Source: Octopus vulgaris | Lineage: Eukaryota | NCBI GenBank assembly: GCA_951406725.2 | Contig: OX597814.1 | Location: 203,546,001 to 203,610,000, forward strand | Reading direction: 5' to 3' | Length of the DNA stretch: 64,000 nt | Shown here: positions 1 to 64,000 of the stretch, piece after piece | How positions within the stretch are numbered: position 1 is the stretch's first letter | How the letters are laid out: every line of letters begins with the position of its first letter | Made by a program: the position numbers and the translations under genes | The notes under the pieces: generated by a model | Database searches by the model: none | Told to the model about the DNA's origin: nothing | What the model saw: only the letters and a program-made list of their open reading frames with translations

Positions 1-751
1 ATCTAATATCACTTGTCCATGCTTGCATAGGCCAGACAGAGTTTGTTAAGGTAGATTCTCTGTGGCTAGATGACTTTCCTGTCACCAACTCTCTGTTTCC
101 AAGCAAGACAACATTTTCGCATTGCCAGGCATGGGAAGACTGAAAATGAGCAACTTTGCTTGTATGCTGATGATGCTCGTTTCCAACTATCACCTGATGT
201 CTAGACACTTAAACACACACACACGTGCGCGCGTGTGTGTGTTAACCAAATCCACTCACCAATGTTTTGATCAAACTGAAGCCATAGTTGAGGACACTGG
301 CCCAAGGTGTCACATAGTGGATGGCTGTAACTATCAGAGTTTCGAAATAAAGTCAAATTAAGCTTGGTCCAAACTGAATGTGAAATAGTCTCTATGAAGG
401 AGATGAATAACCAAGATTCATTTAAAAGTTGTGGAGGAGTAGGCATTATGAAATATAGGAATATGGACCTGTGGTTGAGCGATGGGCACATAGCAGAGAT
501 CTAAGGATGTAGAGTAAGAAAGCCTGAACAGGTGACTGGTAATAGGGATTAGTCAAGAGATTAAAGCATGAGAAAGTGATGAGGAAGAAGTAAAGTGAGA
601 TAGGATAAAATGAGAAAAATAGAAGAAATAAAATAAACTCATAATATTCCTTTCCACTATTGGCACAAAGTCTGAAATTTTAGGAGAAGGGGTTAGTCAA
701 TTATATTGACTGGGGTCAATATAATTGACTAACCCCTTCTCCTAAAATTTC

Positions 752-983
752 AGGCGGCGAACTGGCAGAAACGTTAGCACGCCGGGCGAAATGCATAGCC
801 GTATTTCGTCTGTCGTTACGTTCCGGGTTCAAATTCCGCCGAGGTCGACTTTGCCTTTCATCCTTTCGGGGTCGATAAATTAAGTACCAGTTATGCACTG
901 GGGTCGATGTAATCGACTTAATCCCTTCGTCTGTCCTTGTTTGTCCCCTCTGTGTTTAGCCCCTTGTGGGTAGTAAAGAAATA
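752..983 (+). mobile_element. Young tRNA-derived SINE (family A), inserted into an older minus-strand copy of the same family (about 645-1135)
   Basis: A-box-like TGGCAGAAACGTT and B-box GGTTCAAATTCC, then core GCCTTTCATCCTTTCGGGGTCGATAAATTAAGTACCAG. CpGs are intact. Decayed copies near 4260, 8550, 21860, 43550, 44700, 61115, 61780 and 62710-62975. Confidence 0.85.
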
Positions 984-1828
984 TATATTGACCCCAGTAC
1001 TTGACTGGTACTTATTTTTATCAACCCCGAAAGGATGGAAGGCAAAGTCAGCTTTGATGGAACTTGAACTCAGAATGTAAAGACAGACGAAATGCCATTA
1101 AACATTCTGTCAGGATTGCTAGTTCACTGCCTAAGGAACTCCTAATATTGATTTTGTACGAGTTTTAGTTTTGGGTTTCTATAGCATTCACGTTCTCTCT
1201 CTCTATGTATATGTCTGTGTGTGAATTTTGTATGTGCATGGGGGTGGGGATTGCCTCCTTGTCTTGATATCACACAATAGTTGTGAGTGTCACTGTCATT
1301 CAAGCAATGTTTTTAGTTCCAATTTTGCATAAAAAAAAAGAACTCCGTTAGGTGGTTGGTGTTAGAAAGGGCACCCAGCCATAAAAGCCATGCCAAAACA
1401 GACAGTGAAGCCTGTCTTAGCCAACTCCTATCAATCCATCCTACCCATGCCAGCATGGACAATGGATGTTAATTGATGATGATGATAATGATGTCTGGTC
1501 ATGGGAATATATTACCTTACTTGGAAATGGAAGAGAGGGCATCTGACCATAGAAAATCTACTTCACTGAATTCTGTCTGACCTATGGGAAATGGTTAAAG
1601 AAATAATGTCAAATGAAAAGTGAGAGAGAGAGAGAGTCAGAGAAATAAAGCAAAAGAGGGAAGATGTAGAAGTTGTGTAGGAGGAGAGGCAGGGCTAGCC
1701 CATGTTATATATGGGTAGATAGTATGGTACAGAGGAGAGATGTCTAAGATGATGATGGTCAGGCTATATCCTGAGGGTAACATGTCCAAGAGAGCATGGT
1801 GACAGGAGAGTAATGGAGAGCAGACAAA

Positions 1829-1985
1829 GATTTACATTTTACAAAGCTTTACATTTGACTTTTGACAATCTTTTTCTAAAAAAGTGAAGCCAGTGAAGTG
1901 AATAAACATCTTTAAAATTGCATCTTCAAACCTTCTTTCATATATATTTCCACTCATGCGGTACCTTACAATTTCACTTTGTTAA
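1829..1985 (+). mobile_element. Decayed copy of the hammerhead-bearing element also present at 57129-57556
   Basis: Near-identical to 57450-57556 and to the reverse complement of 57129-57280. Degenerate HHR at 1858-1899. Ends in (TA)n. Confidence 0.7.
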
Positions 1986-4396
1986 ATATATATATATTAA
2001 AATATATATATCTATGCATATATTACCAACATACACTTTTCTGTGCTGGCATTGGTTGAACAGTTTTTCTGAAGCAATATATTAAGCCTAGATGCTCTTT
2101 CCATCTTCTACTCTTTTGATAATTGCTTCTGATGTGTTGGAATATAATGGTACATATACAAGCTCTAATTTATGGGAAAGAACACCTCCCAACAACAAAT
2201 GACTTGGACCATAACAACCTACCTAACTCATTCCAGCATGGAAAGTAGATATAAAATGATGATGACGATGATGATAATAATGACAAGGAAGAAGAGGATG
2301 GTGGTGATGAAGGTGATGACAATGATGATGGTGGTGATGGTGATCATGACTATGATCAATGCCAATTCTGATGCTGACAATGATGATGACAATGACAGCA
2401 ATAATGATGATGATGATGATGATTATGGTAATTAAAATGAAGTTCTGTGTGAAGTTAAAATACAAGAATATCTTTCATCTGTTTTTGATTCTATCATTTC
2501 ACAACTAAGATATTTTACATTCATATTTTTAGCCAATAATTACCTAAATATGCAATTTTAGGTTCTGTATTCGTGTCTGCTCGATTGCATGAATGCATGT
2601 GTGTGTATCTGTGTGTACATGTGTGTAGTATGCATGTGTGTGCATGTATGTGCATGTGTGTGTGTGCCCTTGCATGTGTGTGGATGTATATGTGTACTAA
2701 AACCAGTACCCCCACTAACCTATCCACCCACTGTTCCCAAATGCAGCGATAAAGATTTTCCATTTATTTCCTTAGAAATGAAGCCAAGAAAAAAATAATC
2801 AGATAAATTTATGAAAAGATTCAATAGTTTTCCAATTGATCAAATGAATTGCAGTCTTACACATTTACTAATTCCATAAATAATTTACGAATTCTATAAA
2901 TAAAATGACAAAAAGAAGAAATCTAATTTCCCTAACACCAATCTAAATTTATGTAGATGTTCTTAGTTGTGAAGGTCAGGTATAGGTTTAAGTGTTGTTG
3001 TTGTCACTGGAGGTGTTGGTAGTGGTGTTGGTGGTTGTAATGATGGTTGTCTCCAAGTCTGCCTCAACTGAGCAGCAGACTTATGATAAAAGACAATATT
3101 TCAGTCAAGATGACTTTGTCTTTGTTTCAGACTCATTGTGGAAGCAGATCTGTGGGACCACTTCTGTTCTTGTTCGGTTGGGAGATGTATGATATTTGTT
3201 CATGCATGCAAGCAAGTTTGATACATCACTTCTGGGTTGAAAGTTGTTGGAGTTGTATTATAGTAGAGTACTGCTAACCACTTGTCACTTGTGAGCCAGT
3301 GTGGCTTTGTAACATGTACCATGCTTTTGCTAATTGTTTTGGTAGATGTAGAATATTTGCTCATTTCATCATCATCATCATTATCATCGTTGTCATCGTC
3401 ATTGTCATCATTATCATCATTGTCATCATCACCATTGTCACCGCCATTGTCACCCCACCACCACCACGGTGTTTATGTTTGATCACAATTACATAAACAC
3501 CAAAAACAATTAGTAAAAGCATGGTATGTATAGCAAAGCCTTCCTCACTTGTGAATGAAGGTGGTTAGTATTTAGAATTTTTTTCTTTTTTGCCACAATG
3601 CATTTTAAATAATGGAAGAATATTAACTATCTTTTATAAACATGAAAAGGATATATTAATATATTACTCTACTGACTAAAAATATTACATAATCTGTCAA
3701 TCAATCTTGTCTTCTGCAACATAAATATTGTCACAATAAACATGATATTCACATACACCTGTCACATTTTTGTCAATTGCAGTATTTAAAAAAACAAAAC
3801 AAAAACAGTGACATGATTTAGAGATAAGAAATAGCCGAAAGATAAAGCTTAAGTATTGTGGGTTTAAAAATATATGGTAGACATGTTTACTGAGCTTCTG
3901 GGAGATTCACGAAAATTTATATTGTTACATTTAACCTAATTGTAAGAAATAAATATCAGGCTTTGGGGAGCTGGGCAGAAATAGCTATAGATATTTTGCA
4001 GGTAAAGAAATCCTTGCAGGGTAGAGAAATCTACCTATGATGATGTACTTTGTCAACAGAGATATATTTGGCAGATAGAGGTACCCTTGCATGTAGATAT
4101 CTATATTGGAGTTGAGATATCTACCTCATAAGTTATACTTTATTGGTAGCAGTATCATGTGGAAATAATATTTAGTGGATAGAGGAAAAATAATATTACA
4201 TCATTTAGTTTATGATAACAAATCCTTTTATTTGATTTAGATCAGTGGATGTCAGACATACTGGAGTGCCAGATGTTATTTTATTATGTCCCTTTATATT
4301 CTAATGTGAAATTCCCGTAGGATCAACTTTACCACGTATTACTGAGGGGAAGGGATGATCAAATAAAATACCAGTAAACTACAAGAATCAGTTTAA

Positions 4397-4617
4397 CCCT
4401 TTCGTTACCAACCCGGCTGAAACCGGCTCTGGCTCTTTAGTACAAATGTCTGGTTTTCAAAAGTTCTGAATTAAAACCTTCCACCAAACCATAGTCACAA
4501 TTTATGTCCCTAACTCTAGCTTAATGATAACGTTGTTATTTTACTTAATTCTTTGTTATATTTAACATAATTGGAAGAAACACTGAGCATCTCAAAATAA
4601 ATTTAGTAATGAAAGGG
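4397..4617. mobile_element. piggyBac-type MITE
   Basis: TTAA on both sides (4393-4396, 4618-4621). TIRs CCCTTTCGTTAC / GTAATGAAAGGG. Non-coding, 221 bp. Confidence 0.85.
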
Positions 4618-4799
4618 TTAATGGACTAAATCCTACTTTACAAAGAATTTCTTAATCTTGTGCCAGTAAGTGACATATGAATCTCTTTTTGATTCCATAG
4701 CTATCAGTTTCTTTCTAAAGGATACAAATATCATCAGCAATGTACTGCAGTTTCTACACAAATAAATTTTAATGTAAATATTAAACAAGAGAATTGGTA

Positions 4800-5110
4800 T
4801 TTAAAATTTCCCCAAAATGTATTTAATGTTTTACCAAAATATATTTAACATTCCACCAAAATATATTTATTGTTTTTACCAAAAGATATTTAATGCTTCG
4901 CCATCATATAAATTTACATTTATCAAAATGTATTTAACATTTCAAAACAATATATTTAATGCTTCCCCAAAATATATTTAATGCTTCACCAAAATATATT
5001 TAATATTTCACCAAAATACATTTTATGTTTTTACCAAAATACATTTAATGTTTTCACTAAAATATACTTAATGTTTTTATAAAAATATATTCAATGTTTT
5101 ACCAAAAATG
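4800..5110. repeat. Degenerate minisatellite of about 22 bp (ATATATTTAATGTTTTACCAAA-like)
   Basis: Over ten imperfect tandem units visible. Confidence 0.8.
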
Positions 5111-5169
5111 GTAATTTCCGTGGCTTAGAATCAATAGTGTATATCATATTCAAAACAGTCCAAATATTT

Positions 5170-5340
5170 CCAGTAATGATGTCCAAAGTTTGCAATGGGT
5201 AGAACATATAGAATTTCTATCAACACCCTTCTTACATATCAAGCAGGGCTATCTCCCTGAAGATACTTGGGATCTGTCTGTTTTCCTACTTGCCAGGACT
5301 TTGGTTCAAAGATTCCAGGCCTTGCTTCCATACCTGAAAT
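5170..5340 (-). pseudogene. Old RTE LINE fragment including the PHD-like segment
   Basis: Minus strand reads PCLICKKGVDRNSICSTHCKLW, matching PCSICRKGVGRNSIRCTQCKLW in the 751-aa ORF. Confidence 0.7.
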
Positions 5341-5479
5341 CTCTTCTCTAGGTCAGGTGTTGCTTCTAGAATTCAAAGTCTTCTGATGCACATGATACCT
5401 TTTTATGTTATTAGTTAGAAAACTTTTAAACTCTGACTTGGCCTTGCAGAAAATTATCACCATCATTATCATCATCATC

Positions 5480-5690
5480 ATCATTTCTCGCTTTATATGT
5501 TGGACCACTGAACTCTACATGTTTTTTTCATTATCTCTCTATCTATTTCCTCTTATTCCTTTCTGCTGAAGTGCATAGGTTCAAAATGTAAAAGACTTTT
5601 TTTTTTTCAGAGCATTAAACTAATATACTTTCTTGTTGTTCCTACACCTGTCTTCATCTTTGGTTTTTCTATAATTTTCAACTATATATA
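5480..5690 (+). mobile_element. Decayed HHR-like element ending in (TA)n (same family as 55450-55800)
   Basis: CTTT-CTGCTGA-A-GTGC-ATAG-GTTC-AAAATGTA-AAAG at 5559-5594. Tail similar to 55465-55556. Confidence 0.5.
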
Positions 5691-5699
5691 TATATATAT

Positions 5700-5880
5700 G
5701 TAAAAAGCACCCACTACACTCGCGGAGTGGTTGGCGTTAGGAAGGGCATCCAGCTGTAGAAACTCTGCCAGATCAGACTGGAGCCTGGTGCAGCCCCTGG
5801 CTTCCCAGACCCCAGTCGAACCGTCCAACCCGTGCTAGCATGGAAAACGGACGTTAAACAATGATGATGATGATGATGAG
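5700..5880 (+). mobile_element. RTE 3'-tail fragment ending in (GAT)n
   Basis: Matches the 3' UTR of the RTE at 28512-29335 in reverse complement. Confidence 0.8.
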
Positions 5881-6738
5881 AGAGAAAGATTGGCAGATAT
5901 ACAGAGATAAATATAGATATACAAATGATGATAATACACACACACAAACACACATATGAACAGACACACATGCACACACACACGCACGCACGCGAGCAGA
6001 TGAATATTTATACAAGTTCACACCCGTACATATTTATATACAACTCAAATGCTGACAACTACATGGACACTCGTTTGATGTACTTTTAAATTTGTAGTAT
6101 TACTAATAGATATTAGTTTTCCTGAAATACAGTAAATTGACAATTTTTCGTGTTTTCTTATTACTTGTGTGATGTCTTGTTTGCTGAGGAGATCAATTTC
6201 TTCCAATCGATTCTTATTCTTATGCTAAAGGTTATCCTACAGTGACTCACCAGCCTAAAAGATCAGCTGTAGTATTATAGCTCCTAAATTTTTTTTAGTG
6301 TCTTTCTAAATTACTATTAATGTTGTGGGCACAAAATTAGGTTGTATATACTTTAAATAGTTCACCATGATGGCTACCTCAGTATCTCAGATACTGAATT
6401 AAATTAATTTAATTATTAATTTTCTTTTAGAGTAACTTGAATATAATTTTTTTAAAAATCTGTTTAAAAGAAAATAAATAATTGTAAAACAAAAGATACT
6501 GACAATCTTTACACTTCATTTTATTCTTTTCTTTGTTTAATGGCACGTGGTATTTTAATGGCATAAAAGAAACTGGTAGTATAAGTACCAGGCTTTAAAA
6601 ACATTGATAGGTTCGATTCATTTAGCTAGAATGTCTCCAAAGTAGTGCCCCAGCATGGTATCAGTCTAATGACTGGAACATGTAAAAGATAAAAAATAAA
6701 GGTAATGCTTATTGTTCTAAATAATAATGAAATTAATA

Positions 6739-7547
6739 CAGGCATACATCATTTTGATTTAAGTCATTCTCAATTATATGTTGGTTTTCAAAAATAATTT
6801 ATGGAAAGATAAAAATCAAGTTAAGTCGTTTTACTTGACTTTACATCTGTCTACCACAAATATTGGAATCGTAAAATCACTAGAAAACCATTAAAAACAC
6901 ATAAAATCATGTTACTGTACAATATATAAGAATAAAAGCATATAAAATCATATTAAAATACATACAGTAAATGTTAAGATACACACCATAAAGTAGTGTA
7001 AAGATACATACCATAAAGTAGTGTAGCTCAGTGAACAAAATCATGAAATCAGCTGTTTTGTCATATTTATCAGTCTTTTGGAGCTCATATTGCACTGTCA
7101 CTCACGATTGTTTTGAATTCAGATTTGTTTACATCTGTTTATCGGCTGCTTTCTCATTCTCATTCATTTGTGACCTTATTTTTTGCTCCAATGGCTCCTA
7201 AGAAAATTCATTGTGAAAGTGCTGAGCGTCATGCTATAACACTGGAAGATAAACTGGCTATGATAAAACACCATGAAATAGGTGAAAATGTGGTAGCAAT
7301 TGTACGATCTTTTGGGATGAGTCAGACAACTGTATTGACGATTGTACGTAATAACGACAAGATTTTAGCAAACATGGTTTTTATCAGCCATGTATTATTG
7401 AAAATGCATTCATAAATAAAGTACAAAACTGGTAATGGATATTATTGGTTTAGCCTAGAGATAAGTAAATTCAGCCCAGAGACAAGTTGATTCGACTTAA
7501 GTTGTGCCTCCTGGAACCAATCAACAACATAGGATGAGGTATGCCTG
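6739..7547 (+). mobile_element. Internally deleted Tigger/pogo DNA transposon
   Basis: TA at both ends. TIRs CAGGCATACATCAT / ATGAGGTATGCCTG. ORF from 7191 MAPKK...AITLEDKLAMIKHHEIGENVVAIVRSFGMSQTTVLTIVRN resembles a CENP-B-type N-terminal HTH. No DDD domain. Confidence 0.8.
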
Positions 7548-9397
7548 TATATCCATACTAAGTCCTCACCCCACTCCTCCCTATCTTCCCTACTTATCAC
7601 TCATTACTTAACACTTCATTGATTATATTCACTCCTTCACCTATTCTCCAGTTGTCACTCTTCCATACACTGTTGCAACTTCTACCCCCTAACACTCTTG
7701 GGTCTTCTGTTCCCATTCACCTCGTACCTTGAAGATTCACCTAGACATCTTATCACCACTATTTTTATCTCATGCCAGCTCCATCTTGATCAGTCCCACT
7801 CTCCTAAAATTTGTGTTGCCGTGTAGCTCCTCTACACCAAGAAACCTGTTCTACTCTGGCCCCTTCTCTCATACTTTCATCAGTTCATTTTCTACTACTG
7901 TGAAAATGTGTTTGAAGCCACTATTGTTACACTTAGTTTTAACTAAACCCAATTGACAGATTTGAATTTTCAACTGTTCTGTTATATAAATTACTGATAT
8001 ACCAGCAATGGTTACTTTTTTATACTAAACTTTACCACAAGGTACATCAAAATGCTTTAGCCACCAAAAACTTACTAGATACAGTTGAAAGGGATACAGT
8101 TGTAAAAGTTTATATAACTTCATCTTGGAGAGTAAAAGAGGAATCAACTGGGTATCATAATTGTTGTTTCAAGTATTTTTATACATTTATCAGTAATCAG
8201 TTAACTTGTATTTTACTGTCACTGATATTTATTTAATTTTCAAATGCATCATCAGCATCATCATCACGTCTGTTCTTCCATGCTTCATGGGTCAGTGACA
8301 AATAACACCTTTAGCATGGAAAATAAAAAATGCTTGCATGTCAGTAATTTATGACACTATGATGTTATGATCATCAATAGAAAATTCATTTCCACATTGG
8401 TCAGTCTACATTGAGGAATTAAAAGAAATGTAAGGAAAGAGAAAATCCTTTGATGGTGGAGGGGTGACAGACATTCAGTCTTCATTCTGTGCAACACTTT
8501 AATAATTCTACCAATCCACCACCCTGGACATTTTTCATTGATGTTCTCTTCTACTCTAGGCACAAGGCCCAAAAGTTTGGGGGAGGGAACCAGTTGATTA
8601 GATCGACCCCAGTAGGCAACTGGTATTTAATTTATCGAGCCCCAAAAGGATGAAAGTGATTTATAAAATACTTTTTCTCATTAAATATTCTTCTCAAAAG
8701 TGTGTTTTATTTGACCAATAAATCACTGCTTGGTATCATTCTTTTTGCTTTCTTTATTAACTTAATTCCAGCTTATGTGAAGCTAGCATTCCAGTCAGTC
8801 AGTCAATCCTTTAAGTAGCAGAATTGGTTTAACTAACTCAGCAAAATTCTTCTTCTATTGTCATTTACTTAGTGGGTATATACATCTTTTTGAAAGTTCC
8901 AAGTATTTTCATTTCTGTTGGTTATGTAACCAATTTATTTTTAAAAATCTATATTTTATTCAGATTTGTATCAGCAGAGCAACATGGGAACTGAGGATGC
9001 CATTTAGATTTACTGTGGAATAATTACTAATTTATACGATTTTTCACTTGCTTATATCTTGAGTGATTTTTTGGCAAAATGTGCTAATACTCTTTGCAGA
9101 GTTCAAAGAATTTCATAAGTTTTTCATTTCCCATTAATGTTACAAATTTCTTTGAAAACTTTCATAGTGTGCACTTAAATTTTTTATGTTGATGTTCCAT
9201 TGTGGAGTTTCTGTATTTGAAGAGCAATACTACTACTCTTTGCACTAGTTATATATTGAAACACACTTGAAATATGTTAAAGAGATTATCTTTTAAATGA
9301 ATTATGGCTGTAAAAGCCTGAATTGAAAGATTCAAATCTTTGCTGTCACTGTAGACTATCTATTAGGATAATAGTAATATAATTCCAGTTATATGTT

Positions 9398-9950
9398 CAT
9401 CATCATCATCATTATCATCATCATCATCATCATCGTTTAATGTCTGTTTTCCATGCTGGCGTGGGTTGGATGGTTTGACTGAGGTCTGGTGAGCCAGTGG
9501 CTGCACCAAGCTCCAATCTGATCTGGCAATGTTTCTACAGCTGGATGCCCTTCCTAACGCCAACCACTCCGAGAGTGTAGTGGGTGCTTTTTACATGCCA
9601 CCAGCACAGGAGCCAGTCAGTGGGTACTGGCATCGGCCATGTTCAGATGGTGGATTTTATGTGCCACCAGCACAAGAACCAGTCGGGGAGTACCGACATC
9701 AGCCACTTCAGATGGTGCTTTTTTATGTGCCACCGACACAGGAGCTACTCAGGTCTACTGGCACCAGCCACGTTCAGAAGGTGCTTTTTATGTGCCACTT
9801 CCACAGGAGCCAGGGAGTACTGGCATCGGCCACTTCAGATGGTACTTTTTTACGTGCCACCGGCATATGAGCCAGTCAGGTGTACTGGCATCATCCACGT
9901 TCAGAAGGTGCTTTTTACATGCCACCGGCATAGGAGCCAGTCAAGCTGAC
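9398..9950 (-). mobile_element. RTE 3' UTR fragment with an internal tandem array of about 60 bp
   Basis: (CAT)n tail and the CTGGATGCCCTTCCTAACGCCAACCACTCC motif. About six GGTGCTTTTTATGTGCCACC units. Confidence 0.8.
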
Positions 9951-10259
9951 TAAAACGTTTGTGCCTCAACTACTTAGTATTGGGTTCAGTCTCAATGCAT
10001 GACACCTTTAGCAAGTGTTTTCTTCTGACCAAAGCATTGTGAGTAGTTTTGTGTTTGTGAGTATGAGTGTATGTATGTTTGTGTCACCTTGTCTTGACAT
10101 TGTTTGATAGTTATAAATGAGTGTCACTGTCACACAAGCAGTGTCATTCACTCTCCAATGTCTTCTGAACACATTTCTTGCCATAGGGAAACAGGTAGAT
10201 TCTGGAGTAAATCTTCAGCTGCGATATTGCTCTGCTGATACAAATCTGACTCAAATATT

Positions 10260-10675
10260 CTTTTATTATTTTACTTGTTTCAGTCATTTGACTGCAGCCA
10301 TGCTGGAGCACTAACTTGAAGGGTTTTAGTTGAACAAATCGACTCCTGGACTTAGTTTTTCACTTTTTTAAGCCTAGTACTTATTCAATTAGTCTCTTTT
10401 GCTTAACCACCAAGTTACAGAGACATAAACATACCAACACCAGTTGTTAAGTGGTGGTGGAGGGACAAACACAGACACAAAGACAGACACACACACACAC
10501 ATACACACACACGCGCACACAATGAGCTTCTTTCTGTTTCCATCTATCAAATCCATTCACAAGGCTTGGTTGGAAGCTATAGTAGAAGACACTTGCCCAA
10601 GGTGCCATGCAGTGGGACTGAACCTGGAACCATGTGGTTGGGAAACAAGTTTCTTACAACAGCCGTGCCTGCACT
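10260..10675 (-). mobile_element. tRNA-derived SINE family B, decayed
   Basis: Reverse complement of the intact copy at 59197-59600. Similar minus copies at about 22290-22655 and 38595-38985. Confidence 0.75.
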
Positions 10676-12784
10676 TATAAAAAAAATATATATGTATGTA
10701 TATTTTTTAAACCTGAGTTCAGTATTCAAATACTTTGAGAATTGAACTCGAAGTATTTGAACTTACCTTACTCTCTACTTACTGCAGTGTTCAAGGTTGA
10801 GACCATGATTACTGTTACAACTTCAAAGCCCACATACAGAAGATAAGGGCTGAAGAGAATACCCACCACTCCATTGCCAACAAACTCATATATACATGTT
10901 CATGTGTTCAACTTTACTAGTTCTCTGCTACTCCACTAATGAGTATATTAGCTCAGTAAGGGACAGATCTACCTGTGCTAAGACTCTAGTTCCACTCTTT
11001 AAGGCTTCTTATAGATTGATCATCAGTTTTCAAAGCCCAACAAACACTTGACATCCTCTATATTCTGATAAGCATAGTACCTCACCCTGTCATTAGGAGA
11101 TTAGCAGGTAGAGAAAAAGAGCATCAATGACAGCAAATAAAAGAGGAGCATCATCTTATGTTTGACCAAGTCAAGAAGAAAATTCATTAAATGTTTCACT
11201 TCCCTTCAGTGGCACTCTACCAAGGAGGGCAAGGAGAACTTGCTGGGCAGAAAGAAACCACAGTCAGGCATCACAACAACAATTTAAATGATAGAAAATG
11301 AACTGCTACCATCTGGTTAGATACAAACTGAACAAAGTTTGATTGAGAACTAGGTTTGGTTAGGCCAATGATACTAAAAAAATAAAGATATAATTCATCC
11401 AATGATGTCATTTGTTATTACAGCACAGAACCAGAAACTATGGAATGCCTGCTCTATAGTTTGTGCTTCTGTTGCCTGTTGAGATGCCCTCTAATGCAAA
11501 GTCAATACATTTCTGCTGACCTTGCAATGTATAATGATGATGGAGAGAAATTTATTCAGCTTTGGCTGAACAAAATTTAACTGAACATGAAGCAGATTCA
11601 CTGAAAAGAACTTCATGATGTCATTAATTTAACAGTATTATATTATTTTCCTTTGACATTGATGTAAATAGCATCAAATAAGTTGTTGCTTTTGTCTGTG
11701 ACAAAATTAAAATAATAGAATGAAATGTCATTCTTGTGATGTCAACATCAATAAACAGATGAAGATGAGGGAATCAAGTATTGGTTCATCAACACTTTTA
11801 TTTCAGGCAGAGCTTCTAAATTAATATAGACATTCAAAGAATCTATTGATTATATCAATAATTAACTCTCCCCTCTATAGAGTATAGCTCCAGCTAATAC
11901 TATTTATTTTATGTATTTTAATATGATGTTTGATTGCTATTATTCAATGTGAGCTAGATATCCATGAATTTACACAAATCTAATGAGAAAGTCTTTATGT
12001 GGTTGCTAGAAATAGCAGTCTAATTTTCCTCTAATCATACTCCTACCATCAAAAATAAATCAAAAATACATTGCATAATGCAGTTCTGTATAGCTATTAA
12101 AAAAAAGACAGAATAGTTTCAATTAAAATGCTTTTGATCATAGGTCAGCTCAATCAGGACTGACCTGGGGCTAAATAATAATAACAATAATACTCAGATA
12201 TCATATTATGAACATAAATATTCTTGTGACAAACTTAAATAGGCTAAATATTAAATTCAATATTAAAAATTTATTACAGTCTCTGTCAAAAACGAAGCTT
12301 CAAATTTCCAATTTTACCCACGACTGCCTATTTGCATTCAATTCTTCCCATTTCTTTGAAGATACAAGCTACAGTCTCTGTGATGTTGAAAAGCCAAATC
12401 AAATTCCTGCATCTACAAAAATAATTCATAATTAGTTCTTCCCCCCGCCCACACTCTCTTTCCATATACCTTTTTGGAATTCTATTTTTATTCGTTATCA
12501 CATTTTCTAAACAGAAATGTCCCTGGTTACAAGTTTCCTATGAGTGAATCACTGGTTTTACAATAGTGAAGGTGGGTACAAGGGATAGTTGTGCTGTGAA
12601 GCTCAGGCAGAATAAATATAACCAAAAAATTTTTTGTTTGAAAACTCTAGCTTATAGACATCCTCATTTACGTTTGTGTCTTTGCTGGTATATTATCAGC
12701 AAAATATGCACAGAGGCACATGCACATATGCACACGCATGCATGCACGTACACACACACACAGACACACACACCACACACACAG

Positions 12785-13880
12785 AGGCGTGTTGGCTGAA
12801 TAGCTCATAGGTTGACCAAGGCACACTCATGGAATGACCAAATTAGGTTTATTTTTCAACATTTTCATCCTAGCAGTCAGCACATGTCTTCCATTGGTGT
12901 TGCAGTACTTTGATCCCATTGGTGAAGAAGCTTTCATCTGGCTGCTGGTCAAAAAGGTCATCAAGGGCAGATATGATGTCATCATCACTGTGATACTGGT
13001 TTCCAGCTAAGTGTTTTTCTGTGTTGAAGAACAGGTGATTGTCAGATAGGGTCAAATCAGGTGAATAGGGAGGATGCTCAACCAGTTCAGAGCCACAGTC
13101 ATGCACAACAGTCATTGTAACTAATGATTTGTGTGCGGGAGTATTGTCCTGATGAAATAAAATCCCTTTCGTCAGTTTTCTTGGGTGTTTGGTATTCATA
13201 GCCTTTCATAACTGCCTCATCTAGTTGGCATAATACTCTCATCATACTCATCATAATAATTGATGATGTAGTCCTTATGAAGATAGCCAATAAATACAAT
13301 GCCTTTTGCATCCCAAAAAACTGAGGCCATCACCTTACATGCAAATGGAACGACCTTGGCCTTTTTTGGAGCAGATGAGGTGGGGTGTTTCCACTGCATA
13401 GATTGATGAAACCAACACTCATCCTTGGTTAGGAAAAGTTCCAGGAAACCAGCTGGATCTGCCTCAAACAATGTCAGATTCAACCTGGTGTGCTTTTGAT
13501 CAAGTGTCAAAAGATGTGGCCCCCCACCAGGCAGGAACCTTCAACATGCCAAGTCCATTGTGTAGAATATTCTCAACCCTCTCATGAGTTATGCTAACAG
13601 CATTGCTTATTTGATTTATAGTCAATCACCTGTCACCTATTATCATGTGGTAAATATGATCAATGTTTTCCTCAGTGGTGGCAGTTGCAGGACATCCAGA
13701 CTTTGGGTCATCTACAAGACTCTCTCTTCCCCTCCTAAATTCACATACCCACATATGCATTGTTGGTAAAGCTGGAGCATTATCCTCTAATGTAGCAACC
13801 AAGTCAGCATAAATTTCTTTGGGGGCTAAACCCTTTATCTGCAGGTACTTGATAACACTATGGTGCCAAATTTTGTTCTT
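12785..13880 (-). pseudogene. mariner transposase relic
   Basis: ORF fragments LFHQDNTPAH, HPPYSPDL and VMASVFWDAKG, with frameshifts. Confidence 0.9.
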
Positions 13881-14645
13881 AGGTAGTAGATTTAATCCCT
13901 TGTCCAGTTTAACACTACCACTTAGCTATCCTTGGGGAACTTTAGCAGAATCTATTTTATAGCAAGCTTTCAGACCAAGAACATAGTCTGAGAATAACAT
14001 ACAAATTACAGTTTCTTCCTTCATTCCCACAGTGGTCATGAAGACACAGCAGAAGATAATTGGTTTGTTCTTCTTCTAATTAAGACTCCAAAACTCTCAA
14101 ACATTTAATTTCTTATAGGTGTGTCTGTCTGCCTATCAGTATTATGTATATAGATAAATTTATGTATGTATGTATGTATGTATATATGTATGTATGTATG
14201 TATATACACACATGTACACATACAACACACAAGCTCACACATCATCATCACCATCATCATTTAACATCCATCTTCCATGCTGGTATATCTTGCAAAGTTT
14301 GACAAGATCTGCCAGGTCCATGAATTATTTTGTGTGTCAATGTTTGCTTTGGTAAGGTACCTTTGGCTGGATACTATTGCTAATGCCAATCACTTAACAC
14401 TGTATAAAGTGCTTTTTTCATGGCACTAGCACTAGTGAGGATACCATGCAGCTTTCAAGATTAAGGCTCCCTTTAATTGAATGGAGTTACATGAGAAGGA
14501 GAGGAGGTAGTATACTAAGAGAAGAAAGATTAAAGTATGAGGAAAGGGGCCAGAAAAGATGTTTTTTGCTGCAGAGGAGATACCATAATAGAAGAAAAGG
14601 AGGAAGTGACAAAGGATGAGCTGGAAAGATATATATATATATATA

Positions 14646-15275
14646 TGTTAGAGAGTAAAATAATGGAATAGCTATATCTTAAAAATATCATATTGAAGAT
14701 AAATATATAATGTGAGCAATATTGTATTAATAAATAAATAAAGTACAGCTATGATGATTAAAAAGTTTTTAAATGTTTAAAAGTTCTTACACTGGTTTCA
14801 TGAATATATTTCCTCTTAAAGTGAAATCTAATGTTGACAAGCATTGTTGGGAAGTATATCCACTCATCAGAGAGTGAAGTCAAAAGGATGAATTTCAGTA
14901 GAGGAAATTGTAGTTATTCTACGATTTCCTCCACTAAAATTCATCCTTTTGACTTGACTCTCTGATGAGTGGAAATACTTCCCAACAATACTTATCAACT
15001 TTAGATTTCATTTTAAGAATAACTTTTAAACATTTTAAAACTTTTTATTAATCATAACTGTACTTTATTTATTTGTTAATACAATATTGCTAATACTATA
15101 AACTTATCTTTATTATGATTTTTAAGATATAACTATTCCACTATTTTACTCTCTGATATATAACCACTTTCATGAATCTCTAAATATCTTTTAAGATTTT
15201 AGACATATTTCATACTAGAGCACTTAATTGACATCCAGTATACCTTGTTTTCAAAGGAAATATTTAACTAACTAT
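14646..15275. mobile_element. Fold-back HHR-bearing element between (TA)n tracts
   Basis: Imperfect inverted arms of about 240-270 bp centred near 14916. The + arm continues into a unique tail before (TA)n. Confidence 0.75.
14785..14874 (-). ncRNA. Type I hammerhead-like motif with long stem II
   Basis: TCT-CTGATGA-GTGGATATACTTCC...GGAAATATATTCAT-GAAA-CCAGTG-TA-AGA. The + arm copy (from about 14955) has lost the GAAA/stem III segment. Confidence 0.6.
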
Positions 15276-15974
15276 ATATATCCATATATACACATACACA
15301 CACATATATATGTAACCTATATAGAACCTTCATAAACAGGGCTAATTTAGCTACTTCTAGATTGAAATAAATGATGAACAGCATTAATCAATTTTTAAAT
15401 TTTATTGGATTCATCATCAGAGGCATCTCTACCAATTTCACTAACATTAGAGAAACAAGCAGTCAATCTGTTTATATACTAAACAATTACAATTGTCACA
15501 GAATACTGTAACTGGTATCAAAGTATGATGTAACTGTTGTGGCAAGTCATGACACCCCCTACAAGAATAGACTTGACCAAACAACTATCAATAGTTGTCT
15601 GAGTGAGAAAGAGAGTAGGCGTTAATCTCAGGAAGTCGTAAGGTGTCATTTTGATAGTTTATTGGAATATCATTTGTTGGTTCGTGTATAATTTGTGCAG
15701 AGTTCATTGGATTGTTACCTCATTACACTGCCTCATTATATATTTATTTGTTACTACACGATTATAGTGTAAAAAAAGTATTGTCATAACAATTGGTGAT
15801 AAAACAGTAACTTATATAATACCTTTATAAACAGAGCTAATTTAGCTGTTTCTCTTTAGATTGAGAAAATGATGGACAACCTTGATTGATTTTCAAATCT
15901 TATAGGTTTCATCATTATCATCATCATCATTATTTAACGTCTGATGTCCATGCTGGCATGGGTTGGACAGTTTG

Positions 15975-16105
15975 ACAGGAGCCAACCAGGAAGGAGCCAG
16001 CCAGGCAGGAGCCGATCAAGCAGGAGCCGGCCAGACAGGAACCGGCCAGGCAGGAGCCAGTCAGGCAGGAGCTGGCCTGGTAGGAGCCAGCTAGGCAGGA
16101 GCCTG
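15975..16105. repeat. 15-bp tandem repeat (CAGGAGCCAGCCAGG-like) inside an RTE-tail-like element
   Basis: About eight visible units. Confidence 0.75.
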
Positions 16106-16428
16106 CACCAGACTTCTGTGTCTGTTTTGGCAGGGTTTTTATGACTTGATGCCCTTCCGAATACCAATATATGAATATATATTAATTTATATATCATCAT
16201 CATCATCATCATTTTAATGGACACTTTGCCAAGCTTGCATGTATCAGATGGAGCTTTACTAAAGTAGATTTTCTATGAATGAATGCCCTTCTTGTTGCAA
16301 ACCCTTACCTGTTTCCAAATAAGTAATAGTTCTTAATGGTTAGACGCTTTCACAGAATATTCAAAATGATATTCATTTACAACAATTGCATGATGTCAAG
16401 AGACACAAACATACTCACACACACACAT

Positions 16429-16502
<74 letters not shown>

Positions 16503-16865
16503 ACACGCGCACAACAGGCTTCTTTCAGTTTTCATCTACCAAACACGCATAGCTTTGGTCAGCCTTGGCCACTTAGTGGGATTGAACCTAATACTATGTG
16601 GCTGGGGAGCAAACTTCTTCACAACACCTTGATTCCTGTGCTTCAGTCTTAGATTAAACATGGAATTGCACTACTGGTAATATTTTGACAAAGAGAGAAT
16701 TATTTTAAAAACATGTGGCTGTGTGGTAAGAAGTTTTCTTTCCAACCATACTATTCTGGGGGGTTTAGTCTCACTGTGTGGCACCTCAGGCAAGAGTCTT
16801 CTACTACTGTTCCAGGCCAAAGTCTTGTGAGTGAATTCAATAGATAGAAACTGAAAGAAGCTTGT

Positions 16866-16902
<37 letters not shown>

Positions 16903-16909
16903 GTATACA

Positions 16910-17668
16910 CAGTGCTGAGTGACACCACTGTGTTTACTTTGCTAGTCATGAAATTTGCATTTTTGTGATCACGTGTATGCTGTGGTCTATGATTTTGTGA
17001 AATTTTTTGTTGAACTTGGGAAGTCTGCTACTGAGACATTGAGCATGCCTCAGCAAGCTTACAGCGATGACGCAATGGGTCATACACAATGTTTCAAATG
17101 ACACAGATACTTCAAAAGTGGAAGAACATCCCTGGAAGACGATGAGTGATCTGGAAGCCCTACCACAAGTGTCAACCCCAGAAAAGTGGAGAAAATTCAT
17201 CAGCTTGTGTATGAGGATTGTTTGAGGACAATCAATGATATTGCTGATGTTGTATGGGTCTGTGAAGCCAATTCTAGTGTCTGGATTCTTCATGACGACA
17301 ATGTAGCCTGTCACCAGGCTCTCGTCACTCATGAGTTTCTCACCAAAAACAACATGGTATTACTTTTGCACCTGCCCTATTCACCAGATTTAGCACCGGC
17401 AGACTTCCATCTCTTACCTAAGGTGAAAATGCAGCTTAAAGGTTGCCGTTTTAACACTGTTGTTGAGATGAAGAGTGAATCACAGAAGGTCCTTGACTCA
17501 CTTACAGAAAATGACTTCCAGGCTGGATTTGAAAAGTTGCAGGCAGCTGGGACTGGTGTATTGCTGTGCAAGGGGACTATTTCAAAGGAGGTGGTGTTAA
17601 AACTTAGGTAAATAAGATATTTTTTTATTAAACATATCTAGTCCAGGGACTTTTTGATATCATCTCAT
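16910..17668 (+). pseudogene. mariner relic inserted in the internal microsatellite of a family B SINE
   Basis: WILHDDNVACH and HLPYSPDLAPADF. SINE head at 16712-16870 and SINE tail at about 17700-17850. Confidence 0.85.
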
Positions 17669-18376
17669 ATGTGTGTGTGTGTATGCATGTGTGTGTGTGT
17701 GTGTTTGCCTTTGTGTCAGTGTTTGTCTCCCACCACTGCTTGACAGTTGATGTTGGTTTTGTTTATCTCCTCTTAACTTAGCAGTTCAGCAAAGCGATTT
17801 GATAGAATAAATACTAGGCTTTAAACTAAAAATTCTTCAAGGCACTGCTCCCTGCTTTGTTGCATAATTTATATCCTACAGAGTAGCTTTCAGCTAAATA
17901 TACAATATAGATGTTATTACAAAACTCATTTATGATGTTTGATTGGATGTACATAGAGAATAGATTGAATTATAGACAGCACTGAACTCAAATTATTTTT
18001 TTATATTCTGACTTTATTTTCTTAATTTATGAATGTTGATATTTAATGTTTGTGCAAAACATGGAATTACACAGAATATGGGATTTGACTATACAAGTGT
18101 AGAGGGATGCACATTTTCACAGGACTTTGAACTTTGAACTTTTTTTTTTATTTTTCAATGATGACTGCACCTCCCCTCTTTTCTTATCTTTCCCATCCTA
18201 CTTCCTAAAATTGACATCCTGAAAGGTCACCAGCCCTTGTGAGAAAATGCTTTTAGTTACAAATATGTTGATAGGGAAAGGAAAGAAAAGAAAAAAGAAA
18301 AAAGAAAGAAAAGAAAAATAGAAAAATGCTTTGTAATGAAATTTCAATGGGTTGACCACACCAAATTGAAAAGAAA

Positions 18377-18409
<33 letters not shown>

Positions 18410-18434
18410 GTATGTCTGTCTGTCTATATATTTT

Positions 18435-18496
<62 letters not shown>

Positions 18497-18837
18497 CTTT
18501 CCCCATTTTTTATTATTTTCTTGATTGTCCTAAAACTTCTCTCTCTCTGTCTATTCCCCCCTACTCTTTGCTTTTCTTTCTCTCTTCCCCTCTTTTTCCA
18601 AAAAACAAAGCTATTCTCTTCTTCTAAACATAGCAAAAACATCTCGTCCATATAAAGGAACAACGAAATGTGCTGTTTTTACCATTTTGATTTTGCCTTG
18701 ACAAGTTTGATAAAGCACTAATAGAGAATTATACAAAATTCTGAGTGCCTCCTTTTTCTCAATATATATATATATATACTCACACACACACACATATTAC
18801 CATATATATACATACATACACACACACATATATATGT

Positions 18838-19555
18838 ATATATGGATATGTAATGTCAGTGTGCATACACAACAGAATGTAAGCACCCTGAGAGAAAAGT
18901 TGGACATAAGAAGCATCAGATGTGGTGTGCAAGAGAGACATCTGCGCTGGTATGGTCATGTGTTGCGTATGGATGATGACAGTTCTATGAAAAAGTGTCA
19001 CACCCTAGCAGTAAAGGGAACCCGTGGAAGAGGTAAACCCAGGAAGACATGGAATGAGGTGGTGAAGCATGACCTTCAAATGTTGGTCCTCACCAAGGCA
19101 ATGATAAGTGACCAAGACCTTTGGAGATATGCTGTGCTTGAGAAGACGCGGCAAGCCAAGTAAGACCGTAACCATGGTCTATGCCAGTGAAGTATACCAG
19201 CCCATTTAAGAATACCCTTTAATCATTGGGCAATAAACTGCGCTTGCAAAGACCTGTTGAGGCAAGGGAAGTCATTGTCATAGCCAATGACAGTACCACC
19301 TGATTGGCACCAGAGCTGGTGGCACATAAAAAGCACCATTCAATCGTGGTCGATGCCAGTATCGCTTGACTGGCCTTCATGCTAGTAGCATGTAAAAAGC
19401 AACCACTACACTCTTGGAGTGGTTGGCGTTAGGAAGGGCATCAAGCTGTAGAAATGTTGCCAGATAGGATTGGAGCATGTGCAGCCTTTTGGCCTGCCAG
19501 CCCCCAGTTAAACTGTCCAACCCATGCCAGCATGGAAAGTGGACGTTAAAAGATG
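18838..19555 (+). mobile_element. 5'-truncated RTE LINE (C-terminus plus 3' UTR)
   Basis: ORF WICNVSVHTQQNVSTLREKLDIRSIRCGVQERHLRWYGHV...RGRGKPRKTW is homologous to the end of the 751-aa ORF. Confidence 0.9.
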
Positions 19556-19604
19556 AACATGTGTATGTGTGTGTGTTTGTATGTGTGTGTATGTATGTAT
19601 CTAT

Positions 19605-19639
<35 letters not shown>

Positions 19640-19992
19640 GATAGATAGATATAGATATAGATATACACACTCACATAAAAAGAAGTGTTTTTTGTGGAGG
19701 AGTAAAAAAAAAAAAAAAAACAAGAAAAACAGCTCAGGAGAAAATAAACAAAGAAGCAACCAACCAAACAAAGAAATCTGTTCATTTTGGTACTTCAGTG
19801 AAGAGGTCAAAAGGTCAAATGATTAATTATGATGATTGTTGTGTTGATGTTTTAATTATGTCTCCTCTTTTACTTTCTGCAGAATGGCAGCATATTGCAG
19901 ATAATGATTTGACTTGAAAAAATAAAGATCAGACTAGGGCTAAGATAGAATAATTAATGAGGAGAATGAGCAAGAAAATTTGGTTGTTGTAA

Positions 19993-20034
<42 letters not shown>

Positions 20035-20124
20035 TTGTCACCATCATTGTTATCATCATCATTAGTGGTGGCAGCAGTGCTATCATTATCCCCCATCATA
20101 GTCATCATCATCATCATTGTTACT

Positions 20125-20156
<32 letters not shown>

Positions 20157-20313
20157 TATCGTTTTATTGCTATATTTATAATCAGCATTCAGTTGCTCTG
20201 TCATGGCAAATTTTCAAATGAATTATCAAAATTTACTAACGAGACAACTTGTGAGGACTTATATTAGTACTTTGGCTGTGAGACATATAATGATAATAAT
20301 AATAATAATATTG

Positions 20314-20368
<55 letters not shown>

Positions 20369-20702
20369 GAAAGAAACAAAGACCATATCTGCATTCTTAT
20401 TTCTAGCTTCTTACTCCAAGCCAAACTGGTTGAATTTAAGCATAAATCTGGTTTGAAAAAAAAATCAAACAATAAAACATATAATACAAAAAAACGAAAA
20501 TTCATATCCAAACAATATCTTTGTTTGCCATATGTATGAATGTGCATATGTATATGTATATATGTATTTACATATATATATATATATTAAATATAAATTA
20601 TTTTTGTGGGCCAGATGTATGCATGTACATATACATACATATGTAAACACACACACACATATGTGTGTGTGTGTGTATATATATATAGAGATGGATAGAT
20701 GA

Positions 20703-20799
<97 letters not shown>

Positions 20800-20812
20800 G
20801 AGAGAGAAATAG

Positions 20813-20846
<34 letters not shown>

Positions 20847-20848
20847 AA

Positions 20849-20901
<53 letters not shown>

Positions 20902-20902
20902 G

Positions 20903-20980
<78 letters not shown>

Positions 20981-23900
20981 TTGTTTGCCTGATGTATGTA
21001 TGTGTTTATATGTATGTCTATGTACGTGTACTTGTATTATCAGGTAGATGCATGTATATACATAAATACATACAGTCGCATGTGTGTGTACACACATGCA
21101 CTCACACACACATTCTGATGTAATCTTTTGAAGCTAAGTGTAAATACAGATATGGATGACATGTGAAAGAGATAAAATATCTAAACCCAGTTAGCATCAA
21201 ATTAATATCTTCCAGTTCATATCTTTATATATTAAACACTGAGCAGTTGATTCTTTCTGGGAATCCAGTATAATCTGTATCCTATATATCTTATATGATA
21301 TATCTGTATGTGAGATTGTATTGCAGCATTTGTTTACATCCAAAGTGAATGCAGACTGATCAGAGATGTCTGTTTTCTAAATTTCTCCTTGAGATTAATG
21401 ACAACTTGTTCAGTCCCTTGGGTGACTAAAAACACTGCACAGACACACACATACATACACATGTACACACAGGCATACATAGACAGCCAATACACATGCA
21501 TACACAAAAACATTTACACACATACAAATATGCACTGATGAACACATGCACATACACGCATATACATATACATCTGTACAGGCACACCCACACTTATACT
21601 CAGACATACACAAACATATAAGCACACAATCACACACAGGCATACACAGATGTATACACACACACATATGACATGCACAGACACATACACTTACAAACAT
21701 GCATAGACACTCACACATAGACATATACACACACAGGCATACATACACACACAACCACAAACACAGGCTCATACATACACAAACACACACATGCACATAC
21801 ATTCACACACAGATATACACCAATACAACTCCTCCCCCCATATGCACATACAGACAAATAGGCACAAGGCCCGAAACTTTTGGGGAGGGGGATCAGTCGA
21901 TTCGATCGACCTCAGTACGCAACTGGTACTTAATTTATTGACCCTGAAATGGTTAAAGGCAAAGTCGACCTCAGCAGAATTTGAACTCAGAATGTAAAGA
22001 CAGATGAAATACGGCTAAGCATTTCACCCGGCATGCTAACGTTTCTACCAGCTCACCACCTTCATATAGACAAATATAGATACACTTATACACAGGCACA
22101 TACATACATATACACCCATACAAACTCACACACTGGCACATACATACACCAGTACAAACACATATACACATACGCATACATATACACACACATCATTATC
22201 ATCAACTTACCATTTTTACATTTACCTTTTTCCTTACTACTATACATAGTATAGGTTAGTTTCAATGTATCTCTCCACTTGTCAGCAGTTCTTTTTATTT
22301 TTTATATTTTGCTTATTTCAATTATTAGACTGTGGCCATGCTGGGGCACCACCTTAAAAAATTTTAGCTGAACAAAGCAACCAGAGCACTTATTTTTTGA
22401 AAGCCTGGTACTTTATTGGCCTCTTTTGCCATACTGCTAAGTTACAGAGACATAAACACACGAACATCTGTTGTCATGACATAAACACACACATGCACAC
22501 ACACACACATGATGGGCTTCTCTCAGTTTCCATCTACCAAATCCACTCACAAGGCTTTGGTTGACTCGGGATTTTAATAGAAGACACTTGCTCAAAGTGG
22601 AACTAAACCCAGAATCATTAGATTGGGAAGCAAACTTCTTACCACACAGCCACAACTGTGCCATCATCATCTTGTTTGTGAGACCAGTCTCCTGATCTCA
22701 GCGCTCACCCTTTCTACTCATGTTTTTTTTCATAGGCTCCTTGTACTGAACATCATTTGGCACTTCTTCACCCAGACATCATTCTTTATACAAATCAGAT
22801 AACCAAAACAATCATGTATCCATGCCAGAACAGCTTTCTATTTGTATACTACAGCGTGGGCTAAAACTATGCGCCTTCACTAGTCAGTTAAGGTGAGACA
22901 GTGTCACGTGACAACTTGCTGGGGCTGCCTGCTGGAGCCTATGCGGCAGGTATTTAAAGGGAAAAAAATTTGACGAGACAGTCAGTCACCGGCTGACACT
23001 CGCTGATGATACATCGAAGAGGCCAGGGAACAGAAGAAAGAAGACATGCACCCAACACCAGAGCTGAAGACACCTCCGAAAGGGGGGGGGCCCCGCCACA
23101 TCAAAACAGTAGAGGAGTAGGGGCCGAAACTGGATGTGGTTCCTCCTGATGATGTCTTGAGCTAACTGGATCCTATAAAGGAGCTGTTGTGGTAGCAGAC
23201 CACGAAACGCGGTTGTAATTCCTCCAGCAAACACCTCTTTTGCCATGTCTTTGCTGTTCACTTGTGTCTCATTATTCATGCTGATATTATAATATCCAAG
23301 AGAGAATAAACACCTCATTTCTTTCCAGCTTTAAAACTTCTCATTCAGTGCTTATTGCATATGTGAACCATACAGTCTGCTCTCCACTAAAAGACAGAAA
23401 TATTCTTGTTGTCAACAGACGCAATAGCTCACTGAGCTTTTACCACACTGTCTTTACTCTGCCTGCTATGTTTTCACAACATTTACTTCACTCTGAGAGT
23501 GTAGTGGGTGCTTTTTATGTGCCACCAGCATGGGGGCCAGTCAGGCAGCACTGGCATTGACCATGTTTGAACAATGCTTTTTACATGCAACCAGCACAGG
23601 AGCCAGTCAGACTCCTATACATCTGCCACATACGAAAGTGTATATATGATAATGATCACCCCATTTTCTCAGATGATATATATATATGATATATATATAT
23701 GATAACGATTACCTCATTTTCTCAGATGATAACCATCTCACATTCAGCCTGATTGTTCTGATTTACATTCATCCTGACTTTTCATACCCTCCATCCATCA
23801 TGATAGACCAAGCAATGAAATGATAGTGAAACATCTGTTCATCATTGGATTTAAGTGGCAAAATCTTGTGCAACTTTTATAATTCTCTTGATCATAGTAA

Positions 23901-24177
23901 TAAGTTTCAGTGACAAGCATTGCATGATGACTGGTACTATTTTGACAGCAAGTCTTATATCAGACTATCTTTTTTCCAAGAATAGCAGCCTTCCCCATGG
24001 CTTTGTCAAAAATAATGGGAGTGCCTCTACTCTCCTCTCTCTCTCTCTCTCTCTCTCACACCAACACACACATTATTATATATATATGTGTATCTGTGTG
24101 TGTTGTGTGTGTGTATATATCTATACACACACACACACACATATATAATATATAAATATAAATATATATATAGCTGT

Positions 24178-24506
24178 GATACCAGTGCCAGTGGCACGTA
24201 AGAGAACCATCTGAACGTGGCCGTTGCCAGCGCTGCCCCAACTGGCCTCCGTGCTGGTGGAACATAAAAAGCACCATCCGATCCTGGCCATTTGTCAGCC
24301 TCATCTGGCACCTGTGCCGGTGGCACGCAAAAAGCACCCACTACACTCACGGAGTGGTTGGCATTAGGAAGGGCATCCAGCTGTAGAAACACCGCCAGAT
24401 CAGACTGGGCCTGGTGCAGCCTTCTGGCTTCCCAGACCCCAGTTGAACCGTCCAACCCATGCTAGCATGGAAAGCGGACGTTAAATGATGATGATGATGA
24501 TGATGA
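24178..24506 (+). mobile_element. RTE 3'-tail fragment
   Basis: Same tail motifs and (GAT)n end. Similar copies at 34490-34790 (-) and 47010-47250 (+). Confidence 0.8.
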
Positions 24507-24507
24507 A

Positions 24508-24558
<51 letters not shown>

Positions 24559-25130
24559 TATGACAGTATGTCCAAACTTTACTAAGAGCACCCATAATGT
24601 TCCAGTCCATTGTGGGAAAGGCACATAATCTGCTTGCATCAGTAAACAACAGGATTCAAGAAAACTAGTGACAGTTTGTGTCTGCAAAACAATGAGTATA
24701 TGTAAACCGTTTAAAACTAGAGTAAACTGATTTCTCATGAGGAAGAACAGTCTACGGTTTTGTGAAGAAATACCATTCACCGAGAATGAATGGTACTGCC
24801 TGAAATGGTAGACTTTATTTCTTTCTCATAATAAACCAATTTATTCCAATTTTGGTCTGCTTACTTTAGTCTGGCTAACATACACACTCCAAGGACATGC
24901 AGCTGTAAAAATAATGATATACAAAATATATTGCATATACAGTTTTGAGAATGAAGAAGAAGGCAGCTTATTTTAATAACTGAAAACATTATTTTAGACC
25001 ATGAATAAATTTTGAAAAACAGTTATAAAATAGGTACTGTTGATTTGCATATTATTTGCATATATGTTACTATTTTTATTTAGAAATAGAGCAATGTGGG
25101 TATTTTATCCACCTTTAACACCAAATTTAA

Positions 25131-25179
<49 letters not shown>

Positions 25180-25458
25180 TTAGGTATAATTTAGTGAGTG
25201 ACAGGATATTTGATACTTTTAATGCCCTATATAGGCTGGGAGTTATTAGTAGTGTCACAGCAGCTTGTCTGGGACTGATTATATTATAAAAACATTCATG
25301 AGGAATATGTATGCGTGTATGTGTGCATGTGCGTCTGTGTACTGATGCTTGTAAGTGCATGAGTGTGTAAGTCCTTTTATATACATATAAATATGCTTCT
25401 ATACTAATATATATATATATATATATACGCGAGAAAGAAGCAACAAGAATGGATAGGT

Positions 25459-25549
25459 TTTTAGTACAATCGTTTCATACAAGGACAGGCTTTATTAAAA
25501 GTTGCAAAAATTGCAGCATATAAACGTGTCCCGTACTCATCAGCTAAAA
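25459..25549 (-). ncRNA. Type I hammerhead ribozyme (mirror copy)
   Basis: Exact reverse complement of 25778-25868. Confidence 0.8.
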
Positions 25550-25777
25550 TACATGTGAGTTCTCTAGACATCCTAGTGGTTGAGGCTATACTCATGAAGT
25601 AATGTAGATAATTAAGTAACATAAACAGATTTCCAAAGTTCATTAAAGTTCTTTAAAGATGGTGTACAGTCTTAAGAACTTTAATGAACTTTGGAAATCT
25701 GTTTATGTTACTTAATTATCTACATTACTTCATGAGTATAGCCTCAACCACTAGGATGTCTAGAGAACTCACATGTA

Positions 25778-25868
25778 TTTTAGCTGATGAGTACGGGACA
25801 CGTTTATATGCTGCAATTTTTGCAACTTTTAATAAAGCCTGTCCTTGTATGAAACGATTGTACTAAAA
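25778..25868 (+). ncRNA. Type I hammerhead ribozyme with minimal stem III
   Basis: Stem I TTTTAG/CTAAAA; CTGATGA (25784-90); stem II GTACGGGACA...TGTCCTTGTAT; GAAA (25851-54); CGATTG; TA. Predicted GUA cleavage after 25862. Confidence 0.8.
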
Positions 25869-26013
25869 ACCTATCCATTCTTGTTGCTTCTTTCTCGCTT
25901 ATAATCACCCCACATTACTGTATTGTTAAAACCGTATAGTTTTTTGGTGCATCTAAGTTAGGTACCATATTCAAGTAAATTCATTTAAATTAACTTGAAT
26001 CTTTATTGCTTTT

Positions 26014-26052
<39 letters not shown>

Positions 26053-27031
26053 CATCATCATCATCGTTTAACGTCCGTTTTCTGCGCTAGCACGGGACAT
26101 ATATATATATACACATGTATATATATACACATGTATATATATACACATGTATATATATATATATATGTATATTATCAATAATAACAAAGGGTAAAATTAA
26201 TTGATTAACTAGTAATCAATAATTTCACCAAGTAGAATTCGGCATGAAAAGGGACCATTTTTCAGTAAAAATGTGTATCATCATCATCATTGTTTAACGG
26301 CCATTTTCCATGCTGGCAGGAGCTGGATGGTTCGACAGGGGCTGGCTTGGCAGAGGACTGCACCATATGAATACATACAACACATACATAGATACAGAGA
26401 GAGAGAATGAGAGACACACACACAAACACATAGTTACACACACAGATAATAAAGAAAGCAAAAATATACAGAAAGAAAAAAGTCAGAAGAAAATAGCAAT
26501 TACACACCTCAACCGCCAAATTGATGAATTATAGCCCATCCCCTCCTTCAGTTAAAAAACTGACATCCAGTTACCAGCTCAAACCCATATTCACTGTCTT
26601 TATATGTTTGTTGCATGCGTAATCAGATAAATTCTATATTTGTTCTATTGTAGTATTGTGTGGTGTCAACTAAACTGATAACATTTTAGACACATTCAAA
26701 CGATTGACAGTTGGTATCCTACAGTCACACCAGTAACAGTAGATATATAGGCAAATATTCAACTTTCACTAGACTATACTCATACATGCAAAGGAAAAGG
26801 TACTCAACACATTTACTGAGTGCTACAATAATAATAATGATGGTAGGCACAGATGTGGCTGTGTTGTAAGAAGTTTGGTTCCCAACCACATGGTTCCAGG
26901 TTCAGTCCCACTGTGTGGCACTTTGGGCAAGTGTCTTCTACTATAGCCTAAGGCTGATCAAATCCTTGTGAGTGGATTTGGTTGAGGGAAATTGAAAGAA
27001 GCCCATCTCGTATATATATATATATATATAT

Positions 27032-27525
27032 GTGGAAGAGGTAGACCCAGGAAGTCCTGGGATGAGGTGGTGAAGCATGACCTTCGCATGCTGGGCCTCA
27101 CAGAGGGGATGACAAGTAACTGAGACATTTGGAGATATGCTGTGCTTGACAAGACCTGGCAACCCAAGTGAGGCCATAACCATGGACTATGCCAGTACAG
27201 CATAACCGGCCCATTTAAGAGTACCACCTGATTGGTACCATGCCGGTGGCACGTAAAAAGCACCATTTGAGCCTGATTGTTACCAGTGTTGCCTGACTGG
27301 CTCCCATGTCCTGATTAGCCCTCATGCTGGTGGCACGTAAAAAGCACTCACTATACTCTCAGAATTGTTGGTGTTAGGAAGGGCATCCAGCTGTAGAAAC
27401 ACTGCCAGATCAGACTGGGCCTGGTGCAGCCTTCTGGTTTCCCAGACTCCAGTTGAACCATCCAATCCATGCTAGCATGGAGAGCAGACGTTAAACGATG
27501 ATGATGATGATGATGATGCTGATGA
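27032..27525 (+). mobile_element. RTE 3' fragment inserted after a family B SINE head (26845-27010)
   Basis: Encodes GRGRPRKSWDEVVKHDLR, followed by the 3' UTR and (GAT)n. Confidence 0.85.
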
Positions 27526-27557
27526 TATAGATATGTATATATACATACATATTAATA

Positions 27558-27965
27558 ACAATTGAATTTTTCCTTTTTTATTTTATATTGCGTCTAGCCA
27601 CCTTTGTTATTTAATAATTTTCACATTACCATTTTGCTGAATCTTCCATTGATCTATATGGTAAATACTATATGCTGACAGGTAGGATTTAGCTTAAGCA
27701 TAAACAATGGAGTAGTCAGTACTGATGAGCTTTAATTCCAAGCAAAACTAGCTTGCTAGTATAGTGATCTCGTTGCTGAGTGGCAGTTATCTCCCTTGTC
27801 AGCATATAGATAATGTGCTTCTTGTGGCTATAAGGGTCTTTGACTCTTGTTTCTAGCAATGTAGGTGCTACACTGCACACTCAGTCACTTTTAGTGACAA
27901 TTGAATTTTTCCTTTTTGGTTTTATATTGCATGTAGCCATCTTCACTATTTAAAAATTTTCACAT
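27558..27965 (+). mobile_element. Retrozyme-like 1.2-mer: 339-nt unit with 69-nt direct terminal repeats and a central HHR
   Basis: Repeats at 27558-27626 and 27897-27965. Flanked by (TA)/(TACA)n. Confidence 0.75.
27716..27767 (+). ncRNA. Type I hammerhead ribozyme, G12A-mutated
   Basis: TCAGTA-CTGATGA-GCTT-TAATTCC-AAGC-AAAA-CTAG-CTTG-CTAG-TA-TAGTGA. Enclosed by stem CTATATGCTGACAGG / CTTGTCAGCATATAG. Confidence 0.75.
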
Positions 27966-28264
27966 ACATACATACATACATACATACATACGTACATACA
28001 TATATATAAATACATATATAAAAACAATAATATATATGCACATATTTTTGTATATATTACTTAGATAACTTAGATATGTTTCGACCAAAGATAGGCCCAG
28101 GCCAGGTCTAAACTAGTAGTACCACCAGATGATATGTATATGTGTATATATGTACATCTATCTATCTGTCTGTCTGTGTGTATGTATGTATGTATGTATG
28201 TATGTGTGTGTATATATATTTATATATATATATATGCATTTTTATATACATTTTATGTATATAC

Positions 28265-28344
<80 letters not shown>

Positions 28345-28348
<4 letters not shown>

Positions 28349-28510
28349 AGGAGTGGCTATGTGGTAAGTAGCTTGCTAACCATCCACATGGTTCCGGGTT
28401 CAGTCCCACTGTGTGGCATCTTGGGCAAGTGTCTTCTGCTATAGACCTGGGCCGACCAATGCCTTGTGAGTGGATTTGGTGGACGGAAACTGAAAGAAGC
28501 CTGTCGTATA
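28345..28510 (+). mobile_element. Family B SINE 5' half (3' half at about 31806-32030), split by the RTE LINE
   Basis: The two halves together reconstruct the intact copy at 59197-59600. Confidence 0.85.
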
Positions 28511-28511
28511 T

Positions 28512-31500
28512 ATCATCATCATCATCATCGTCGTTTAACGTCCGTTCTCCATGCTAGCATGGGTTGGACGGTTCGACCGGGGTTCTGGGAAGCCAGAAGG
28601 CTGCACCAGGCTCCAGTCTAAATTTGGCAATGTTTCTACAGCTGGATGCCCTTCCTAACGCCAACCACTCCGTGAGTGTAGTGGGTGCTTTTTACGTGCC
28701 ACCTGCACAGGTGCCAGGCGGGGCTGGCAACGGCCACGGTCAGATTGGTGTATTTTATGTGCCACCGGCACGGAAGCCAGTCGAGGCGGTGCTGGCATCG
28801 GCCACGAGTCGGATAGTGCTTTTTACGTACCACCAGACCAGGGATCCTGGCTGGTTCAATTCGATTTCGATTTCGCTTGCCCCAACATGTCTTCACAAGC
28901 AAAGGGGTTGGCAAGGGTGCCTGTCGTACGGTCGCATTGGAGTATTTTACATGCCACGGCCACGAGTCGGATAGTGCTTTTTACGTACCATCAGACCAGG
29001 GATCCTGGCTGGTTCAATTCGATTTCGATTTCGCTTGCCCCAACATGTCTTCACAAGCAAAGGGGGTTGGCATGGGTGCCTGTCGTACGGTCGCATTGGA
29101 GTATTTTACGTGCCACGGCCACGAGTTGGATAGTGCTTTTTACGTACCACCAGGCCAGGGATCCTGGCTGGTTCAATTCGGTTTCGATTTCGATTTCGCT
29201 TGCCCCAACATGTCTTCGCAAGCATGGGGGGTTGGCATGGGTGTCTGTCGTCAGATGAGGTTCTATATCGACTTCGCTTGCCTCAACCGGTCTTTGTGTC
29301 CAAGGGAGGAAAGGCATTCATAAGTGGGCTGGGCTCACTTGTCCTGCCTGGTCTTCTCACGTACAGAATATTTCCAAAGGTCTCGGTCTCTGGTCATTTC
29401 CTCAGTGAGGCCTAAAGTTCGAAGGTCGTGCTTCACCACCTCGTCCCAGGTTTTCCTGGGTCTACCTCTTCCACGGGTTCCCTCAACTGCTAGGGATTGG
29501 CACTTTCTCACACACCTATCTTCATCCATTCTCGCCACATGACCATACCAGCGCAATCGTCTCTCTTGCACACCACAACTGATGCTTCTTAGGTACAACA
29601 TTTCTCTCAAGGTGCTAACGCTCTGTCGAGTATGTACACTGACATTACACATCCATCGGAGCATACTGGCTTCATTCCTCACGAGCTTACGCATGTCCTC
29701 AGCAGTCACGGCCCATGTTTCGCTGCCATGTAGCATGGCTGTTCGTACACACGCATCATACAGTCTGCCTTTTACTCTGAGCGAGAGGCCTTTAGTCACC
29801 AGCAGAGGTAAGAGCTCCCTAAACTTTGCCCAGGCTATTCTTATTCTAGCAGTTACACTTTCAGCGCACCCACCCCCACTACTGACTTGGTCACCTAGAT
29901 AACAGAAGCTATCAACTACTTCTAGTTTTTCCCCCTGGAAAGTGACGGAAGTTGTTTTCTGCAGATTTTCGGAGGTTAATGCTCCCGAGCATCTGCCACA
30001 TACAAAAACTATCTTCCCAGTTAGCCTACCTTTGACATTGCTGCACCTCTTATGTGTCCATAGCTTACACTGGGTACATCTTATAGAGTTTCTACCTACA
30101 CCTTTTCTACAGATCGAGCAGGGCCATCTTCCTGAAGATATTTGTGGATTGTCTACCTTTCTACTTATTAGTACTTTGGTTTTAGCTAGGTTGACTCTAA
30201 GGCCCCTTGATTCTAAACCCTCCTTCCACACCTGGAACTTCTCCTCCAGTTCTGATAGTGACTCAGCAATAAGAGCAAGGTCGTCAGCGTAGAGGAGCTC
30301 CCAGGGACAGCCTGTCTTGAATTCCTCCGTAATTGCCTGGAGTACTATGATAAATAGGAGGGGGCTGAGTACTGAACCCTGGTGGACCCCAACCTCTACT
30401 TTGAATTCTTCTGTGTACATGTTGCCAACCCTAACCTTACTTACGGCATCTCTGTACATGGCTTGCACAGTCCTCACCAGCCATTCATCTATCCCTAGTT
30501 TCCTCATTGACCACCAGATAAGGGATCGGGGGACCCTATCAAAAGCTTTCTCCATGTCAACGAAAGCCAGGTACAGGGGCTTATCTTTGGCTAGGTATTT
30601 CTCCTGCAGCTGCCTTACCAGGAATATAGCATCAGTGGTACTTTTCCCTGGCACGAACCCAAACTGCATCTCATCTAAACTAACTCTCTCTCTAATTAGT
30701 TGGGCTATGACCCTCTCCGTAACCTTCATTACTTGATCCAACAGCTTGATACCTCTGTAATTATTTGTATTTGTATCTAGGGCATCACCTTTACCTTTGT
30801 AGCAGTTGACTAGTATGCTGCTGCACCAGTCATTGGGTATGACTCCTTCGTGTATCACCTGGTTGACTATACGGGTGACTAGGTTATAGCCGACACTGCC
30901 AGATATTTTGAGCATCTCTGCAGTAATTCCTGATGGGCCTGGGGCTTTCCCTGTCTTCATGCTTCTAATTGCCTTAGCTACCACGGAACTATCAACTCGG
31001 ATAGCTGGTCCCTCTGTAGGGTCAACATTCGGCAGACTCTCTTTATCCCATTCATTTTCCTCATTCAGTAACCTTTCATAGTGGCGTCTCCAAGCTTCTC
31101 TCTTTGCATCCTCATTTAGCGCAAGTGAACCATCCTCCATGCGAACACATTTCTCTCCTACCACATCACGATTCTCTCTCACACACTGTCTTGCAACACG
31201 AAATACCTCAAGTCTTTCATCCTCACGGCGCAGGACATTGGCAAATTTTCTCTTATCTGCTTCCCCTCTGGCTAGATAGACCTGTCTCCTAGCTTCCCTT
31301 CTGGCAGTCTGATACCCTTCCCTGCTACCACCGTTCTTCCAGGCCTTCCAAGCCTGTTTCTTTTGTCTAATAGCCCTGTCAACAATATTGTTCCACCACC
31401 ACGTTATTTTGGGTCTTAAGGGGACTTTGCACCAGCCACAGATCTGGTCAGCGGCTTTCAGCAGGTTGTCCCTCAGAAACGTCCAGTTGTCTTCTACCCC

Positions 31501-31728
31501 ATGTGTAGCTATACCCCCTTCCACCCCTTCAAGTAACATATCCACTTGTCCATTCGCAGGGGCTTTAAGCTTCCAGACCTTCTTCTCCATGTTGGTCGTT
31601 CAAGTAACATATCTCTAAATCTCTGTCCATTCGCAGGGGCTTTAAGCTTCCGACCCTTCTTTCCATGTTGGTCGTCTTCTAGTCGCCCTCTTAGTCCTGA
31701 TCCTAAAGTCACTAACTACCAGTCTATG
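28512..31728 (-). mobile_element. Young 5'-truncated RTE-clade LINE
   Basis: Long RT ORF, about 820-bp 3' UTR with three tandem units of about 158 bp (28801, 28958, 29117), and a (CAT)n tail. Confidence 0.93.
29335..31590 (-). CDS. RTE LINE ORF2 (reverse transcriptase with PHD-like insertion; endonuclease missing through 5' truncation)
   Basis: Motifs KAPGPSG, NYRGIKLL, QFGFVPGKST, FVDMEKAFD, GVHQGSVLSPLLF, LLYADDL, YLGD, RLRWYGHVARM and RGRGRPRKTW. The annotated start codon is not the native one. Confidence 0.9.
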   Translation of the reverse strand: MEKKVWKLKAPANGQVDMLLEGVEGGIATHGVEDNWTFLRDNLLKAADQICGWCKVPLRPKITWWWNNIVDRAIRQKKQAWKAWKNGGSREGYQTARREARRQVYLARGEADKRKFANVLRREDERLEVFRVARQCVRENRDVVGEKCVRMEDGSLALNEDAKREAWRRHYERLLNEENEWDKESLPNVDPTEGPAIRVDSSVVAKAIRSMKTGKAPGPSGITAEMLKISGSVGYNLVTRIVNQVIHEGVIPNDWCSSILVNCYKGKGDALDTNTNNYRGIKLLDQVMKVTERVIAQLIRERVSLDEMQFGFVPGKSTTDAIFLVRQLQEKYLAKDKPLYLAFVDMEKAFDRVPRSLIWWSMRKLGIDEWLVRTVQAMYRDAVSKVRVGNMYTEEFKVEVGVHQGSVLSPLLFIIVLQAITEEFKTGCPWELLYADDLALIAESLSELEEKFQVWKEGLESRGLRVNLAKTKVLISRKVDNPQISSGRWPCSICRKGVGRNSIRCTQCKLWTHKRCSNVKGRLTGKIVFVCGRCSGALTSENLQKTTSVTFQGEKLEVVDSFCYLGDQVSSGGGCAESVTARIRIAWAKFRELLPLLVTKGLSLRVKGRLYDACVRTAMLHGSETWAVTAEDMRKLVRNEASMLRWMCNVSVHTRQSVSTLREMLYLRSISCGVQERRLRWYGHVARMDEDRCVRKCQSLAVEGTRGRGRPRKTWDEVVKHDLRTLGLTEEMTRDRDLWKYSVREKTRQDK

Positions 31729-31729
31729 T

Positions 31730-31818
<89 letters not shown>

Positions 31819-32037
31819 TTGTGTTTGTCCCCCTAACATTGCTTGACAACCGATGCTGGTGTGTTTACGTCCCCGTCACTTAGCTGTTCGGCAAAAGAGA
31901 CTGATAGAATAAGTACTGGGCTTACAAAGAATAAGTCCCGGGGTCGATTTGATCGACTAAAGGCAGTGCTCCAGCATGGCTGCAGTCAAATGACTGAAAC
32001 AAGTAAAAGAGTAAAAAGAGTAAAAGAGTATATATAA

Positions 32038-32085
<48 letters not shown>

Positions 32086-32542
32086 GCTCATATAGGTGAG
32101 CACATCACTCAGTCAACCTCCTCCTCATTTCTTCCACCACAGTTCTCCAGCCTGCCCCTTACCCCACCACCTGATGCTGCTTTTCTCCCTTGCTGTCCAG
32201 AACCATCACCCTTGTTAGTCATTCTCCATCTATTAATATTGTTCTCTGCATCTATATGTTACATTGGCCTTCCCATAGCCCCCTCCCTAGAACACTAAAT
32301 TATTTCTCCTCATGCACTATGCCTGTCTAGCTCTCTGCTTTGTGTCTGCAGTCTACCCAAATATGTTATCTCTCTTCTTCCCTTGTCAAAGGTATCATCA
32401 TTACTACCCTGCTGCTAGCATTTCTGTAGACTCCCCAACTCATGCATCCCCTCCTTCAAGTTTTCCAATCTTTACAGATGTTGCCTTCCTCTTTCTCACT
32501 GCCCCTATTTCTTGCCCCATTACACTCTTGCAAACCCCCATT

Positions 32543-32701
<159 letters not shown>

Positions 32702-33673
32702 ATTGCCTATGCATGTGTGTATGTGTGTGTGTGTGTGTGTATATATACATGACTGTCACCTCTGTCTATCTCTATGGCGATAGCACAAATTCATCTTGGC
32801 TCTCTTAAATGTGAGTAATCATGTAGCTCCTTTTCATCAAGAACCTGCTCTACCACAACATCTTCCCCAACAACTTAACCCCTGTCAAACCTTAGGACAC
32901 AGCACCCTTTCTACTGGGTTTTATAAAATTGTGAGCAATATGGTGGTCTCAAACAGGGTTGGTAGCTTGAAAAAGGTACCCAGTACATGCTGTAAAGTGG
33001 TTGGTGTTAGGAACAGCATTCAACTATTGAAACCATGCCAAAGCAAACACAGGAGCTTCATGCAGTTCTTGGACTCATCAGATCCTTGTCAAACCATCCA
33101 ACACATGCCAACATGGAATATGGACATTGAATGATGATGATGTATACCCACATGCACATACACACACTCACGCACATAGCATACAAGATGGAAAAAGTTC
33201 TACCATTGCCTATGCATGTGTGTATGTGTGTGTGTGTGTGTGTATATATACATGACCTTGTTTAAGTGTGTTTCTATTTACATATTTTGGAAGTGAGGCT
33301 GCAGAATCCTTAGAGCTTTCCATTCTCAGTGCCTATGCATGTGTGTATGTGTGTGTGTGTGTGTGTATATATGACATGACCTTGTTTAAGTGTGTTTCTA
33401 TTTACATATTTTGGAAGTGAGGCTGCAGAATCCTTAGAGCTTTCCATTCTCTGAGTTCAAATCTTGTCAAAGTCAACTTTATTTTCAGCGCCTATTGGTG
33501 TCAATATATAAAATATGTCAAGTGCTGGTGCAGCTCTTCTTCTCTCCAGCTGTCACATCTTGAATACTTCTCTGAATCAAGGGTGGCAGGAATAAGAGAA
33601 TATGCGTGTTTGCTTGCAACTACTTGAACACTTAAAGTTATTACTGAAAATTTGATAGACATGCTGATACCAA

Positions 33674-33733
<60 letters not shown>

Positions 33734-33752
33734 AATATATATATATACATAC

Positions 33753-33810
<58 letters not shown>

Positions 33811-33890
33811 CCGATATATATAAACCCGGCAAGACCAGTATATAAGATACACGTAAAAGTACATACATACATACATACATATACATACAT

Positions 33891-33933
<43 letters not shown>

Positions 33934-35336
33934 CATACATCACGGAGTGGTAATGTTTAACATTCATTTCCATGCTATATATATATATATATATATATAT
34001 ATCATCATCATTAATGTTTAACGTCCATTTCCATGCTATATATATATGTATATCATCATAATCATTATCATCATCATCATTACATCATCATCATTACACA
34101 TCTGTTGGCCATGCTGCATAGATTGGACGGTTTGACCAACCCATGCCAGCATGGACAGTAGACATTAAATGATGATGATGATGATATATATGTATGTGTA
34201 TGTGTGTGTGTGTCTGTCTGTATGTATGTATGTATGTATGTTTGTGTGCATGTATGTGTGTGTATGTTTATATATATTCTTTCATTCTCTTTAAGTCTGA
34301 CACTCATTTCACTGATCTCTTTTGTCAAACTACTAAGTTGTCACACACACACACACACACATACACACACACATACACATACATCATAAAAGGCCAAGAG
34401 GTATGAGAAGTAAATATATTTATTTAACTACTGGATATCCAAAGGATGATGGCCGTTTTGCAGCCTTTATCATGTAATAATAATTTCATCATAATCATCA
34501 TCATCATCCTCATCATTTAACGTCTGCTTTCCATGCTGGCATGGGTTGGACAGTTTGACTGTGAACTGGCAAGCTGGGAGGCTGCACCAGACTCCAATCT
34601 GATTTGACAAAATTTCTACAGCTGGATGCCCTCCCTAACACCAACCACTCCAAGAGTGTAGTTGGTGCTTTTTATGTGCCACCAGCATGGGAGCCAGTCA
34701 GGCGGCACTGGTATTGGCCACACTCAAATAGTGCTTTTTATGTGCCATCGGCACAGGTGCCGGTCAGGCAGCACTGGCATCAGTCACATATTATTTGACA
34801 TGTCTACACCAATATGCATGCTATATACTGCACAGTACTATGCAGATATAGAAGGTTAGTTCTTCAGATCAGTAGGGCATTATGATTATGCCAATGCTTC
34901 AACTCTTATTATTACATAATGAAGGCTGTGAAATGATTGTAATCCTATGGATATCAAGTGGTTAAATACATATATTCACCCCTTGTACCTGGGTTTTTTT
35001 ATGATCTATACATTCCTCATGAAATAATTTTACAGATTCGCTCTCCTAGAGTTCAGCTGCATCAGACTTGACACTATACTATATATATGACAGTCTTCTT
35101 TTGATTTCCATCTACCAAATTCACTCATTTGATAATTGTGTCACATCCTTGCAAGACATAGATGGTTTTAATTAATCTAGAATTTATGTTGTATGATATT
35201 TGATGCACCAGTATTTGTCTATGTTGCTACTGACCACTCTGAGTTATTTCTCTTAGCTATGATATATATGTGTGTATTTATGCATGTATGTATATATGAT
35301 TGTATATATGTGCATATGTATGTATGCATGTATGTA

Positions 35337-36080
35337 CAGGGTTTTCACGTTAAATTTGGCAGTTTGCATAAAAGGGCAAGAAAACATAATCCATCCCAAA
35401 ATAAAAGTATTTAAAAAAATCAAAAAATACCAACTAGATTATGACTGGGAAATAAGTTTATTCAAAGCAGCTACCCTCAGCTTCTACCATGACTTTAAAA
35501 TAGCTTCAGAACTTGGTGCATGCGTTTTTTCACTATGTCCCTTGAGAGAACTTCAAACACCTCCTTGATCCTGGCCACCAACTCAGCCTTGGCATTGTAG
35601 GCAGACTCAACAGCATCCCACTCATAAGTAATCCATGGCATTAAAATTGAGAAAATTAGGAGGCATGAAAAGGGGGCTGGTGAAGTCATAGAAACTTTCC
35701 AACAACCACTTCTGGTTCTTTTGGAGGCATGGCAAAAAGCTAAATCCTGCAGCAACCCACTCCAGCCAAGGTTTGACGACAGTCTCAAGCAGCTTCACAT
35801 ACTAACTTGAATTGAGTCTAAGGCCTTGTCCAAAGATGTGGGGATGACTTCTGGCATGGGGATGCAATCAGAATACTTGCTGTGTCTCTTCTTACTGGCC
35901 ATAGTCTCCATTGCAGCTGTCTATGTTATATCTTACAGCCTTTACAGTATTCACAGAGCAGCAGTCATGATGTCAGCATTTTGATATCGGTGCAAATCAT
36001 CACGATACAGGTAACTTTTTTCCAATATTCAGATGGCTTCCAGCCTTCCATCAACTTCGGCTAACTTTTTCTCAATTACA
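35337..36080 (-). pseudogene. Tc1/mariner-superfamily transposase relic; related copy at 49810-50390
   Basis: Fragments YEWDAVES...AKAELVARIKEVF and VWQQDSSSCHTSRKCQKWLSENFYNF. Both copies begin TA-CAGGGT...TAAATTTG.CAGTTTG. Confidence 0.7.
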
Positions 36081-37217
36081 ACTCAATTACAACCATATGC
36101 TCTTTAATGTCAGTGACTATTCATCAATATATCAAGCTGTTCCTAAAAAAAAGACACATAAAAGATACATGTATGTATGTATGTTTGTATGTATGTATGT
36201 ATGTATGTATGTATGTATGTATGTATGTATGTATGTATGTATGTATGTATGTATGTATGTATGTATGTATGTATGTATGTATGTATGTATACATGCATGT
36301 ATGCATGCATGTATTCATGTATGCATGCATGTATTCATGTATGTATGTATATCAAAAGTACTGAGAAAAGGTTGAAAATGCATCAAATTTTTATATACAT
36401 ATTTTTTGTTTAACTAAAATAGGCTTAACTTTTTAACATTAGGGGAAAATAGTTTTATTCTATCTATTTATATGTACGACAATATAAATATAAAATTATG
36501 TTTTCATAGGATAAATGTTATTGTATTATGGCTTAAATAAAAATATATGGGGGAAAAGCTTTTAGTGTATACATTTTTGTGTGTGTTGCTGCTAAAAAAC
36601 ATTTTGCTGTAGAAGAAAATCATATTTAACTGTCCAGGATCTAGTTTATGCTGATATTCAGCTTTTCAAAGTTTTGAGTAATTTTTCCCTATGTAAAAAC
36701 CATGTGTGGATTAAATGAATATACATATATATGATGGACTCTTCTGTCAAAGATGACATATGACTGTTCAGTTTTTGCTGAATGACCCACACAAATGATT
36801 TGTTTATAGTGATCAAATGTATCTGCTGTATGCTTGCTCATTCTTTCTTCCAAATTATTGTCAGGTGTCAAAATGATCACAGAGCAGCAGGAGATGAAGA
36901 GGTGGTGGGACAGGTATAGGTGGTGGGGGTTGTATGAAAGTTACTAACAGGTTAGTATTATTAGATGAATGATGTGATTAAGAGAAGAGAGATTTTCTTA
37001 GCTTAGCTGGACATATGCATGGGGTAATAATAACAGCAACATATCAACAAGCAGAGTGAAATTTAGGCAGCACATGGCTGAAGATGGGTTCATATAGGTC
37101 TCCAGGTGGAAGTAGACAAGCAAAAAGGCAACTTCATTGCAAGAAATAGCAGCTAAGACAGATAAAAACAGATAAAAACTGCTGGAAAATAGCAACCAGG
37201 ACAAATAGAGGAAGGAC

Positions 37218-37260
<43 letters not shown>

Positions 37261-37292
37261 AAGGAAGAGAGAGAGAAACAGAGAAGGAAAAA

Positions 37293-37532
37293 CTTGACTG
37301 TCATAAAACTGCCGGCATCGGTTGTTAGTTGTCGGAGCACTGCATCCTTCAAAACTTCCATGCTTCCTGAGATTCGCCAACACTACACTTGATACACACA
37401 CAAGCATGTTCACTTTCCAGACATTTCTACACTACTGCATGTACTCTATATGCACTTTCTGACAAGTTGTGGTGCACCTGAGCACTGTATACAATAATTT
37501 CATTATTATATATTATTATTATTATTATTATT
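37293..37532 (+). mobile_element. CR1/L2-type LINE 3' end
   Basis: Reads KLPASVVSCRSTASFKTSMLPEIRQHYT*, followed by a short UTR and an (ATT)n tail. Confidence 0.6.
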
Positions 37533-37735
37533 ACCAGAGGGAACGTTGTAAGATTAAAGCAAGTGATATGAAAGTTATTTGCAGGTTAGTATTATTAGAT
37601 GAATGATGTGATTAAGACAAAATTTAGGCATCACATGGCCGAAGACTGGTTATATAGGTTTCCAGGCGGAAGTGGACAAATAAAAAGGCCAACTTCATTG
37701 CAGGATATATATACATATGTACACACACACACACA

Positions 37736-37814
<79 letters not shown>

Positions 37815-39021
37815 ATGCTCATTCACACACATATGTCATCCAGTCATCTGCAGTGAATTAACTTGCAAGAACTGACCAGCAATGAATTGACCTACAGCAC
37901 AATTTGTTGCCAGACTGAAAATGCCAATTTCTGAGAATGGTATTTTAGGATGATTAGTGACTGAGACTTTTGATCGAAGATTTCTCTCTAAATTGGAATG
38001 ACTTAAAATCACGTTTCATAAAATTCAATTCAGACATGTACAATTGCATGTGCACATTTTGTCTAAAACTAAAAATTATTTTGTTGTTATAGATTTGAAT
38101 TCAATTAATTGAAAAAAGAAATCAATAATTTGTAAAAAGATAAAGAAAAAATTTATTTCTCACCAAATGTTCTCAGCACAAACCCCACAAAAAAAAAAGA
38201 GAACACAACCATAAATCAAAAGAACAACCATAAGTCCTTGATTTTAAGCACTGTTAATTAGGAACATCCCACAAAGAATAGAAGCAAATGGTGTTCTATA
38301 ACTATAATAACTATAAATAACCTGAAGTTTGAGAAAAATCTAAGTTCTCATCAAACATGGAAATATAATGTCTTAAAACTGCAGAATGTTGAAAACCTGC
38401 ACGGTAGAGGATCCAGAGATAATATCAGCTGATCTGTCTGTGCTCTCATAATGCTTTCGAAAGCCAGACTTGTCTTCTATGACTTCTATGAAAGGGTCTA
38501 TGTTTGGAGACTAACACAGGATGCTTATATGAATACATCTCTAAAAAGCTCCAGCAGAGCACTGCTATTCATCAGCTCCAAAGGTGTGATCATTTTCTTT
38601 TACCTTGTTTTAGTCATTGGAGTGCAGCAAAGCTGGAATAATACCTTGAAGGATTTAGTTGAACAAATTGACCTCAGTACATATTTTTACAGTCTTTTAC
38701 TTATTCTGTGGGGCTCTTTTGCTAAACAACAAAGTTATAGGGATGTAAACACACTAACACCAGTTGTCAAGTGATGAGTGCGGGAGGGAGAACACAGACA
38801 CAAAGGCACACTTGCACACACACACACAGAGTGGACTTCTACACAGTTTCTGTCTACCAAGTTCACTCACAAGGTATTCGTCAGCACAGAGCTATAGTAG
38901 AAGACACTTGCTCATGCAAACTGTAAATCTGATACCAAATGATTGCAAATGAAGCCTCCTAACTATAAAGCTATGCCTACACCTACATATATATATATAT
39001 ATATATTTATTTTATAGAAGG

Positions 39022-39072
39022 AGCTTCTACAGGACTAGAACTGTTTCATTCAAAAGAAATCATCAGGAAGCT
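39022..39072 (-). ncRNA. Compact type I hammerhead ribozyme, solo between (TA)n tracts
   Basis: AGCTTC-CTGATGA-TTTC-TTTT-GAAT-GAAA-CAG-TTCTAGTC-CTG-TA-GAAGCT. Perfect 6-bp stem I and paired stem III. Confidence 0.8.
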
Positions 39073-39158
39073 ATATATATATATATACACATATATATAA
39101 TATAAATAATATATATATATATATGCATACACAAACACACACACATGCACACACATGT

Positions 39159-39213
<55 letters not shown>

Positions 39214-39255
39214 CACACACACACACATATACATATTCATATATATGTACATATA

Positions 39256-39303
<48 letters not shown>

Positions 39304-40221
39304 TTAAGCCATTCAAAAAATAATAGTGTCAGAATCTATAAAATAAGAAACACTTTTGCAGTTTATATGCAGTTTCATATTTATTCCCAAAAATCATTTT
39401 ATTTTACACTTTTCGTTTCTTTCTTTTTTACTTTTGGTAAAATAAGTGGCACAACATTCCAAAGAACATTCGAGAATTCCTTTCTTGTTTCTTTTTTTTT
39501 TCTCTTTTATTTTCTTACTTTTGTTGCCAGAAGCCAAAATATATTCTCACTTGAAACAGAAATTCTCTTCATAAAGATGATCTAAGATAAGACTAAAAAT
39601 AAAGGCAATTACAGAACCAGAATTCTGAGTAAATACAAGAGACATTGTATAGATCATAAAACAAATAACTTTGGACTAATATCTTTTGTTGTACGTCCTT
39701 CACTGGATTAACAATAATTACTTCTCTTACTTCTACAATCATGCCAATTTCTTGGCTAAAATACATACTTTATCAGATATATTTATAATTTTATGAGTTG
39801 CTATTTCTGTTTACATTTACTACAATTTTCTCCAACAATAATGGGGCAAAAACTGGAAATATTTTCCAAACAATTATAGAAATAAATAACATTGTTATTC
39901 TTAAATTTGACAGTTACTGCCTTACTCTGTTTATATACTGGTATTTCTAGGCTGTTCATATATAAAGAAAATCTTGTCGAATTTTTACTATATGATGTCA
40001 CAGCTTGTTCCTCCTTCCTTCTTTCTCATAATCTTATTTTCTTTTAGCTCTTCCCCACCAGCATCATCATCACCATATTAGATGTCCACGTAGTGGTCAT
40101 CCCTCTTATATGTATGTAATATAATTTTTCTGAATCTTCAGATTTTTTCAATATGCTAGGCCACTGATTTTAAATTGATATTAATCAAATTAATATTCAA
40201 TTTTTCACCCTTATTATTTAA

Positions 40222-40261
<40 letters not shown>

Positions 40262-40292
40262 GGGTGGCTAATTTGCAATTTTATAACCTAAA

Positions 40293-40446
40293 GGCAGGAA
40301 TATGTATGTGTCACTAAAGTGCCAAAGGCACTAGTCAGCACCAGTATTGTTAGAAATATGACAATGATACTTTGACTCTTATTTCTAGAAATACTGGTGT
40401 TGATTAGTGCCATTTGTCACTCACTTTAGTGACACATATTTCTACC
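40293..40446. repeat. Imperfect hairpin of about 150 bp between (TA)n tracts
   Basis: ATGTGTCACTAAAGTG...GGCACTAGTCAGCACCAGTATT / AATACTGGTGTTGATTAGTGCC...CACTTTAGTGACACAT. Confidence 0.75.
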
Positions 40447-40452
40447 ATATAT

Positions 40453-40980
40453 ATTGGGTCGTCTGGAAAGTTTGTGCCAATTTTTAAAGGAAAGAAAAAG
40501 GTCAATAAATACTTGCCATTACACTTTTAATCAACCAAATATGAACCATTTTGTTGCACAATGTGTCTCCATCTTTCCTTTAATTTGAAAATACCCTCTT
40601 CCCAGAATTGAGGTGGTTTCATGGCAAAGAATTCATCAAAGTATCTTTTTATGTCATCCAAGGAATTGAAATTTTAACCATTAAGACTATTCTGCAGAGA
40701 CCTGAATAAGTGGAAATCCAAAGGAACAATATCTGGTGAATAATTCCGTTTATAAAGCATTTCCATTCTGTTTATAAAACAAATCACAGATGGAAATGCG
40801 ATCCAAAAAGTTCTTCTCACTCAACTCATGTAGTACCCAAACATCGTAGCGATTTGTGTACCCAAGCTTTACCAGGTGCTCATGAACAACGGATTTTGAT
40901 AGGTTGAGGCTTTCTGCTAATTCTCAGGTTGTGCAATGTGGGTTATTCTCAATTAATGACTTGATTTGGTCATCATCTGT
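40453..40980 (-). pseudogene. mariner relic (deleted)
   Basis: TA-TTGGGTCG terminus. Minus strand encodes SPDIVPLDFHLFRSLQN. Confidence 0.75.
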
Positions 40981-41127
40981 TATTCGTATTAGGAAAAGCA
41001 TGCACCCATAGAAACCATAGTTATACAGACACTGGAGAAGGATGTCATTGGATCCTTGTCGAACCATCCAACCCATACCAAAGTGTGTTTGAATATGGAT
41101 GAAGAAGTGTTTCTTCTCTCTCTCTTA

Positions 41128-41176
<49 letters not shown>

Positions 41177-41179
<3 letters not shown>

Positions 41180-42338
41180 GTTAGAAACTAAGTTCCTGCC
41201 ATTTTTAAAAATTTAAATTTTTTAAAAGGTTTAATAAAAAATAACAACTAATTAATCAATAATGTATTCACCCTTGTTGCTTACAACTTCTTCCCAACGT
41301 TCAACAAGATTTTCAATACCTCGTTGGTAGAAATCACCCGATTTTGACTTGAAAAATTGATCCAACCAAGCTCTCAATTCTGCATCAGTACTGAATGAAA
41401 CTCCACGCATGGAGTTTCAAAAGAGGTGGAAATCAATTGGTGCCAAATCAGGAGAGTATGCCAGGTGTGGCAGCACTTCCCAGCCATGCGTTTGAATGAA
41501 TTCCTTGTTCATATTGGCGATATGAGGGCAGGTGTTGTCATGCAGCAGAGAAACTCCATGCTGATGTTTACATCTTTTCTCTTGAATAGCCATGTTGAGT
41601 TGTTCTATCTGTTGAATATAGAGTTCTACGTTGACCGTTTGGTTCTGTTCAAGTAGTTCATAATGGGTAATCCTTTTCCAGTTCCATCATATGCACAACA
41701 TCATTTTACGTGGATGAAGATCTTGTTTCATGTGTGGTGTCGCTTGTTTACTGTGGCTAAGCCATTCTTTACATGGCTCCATATTGATGTACAGGCACCA
41801 TTTTTCATTGCCAGTAACAATTCAGTAAAGAAATTGTTGCTTGTCTCCATGAGTTGAGCGGTGATGAGCAAACAAACCAGCAGAGATTGTGGCTTGTTGA
41901 TTTTTGTTGTTATCACTCAAAGCATGCGGAACCCATGCTCTATACTTCTGAACCTTTCCCATCCAGTGAAGATGCTTCTCTGTAGCAGTGTGGAAGTTCC
42001 CTTGTCATTTGACAAGAATTTTTGTGCAAAAGTTGGTTTAATCACTCTTCATTGAACTCAACTGGACGGCCAGAACGAGGTGCATCTTTGAGGTCAAAAT
42101 TTCCATTTTTGAACTTGGCATACCAGTCATGAGTGGTTCTTTCAGCTATGGTACCCTCTCCATACACAGCACAAATGTCGTGAGCAGCTTTTGCGGCCTT
42201 AGAACCTTGATTCTTGCAATTTCAAATTTTAAGTGATTGTAGATTTTTTTTATTTTTCATCCTCTTTATTTACAATCCTGAAATCAAATGGGCATGTTGG
42301 ATCAATTAGTTAGCAACTTCGCTTACTTTCGAACCATT
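41177..42338 (-). pseudogene. Near full-length decayed mariner element
   Basis: ELLLAMKNGACTSIW region (frameshifted IVTGNEKWCLY), PHLAYSPDLAPIDFHL and HEWYAKFKNGNFDLKDAPRSGRP on the minus strand. Confidence 0.85.
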
Positions 42339-42369
<31 letters not shown>

Positions 42370-42419
42370 CTGTTGCTGTTGTTGTTGTTGTTGTTTATAT
42401 ACACACAACAGATTAGACT

Positions 42420-42720
42420 GTTGGAAAAGAAAAATTCCTAACAGCAGGCTACACCAAGTAACCTTAGATACCAAGAACCCTCCTAAATATCCTAGCTGTC
42501 CCTAATAACACTGTTTTCTGGAGCTGAACTAAACTGGGTTTTATGCCTATTTCCTCTGTCCATCTGTTCAAATCTTTAGGGATTGTTCCTAATGCACATG
42601 TAGCTACTGGAATACATTTTACCTCCACTTCCCATAGTCTCTGTAATTCAATGGCTAGGTCTTGGTACTTTGCTATTTTTTCTATACCTCTTATATCAAT
42701 TTTTTCATCATTTAGGACTG
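42420..42720 (-). mobile_element. R4/Dong-like LINE 3' end
   Basis: EKIAKYQDLAIELQRLWEVEVKCIPVATCALG...LQKTVLLGTARIFRRVLGI. Flanked by trinucleotide repeats. Confidence 0.8.
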
Positions 42721-43028
42721 TAAAGTCATTATTATTATTAAGAGAGCAGTGCATGCCATCAAAGTGATACTAGTGTAAAATATACAAAGCCCAATATACC
42801 CATCATGATTACCCATCTGATAAGGGTACACCAGGTACATGCATCACAACCATATGTGCATGACATGGTGATCTATAACAAGATAAACAGTGTATGACCT
42901 TGCAGGTGGAGCCCAGTTAGAATTTTCTTCTGGTCAAGTAGCCCATCCTGTTCAAAAGGTCCCTGAATAAGGGTTGTTTAAGGATCATCATCACCCTCAC
43001 CACCACCACCACCACCACCACCACCACC

Positions 43029-43059
<31 letters not shown>

Positions 43060-43071
43060 CCATCATCGTCT

Positions 43072-43330
43072 TCATGGCTTAGTGATTAGGGTGTTGCGCT
43101 CACGATCTGGTGATTGTGATTCTAATTCTTAGACCGGGTGGTGCATTGTGTTCTTGAGCAAAACACTTCATCTCACATTGCTCTGTGATCACTTTGACAC
43201 CTGACGCATGGTACACAATGCACCTGTTCAGACAATGTCGATTTAATAGAGAGTAACTAATGTGCAGCACAAACATTTGATCAATATAATCAAATCATTT
43301 GTGCAGGGTGTTTGGCAAATGCTAAATGCT
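43072..43330 (+). mobile_element. tRNA-derived SINE (third family)
   Basis: TGGCTTAGTGATTAGGG A-box-like head, then TGTGTTCTTGAGCAAAACACTT core. Confidence 0.6.
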
Positions 43331-43490
43331 CATATGTTGTCTTTGATGGGAGAGTCCATCTTCATCATCATCATCAGCATCACCACCATCACTACCACCA
43401 CCACCATCACTACCACCACCACCATCACCACCACCACCACCACCCTCATCATCATCATCATCATCCTCATCATCATCCTCATCATCATCC

Positions 43491-43524
<34 letters not shown>

Positions 43525-44011
43525 CCTCCTCATCATCATCATCATTATTATGTCAGGCAAAATGCTTAGTGGCATTTCGTTCATTTTTATGTTCCAAATT
43601 CAAATGCCGCTGAGGTCAACTTTGCCTTTCACCCTTTTGGGGTCAATAAATTAAGTACCAGTCAAGTACTGGAGTTGATGTTATCAACTATACCCCCTCC
43701 CTACAAACTCCAGGCCTTGTGCCTATTGTAGAAAGGAGTATTATTATTATTATTTGTCCCCTTCATCTTTCACCCTTGTGGCAAATAAATGAAATCATTA
43801 TTATCATTACTATCATCATCATCGTCATCAGTAGTAGTAGTAGTAGTAGAAATGCATTTCTTCTGGTTCATTATGTTCCAAGTTCAAATTCTGTCAACTT
43901 TGCCTTTTATCTCTCTGGTTCGATAATATAAAGTATCAGTACTGGAGTTGAAGGAATCAATTTATATCCTCTCTCTAAGTTGTCTGGCCTTGTGCCAAAA
44001 TTTGAAGCTGC

Positions 44012-44070
<59 letters not shown>

Positions 44071-44589
44071 TATTATTATTATTATTAAGCTTTTATTTTT
44101 TTTCTTATTTTTTAAGACGTCATCAGAAGACAATGGGTAGTCCCTTTGACCTTTTCCTTTTTACAGATACACAGCATTCAAGACGTCAGCCAACATATCC
44201 TTCTCCTTTTTAAGACAGTTGGGTACAATTTGGGAGAGAGATCTGGTTGTTATTTCTAGCAACCAAGTGACCATATACAGGCTCCTTCACATGCTTGTCA
44301 AAGATATAGTAGGTATGAATAGTGAAAGATGTATACTGCTTTATTAAAATATCTAAAAATACTACCTAAATTGATCACAAGGTCTGTAAAATAAAGGAAG
44401 TGCTATTTCTCACACATTTCATTGTACTAATAAGAAGATATGGATTTGATTCAATTAGTTCTCCTGTCTTCTCCCATAAACTTGGCTTTCTGCCTAGTCA
44501 AAAAATCATCATCACCGTCGTCATCATCATCATTATCTTCATTTTTATTACTCTCCTTGTTGTTGTTGTTATCATTATTATTATCCTTA

Positions 44590-44687
<98 letters not shown>

Positions 44688-45593
44688 GTGCTGGGCAAAA
44701 TGCTTAGCAGTATTTCGTCTGTTTTTATATTCTGAGTTCAAATTCTGCCGAGCTCAACTTTGCCTTTCATCCTTAAGTACCAGTGAAACACTGAGGATGA
44801 TGTAATCGACTAGTTCCCCCCCCCCCGCAGAATTGTTAACATGCCAGGCAAAATGTTTAACGGTATTTCATCTGTCTTAACGTTCTGAGCTCAGTTTCCA
44901 CTAAGGTCAACTCTGCCTTTCGTCCTTTTGAGGTTGATAAAATAAGTTTGGCCTTGTGCCAAAATTTGAAACCATTATTATTATTGTCGTTGTTGTTGTT
45001 ATTATTATTGGAAGGCTGCGAGCTGGCAGAATTGTTAGCATGCCGGACAAAATATTTAGTAACATTTCATCCACCTTGCTCTCAGTACAAATGATGATGA
45101 TAATGATGAAGAGGAGGCGGGGGATGACTACAATGCGAACAAAGAAAAAGAGAGGGAGAAGAGGAGGGGAGAAAAGGAGACGAGGAGAAGGGGAGGAGGG
45201 GGAGAAGAGGGAGGAAAGGGAAGACGAATCAATTTTTGACACATTTGAAAAAGAAAAAGAGAAAGTTAAGAGCCAGTTATTTCAGCAGTTGATAGGAAAT
45301 TTGTTCTTATCAGCAAATCTTTTAGTTTAAGTTGATAGTGTTAAAGAGAGGAAGTTTCAAACTTTGAAGTAGGTGGCAAAAAAAATGAAAAGTCTCAGCT
45401 TATAGTTAGTTGTTAAATTGGCACTTAGTGCTGAAAACAATGCTATATGAAACCAGTCTAGTAATAAACGGAGATACCATGTCAAATCTCTTAAGCGCTA
45501 GTTATTATATATATCAATATAAGTGTATATATATGTGTGTATATGTATGTGCATGTGCATGTGTGTATGTATGTATGTATGTATGTATGTATG

Positions 45594-45645
<52 letters not shown>

Positions 45646-45702
45646 CACGTATATATATATATATATGTATGTATGCATGTATATATATATATGTATGTAT
45701 GC

Positions 45703-45746
<44 letters not shown>

Positions 45747-45753
45747 GTATATA

Positions 45754-45816
<63 letters not shown>

Positions 45817-45821
45817 CACAT

Positions 45822-45892
<71 letters not shown>

Positions 45893-45949
45893 TACATAGA
45901 CATACATACATACTTATATACATACATACATACATTCATACATACATAC

Positions 45950-46440
45950 ACCTTGTGTGCACTTAGCACACTTTCAACTTGGTAGCCAGCCCAATGCCTC
46001 TCACTTAGCAACCCAAATGCTGAATTTCCCTCTGTCATGCATATGTTGACTTTGTCATCAATGTTTACATATCTGGAGACTGTGCTGCTGAGGTAAATTA
46101 ACTTAACAAACCTTCAGGGGGTCCCCTTTGACTGTGATAGCTGGTTCCACACACTGCTTCTGTAGAGCTGGTTGGTGCTTGACCTCTGTCTTGTGGGTAC
46201 TGATGAGGCCAAAATTGTTGCACACAGTGGAAAAGTGGTTTATGCTCTGCTGCATCTGAGCCTGTGGTAGCATTGAGTGGTCAGTTGTCTGTAGCAGAAA
46301 GTCACACACTGAGTCCTCTTTCACCTTGGTATTAGCCTGTAGTCTCCACAGGTTGAAGAATCTGCAACCAGTCCTGAGTCTGATCATGATACTGGTTTCA
46401 ACAATGTTGCAGAAGGCATCTGACAGCATGGCTGAGAATA
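45950..46440 (-). pseudogene. RTE/BovB-like RT relic
   Basis: FSAMLSDAF...FFNLWRLQANTKV...QMQQSINHFSTVCNNFGLISTHKTEV. Confidence 0.8.
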
Positions 46441-46446
46441 TCATAC

Positions 46447-46477
<31 letters not shown>

Positions 46478-46495
46478 GTGTGGTGTGGTGTGGTG

Positions 46496-46526
<31 letters not shown>

Positions 46527-46813
46527 ATGGAGATGCCCAGAGATGTAGTTGTGTGTATATGTGTGTGTGTGTGGGTGGATGATTGTATATGTATGTGGGT
46601 ATGTGTGAGTGTATTTGCGAAATAATAAATTTTAGCATATGCAACCTAACACGTGAAACAAAGTGGACAGCCAGTGCCACTCATGTCGGGTATGTAGAGG
46701 CACATTGACAGCAAGCAGAATGGCACTGTCAGTGTCTACTAGATGCAAACGAGCCAGTTGGATGAGTTAGCATCGAAGTCAAAGGTTTATTAATGGGGTC
46801 AGCAATTGTATAT

Positions 46814-46915
46814 CACCTGAGGAGATACAACTGGATCTCATTATACAGGTAAACTGTTGCTTAATTTAAATCCTGTATATATGTGGATCAATGTTGTATC
46901 AAAACATGTGTAGTG
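46814..46915 (+). ncRNA. Type I hammerhead ribozyme, G12A-mutated, long stem II
   Basis: CAC-CTGAGGA-GATACAAC...GTTGTATC-AAAA-CATGTG-TA-GTG. Perfect 8-bp base of stem II. Confidence 0.7.
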
Positions 46916-47799
46916 TTTATTAAATAGCTGTCTAACCATACGCCTTCTTGTTGACTCTATTTTTTCAATTTTCAATTATATATAGATAATATATAAAGTG
47001 TGTAAAAAGATTCGAGTGAAGTCGTTGCCAGTACTGCCTGACTGGCCCCTGTGCCAGTGGCATGTAAAAAGCACCCACTACACTCTCGGAGAGGTTGGCG
47101 TTAGGAAGGGCATCCAGCTGTAGAAACTCTGCCAAATCAAGATTGGAGCCTGGTGCAGCCATCTGGTTTGCCAGCCCTCAGTCAAAATTGTCCAACCCAT
47201 GCCAGCATGGAAAGTGGACGTTAAACGATGATGATGATGATGATGATGAAAGTAAACAGAAAATAGAGAAATATTGATCAACAACAATTGACTAACATCA
47301 ATTATTGCTTTTTAATTCAATACAAATAGACTGTATCCCATCTAACAGCTGTTTCTGCTTGCAATGTTATAAGGTATTGCCACTGAAAATTCTGAAAATA
47401 ATATTCATCATATTTGGTAATACATCTGATCTGGAACATCAGAGTGAAGAAAAAATACATACATAAAAGAAAAGAAGAAGAGCCTCGAGAAGAAGATGAA
47501 AGGCTTAATATATATATATATATATAGGTGCATATACATGATGATTACTTCATCTTGAGAGATGATTGCCGTCCCATCAACACACACACCACACTCCATC
47601 ACACAGCACAATCACTCCGTTGATGAGCCCTTAGATGACTTTTAAGACCAGCTGCTGACTGACAGATTTTAAAATACAAGTGACAGATATTCAAGTTTCT
47701 TCTATATCTTTGCTCTTTGGAATCTGATTCTGAAGGAATGTTTTTGTGAACTAGCATATGCCTTTCAATTCCAGATATTGTCTTTCAAGTTTTGTGACA

Positions 47800-48500
47800 T
47801 ATGACACAAGTTGTAAGAGGCGGTTGGTGTCCAAAATCATTACCTATCTGTGCATTACGATTTCTATGTGACTTCATATGATTCACGTATCCTGCTTTTG
47901 ACAACAGAACACGGTCACATATAATACATATCCAATGTTCACTGTTTATTACAGTTCCAATTGTTCCTTTGCGACAGGCCCTTTTAAGTCCAGAGTGCTA
48001 AATCATCTTTTCCTCCCAGGCATAGCAACCAGTCCAAACAGCACCTCTCCACTTGTTCCACTCTAGAACATCATTTTCCTAACCACTTTTGTTCATATCT
48101 AGTTTTTTCAGGTTTTCATTCACACAGTCTTTATACCTTTCCCTCAACTTATGTTGTGGTCACTTACCAGAGTTGAGCTCACCATAAAAAAGACACTGGT
48201 AAACACTCGTCTTTCATTCTAATAACAGGTCCAGTCCATCTCATTTGAGTCAAGATAACATGTTGTTCAATTGAGCTGCAACGTACCATGCACAAAACCT
48301 CTGTATCTGGTATGAAACATTCCCACTTGACTGCTATGATATGTCTGAAGCACTTTTGATGAAACCTCTCCAGCATTTTTATATAATACTTGTAAGTGGT
48401 TCATGTCTCACTTGAATAAAGAAGTACAGACAATACCCACGCATTATAGACACTGATTTTTGTCTGCTGGGAAATACCTCTATCTGCCCAAATCTCTGCA
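47800..48500 (-). pseudogene. RTE/BovB-like ORF2 C-terminal relic
   Basis: LERFHQKCFRHIIAVKW...QMRWTGPVIRMKDECLP. Confidence 0.8.
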
Positions 48501-48697
48501 TCGAGACTACTATCTCCTTTTAAGGAGAACACTGCTCACCTGGATATACTGGGAAGGTTCTAGATAAGATGCACTAAAAATTGTCTATCCTTTCTCTGCT
48601 GGTTAGTTTTCTGCAGCTAACAGTGGTTCAATTTAGCAGGAATTAACAAAGAATTGATATAAACAATGATAACCCGAGCTCAGAACACACGTACACA

Positions 48698-49500
48698 CAT
48701 CATCATCATCATCGTTTAACGTCCGCTTTCCATGCTAGCATGGGTTGGACGGTTCAACTGGGGTCTGGGGAGCCCGAAGGCTGCACCAGGCCAGTCAGAT
48801 CTGGCAGTGTTTCTACAGCTGGATGCCCTTCCTAACGCCAACCACTCCGAGAGTGTAGTGGGTGATTTTATGTGCCACCGACACAGGTGCCAGACGAGGC
48901 TGGCGAACGGCCACGCTCGGATGGTGTTTTTATGTGCCACCGACACAGGTGCCAGACGAGGCTAGCAGACGGCCACGCTCGGACGGTGTTTGTTACGTGC
49001 CCACAGCACGGAGGCCAGTCGATGCGGTACTGGCTACGGTCCCGTTCGGATTGTTTTCTTATGTGCCACCGGCACTGGTACCACAAGGATACAAATTCCA
49101 TTGATGTTCATCTATTTTGATTTGGTTTGACTTGATTCGATTTGACTTTGATTTGACTTGCCTCAACAGGTCTTCACAAGTGTCACAAGCAGGAAGGTAT
49201 GCACAGGCGGACTGACTACGTCCCAGGTAGGGGCCACGGGTTATGGCTTCACTAGTCTTGCCGGGTCTTCTCACGCACAGCATACTTCCATAGGTCTCGG
49301 TCTCTGGTCATTTCCATGGTGAGACCTAATGTTCGAAGGTCGTGCTTCACCACCTCGTCCAAGGTTTTCCTGGGTCTACCTCTTCCACGGGTTCCCTCAA
49401 CTGCTAGGGATTGGCACTTTCTCACACACCTATCTTCATCCATTCTCGCCACATGACCATACCATCGCAATCGTCTCTCTTGCACGCAACAACTGATGCT
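48698..49500 (-). mobile_element. Young 5'-truncated RTE LINE
   Basis: C-terminal ORF nearly identical to the end of the 751-aa ORF. Related 3' UTR and (CAT)n tail. Confidence 0.9.
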
Positions 49501-51933
49501 GTACATATTTAAAAAAAATATATATATATATATATTTAAAATTTGAAATTTTTACAATTTAAAAATGTTTTTTTTTTATAAAAATAAATACATAGATAAA
49601 TAAATTCACAATCAAAAATATAAAATAAAATAGATACAAATATATATAAATACATAAAAAAGATATTAAAAAAGATAAAAAAACTAAAAAGATATATAAA
49701 TATATTTACAAATACACTCACACACACACACACCCATGTTCACATAATGTTGGATGGCCGTTGACTACACATGAGTTCTTCCACCCTTTGGTGCATATAC
49801 ATACATATACAGGGTGTTCAGACTAAGGGCTAAATTTGACAGTTTGTGTCAAAGGAAAAGAAAACACAATATCCTAACCAAAAATTAAATTATTTTTAAA
49901 GAATGAAAATGTATCAACTAGATTATGGCTTGGAGATAACAATTTACTCAAAGGAGCTGTCCTCCACTTCCACCACACCCTCAAGATGGCTCCAGAGCCT
50001 GGTGCATGCAATCCTCACTTTTTTTCTGGAAAGATCTTAGAACAACTTCTTGATCTTGGCCACTAGCTCAGCCTTTAAGATGCAGGCAGAGCAGTTGTGT
50101 CTTTCTCAACTGTACCCTACATGTAGTAAGCCACGCAATTACAAATGGGGGAATTAGGAGGTCAATAATTGGGACTGGTGAAGTTGTAGAAATTCTCTGA
50201 CAACCACTTCTGACACTTCCTGGAGGTATGGCAAGAAGATGAATCCTGCTGCCACACGCATGACCTCTCCAGCCAGGGAGTGACCAAGTCTCCAGCAGCT
50301 TCAGATAAGGTCCTGTTTATCAGTTGTTGGATGAATTTCAGCATGTGAACATGATCAGAACTCCTGCTGTGTCCCTTCAATTGTGGCTTTTATTCCTGGA
50401 CCAGGTGAGTCCTTATGTAAAATACTTCATTTCATGTTATTCCACTCTACTCAGCTGAGAATGGGTACCAGCTGAGAGCTGATACAGCTCTCCCACACTC
50501 CATCTGTCACATCCTGAATGTGATATTTGGTCAAAGAGTGGGCAAGTCAAAATTATTTCTATGTGCTTATAACACCTAAAATATGTGAAAACATGGTACA
50601 TGTAATCAAACCATACTCATTCATGAGTAATGACTGGCTCTTTGTATGACTCAACAACCTCAGTTAGTTTGAATTTTCTACAAGGTATTTTCTTTGCTGC
50701 TCTGTTATGAGAAGCATCAACACTATTTGATAAAAACTAAATAGAATAGAATATAATTTTAAGGCAAACAGCTGGTAGCATGCTTTGTTTTTTCAAAATC
50801 TATGTAGAAGAAATTCTTCAAAATGTCTCCAAAATAATTTACCATATAGTTATAATCTTAATCTGGTTATGTTAGATTCAGGTATTGTCCAGTCTACAGT
50901 ATTTATTAATAGCTGATGTAGTTTTTTTCCTCCTACACAAGAGTAATGTATTAATCATACAGAAGTTCTACTCCAAGCAACAAGCCTTGTCACCAGAGTC
51001 CTCTTTAGCTTTTATGATGTGAAGCTTCTAAGAAATTTAGGTGTGTTGCTGAGAGAATTAATTGGCCCATCACCACTTCAATGACTCAACAGAACAGCTG
51101 AGAAAATTATTGATATGTTCTTTATAATTTTTATTTTCATTTGTATTTATCCTATGAGGACATAGAATGTCTACATTTGGTGTGAAGCTTTCATGAAAAC
51201 AATATTTTATTATTATCTACAAAAGTGGTGCAAGTTTATTATACAAGACTTTATTTATTTAGCAATATGCCATGATTTCCAGCTAAAATTTCCTTTTTGC
51301 TTTTTAGCATTAACTATATTTGATGTTTGTGGCTAATACATTAAGATAACAATGTCACTTATCTATAACTAAAGCAGTCAACCTCTTAATAGAGAAGGCC
51401 CTTCTTTTACTGATATTAGGCGTGGGCATGGCTGTGTGGTTAGGGAGCTTGCTTTTTAGCTACATGGTTTCGGGTTCAGTCCCACTGCGTGGCACTTTGG
51501 GTAGGTGTCTTCCACTATAGCCCCGAGCCGACCGGAGCTTTGTGATTGAATTCGGCAGGCGGAAGTTACTGCCGTGTGTGTATATGTGCATGTAGGTGCT
51601 TGTGCTCTCTCCGAAAGAGAGAGAGAGGGATATATATAATGAAAGCAAAGATTTCACTGATATTTTAAATTTAATTTAAGTTCTGCTATTGTTACTACAA
51701 TTAAAATACAAGCATCATTACTCATATGCACATGTAATTGATATTTGAAAATACATAATTAACTCCTTTTGAATGAGATGAATAAACTGTTTCATCAGGA
51801 AATATAACTTGTTTTTAAATTCCATGGATATATATATATATATGTATGTGTGTGTTTGTGTGTGAGTGTGTGTGTGTGTGTGTGTTTAAGCCTTATATGT
51901 GTGTGTGTATATGTATATGTATATGTATAAGTA

Positions 51934-51988
<55 letters not shown>

Positions 51989-52916
51989 ACCTATGGTGCT
52001 TAAACACATACCTGTACATACACATATCTATCTATGACAGGCTTTTTTCAGTTTCCTTCTACCAAATCAACTCATAAGGTTTTGGCTGGCCCAAGGCAGT
52101 AGTGTAATGCAGTTGCCCATGGTACTATATGTTAGGACTGAACCCTAAACCTTGTAGTTCAGAAAACCAGCGCACTTCAATCAAAATCATCTGCAAGAAC
52201 AAAGCCTTTTGCACTAAACCACAGCTGTTCCTTTCAAATTCTTACCTTTAGAAAGCAGTGAAGCTGTGATTGGCCCATTGTAAATCTATAACCAATAATA
52301 CTCTTGATCTACAGATCACAAATTCCTACATAAATTGAAAAGAACAAAGCATGTCACTACTGAAGAAGACGGCAGTAACATGATAACTCACAAACGAGGA
52401 GTTATGCATTTACAAACAACATGACTCTATTTGTTTAATCTTTGAAAATCCTCCCCTGTTGTCAAACAGCCTCCTTCATGGCATCTTGGAAACATATGTA
52501 CATGTTGCACCAATGTTTTCATTTCCACTGAGAGTTTTAAAATAATGTAATATCTATCTCCATAGTCTATCTGCTTCTGAAACTTGGATGTGTTTCAAGA
52601 TTTTGTTTTTTAAAAAGAGAAAAGAAATTATTTCTTATTCTCTTTTATATTTTTGATTTGATTTTTATGTTATGAAATTTTATGATTTCTGACTAAAATA
52701 GAACCACATGCACAGCAATTGCTGCAACAATTATCATATGCAAAACTGCATGGGTGAATACATGTATATATGTGTATGTATATGTATCTATGTATCATCA
52801 TCATCATCATCATTTAACATCCATCTTCCATACTGGCATGAACTGGATGGTTCAACAGGGTCCAATGAGTTAGAGGACTGTATGATGTGAATATATATAT
52901 ATATAAATATATATAT

Positions 52917-53347
52917 GCCTGGGGCTAAAAGCATCAGTAACACCCCACCCCCAGTGGCTAGCCACATTCAGATGGCTAGTACACCTTACGTTGTCGAGCG
53001 GTTACTGTTTATATCTCGTTCAGAGATTTATTATTGCTTTCAGACAGTTTTTCTAAATCAGTGACAGTGGTTGCTGTGAAAAACGTTAAATATTATTTGC
53101 AAGGGGTCTCCTTCATCGAAAACCGGTGCTTACCATGCGTTGACGAGAGGCAATTACCTTGAAACTATAGTCCGTATGTAGTACTTAGGTTTTCGAGGGA
53201 GGATGACCTCCCTTTGCAAATAACACAAGGGCACTGAGATTGTGTCTAAAGTCCATCTGGTGACGTTGATCGCCTGGGGCTAAAAGCATCAGTAACACCC
53301 CACCCCCAGTGGCTAGCCACATTCAGATGGCTAGTACACCTTACGTT
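52917..53347 (+). mobile_element. Young retrozyme-like 1.2-mer: 355-nt unit with identical 76-nt direct terminal repeats and a central HHR
   Basis: Repeats at 52917-52992 and 53272-53347. (TA)n on both sides. Confidence 0.85.
53134..53178 (+). ncRNA. Type I hammerhead ribozyme, U3 variant, palindromic stem III
   Basis: CATGCG-TTGACGA-GAGG-CAATTA-CCTT-GAAA-CTATAG-TC-CGTATG. Predicted GUC cleavage after 53172. Confidence 0.75.
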
Positions 53348-53773
53348 ATATATATATATATATAAAAGTGAAAATGTCTATTAGAAGAGGATCAGAAAAA
53401 CTTTAAACCAAATTCCCATTTTTTTACTATTTTTGTTTCACACTTGTTTCAGTATGACTTGTTGACCACCACTAAAATTAATGAACTTTGCACATTCAAA
53501 CAAATTGATATACAGTTTTAATTTTATTGACTGCTATGAACACCTTCTGTTTTGAACATGTCAATTTATCAACATTGAAACATTTTAATTTGTCAACATT
53601 GAAACATTTTAGTTTGTAAACATTGAAACTTTTAAAGGTGTTTTTCTAATTTGAAACTTTTACCATTGATAAACAAAAAAATACTGTTGAAATTAGTTTG
53701 GTATATATGTAAATAAATGTATGTAACATTTACGAGTTTTTGAAATTTAGGTGCATTTTCAACAACACATTTT

Positions 53774-53848
<75 letters not shown>

Positions 53849-55449
53849 ATAGAAAAAAAAAGGGATTACAAAATCAAGGCAGATATCAATAAAGTACTCA
53901 GTTTTAAACAAATTTGGTTAACTATATCAAACAACCAGAGACCAATAAATGCAAGTAGAATACACATCCAAGGTAATTCTTTATGTATGACATGTAGATC
54001 CAAATACTGCTTAGAAGAATTTTGGAAAATTGAGAGTATTAGGCAACAAAAATATATATGGAATAAATTACGTCTTTAATTGTAGAATTCACCTTACAAA
54101 GCCAACAATTGTTTCTATTGTGTTAACATATTTAGATATAGAAAATATCATTGAAATTTATGTTTCTGAAAATACATGTTAACACAATGTTTTCAAGGTG
54201 ATCCAAAACTAGTTAAATTCAAGGCAAACTAAGGAAATATCCCCAACACATTTTTGCATATAAAAAAAAATTCTAAGAAGAAATATAATCTAAAAAAATC
54301 TGTTTTTGTATTCATGTGAACATCAGCGAATAATAAAGAAATGAAAAATAAACATAGTAATTCTACATTATGACAATTAGAAACATAGAGATTTTACGTC
54401 ACAATTATTAGTTATCTATTTATTAAATATAGTGAACATTTTTAGAAGTATTATGTTTATTATATAACATATGAAAAGCAATTATAATTAAGAATAGAAA
54501 TATTTAAATGTCTTTCAAATTCTGTGCCAACATTTCACAGTAAAGTTCCTATTAAAGTTTAATCAAATTAATTTAGAGGTAATTATATAATACATTTCTT
54601 TAAGGCAAAGGCCACATGTAGAATTGCCAATATTGTACGATGGTGCATAACTAATAATGGACCACTTTAAATCATACTTAATGTTTTTATCTTTTAAATC
54701 CAAATGAATTTACAAAAATTTGTAGAATTAGCATTTATTCTATATTTAAATGAATGAGAATGATTATGAAATCTAGATTTCCAAATTGTAGCAGATGAAC
54801 CTATGTAAACATACTAATGATTCTCTACTATTACATTACACTGATAGACAATATTTTTCCTTAAATGCTGATTTTTAAAGGGCAGACAATTTTGTTTTTA
54901 CAATTACACAGGGATTTATTCACTTGCCTTGGTACTCATGGTTAAAATAATTCCTATCAGTCCTCTCATAATTAGGTGTTAAGGCAGGATTATTATTATT
55001 GTTATTATTAATATTATGACTAGGTGTTAACTGTATTATTACAGTCAGAATTACTTTTACTTAAAGAATCAAAATGCAGTTTAGGAAAATTATCATTAGA
55101 GTTAATTTCAAAATACACATTATCGATTTTATTCCTGTTTATAGATTTTGAGTTGAATTATTCCCTAATTCTTTGTTTATTGTGTACTGCTATAATCTCT
55201 GCTAAATTTCTAGTGGTTAATACAAAAAGTTTATACTATGGCAATTAAATAATTTCTCATATTTACTTGAAGGCAGGAAATACTTATCAAGGTGGCAAGA
55301 ATAGTGCTTGAATACCAAATGTAGAGTAATATGCTTCTTATTAAAATATGATTACAACTCAGACATTTCCGGTTATAACAAAAAAAAGTACACACACACA
55401 CACATGCACGCAGGCATGCACACACTCACACACATACATGCATATATAT

Positions 55450-55553
55450 AAGATGGAAACATTAAAGACTATTCCATTCTTCATGAGTGTCAATCTAATA
55501 CACCTGCTTGTTGTTTCCTCACCTGCCTTTGTCTGTTGTTTTCTGTACATTTG

Positions 55554-55615
<62 letters not shown>

Positions 55616-55800
55616 GAGAGTTCACGAAAAAACAAACGCTGAAGACAGGTGGTATAGAAAACAAACAGATGTATAATGCTCAGGAATTGAAAAAGTCTTT
55701 TACTTTTCGAGCGTACGCTCTTCTACAGAAAAGGACACAGAAAAAAACAAGGAGAGAAACAAGGAGAGAAAAATATGTGTGTAGTGGCTACCGATCTATC
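55450..55800. mobile_element. Two related HHR-type elements tail-to-tail across a (TA)n tract
   Basis: The + copy begins at GAAACATTAAAGAC (55457). The - copy carries TTTT-CTGTAGA-A-GAGC-GTAC-GCTC-GAAA-AG-TA-AAAG (55697-55732). Confidence 0.6.
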
Positions 55801-56234
55801 ATGGTGACTGCTGGATAGAAGGGTCACACAGGAGAGCGAAGAAGTAGGGGAGATAACAAAGTAAAGATGACCCCCCCCCCAAAACGAAGGTGCATGTGTG
55901 TATAAGAGAGTATGTATGTGCGTGTAAAAGAGGGCTGGTGGTCTTGACGTGTGCGTGTGTGTATGTGTAGGTGTGAAAATGTGGGGAGCATATATATATA
56001 TATATATATATGCTCCAGTATGGCCTCAGGGCTGAAATATATAAAAGAATAAGAAAATATATATATATGTACATATGCTTTTGGTACAAATGGTTTTGTT
56101 TTATGGCACTATATTTTACAAACCTGTAAATAATAATAATTGTATTTTTATATAAGCTTATGGTGATTACCTTGCAATGACTATAGAAAATAGTCTAATA
56201 GCGGGCATTATAAGTCCTTGACAGAAAAACGAAG

Positions 56235-56310
56235 GCTTTCCTATCTGCATGGGACTCAAACTCACATTCCTTTGTTAATGTGACTAAGTGTGTTACCTTT
56301 ACACCAGCGA
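56235..56310 (-). pseudogene. Decayed tRNA-like sequence (SINE head or tRNA pseudogene)
   Basis: Minus strand TGGTGTAAAGGTAACAC...GTGAGTTTGAGTCCCA resembles A and B boxes. Confidence 0.4.
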
Positions 56311-56564
56311 ATGAGCTTCCTTCTTTCTGTCAAATTTAAGAACTATATTAGTTTGTATTTGTTTATATATATATATATATATATACATACATACATACAT
56401 ACATATATATGTGAGTGTGTATGTACATAGAAATATGCATATATATGTGTATGTGAAGGAGCAGGTGTGGATGTTTGGCACTTGGGCAAATGACTTTTTC
56501 TATAGCTCTACGCCAACAAAGGCCTTTTGTGTGAGTTTGGTTGTTGTTGAAGCCTGAAAAAACT

Positions 56565-56620
<56 letters not shown>

Positions 56621-56710
56621 TACAGTTCTATATTTAAGAGATGAGGAATTATGTACATTATTTACATTGTTTACATTTGACGGATATTTGTCCTCATCTT
56701 TTTTGTTGTT

Positions 56711-56756
56711 AACTCAATGTTTCGGCTGATATACCATCCAGCCTTCATCAGGTGTC
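56711..56756 (-). ncRNA. Minimal hammerhead ribozyme
   Basis: GACAC-CTGATGA-A-GGCTG...CAGCC-GAAA-CATT-GAGTT. Confidence 0.7.
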
Positions 56757-56826
56757 TTGGGGAAATTTCAAACCTGGGTTCTCATTCCTAAGGTATTTTT
56801 CAATGTTGTTGTTGTTATTATTATTG

Positions 56827-56864
<38 letters not shown>

Positions 56865-56936
56865 GTTATTATTATTATCATTATTCAGGTCACTGCCTAG
56901 AATCAAGTTTCCAGGCAGTGATTTCAGGTAGTGAAG

Positions 56937-56971
<35 letters not shown>

Positions 56972-56995
56972 AACCCAGGTTTGAAATTTTCCCAA

Positions 56996-57041
56996 GACAC
57001 CTGATGAAGGCTGGAGGGAATATCAGCGGAAATGTTGTGTT
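56996..57041 (+). ncRNA. Minimal hammerhead ribozyme
   Basis: GACAC-CTGATGA-A-GGCTG...CAGCG-GAAA-TGTT-GTGTT. The two arms imply an ancestral GAAACGTT. Confidence 0.7.
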
Positions 57042-57128
57042 AACAACAAACAAGATGAGGATGAATATCCGTCAAATGTAAATATTATTAATAATGTATA
57101 TATATATATATATATATATACATATTTA

Positions 57129-58120
<992 letters not shown>

Positions 58121-58279
58121 ATATATATATATATATGTAATGAAAGCACATACTAAGTATATCTACCTGTTGGAAAACAGTCAAAACTCTTATTTAAATT
58201 GCCAAAATACACTGATAATAACCATCTGAAGGCAAACGGGCTAAGACAATCTCCCAGCATACATTCAAGTATTTGGACT

Positions 58280-58332
58280 CACATGGACTGGTTTCTGGAC
58301 TGGCATAATAGTCTCACCTTCCTCAGCACACG
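58280..58332 (-). ncRNA. Type I hammerhead-like motif in a (TA)n-flanked element (about 58137-58395)
   Basis: CGTGTG-CTGAGGA-AGGTGA-GACT-ATTATGCC-AGTC-CA-GAAA-CCAG-TC-CATGTG. Confidence 0.6.
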
Positions 58333-58543
58333 TTACCATGATGGAGAGCCCCAACCCATCGCAGTGATTTGCATTTGGCGCAAAATGAATCTGTTATATA
58401 TATATATACACACACACAAAATACATATATATATATACACACACACATAATACATACATATATATATAAAATGTGACCTCGTGTGTACCATTGGCGATTT
58501 TTTTTCCTCTGTCTTCCCTTCTCTGGATCTTTCCTTCTCCTAT

Positions 58544-58578
58544 GTTTCCGACAAAGAGCTCCGCTTGAAACATTAAAT
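58544..58578 (+). ncRNA. Degenerate minimal hammerhead-like motif in a (TA)n-flanked element (about 58468-58670)
   Basis: GTTT-CCGACAA-A-GAGC-TCC-GCTT-GAAA-CATT-AAAT. Confidence 0.5.
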
Positions 58579-59196
58579 CCTCCTTCTTTCCTTAGCGTCC
58601 AATAATACTATATTTGTTCCACGTTCTCACGTTGTTGTGTTTTTTGTGCTTTCTTGTTTGGATTAACTATATATAAATATATTTATACGTGTGAGAGTGT
58701 ATGTATGTCTCCATGTCTTGACATCACAACAGTTGTAAATGAATGTCACTGTCATACAGGCAGTGTCGTTTATTTTCAGTATCCCACAACAGCATAACTG
58801 GCCTTGGGGAAATATTACCTTGCTTGGAAACAAACAACGGTCAGCAAAGGAAGGATATTTGACCGTAGAAAATCTGCCTCAAATAGATTCTGTCTGATCC
58901 CTGAAAGCATGGAAACGTGGAAGTTAAACTCTGCAGAGTAGTTGGTGTTAGGAAGACTGTTCAGTCGTAAAAACCCTGCCAAAACAGACACAGTAGCCTA
59001 GGGTAGTTTTCTACCTGGCTGGCTCCTGTCAACCATCCTATCCATGCATGGAAGACAGATGTTAAATGATGATGATGATGATGATGATATACTCACACAC
59101 ATACACACAAGCATGCATGTACATACTATATATGTACACATATACATGTGAGTGTATGTATGTGTATGTACATATCTATCTATCTTTATATATGAA

Positions 59197-59600
59197 AGCA
59201 AGAGTGGCTGTGTGGTAAGTAGCTTGCTAACCAACCACATGGTTCCGGGTTCAGTCCCACTGCGTGGCATCTTGGGCAAGTGTCTTCTGCTATAGCCCCG
59301 GGCCGACCAATGCCTTGTGAGAGGATTTGGTAGACAGAAACTGAAAGAAGCCTGTCGTATATATGTATATATATATGTGTGTGTATGTTTGTGTGTCTGT
59401 GTTTGTCCCACTAGCATTGCTTGAGAACCGATGCTGGTGTGCTTACGTCCCCGTAACTTAGCGGTTCGGCAAAAGAGACCGATAAAATAAGTACTGGGCT
59501 TACAAAGAATAAGTCCCGGGGTCGATTTGCTCGACTAAAGGCGGTGCTCCAGCATGGCCGCAGTCAAATGACTGAAACAGGTGAAAGAGTAAAAGAGAGA
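59197..59600 (+). mobile_element. Young full-length family B SINE
   Basis: CpG-rich copy with the same architecture as 57670-58120. Confidence 0.88.
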
Positions 59601-60298
59601 GTAAACCACAAAAAGGATGAAGCCAATACAGAAGGGACATATTTTAACAAATGTTGTATTAGTTTAACACTTAAAAAGAAAGGGAAGAGTTGATGTTTCA
59701 GACACTAGTCCATCAGACACTAGTACATAAGGAATACATAAGAAAAGAGCTAATTACAAGATCCTAACTAAAGATCTCAAATTAATAACACAGGCCAAAT
59801 TATTAGATGCATTAAAACAGAGCAATGATTATTTAACTGGCAAGCAATAAACCATACAACATGACAGGAAGTCGTCACTCATGTATTGGCCAGCAATAAT
59901 TATTTTAACCTAAATCTCCTACTAAAGCTGATTGCTAGACGTAACAGTTTAACAGACTACTCGATGAAATAATCCTTGATAAAGATCATTTCTCTATCAC
60001 TGAATATAACTGTCTCCCATTTGAGCTAATGTGACTGTCTTGTACATGGTTCTCTGACTTGCTAAAAATAGCAACTGAATTTACTTTAAATTACACCCTA
60101 TCATCTCAGAAAAGGCGATATACATTGGATAAGGTAGTCTTATATGCACTATTCCTGAAAAGAAAAGTAAAGTAGGAAGCTTGTTCTAAGTTGGAAGAAC
60201 TTTGAACACAAATTTGTTCAATCAGAGCTGACCTTGTGTTAAACAACTTGCTTATAAGTTAGTAATAATAATAACAATAATAATAATACAAAAAAAAA

Positions 60299-61046
60299 TT
60301 AAAACTGGAAACGAAGGCTCTAATCTGTACTGTCCAAGAGCAAGCATTAAGAACCAATTACATCAAATACAGAATAGACAACACATCAAAAGGTGATAAG
60401 TGCAGAATTTGTGGACAAAATGGTGAAACCATATGGCATATTACCAGTCAATGTACGCCACAGGCCCAGAAAGAATATGAGAAGTCATGACAATATAGCA
60501 AGGATTGTCCATTGGACACTTTGCAGCAAGTATGGACATAACAGAGCAAAAAAAGTGGTATGAGCATAAACCTGAAGGCATCATCAGAAATGATAATGCA
60601 AAGATCCTATGGGATTTTATGATTCAGTGTGACCATGGGATAGAGAATAGGAAACCAGACCTAGTGTTAATTGAGAAAGAAGCAAATGATGCTTGATCAT
60701 AGATATAGCGTGCCCAGCTGACAATGAGGTATGCGATAAGGAAGAAAGAAAAGTCGAGGGATATGACAGGTTAGCTTGGGAGGTTAAGCAGTTGTGATTG
60801 CTGCAAAAGGTGGAAGTCGTACCAATAATTGTCAGAGCCCTGGGAACAGTGAGTAAAAATCTTGAGAAGTACATGGAACAAGTAGGGGCTGCAATAAAGG
60901 TGGAGCACTTGCAGAAAACAGCACTGCTTGGAACCGCTCGAATACTCTGGATGGTGCTCGAAAAATAAGGGGTGTTACCTTAGTTCACTGGTTGTGAACA
61001 GCTGGCACCGTAGTACATCTCCAGTATTAGAAACTGTGCAAAGACA
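60299..61046 (+). mobile_element. R4/Dong-like LINE 3' portion (CCHC knuckle plus restriction-like endonuclease), frameshifted
   Basis: QEQALRTNY...CRICGQNGETIWHITSQC...ILWDFMIQCD...RKPDLVLIEK...IIDIACP...LQKTALLGTARIL. (TAA)n on both sides. Confidence 0.88.
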
Positions 61047-61049
61047 ATA

Positions 61050-61112
<63 letters not shown>

Positions 61113-61331
61113 CCTTTCTACTGGAAGCACAAGGCCTCAGATTTGGGGGAAGGGATTAAGTCGATTACATTGACCCCAATGCATAACTGGTACTTAATTA
61201 ATTGACCCCAAGAGGATGACAGGCAATAGTCGACTTCAGCAACATTTGAACTCAGAACATGAAGACAGATGAAATACCACTAAGCATTTCACCTGGCATT
61301 CTAATGATTCTGCCTGCTCACCACCTTATAT

Positions 61332-61364
<33 letters not shown>

Positions 61365-61365
<1 letters not shown>

Positions 61366-61600
61366 TCATGCATTAGGCATGATAAAAAAATATTCAGACA
61401 AATACATAACAAAAACACCAGGACTTACAAACACATATAACATACAGAAAATTGCACTACTAGGCACTGCACACATCCTACGCAGAACACTTTCCATACA
61501 ATAACCATCAGAGCATCACAACAAATCACAGCACATACCCAAGGCACACAGAGCTGCGCTCAGTAGTGAAGTGAAAGCACGCTATAAAAATAAAACTACT
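61365..61600 (+). mobile_element. R4/Dong-like LINE extreme 3' end; related copy at about 62325-62700
   Basis: ALGMIKKYSDKYITKTPGLTNTYNIQKIALLGTAHILRRTLSIQ*, within (TAA)n. Confidence 0.75.
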
Positions 61601-61974
61601 GGATAATAATAATAATAATAATAATCAGGAAAGTATTAGATAGCTAAAAATAACAGATAATATGGTGCTGTAGGCTGCAGACAGCAAGCCCGCTATGCAT
61701 GCAAGATTCCAGGAGTTACAACAAAACTGGAGTTAATAATAATAATAATAGTAGTCGTAGTAGTAAGTAATCCTTTCTAGTATAAGCACAAAGCCTGAGA
61801 CTTTATGGAGCAGATGCTGGTCAATTATATTGACCTCAGTGCTCAACTGGTAATTATTTCATCAACCTCAAACAGAGAAAAGGCAAAAAAAAAAATCAAA
61901 ATGTGAACATTGACAAAACACTCAAAAGCAGTTTGTCTGGCATACTAACAATTTTGGCAGCTTCAATTTCCTTT

Positions 61975-62322
61975 CCAAGTGAAACTTGAAGAAGTCAATG
62001 AGAGCTTTGCCAAAGAGGAATGTATCTGTCCTCTTGCCTTTCAGCTTTGTCCATCAAACAACCTCTTTCACCACAGCCACCAGGCAAAGGAAAGCTGCCT
62101 TGCCTGCCCAATTGAAGGAGGGTGATGGTGCAATCATCACTATAGACTTGACCAACAGCCGAATCCACCCCACATGTGACAGCAGCTGTTTGGCATAACC
62201 CCACAAGTCAGCAATGCCCGGACACTGAACGAGGGCATCCAGAATGGTTTCGTCACTCTGTGTGCACTTCAGACAAACCCGTCTGACAGCACATCCATGC
62301 CTGTAGAGTTTATCTTGAACCA
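61975..62322 (-). pseudogene. Tx1/L1-clade ORF2 C-terminal zinc-binding fragment
   Basis: VQDKLYRHG...CLKCTQSDETILDALVQCPGIADLW...AVVKEVV. Confidence 0.65.
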
Positions 62323-62813
62323 ATAATGAACATATCAGTACCAATAGATGACAATGTATCTCTAAAAGGAATGGAAAAACTATTGAAACACAAAGATCTG
62401 GAAATAGAAATAACCCAAATGTGAGCCTTGAAAACAAACAATCTCTATAATAATAGATGTTTTGGGAACGATAAAAAAGACATGAAAACAAATACATAAC
62501 CAAAACCCCAAGACTTATGAATATATATATATATATATATTACATACAGAAAATAACACCATGCACATCTTATGTAGAGCACTTTCAATCATGTAGAAAT
62601 AATAACACCAAAACAAACCACAGGACATACCCAAGACACACGGAGCTGTGCTCAGTAGTGTAGAGAAATCACACAATAAAAATAAGACTGATGAATGATA
62701 ATAATTATGGTTTTAAATTTTGGCACAAGATCAGTAATTTTTTTAGTGAGAAGGTGTTAGTGAATTACATCAACCCCAGTGCTTGACTGGTACTTATTCT
62801 GTTGACCCCCCAG

Positions 62814-62869
<56 letters not shown>

Positions 62870-63469
62870 TCTTCATACTATAGGCACAAGGCCTGGAATT
62901 TTGTGGGGAGGGGCTGCTTGATTACATCAACACCAGTGTATGACTAGCACTTACTTTATCAACCCCGAAAGGTTGTCTGTCCAATAATATCAAAATGCCA
63001 AGGTTTGTCCAGTAATATCAAATATATGCCAAAATGGATCACAGACACAAACTGAAATATACAAAATAACATATGGAACTGTTATGTGACACATCAAACC
63101 ATATGGCGTCCTAACTGAAACTTTTGTACAGGATTAAACCTGCATTGCTAACATAGGGCATAGGATGCGGTAGTGTTCTAGAAAATTTTCAAAGTAATTT
63201 CTACCTACACACGCACACACACACACACGAACACTCACACACACATACACACTAACACTCACTCACACACACACACACTAACACTCACACACACACTTAT
63301 CTGTGTTTAAATATACATACATATGCATACATACGTACATACATACATATACACACATATACATACATACATACATATGTGTGTGTGTGTCTCTATAATA
63401 TATATGTATGTATGTATGTATATATGTATGTATGCGTGTGTGTGTGTGTGTGTGTGTGTACACATACAT

Positions 63470-64000
63470 ATGAGGTGCATCCCAAAAGTTTTGAGACTAT
63501 ATTTAGGAAAGATAGTTAGAGCTGTCCCAGATTATTGTAATTTTAGTATATCGTTGCTACACATCTAATAAATTGACCTGCCAACATTTGTTATTCCAGA
63601 TTGAAGGAAATGGTTGTAACAGCGCCTTGAGCACACTCTGCCAAGCACTGCTTGTCACAACCGACCAGTTTGCAGTATGCAAACAAGTCAAATTGAAAAC
63701 AATTTGGAAACTCACTATGCAATAAAATTTTGTATTAAACTGGGCAAAAATACTACAGAAACCTATAAAATGCTCCCTTTAGCTAATGGATTAACTTTTT
63801 CACTGGCACAAGAGGTTCTTGGATGGTACAGGGGAGATGAGAGATGATGAGAAGCGTGGGAGGGACGGGGACATCAGAATATCAGAGCTGGTTGAGTATA
63901 TTTACAATTTTCTGGATGAAGACCTTCAAGTGTTTATTAAAGACAGTAAGCATGCAGTTGGTGTGGTAACTGTACACACAATCATTCATGAAGATTTGAG
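63470..64000 (+). pseudogene. mariner relic, 5' part (runs off the window)
   Basis: YAIKFCIKLGKNTTETYKML, then WHKRFLDG. Follows a TA. Confidence 0.75.

Follow-up and report, generated by a model that had tools for sequence, protein, structure and literature searches.

The insert and its hammerhead motif

The window, by which we mean the whole 64-kb stretch of DNA analysed here, is AT-rich animal DNA, rich in microsatellites and carrying mariner and LINE remnants. Within it an insert of 65 nt (39007-39071), in which the ribozyme takes up 50 nt and a 3' tail the other 15, lies between two (TA)n tracts. The ribozyme is a 51-nt type I hammerhead with a full core, read directly from the minus strand (39072-39022). 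The outermost A of its stem I doubles as the first base of the right TA tract, which at 39072 opens a 230-nt microsatellite block. The initial sequence-only reading, in which a 51-nt hammerhead fills most of an insert between two (TA)n tracts, is therefore borne out (50 of the 65 bases, tracts at 38987-39006 and 39072-39087). The features of the locus are:

39022..39072, minus strand: type I hammerhead with stems I, II and III and a full core (sequence, descriptor scans and constrained folding)
39072-39067 with 39027-39022, minus strand: stem I, AGCUUC/GAAGCU, six Watson-Crick pairs (sequence)
39060..39066, minus strand: core box CUGAUGA, C3-A9 (sequence)
39048..39059, minus strand: stem II, a U10.1-U11.1 mismatch followed by three pairs, UUC/GAA, and a UUUU loop (sequence and folding)
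39044..39047, minus strand: core box GAAA, comprising G12, A13, A14 and A15.1 (sequence)
39029..39044, minus strand: stem III, ACAG/CUGU, 39044-39041 with 39032-39029, closed by an 8-nt loop (sequence and folding)
39027..39028, minus strand: predicted cleavage site, 3' of the A in GUA, between 39028 and 39027 (hammerhead consensus)
39013..39031, minus strand: predicted competing 8-bp hairpin in which the tail pairs with the scissile A and with stem I's 3' strand (-6.1 kcal/mol)
39007..39021, minus strand: 15-nt 3' tail from stem I to the (TA)n tract, putative 3' terminus of a parent element
38987..39006, no strand: (TA)n tract of 20 nt on the 3' side of the insert, putative target
39072..39087, no strand: (TA)n tract of 16 nt on the 5' side of the insert, putative 5' truncation point

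Using the core consensus given in PMC3088659, we found C3 U4 G5 A6 N7 G8 A9, G12 A13 A14, the A15.1-U16.1 pair and H17 all in place. Three helices of 6, 3 (plus the U-U) and 4 pairs surround the core and stem I is open, which is the type I layout. The centre of loop III is the palindrome CUAG, for which folding allows pairing within one molecule or between two. By its core and helices the motif at 39072-39022 is thus a type I hammerhead, for which self-cleavage is predicted. The perfect stem I, the intact CUGAUGA and GAAA boxes, the paired stem III with its 8-nt loop and the GUA site all read as had originally been claimed.

The motif has no Rfam match at gathering threshold, its best hammerhead score being 16.7 bits for RF00008 against a threshold of 48.5 (E 0.14). 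The other PLE-type hammerheads in the window (those resembling the ribozymes of Penelope-like elements, PLEs) likewise fall below the Rfam thresholds, and hence the score does not discriminate. A C/D box snoRNA candidate (SNORD102-like, 19.3 bits against 47) was rejected, as CUGU stands in place of the box D CUGA before the terminal stem, and the Rfam miRNA matches proved to be driven by microsatellite sequence.

Likeness to Hydra-clade and other hammerheads

We compared the insert with the Hydra clade of PLEs, taking as reference set Files S1 and S2 of Craig et al. 2021 (PMC8557442) and counting a family listed twice once. In that set 26 of 27 families insert into (TA)n, and the hammerheads are sense-oriented and close to the 3' end. 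The insert shares the (TA)n flanks and, if its orientation is taken from the ribozyme, a sense-strand hammerhead near the 3' end, here 15 nt from the TA tract. A U directly after CUGANGA together with a U directly before GAA occurs in 14 of the 25 Hydra-clade hammerhead families (PMC8557442), and the same U-U stands at 10.1-11.1 here. Stem III begins with AC and ends with GU in all 25, four of which have the ACAG/CUGU found in the insert (the set of Penelope-9_HM, Hydra-1_Amil, Penelope-1_NV and Penelope-2_SK offers examples of these shared traits). Penelope-9_HM also has a stem II of 3 bp with a 4-nt loop (PMC8557442), matching the 3-bp stem II closed by a tetraloop here.

There are also clear differences. 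Loop III has 8 nt in the insert but 1-3 nt in 25/25 of the published hammerheads, and the tail has 15 nt as against 30-100 nt in the six new Hydra consensuses seen (30-40 nt after stem I in three, about 80-100 in the other three; PMC8557442). Stem II is A-U rich here. The single ORF that defines the clade, encoding a reverse transcriptase plus a C-terminal GIY-YIG endonuclease, is absent at the locus, as expected for a 5'-truncated copy, and we therefore call the insert Hydra-like rather than filing it in the Hydra clade. Hydra-1_Obim, the published octopus Hydra element, has another hammerhead sequence with no match here, and only one of seven insert-derived motifs sought in the supplement of PMC8557442 was matched, once, in a coral element. 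Recently active Penelope-like families have been reported in Octopus vulgaris (PMC13282606), and the role of PLE hammerheads is still called unclear in PMC8557442.

The mismatched first pair of stem II had initially been noted as the one flaw of the motif. The U-U is indeed present, but its occurrence in 14/25 Hydra-clade hammerheads makes it a family trait and natural variant rather than a sign of decay. It is found in a retrozyme hammerhead too, HHR_Amex2 of the axolotl (PMC7229834), and so the U-U alone is not diagnostic of the Hydra clade.

In metazoan genomes, lone hammerheads from truncated PLEs are said to be the usual situation (Cervera and De la Pena 2014, PMC4209133). With these minimal hammerheads our motif shares its layout as a lone type I motif of the kind scattered as truncated PLE ends, the palindromic centre of helix III and the lack of a clear tertiary contact. 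They have, as described in PMC4209133, no helix III or a tiny one, a helix II of 6-8 bp and G10.1-C11.1, whereas here helix III has 4 bp, helix II is short and the U-U is present. Axolotl HHR_Amex2 shares the U-U at helix II's base and has a helix III stable enough for some cleavage as a monomer, as the one here may be, but its helix III has only 2 bp and it belongs to 350-bp tandem repeats that give rise to circular RNAs (PMC7229834); no tandem unit is present here.

Predicted activity

Constrained folding placed the hammerhead fold of the bare 51-mer 0.3 kcal/mol above the minimum, with a stem I pairing of 0.99 and marginal stems II and III (-0.1 and -1.4 kcal/mol). When the tail was included, stem I pairing fell from 0.99 to 0.09-0.16 and the hammerhead fold to less than 1% of the ensemble, while 19/500 shuffled tails lowered stem I pairing as much as the real one. 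These figures are equilibrium predictions. Since transcription reaches the ribozyme earlier than its tail, cutting could to some extent take place co-transcriptionally. The self-duplex of loop III has a predicted energy of -12.8 kcal/mol, which 105 of 840 loop permutations equalled or bettered; this is compatible with a dimer, the usual mode for PLE hammerheads (PMC6765202), but not significant. Dimerisation through the loop III palindrome would thus be allowed, but a lone copy would have no partner in cis.

By inspection, the loop 1-loop 2 contact of the canonical fast type I hammerheads (the Schistosoma/retrozyme type) is absent here: loop 2, UUUU, has no obvious partner in loop 1, and stem I runs out into the TA repeat. 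The conserved loop 1-loop 2 contact requires an A in loop 2. Fast hammerhead cleavage comes from tertiary contacts, in which a reverse Hoogsteen pair is conserved (PMC6155905). The U10.1-U11.1 is the best tolerated mismatch at the 10.1-11.1 pair (PMC3088659), and the axolotl hammerhead with a U-U was cleaved to 22% in 1 h as a monomer and far better as a dimer (PMC7229834). For a lizard PLE, insertion in vitro is described as having no need of cleavage, and RNA-seq as showing no ends at the site (PMC11167929).

From these models, the 51-mer on its own is somewhat more likely than not to cleave slowly at high Mg2+. Efficient cutting as a monomer in the natural setting is doubtful, given the UUUU of loop 2 and a tail whose predicted fold covers the cleavage site. 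Substantial or routine cutting of a host transcript in cells would accordingly seem unlikely. The proposal that this is a candidate for monomeric self-cleavage thus stands in so far as stem III is predicted to close within one molecule, and is weakened by loop 2 and the tail hairpin. The further suggestion, that any minus-strand transcript crossing the locus would be cut, finds no support: the modelled loss of stem I pairing and the UUUU loop speak against it, and the ORF scans described below found no such transcript or host exon. With its 4-bp stem III and longer loop, the motif offers a handy test case for monomer cleavage by Hydra-type U-U hammerheads.

Copies, origin and surroundings of the insert

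We found no second copy of the insert in the 64-kb window; a 17-nt likeness at 51785-51801 lacks the hammerhead layout. A word search of sequencing runs returned 23 rows from 8 studies and 3 organisms. The run X1 has 14/14 words but may be the source of the window, and the other 22 have 3-5/14; no RNA run is among the 23 rows. Contigs of X1, X6, X2 and X20 were aligned to 38400-39105 with the repeat at 38970-39105, and hence the hammerhead, excluded. X6, X2 and X20 gave zero cover at 38928-38975. Their shared words would then sit in the insert or its TA tract, which hints at copies elsewhere, a lead rather than evidence. The contig depth of X1, with about 80% of the run read, was 24.9 at 38928-38975 compared with 53.2 at 38400-38519; this drop, likewise a lead only, could come from the fifth of the run left unread or from heterozygosity close to the insert.

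None of the 62 hammerhead loci from a metagenome scan has the stem II, loop III or tail of the insert, and none of five loci from a viral scan has its sequence. About 18 of the 62 metagenome loci, probably host DNA of termite gut samples, belong to a hammerhead family that is AT-rich and unrelated, though four stem I pairs are identical. This family has a CUUC/GAAG stem I, is multi-copy (L007, L016, L017, L025, L029, L031, L034, L038, L047-L049, L054 and L059-L062) and has a stem III that is palindromic and reaches 6 bp; L047 carries two hammerhead copies in opposite orientation, and L026 and L051 have a minimal form. A literature search on hammerheads of octopus, cephalopods and Penelope found no study of octopus hammerheads. 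Our look-up lay outside Repbase and Dfam, and the family of this hammerhead may already be catalogued.

Our preferred reading, held with good confidence, is that the insert represents the 3' end of a Hydra-like PLE that went into a TA repeat and was truncated at the start of stem I. This reading is supported by the frequency of PLE truncation and of lone PLE hammerheads in metazoan genomes (PMC4209133), and we also count in its favour the (TA)n flanks, the traits shared with Hydra-clade hammerheads, the outcome of the Hydra-type descriptor given below and two further hammerhead-bearing inverted pairs in the same window that end in microsatellites. A longer parent element, as had been anticipated, fits the insert best in the form of such a PLE 3' end, but the 64-kb window holds no parent or second copy, and no remnant of a PLE ORF was detected among the ORFs scanned in it. 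By analogy with PLE biology, the GIY-YIG endonuclease of a TA-targeting PLE would have nicked the (TA)n tract, and reverse transcription would have begun close to the 3' terminus of the RNA and copied the tail and then the ribozyme. After some 65 bases, on reaching the beginning of stem I, copying would have ended, possibly with the help of TA microhomology. A target-site duplication would be indistinguishable inside the TA repeat. In the parent element the ribozyme would process the precursor RNA, probably better as a stem III dimer, and in this copy it would be a passenger with neither promoter nor ORF. If the insert is a PLE stub, it points to a TA-targeting family whose hammerhead differs from that of the only octopus Hydra consensus examined.

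A chance match in AT-rich DNA could be argued from the very many windows scanned overall and from 1,741 simulated windows (local order-2 Markov), which gave 4 strict, 11 middle and 85 loose descriptor matches at settings picked with the match already in view. The ordinary folding energy of the 51-mer (z 0.04) and the single copy in the window would also agree with chance. The motif is the sole match in the window under all five descriptor settings, and none of 117 prokaryote background loci with the bare core pattern has both stem I and stem II. Against chance stands the Hydra-type descriptor, drawn from the published Hydra-clade layout with loop III allowed up to 10 nt to admit this motif, which matched once in the window (39072-39022) and never in 2,510 simulated windows. 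Moreover, the motif has a TA tract on either side, although no more than 3.1% of window positions lie 40 nt or less upstream of one. We regard a chance origin as a very remote prospect. We rate it as equally remote that the ribozyme has been domesticated and, acting as a monomer, cuts a minus-strand transcript of the host. The core is intact, stem III is predicted to close within one molecule, and domesticated hammerheads are described in mammals (PMC6155905). The predicted tail hairpin would block the cleavage site, however, loop 2 is UUUU, the surroundings are SINE-like, mariner and microsatellite DNA, and none of 58 ORFs scanned at 33-46 kb matches a non-transposon Pfam family above cut-off.

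Two readings retain the idea of a mobile element. The insert could be a stand-alone non-autonomous mini-element of about 65 bp, ribozyme plus tail, that is copied by PLE enzymes into TA repeats. Its 5' junction lies exactly at the start of stem I with little else in the insert, the motif is intact, and the tail hairpin, which 19/500 shuffled tails equal, could act as an off-switch or aid product release. But the window contains no second copy, the insert has no promoter-bearing sequence, PLE truncation is expected at any point (PMC8557442, PMC4209133), and TA microhomology could explain the junction. We consider this improbable, and give the same low odds to a reading in which the 65-bp insert, itself mobile, is carried into TA repeats by Hydra-like PLE enzymes, its stem III competent as a monomer and its tail hairpin turning cleavage off once folded or driving product release. 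Such an element would be far shorter than retrozyme units, which are 170-400 nt (PMC7229834), and many copies of it would seed cut sites in host pre-mRNAs. The insert might instead be a monomer fragment of a non-LTR retrozyme. A stem I of 6 bp and a stem II of four positions are the sizes canonical for retrozymes (PMC4209133), mollusc retrozyme hammerheads that lack the usual tertiary nucleotides exist, and the U-U is also that of axolotl HHR_Amex2 (PMC7229834). However, the locus has no 170-400-nt tandem unit with a type I hammerhead, the canonical metazoan helix III has 1-2 bp (PMC4209133) compared with 4 bp here, and TA targeting fits PLEs. A 2026 preprint (10.64898/2026.07.22.740005) in any case links retrozymes to PLE ends or derives them from these. 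A retrozyme origin is in our view highly improbable.

The surroundings were searched for host genes. Besides the ORFs at 33-46 kb (58 of 71 nearby ORFs scanned), a scan of 95 of the 136 more distant ones gave no host-gene family above cut-off, only transposon or retroelement domains or sub-threshold matches. Short exons can escape such a scan, so the insert could have an intronic position. A SINE-like high-copy repeat lies just 3' of the insert at 38595-38915; the window contains about nine relatives of it, and each large sequencing run yielded thousands of contigs that aligned to it. Fragments of mariner transposase (HTH_48, Transposase_1) and of a CENP-B N-terminal domain occur at 40530-42221, 12873-13925 and 7047-7412. 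A 754-aa open frame at 29335-31599 on the minus strand, with a reverse transcriptase and a PHD-like domain, marks a LINE with a long intact stretch, presumably RTE-like. On the same strand at 47560-48560 is a decayed LINE 3' region that ends in C2H2 zinc fingers and has a TA tract next to it; the C2H2 match itself, at 47788-47997, resembles the 3' end of a LINE.

The motif at 39022-39072 differs from the window's other hammerhead-like motifs in that its stem III is predicted to close within one molecule. An inverted pair at 25424-25903 has 230-nt arms, 229/230 identical and 20 nt apart, with its left end in (TA)n. Each arm carries one hammerhead (core 25784, GAAA 25851 and GUA 25862 on the plus strand), with an unusually long stem II region of about 60 nt (-13.3 kcal/mol); the tail measures about 33 nt. 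This pair is likely a young head-to-head PLE end. Minimal PLE-type hammerhead copies at 56650-56786 (minus strand) and 56966-57102 (plus strand) are 89% alike, stand back to back and adjoin (AAT)n/(TTA)n tracts. Both inverted pairs, 25424-25903 and 56650-57102, share the head-to-head layout described for PLE insertions in PMC8557442.

Follow-up and report, generated by a model that had tools for sequence, protein, structure and literature searches.

A young hammerhead retrozyme family in Octopus vulgaris with a fixed variant core and Penelope-like insertion traits

The window analyzed here, a 64,000-nt stretch of the Octopus vulgaris genome, contains a 431-base insertion (52917..53347, + strand) of a non-coding hammerhead retrozyme; it spans 1.21 of the 355-nt units and is one very young copy of a dispersed family of several hundred copies (family A). 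Its best explanation, to which we assign a probability of roughly 0.68, is a young 1.2-unit retrozyme copy that was likely written by a Penelope-like element (PLE) enzyme into AT-rich DNA from a predicted 355-nt RNA circle. The class is a known one, of which this element is a young member; its variant core is fixed, and its PLE footprints are unusually clear.

The insertion, delimited by repeat comparison, family alignment, and end mapping, is 5′-truncated at unit position 1 and ends at E1 (unit position 76), the main fixed 3′ end of the family. As the preliminary description had noted, its first and last 76 nt (52917..52992 and 53272..53347, both +) are 100% identical and lie 355 nt apart from start to start; the last base of the second copy is E1, the inferred main reverse-transcription start site. 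The (TA)n flanks described there are also present on both sides (52891..52916 and 53348..53364), the 5′ run being the target microsatellite, within which a target-site duplication is unreadable. The repeat as a feature of the element was not borne out: it is the overlap of a copy begun at E1 and stopped at unit position 1, with no LTR involved, because across the family 3′ ends occupy two fixed sites and 5′ ends are scattered. The “tail” segment, which runs from E1 to the other fixed end, E2 (about 117-124), is present here as an internal copy at 52993..53040 (+), placed by the end maps. The very young age that had been claimed holds, since the copy has no private substitutions and departs from the per-column family majority (10 rows dropped) only at two common subfamily sites. 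The longest ATG-started open reading frames encode 30 aa (sense) and 45 aa (antisense). With a single hammerhead, this copy is itself unable to release a monomer and would therefore be a dead end. Elsewhere in the window, a 754-aa open frame (29335-31599, − strand) resembles a LINE reverse transcriptase, presumably of the RTE type, and frames at 16946-17611 resemble what we take to be a mariner-type transposase remnant.

A type I hammerhead motif, identified by motif, Rfam alignment, and cross-family covariation, occupies 53134..53178 (+) at the tip of the rod, with the UUGACGA core reported earlier. It comprises stem I (CAUGCG/CGUAUG), the core, stem II (GAGG-CAAUUA-CCUU) followed by GAAA, and a palindromic stem-loop III, ACUAUAGU (53164-53171), followed by GUC; the cut is predicted after C 53172, at 256/257 in unit coordinates. 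U3 at 53140 gives U3.G8 in place of C3-G8; a G10.1.U11.1 pair and a CAAUUA loop 2 are also present. The Rfam model Hammerhead_1 aligns over all 45 positions with 17.1 bits (E 0.065, 101 nt scanned), below its gathering cut-off of 34 bits, and it was not reported in a scan of the 3.3 kb around the element. The long enclosing stem of the preliminary description was recovered as a rod at 53093..53223 (+; −57.4 kcal/mol, z −7.7), with 0 of 200 shuffles folding as well. The whole unit (44% GC) folds with z −4.5 when linear and z −5.7 as a circle, in which 66% of bases would be paired and the sense strand (−115.9 kcal/mol) would be more stable than the antisense strand (−99.9 kcal/mol). The active monomeric hammerhead fold sits 5.3 kcal/mol above the minimum in this predicted circle. 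Rod pair 205/275 is A-U in 65 aligned pieces and G-C in 50, and a G-U-versus-A-C bias among rod variants gave no clear signal.

Further copies, whose absence would have counted against the preliminary description, proved numerous in the genome searched (2.8 Gb, 227 contigs). A DNA search returned at least 167 family A matches (40 of 3190 candidates scored), and the exact core pattern matched 384 times, against 5 for a reversed-pattern control, giving at least 384 hammerhead-bearing units. The first end map used 103 non-overlapping loci with 176 arms (20 of 123 loci having been dropped as overlaps or segmental duplicates), and the second sample used 42 further loci with 65 arms, picked by a motif outside the hammerhead and yielding 68 hammerheads after 5 of 73 motif matches were dropped. 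Four more loci were dropped for the counts of insertion type (99 loci), cut-site crossing, and unit uniformity, the last two of which omit homopolymer sites 26 and 31; three loci were dropped for the comparison between insertions. An A-to-I editing footprint was sought in family A, and A>G (28) and T>C (31) changes revealed no strand bias.

The suggestion that U3 might be native is upheld by 67 of the 68 hammerheads in the hammerhead-independent sample and by 127 of 129 aligned units; C3 appears in only 8 of the 384 core-pattern matches, one of them unrelated. Four sister families (B, C, D, and E) are about 65-80% identical to A, with 353-357-nt units, two ends as in A, and a C3 core, so U3 is a derived state in family A. 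They were seen at L272, L277, L176, and L296 (G000 C1, C5), and their shared core pattern has 783 matches. Family C is young (mostly 97-100% identity), forming arrays of 5-6 units nearly always in (TA)n. A further young family, F (L297, L312-L341), has a unit of about 363 nt, 96-98% identity, and two fixed ends, and its core is CCGAUGA (C4) in 38 of 41 motifs. Across the sister families, stems I and II covary and loop 3 is always palindromic (UAUA, UGCA, UCGA, or ACGU), the palindrome being kept through double changes, a pattern that fits the double-hammerhead cleavage described in PMC4209133. Among the 68 family A hammerheads, the frequent subfamily variants lie in loop 2, at position N7, or in stem I as G-U to A-U changes that keep pairing, and beyond U3 the core is intact in every subfamily; this weakly fits continued selection after U3 was fixed, the test being of low power. 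PMC3088659 records natural covariation of the U3-A8 type as well as a U4C viroid variant, and PMC7151607 cites a halophile variant in which U3 and G8 occur together with an insertion, so U3.G8 is rare but not unprecedented. Older hammerhead-like motifs unrelated to family A (CUGAUGA...GAAACACRUGUC) occur at L287, L290, L306, L309, and L310, and a broad pattern for them gave 1331 matches against 27 in the control.

The preliminary description had proposed a check for permuted endpoints among genomic copies; instead, 3′ ends proved fixed at two sites about 45 nt apart, and only 5′ ends scatter over the unit, in both samples. In the first map (103 loci), 147 of 176 arms end at unit positions 72-79 or 114-126: 86 at 72-79, including 62 exactly at 76 (E1), and 61 at 114-126 (E2). 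The second sample (42 loci) agrees, with 56 of 65 arms at the two sites (33 at E1 and 23 at E2). A pile of 5′ ends at positions 1-6 involves 21 arms, about 8 of them real stops and the others query-edge artefacts, in a search sample enriched for arms as long as those reaching these positions; a weak 5′-stop hot spot there is possible. By insertion type, the 99 loci include 36 inverted E1/E2 pairs, 3 E1/E1 or E2/E2 pairs, 33 single insertions at E1, and 9 at E2, and inverted E1/E2 pairs make up 16 of the 42 loci in the second sample. Non-microsatellite target duplications of at least 7 nt (mode, 13-14 nt) were found at 37 of 99 loci, compared with 22 of 300 shuffled flank pairs, mainly in inverted copies, and some are TA-rich. 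ATAT directly follows 34 of 56 E1 ends.

This anatomy resembles that of PLEs, and these PLE-type ends, which the preliminary description does not mention, are the most informative feature of the element. In vitro, a PLE protein was shown to cleave both strands of AT-rich DNA and to start reverse transcription at two internal sites that bound a “tail” (Frangieh et al., PMC11167929); partial tandems, inverted arms, and tails are described as PLE traits by Craig et al. (PMC8557442). Since two fixed ends with a tail, inverted arms, and AT-rich targets match this behavior, we infer by analogy that the retrozyme is very probably moved by a PLE enzyme. The two 3′ ends separated by a tail recur in both samples, and 5′ truncation, partial tandems, inverted arms, and AT-rich targets were all found; the reverse transcriptase (RT) plus GIY-YIG reading frame of an autonomous PLE is absent from the family A element.

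Candidate enzyme sources are present in the genome. Intact young PLEs encode a 781-aa RT plus GIY-YIG frame, and this PLE and a second PLE family each have two ends in (TA)n, separated by about 38 nt and 30 nt, respectively. The former (L156:494-5467 and L154-L169) carries an upstream 479-aa frame with no Pfam match, and at its 3′ end lie a 38-nt tail and a motif resembling a hammerhead, the core of which is of the U3-A8 type; the second (L170:4990-5050) has a 3′ hammerhead with a CCGAAGA (C4) or CUGAAGA core and the palindrome AGUACU. A GIY-YIG search, with 150 of 6136 candidates scored, recovered several families with a CxxxxCxxC linker, which appear to be Neptune-type by the description in PMC8557442, plus one unrelated host-like nuclease. 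At L141:1360-1650, a GIY-YIG exon is followed by a GT splice donor, unlike PLE nucleases, and probably belongs to a host nuclease gene. With this number of candidates scored, no PLE in about 90 PLE-containing loci shares sequence with the unit, and no homologous pseudo-LTR was found. Several apparent associations were rejected: a family B copy neighboring the L170 PLE is a separate insertion and not part of it; hammerheads spaced 1.4-3.6 kb apart are secondary duplications or fragments without PLE frames; and two inverted family F copies separated by 7 kb reflect a segmental duplication. At L194:888-1737, (TA)n runs enclose a PLE RT fragment fused to a family B copy at the latter's 5′ end, both having the same orientation. 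This junction is possibly a template switch; the PLE was rejected as a partner, the 3′ end of its family being unrelated and the case single.

The insertions also bear on the form of the template. The predicted cut site is traversed by 102 of 135 arms (14 cross two sites and 5 cross three), and 2 arms end no more than 2 nt from it. Had the template been a linear monomer cut at the hammerhead, E1 arms could not exceed 175 nt; because most arms cross the site, copying must have used a circle closed by ligation or a multimer that had not been cleaved. At 47 subfamily-diagnostic sites in 63 tandem arms, 896 comparisons were uniform for the major variant, 196 uniform for the minor variant, and 18 discordant (1.6%), similar to the 1.8% background at other sites. 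Between insertions, 32% of such sites differ, and 22 long arms fall into 14 haplotype classes. Variants are thus repeatedly uniform across tandem units, the pattern expected from lineages that go through a one-unit stage, and together with copying across the cut site this favors a circular monomer as the probable main template, in line with the earlier proposal of cDNA from a 355-nt circle. Template jumping on a linear monomer would imitate a circle. Mosaic arrays also occur: in L414, a six-unit inverted family C insertion, unit two of each arm carries the same pair of variants, and two sites are mosaic in family A locus L005. Mosaic and uniform non-reference sites number 8 versus 48 in 14 A loci and 4 versus 18 in 18 C loci, so multimeric templates or arm-to-arm conversion are at times involved. 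Contigs from 4 sequencing runs guessed to be RNA (24 listed) cover the element without the flanks of the 52917..53347 locus, and one of 375 nt, from a run guessed to be RNA, spans the unit junction, a result that tandem DNA or RNA yields just as a circle does. A 48-nt family A piece (positions 209-256) at L031 and L032:1485-1532 ends exactly at the predicted cut; the locus is duplicated and represents one event.

These observations may be assembled as follows: (i) arrays with at least two hammerheads would be transcribed; (ii) stem III, being palindromic, would let two hammerheads pair and cut, at a rate that U3.G8 probably keeps low; (iii) the monomer would be ligated into a circle, perhaps by an RtcB-type ligase by analogy with PMC7229834; and (iv) a PLE protein would nick AT-rich DNA and, on one target strand or both, start cDNA at the internal site E1 or E2, rolling 0.3-3.5 times round the template before stopping. 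Several results weigh against this scheme. Hammerhead mutations had no effect on PLE insertion in vitro, where uncleaved RNA was the main substrate (PMC11167929), and only 1 of 9 Xenopus retrozyme dimers was cleaved in vitro (bioRxiv 2026.07.22.740005). The mosaic arrays L414 and L005, the sub-threshold Rfam score, the energetic cost of the active fold in the circle, and the fact that no sampled PLE shares sequence with the unit point the same way. The first of these results and the mosaic arrays are also what a PLE-driven process copying an uncleaved linear multimer from tandem source loci would predict, the U3 hammerhead being weak or dead and dispensable and unit uniformity stemming from young sources, conversion, or template jumping. 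The study in PMC11167929 also reports no RNA-seq ends at the cut site, and non-canonical cores have become established in two young families (U3 in A and C4 in F). However, 5′-truncating linear copying can neither lengthen arrays nor spread new variants across units, and 196 of 214 variant-bearing multi-unit sites are uniform, spread over the 14 haplotype classes; moreover, the core shows no further breakage in any subfamily and the palindrome has been maintained by double changes. We therefore regard a linear template as rather unlikely, and the circular monomer as the better account.

Two readings that dispense with an independent retrozyme fare worse. Were the unit the pseudo-LTR end of an autonomous PLE, with the copies as its 5′-truncated fragments, the PLE-type ends would be explained, and such fragments are common (PMC4209133). 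Upstream of the hammerhead, though, copies enter another unit (up to 3.5 units) and never a shared coding frame in the 103 plus 42 loci, and PLE protein matches near A copies are few and separate; this very improbable reading is largely refuted. The identical 76-nt terminal repeats of the single copy at 52917..53347 and the strong hairpin might instead suggest a mini-element of the LTR type, its LTRs 76 nt long, or a repeat arising at the DNA level (MITE or satellite) whose rod is a terminal-inverted-repeat relic. Yet the overlap length varies freely, 5′ ends scatter, duplications measure 13-14 nt, copies are dispersed singly, and the sense strand folds better and bears the covarying hammerhead; being refuted by the end maps of both samples, such an origin is the least credible of all.

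Assignment to the metazoan non-LTR retrozymes, as first proposed, is supported by unit size, a type I hammerhead, the lack of an LTR, duplications, and a self-paired fold. Family A has a non-coding unit within the 150-450 bp range, both tandem (arrays to 3.5 units) and dispersed; a type I hammerhead in each unit, given by a full-length, below-threshold Rfam alignment with covarying stems and a U3 core; target duplications longer than 4 bp; and a highly self-paired predicted circle (66%, z −5.7). The fixed LTRs, type III hammerheads, and 4-bp duplication of plant LTR retrozymes were not found. Comparable repeats measure about 350-390 bp in mussel and 330/350 bp in axolotl (Cervera and de la Pena 2020, PMC7229834), and the features given there, namely GC below 50%, a short palindromic helix III, tandem or dispersed copies, long target duplications, no ORF, and coexisting PLEs, are shared by family A. 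Unlike those elements, family A has a fixed U3.G8 core; in the part of PMC7229834 available, neither two fixed 3′ ends nor inverted two-arm insertions are described.

The dependence of retrozymes on PLEs that we propose for family A has also been argued by Li, Clavereau, and Pollet (bioRxiv 10.64898/2026.07.22.740005), for whom retrozymes are non-autonomous PLE derivatives. Their evidence, in the portion seen, is co-occurrence and pLTR homology in vertebrates, whereas ours is insertion anatomy, with no homologous pLTR; tails or inverted arms are mapped neither in that portion nor in the available part of PMC7229834. EN-bearing PLEs (Poseidon PAc, PMC11167929; Neptune and others, PMC8557442) resemble family A in their two internal starts with a tail, type I hammerhead, AT-rich or (TA)n targets, 5′ truncation, and tandem and inverted copies. 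They differ in that family A lacks an ORF, has a tail of about 45 nt compared with their 30-40, and has canonical-size stems I and II where PLE hammerheads are minimal. Non-autonomous Chlamys PLEs such as MRC1 are likewise non-coding head-to-tail insertions moved by PLE proteins, but most Chlamys PLEs have no canonical hammerhead, and their 3′ sequence is shared with that of their partners (PMC8557442). In the literature covered, family A is not described; U3.G8 or cephalopod retrozymes may be described elsewhere. An octopus repeat annotation (PMC13282606), in the passages covered, gave no match for ribozyme or retrozyme.

The retrozyme class, its circles, and its PLE link are already published. 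What family A adds is (i) a direct insertion anatomy (two fixed starts, inverted arms, and 13-14-nt duplications) tying retrozymes to the PLE mechanism, (ii) a genomic test favoring a rolling monomer template, and (iii) a non-canonical core that is fixed in a family of recent spread, alongside sisters with canonical cores. A more tentative reading, which we consider possible and on balance doubtful, is that retrozymes in this genome are RNA circles copied by PLE twin priming at two internal start sites and that the core-weakening changes U3 (A) and C4 (F) were independently fixed in young families as a brake, so that the hammerhead would cut only as a co-transcriptional dimer and be off in the finished circle. 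If true, family A and its canonical-core sisters would form a natural experiment bearing on what keeps animal retrozyme circles from linearizing themselves and on the need for hammerhead cleavage in PLE-type transposition. The insertion anatomy, the monomer-template test, and the variant core together bring two questions within reach of experiments on small RNAs. One is whether the PLE/retrozyme cycle includes hammerhead cleavage; the other, of interest for RNA-templated insertion tools, concerns the smallest RNA structure able to recruit a PLE enzyme.
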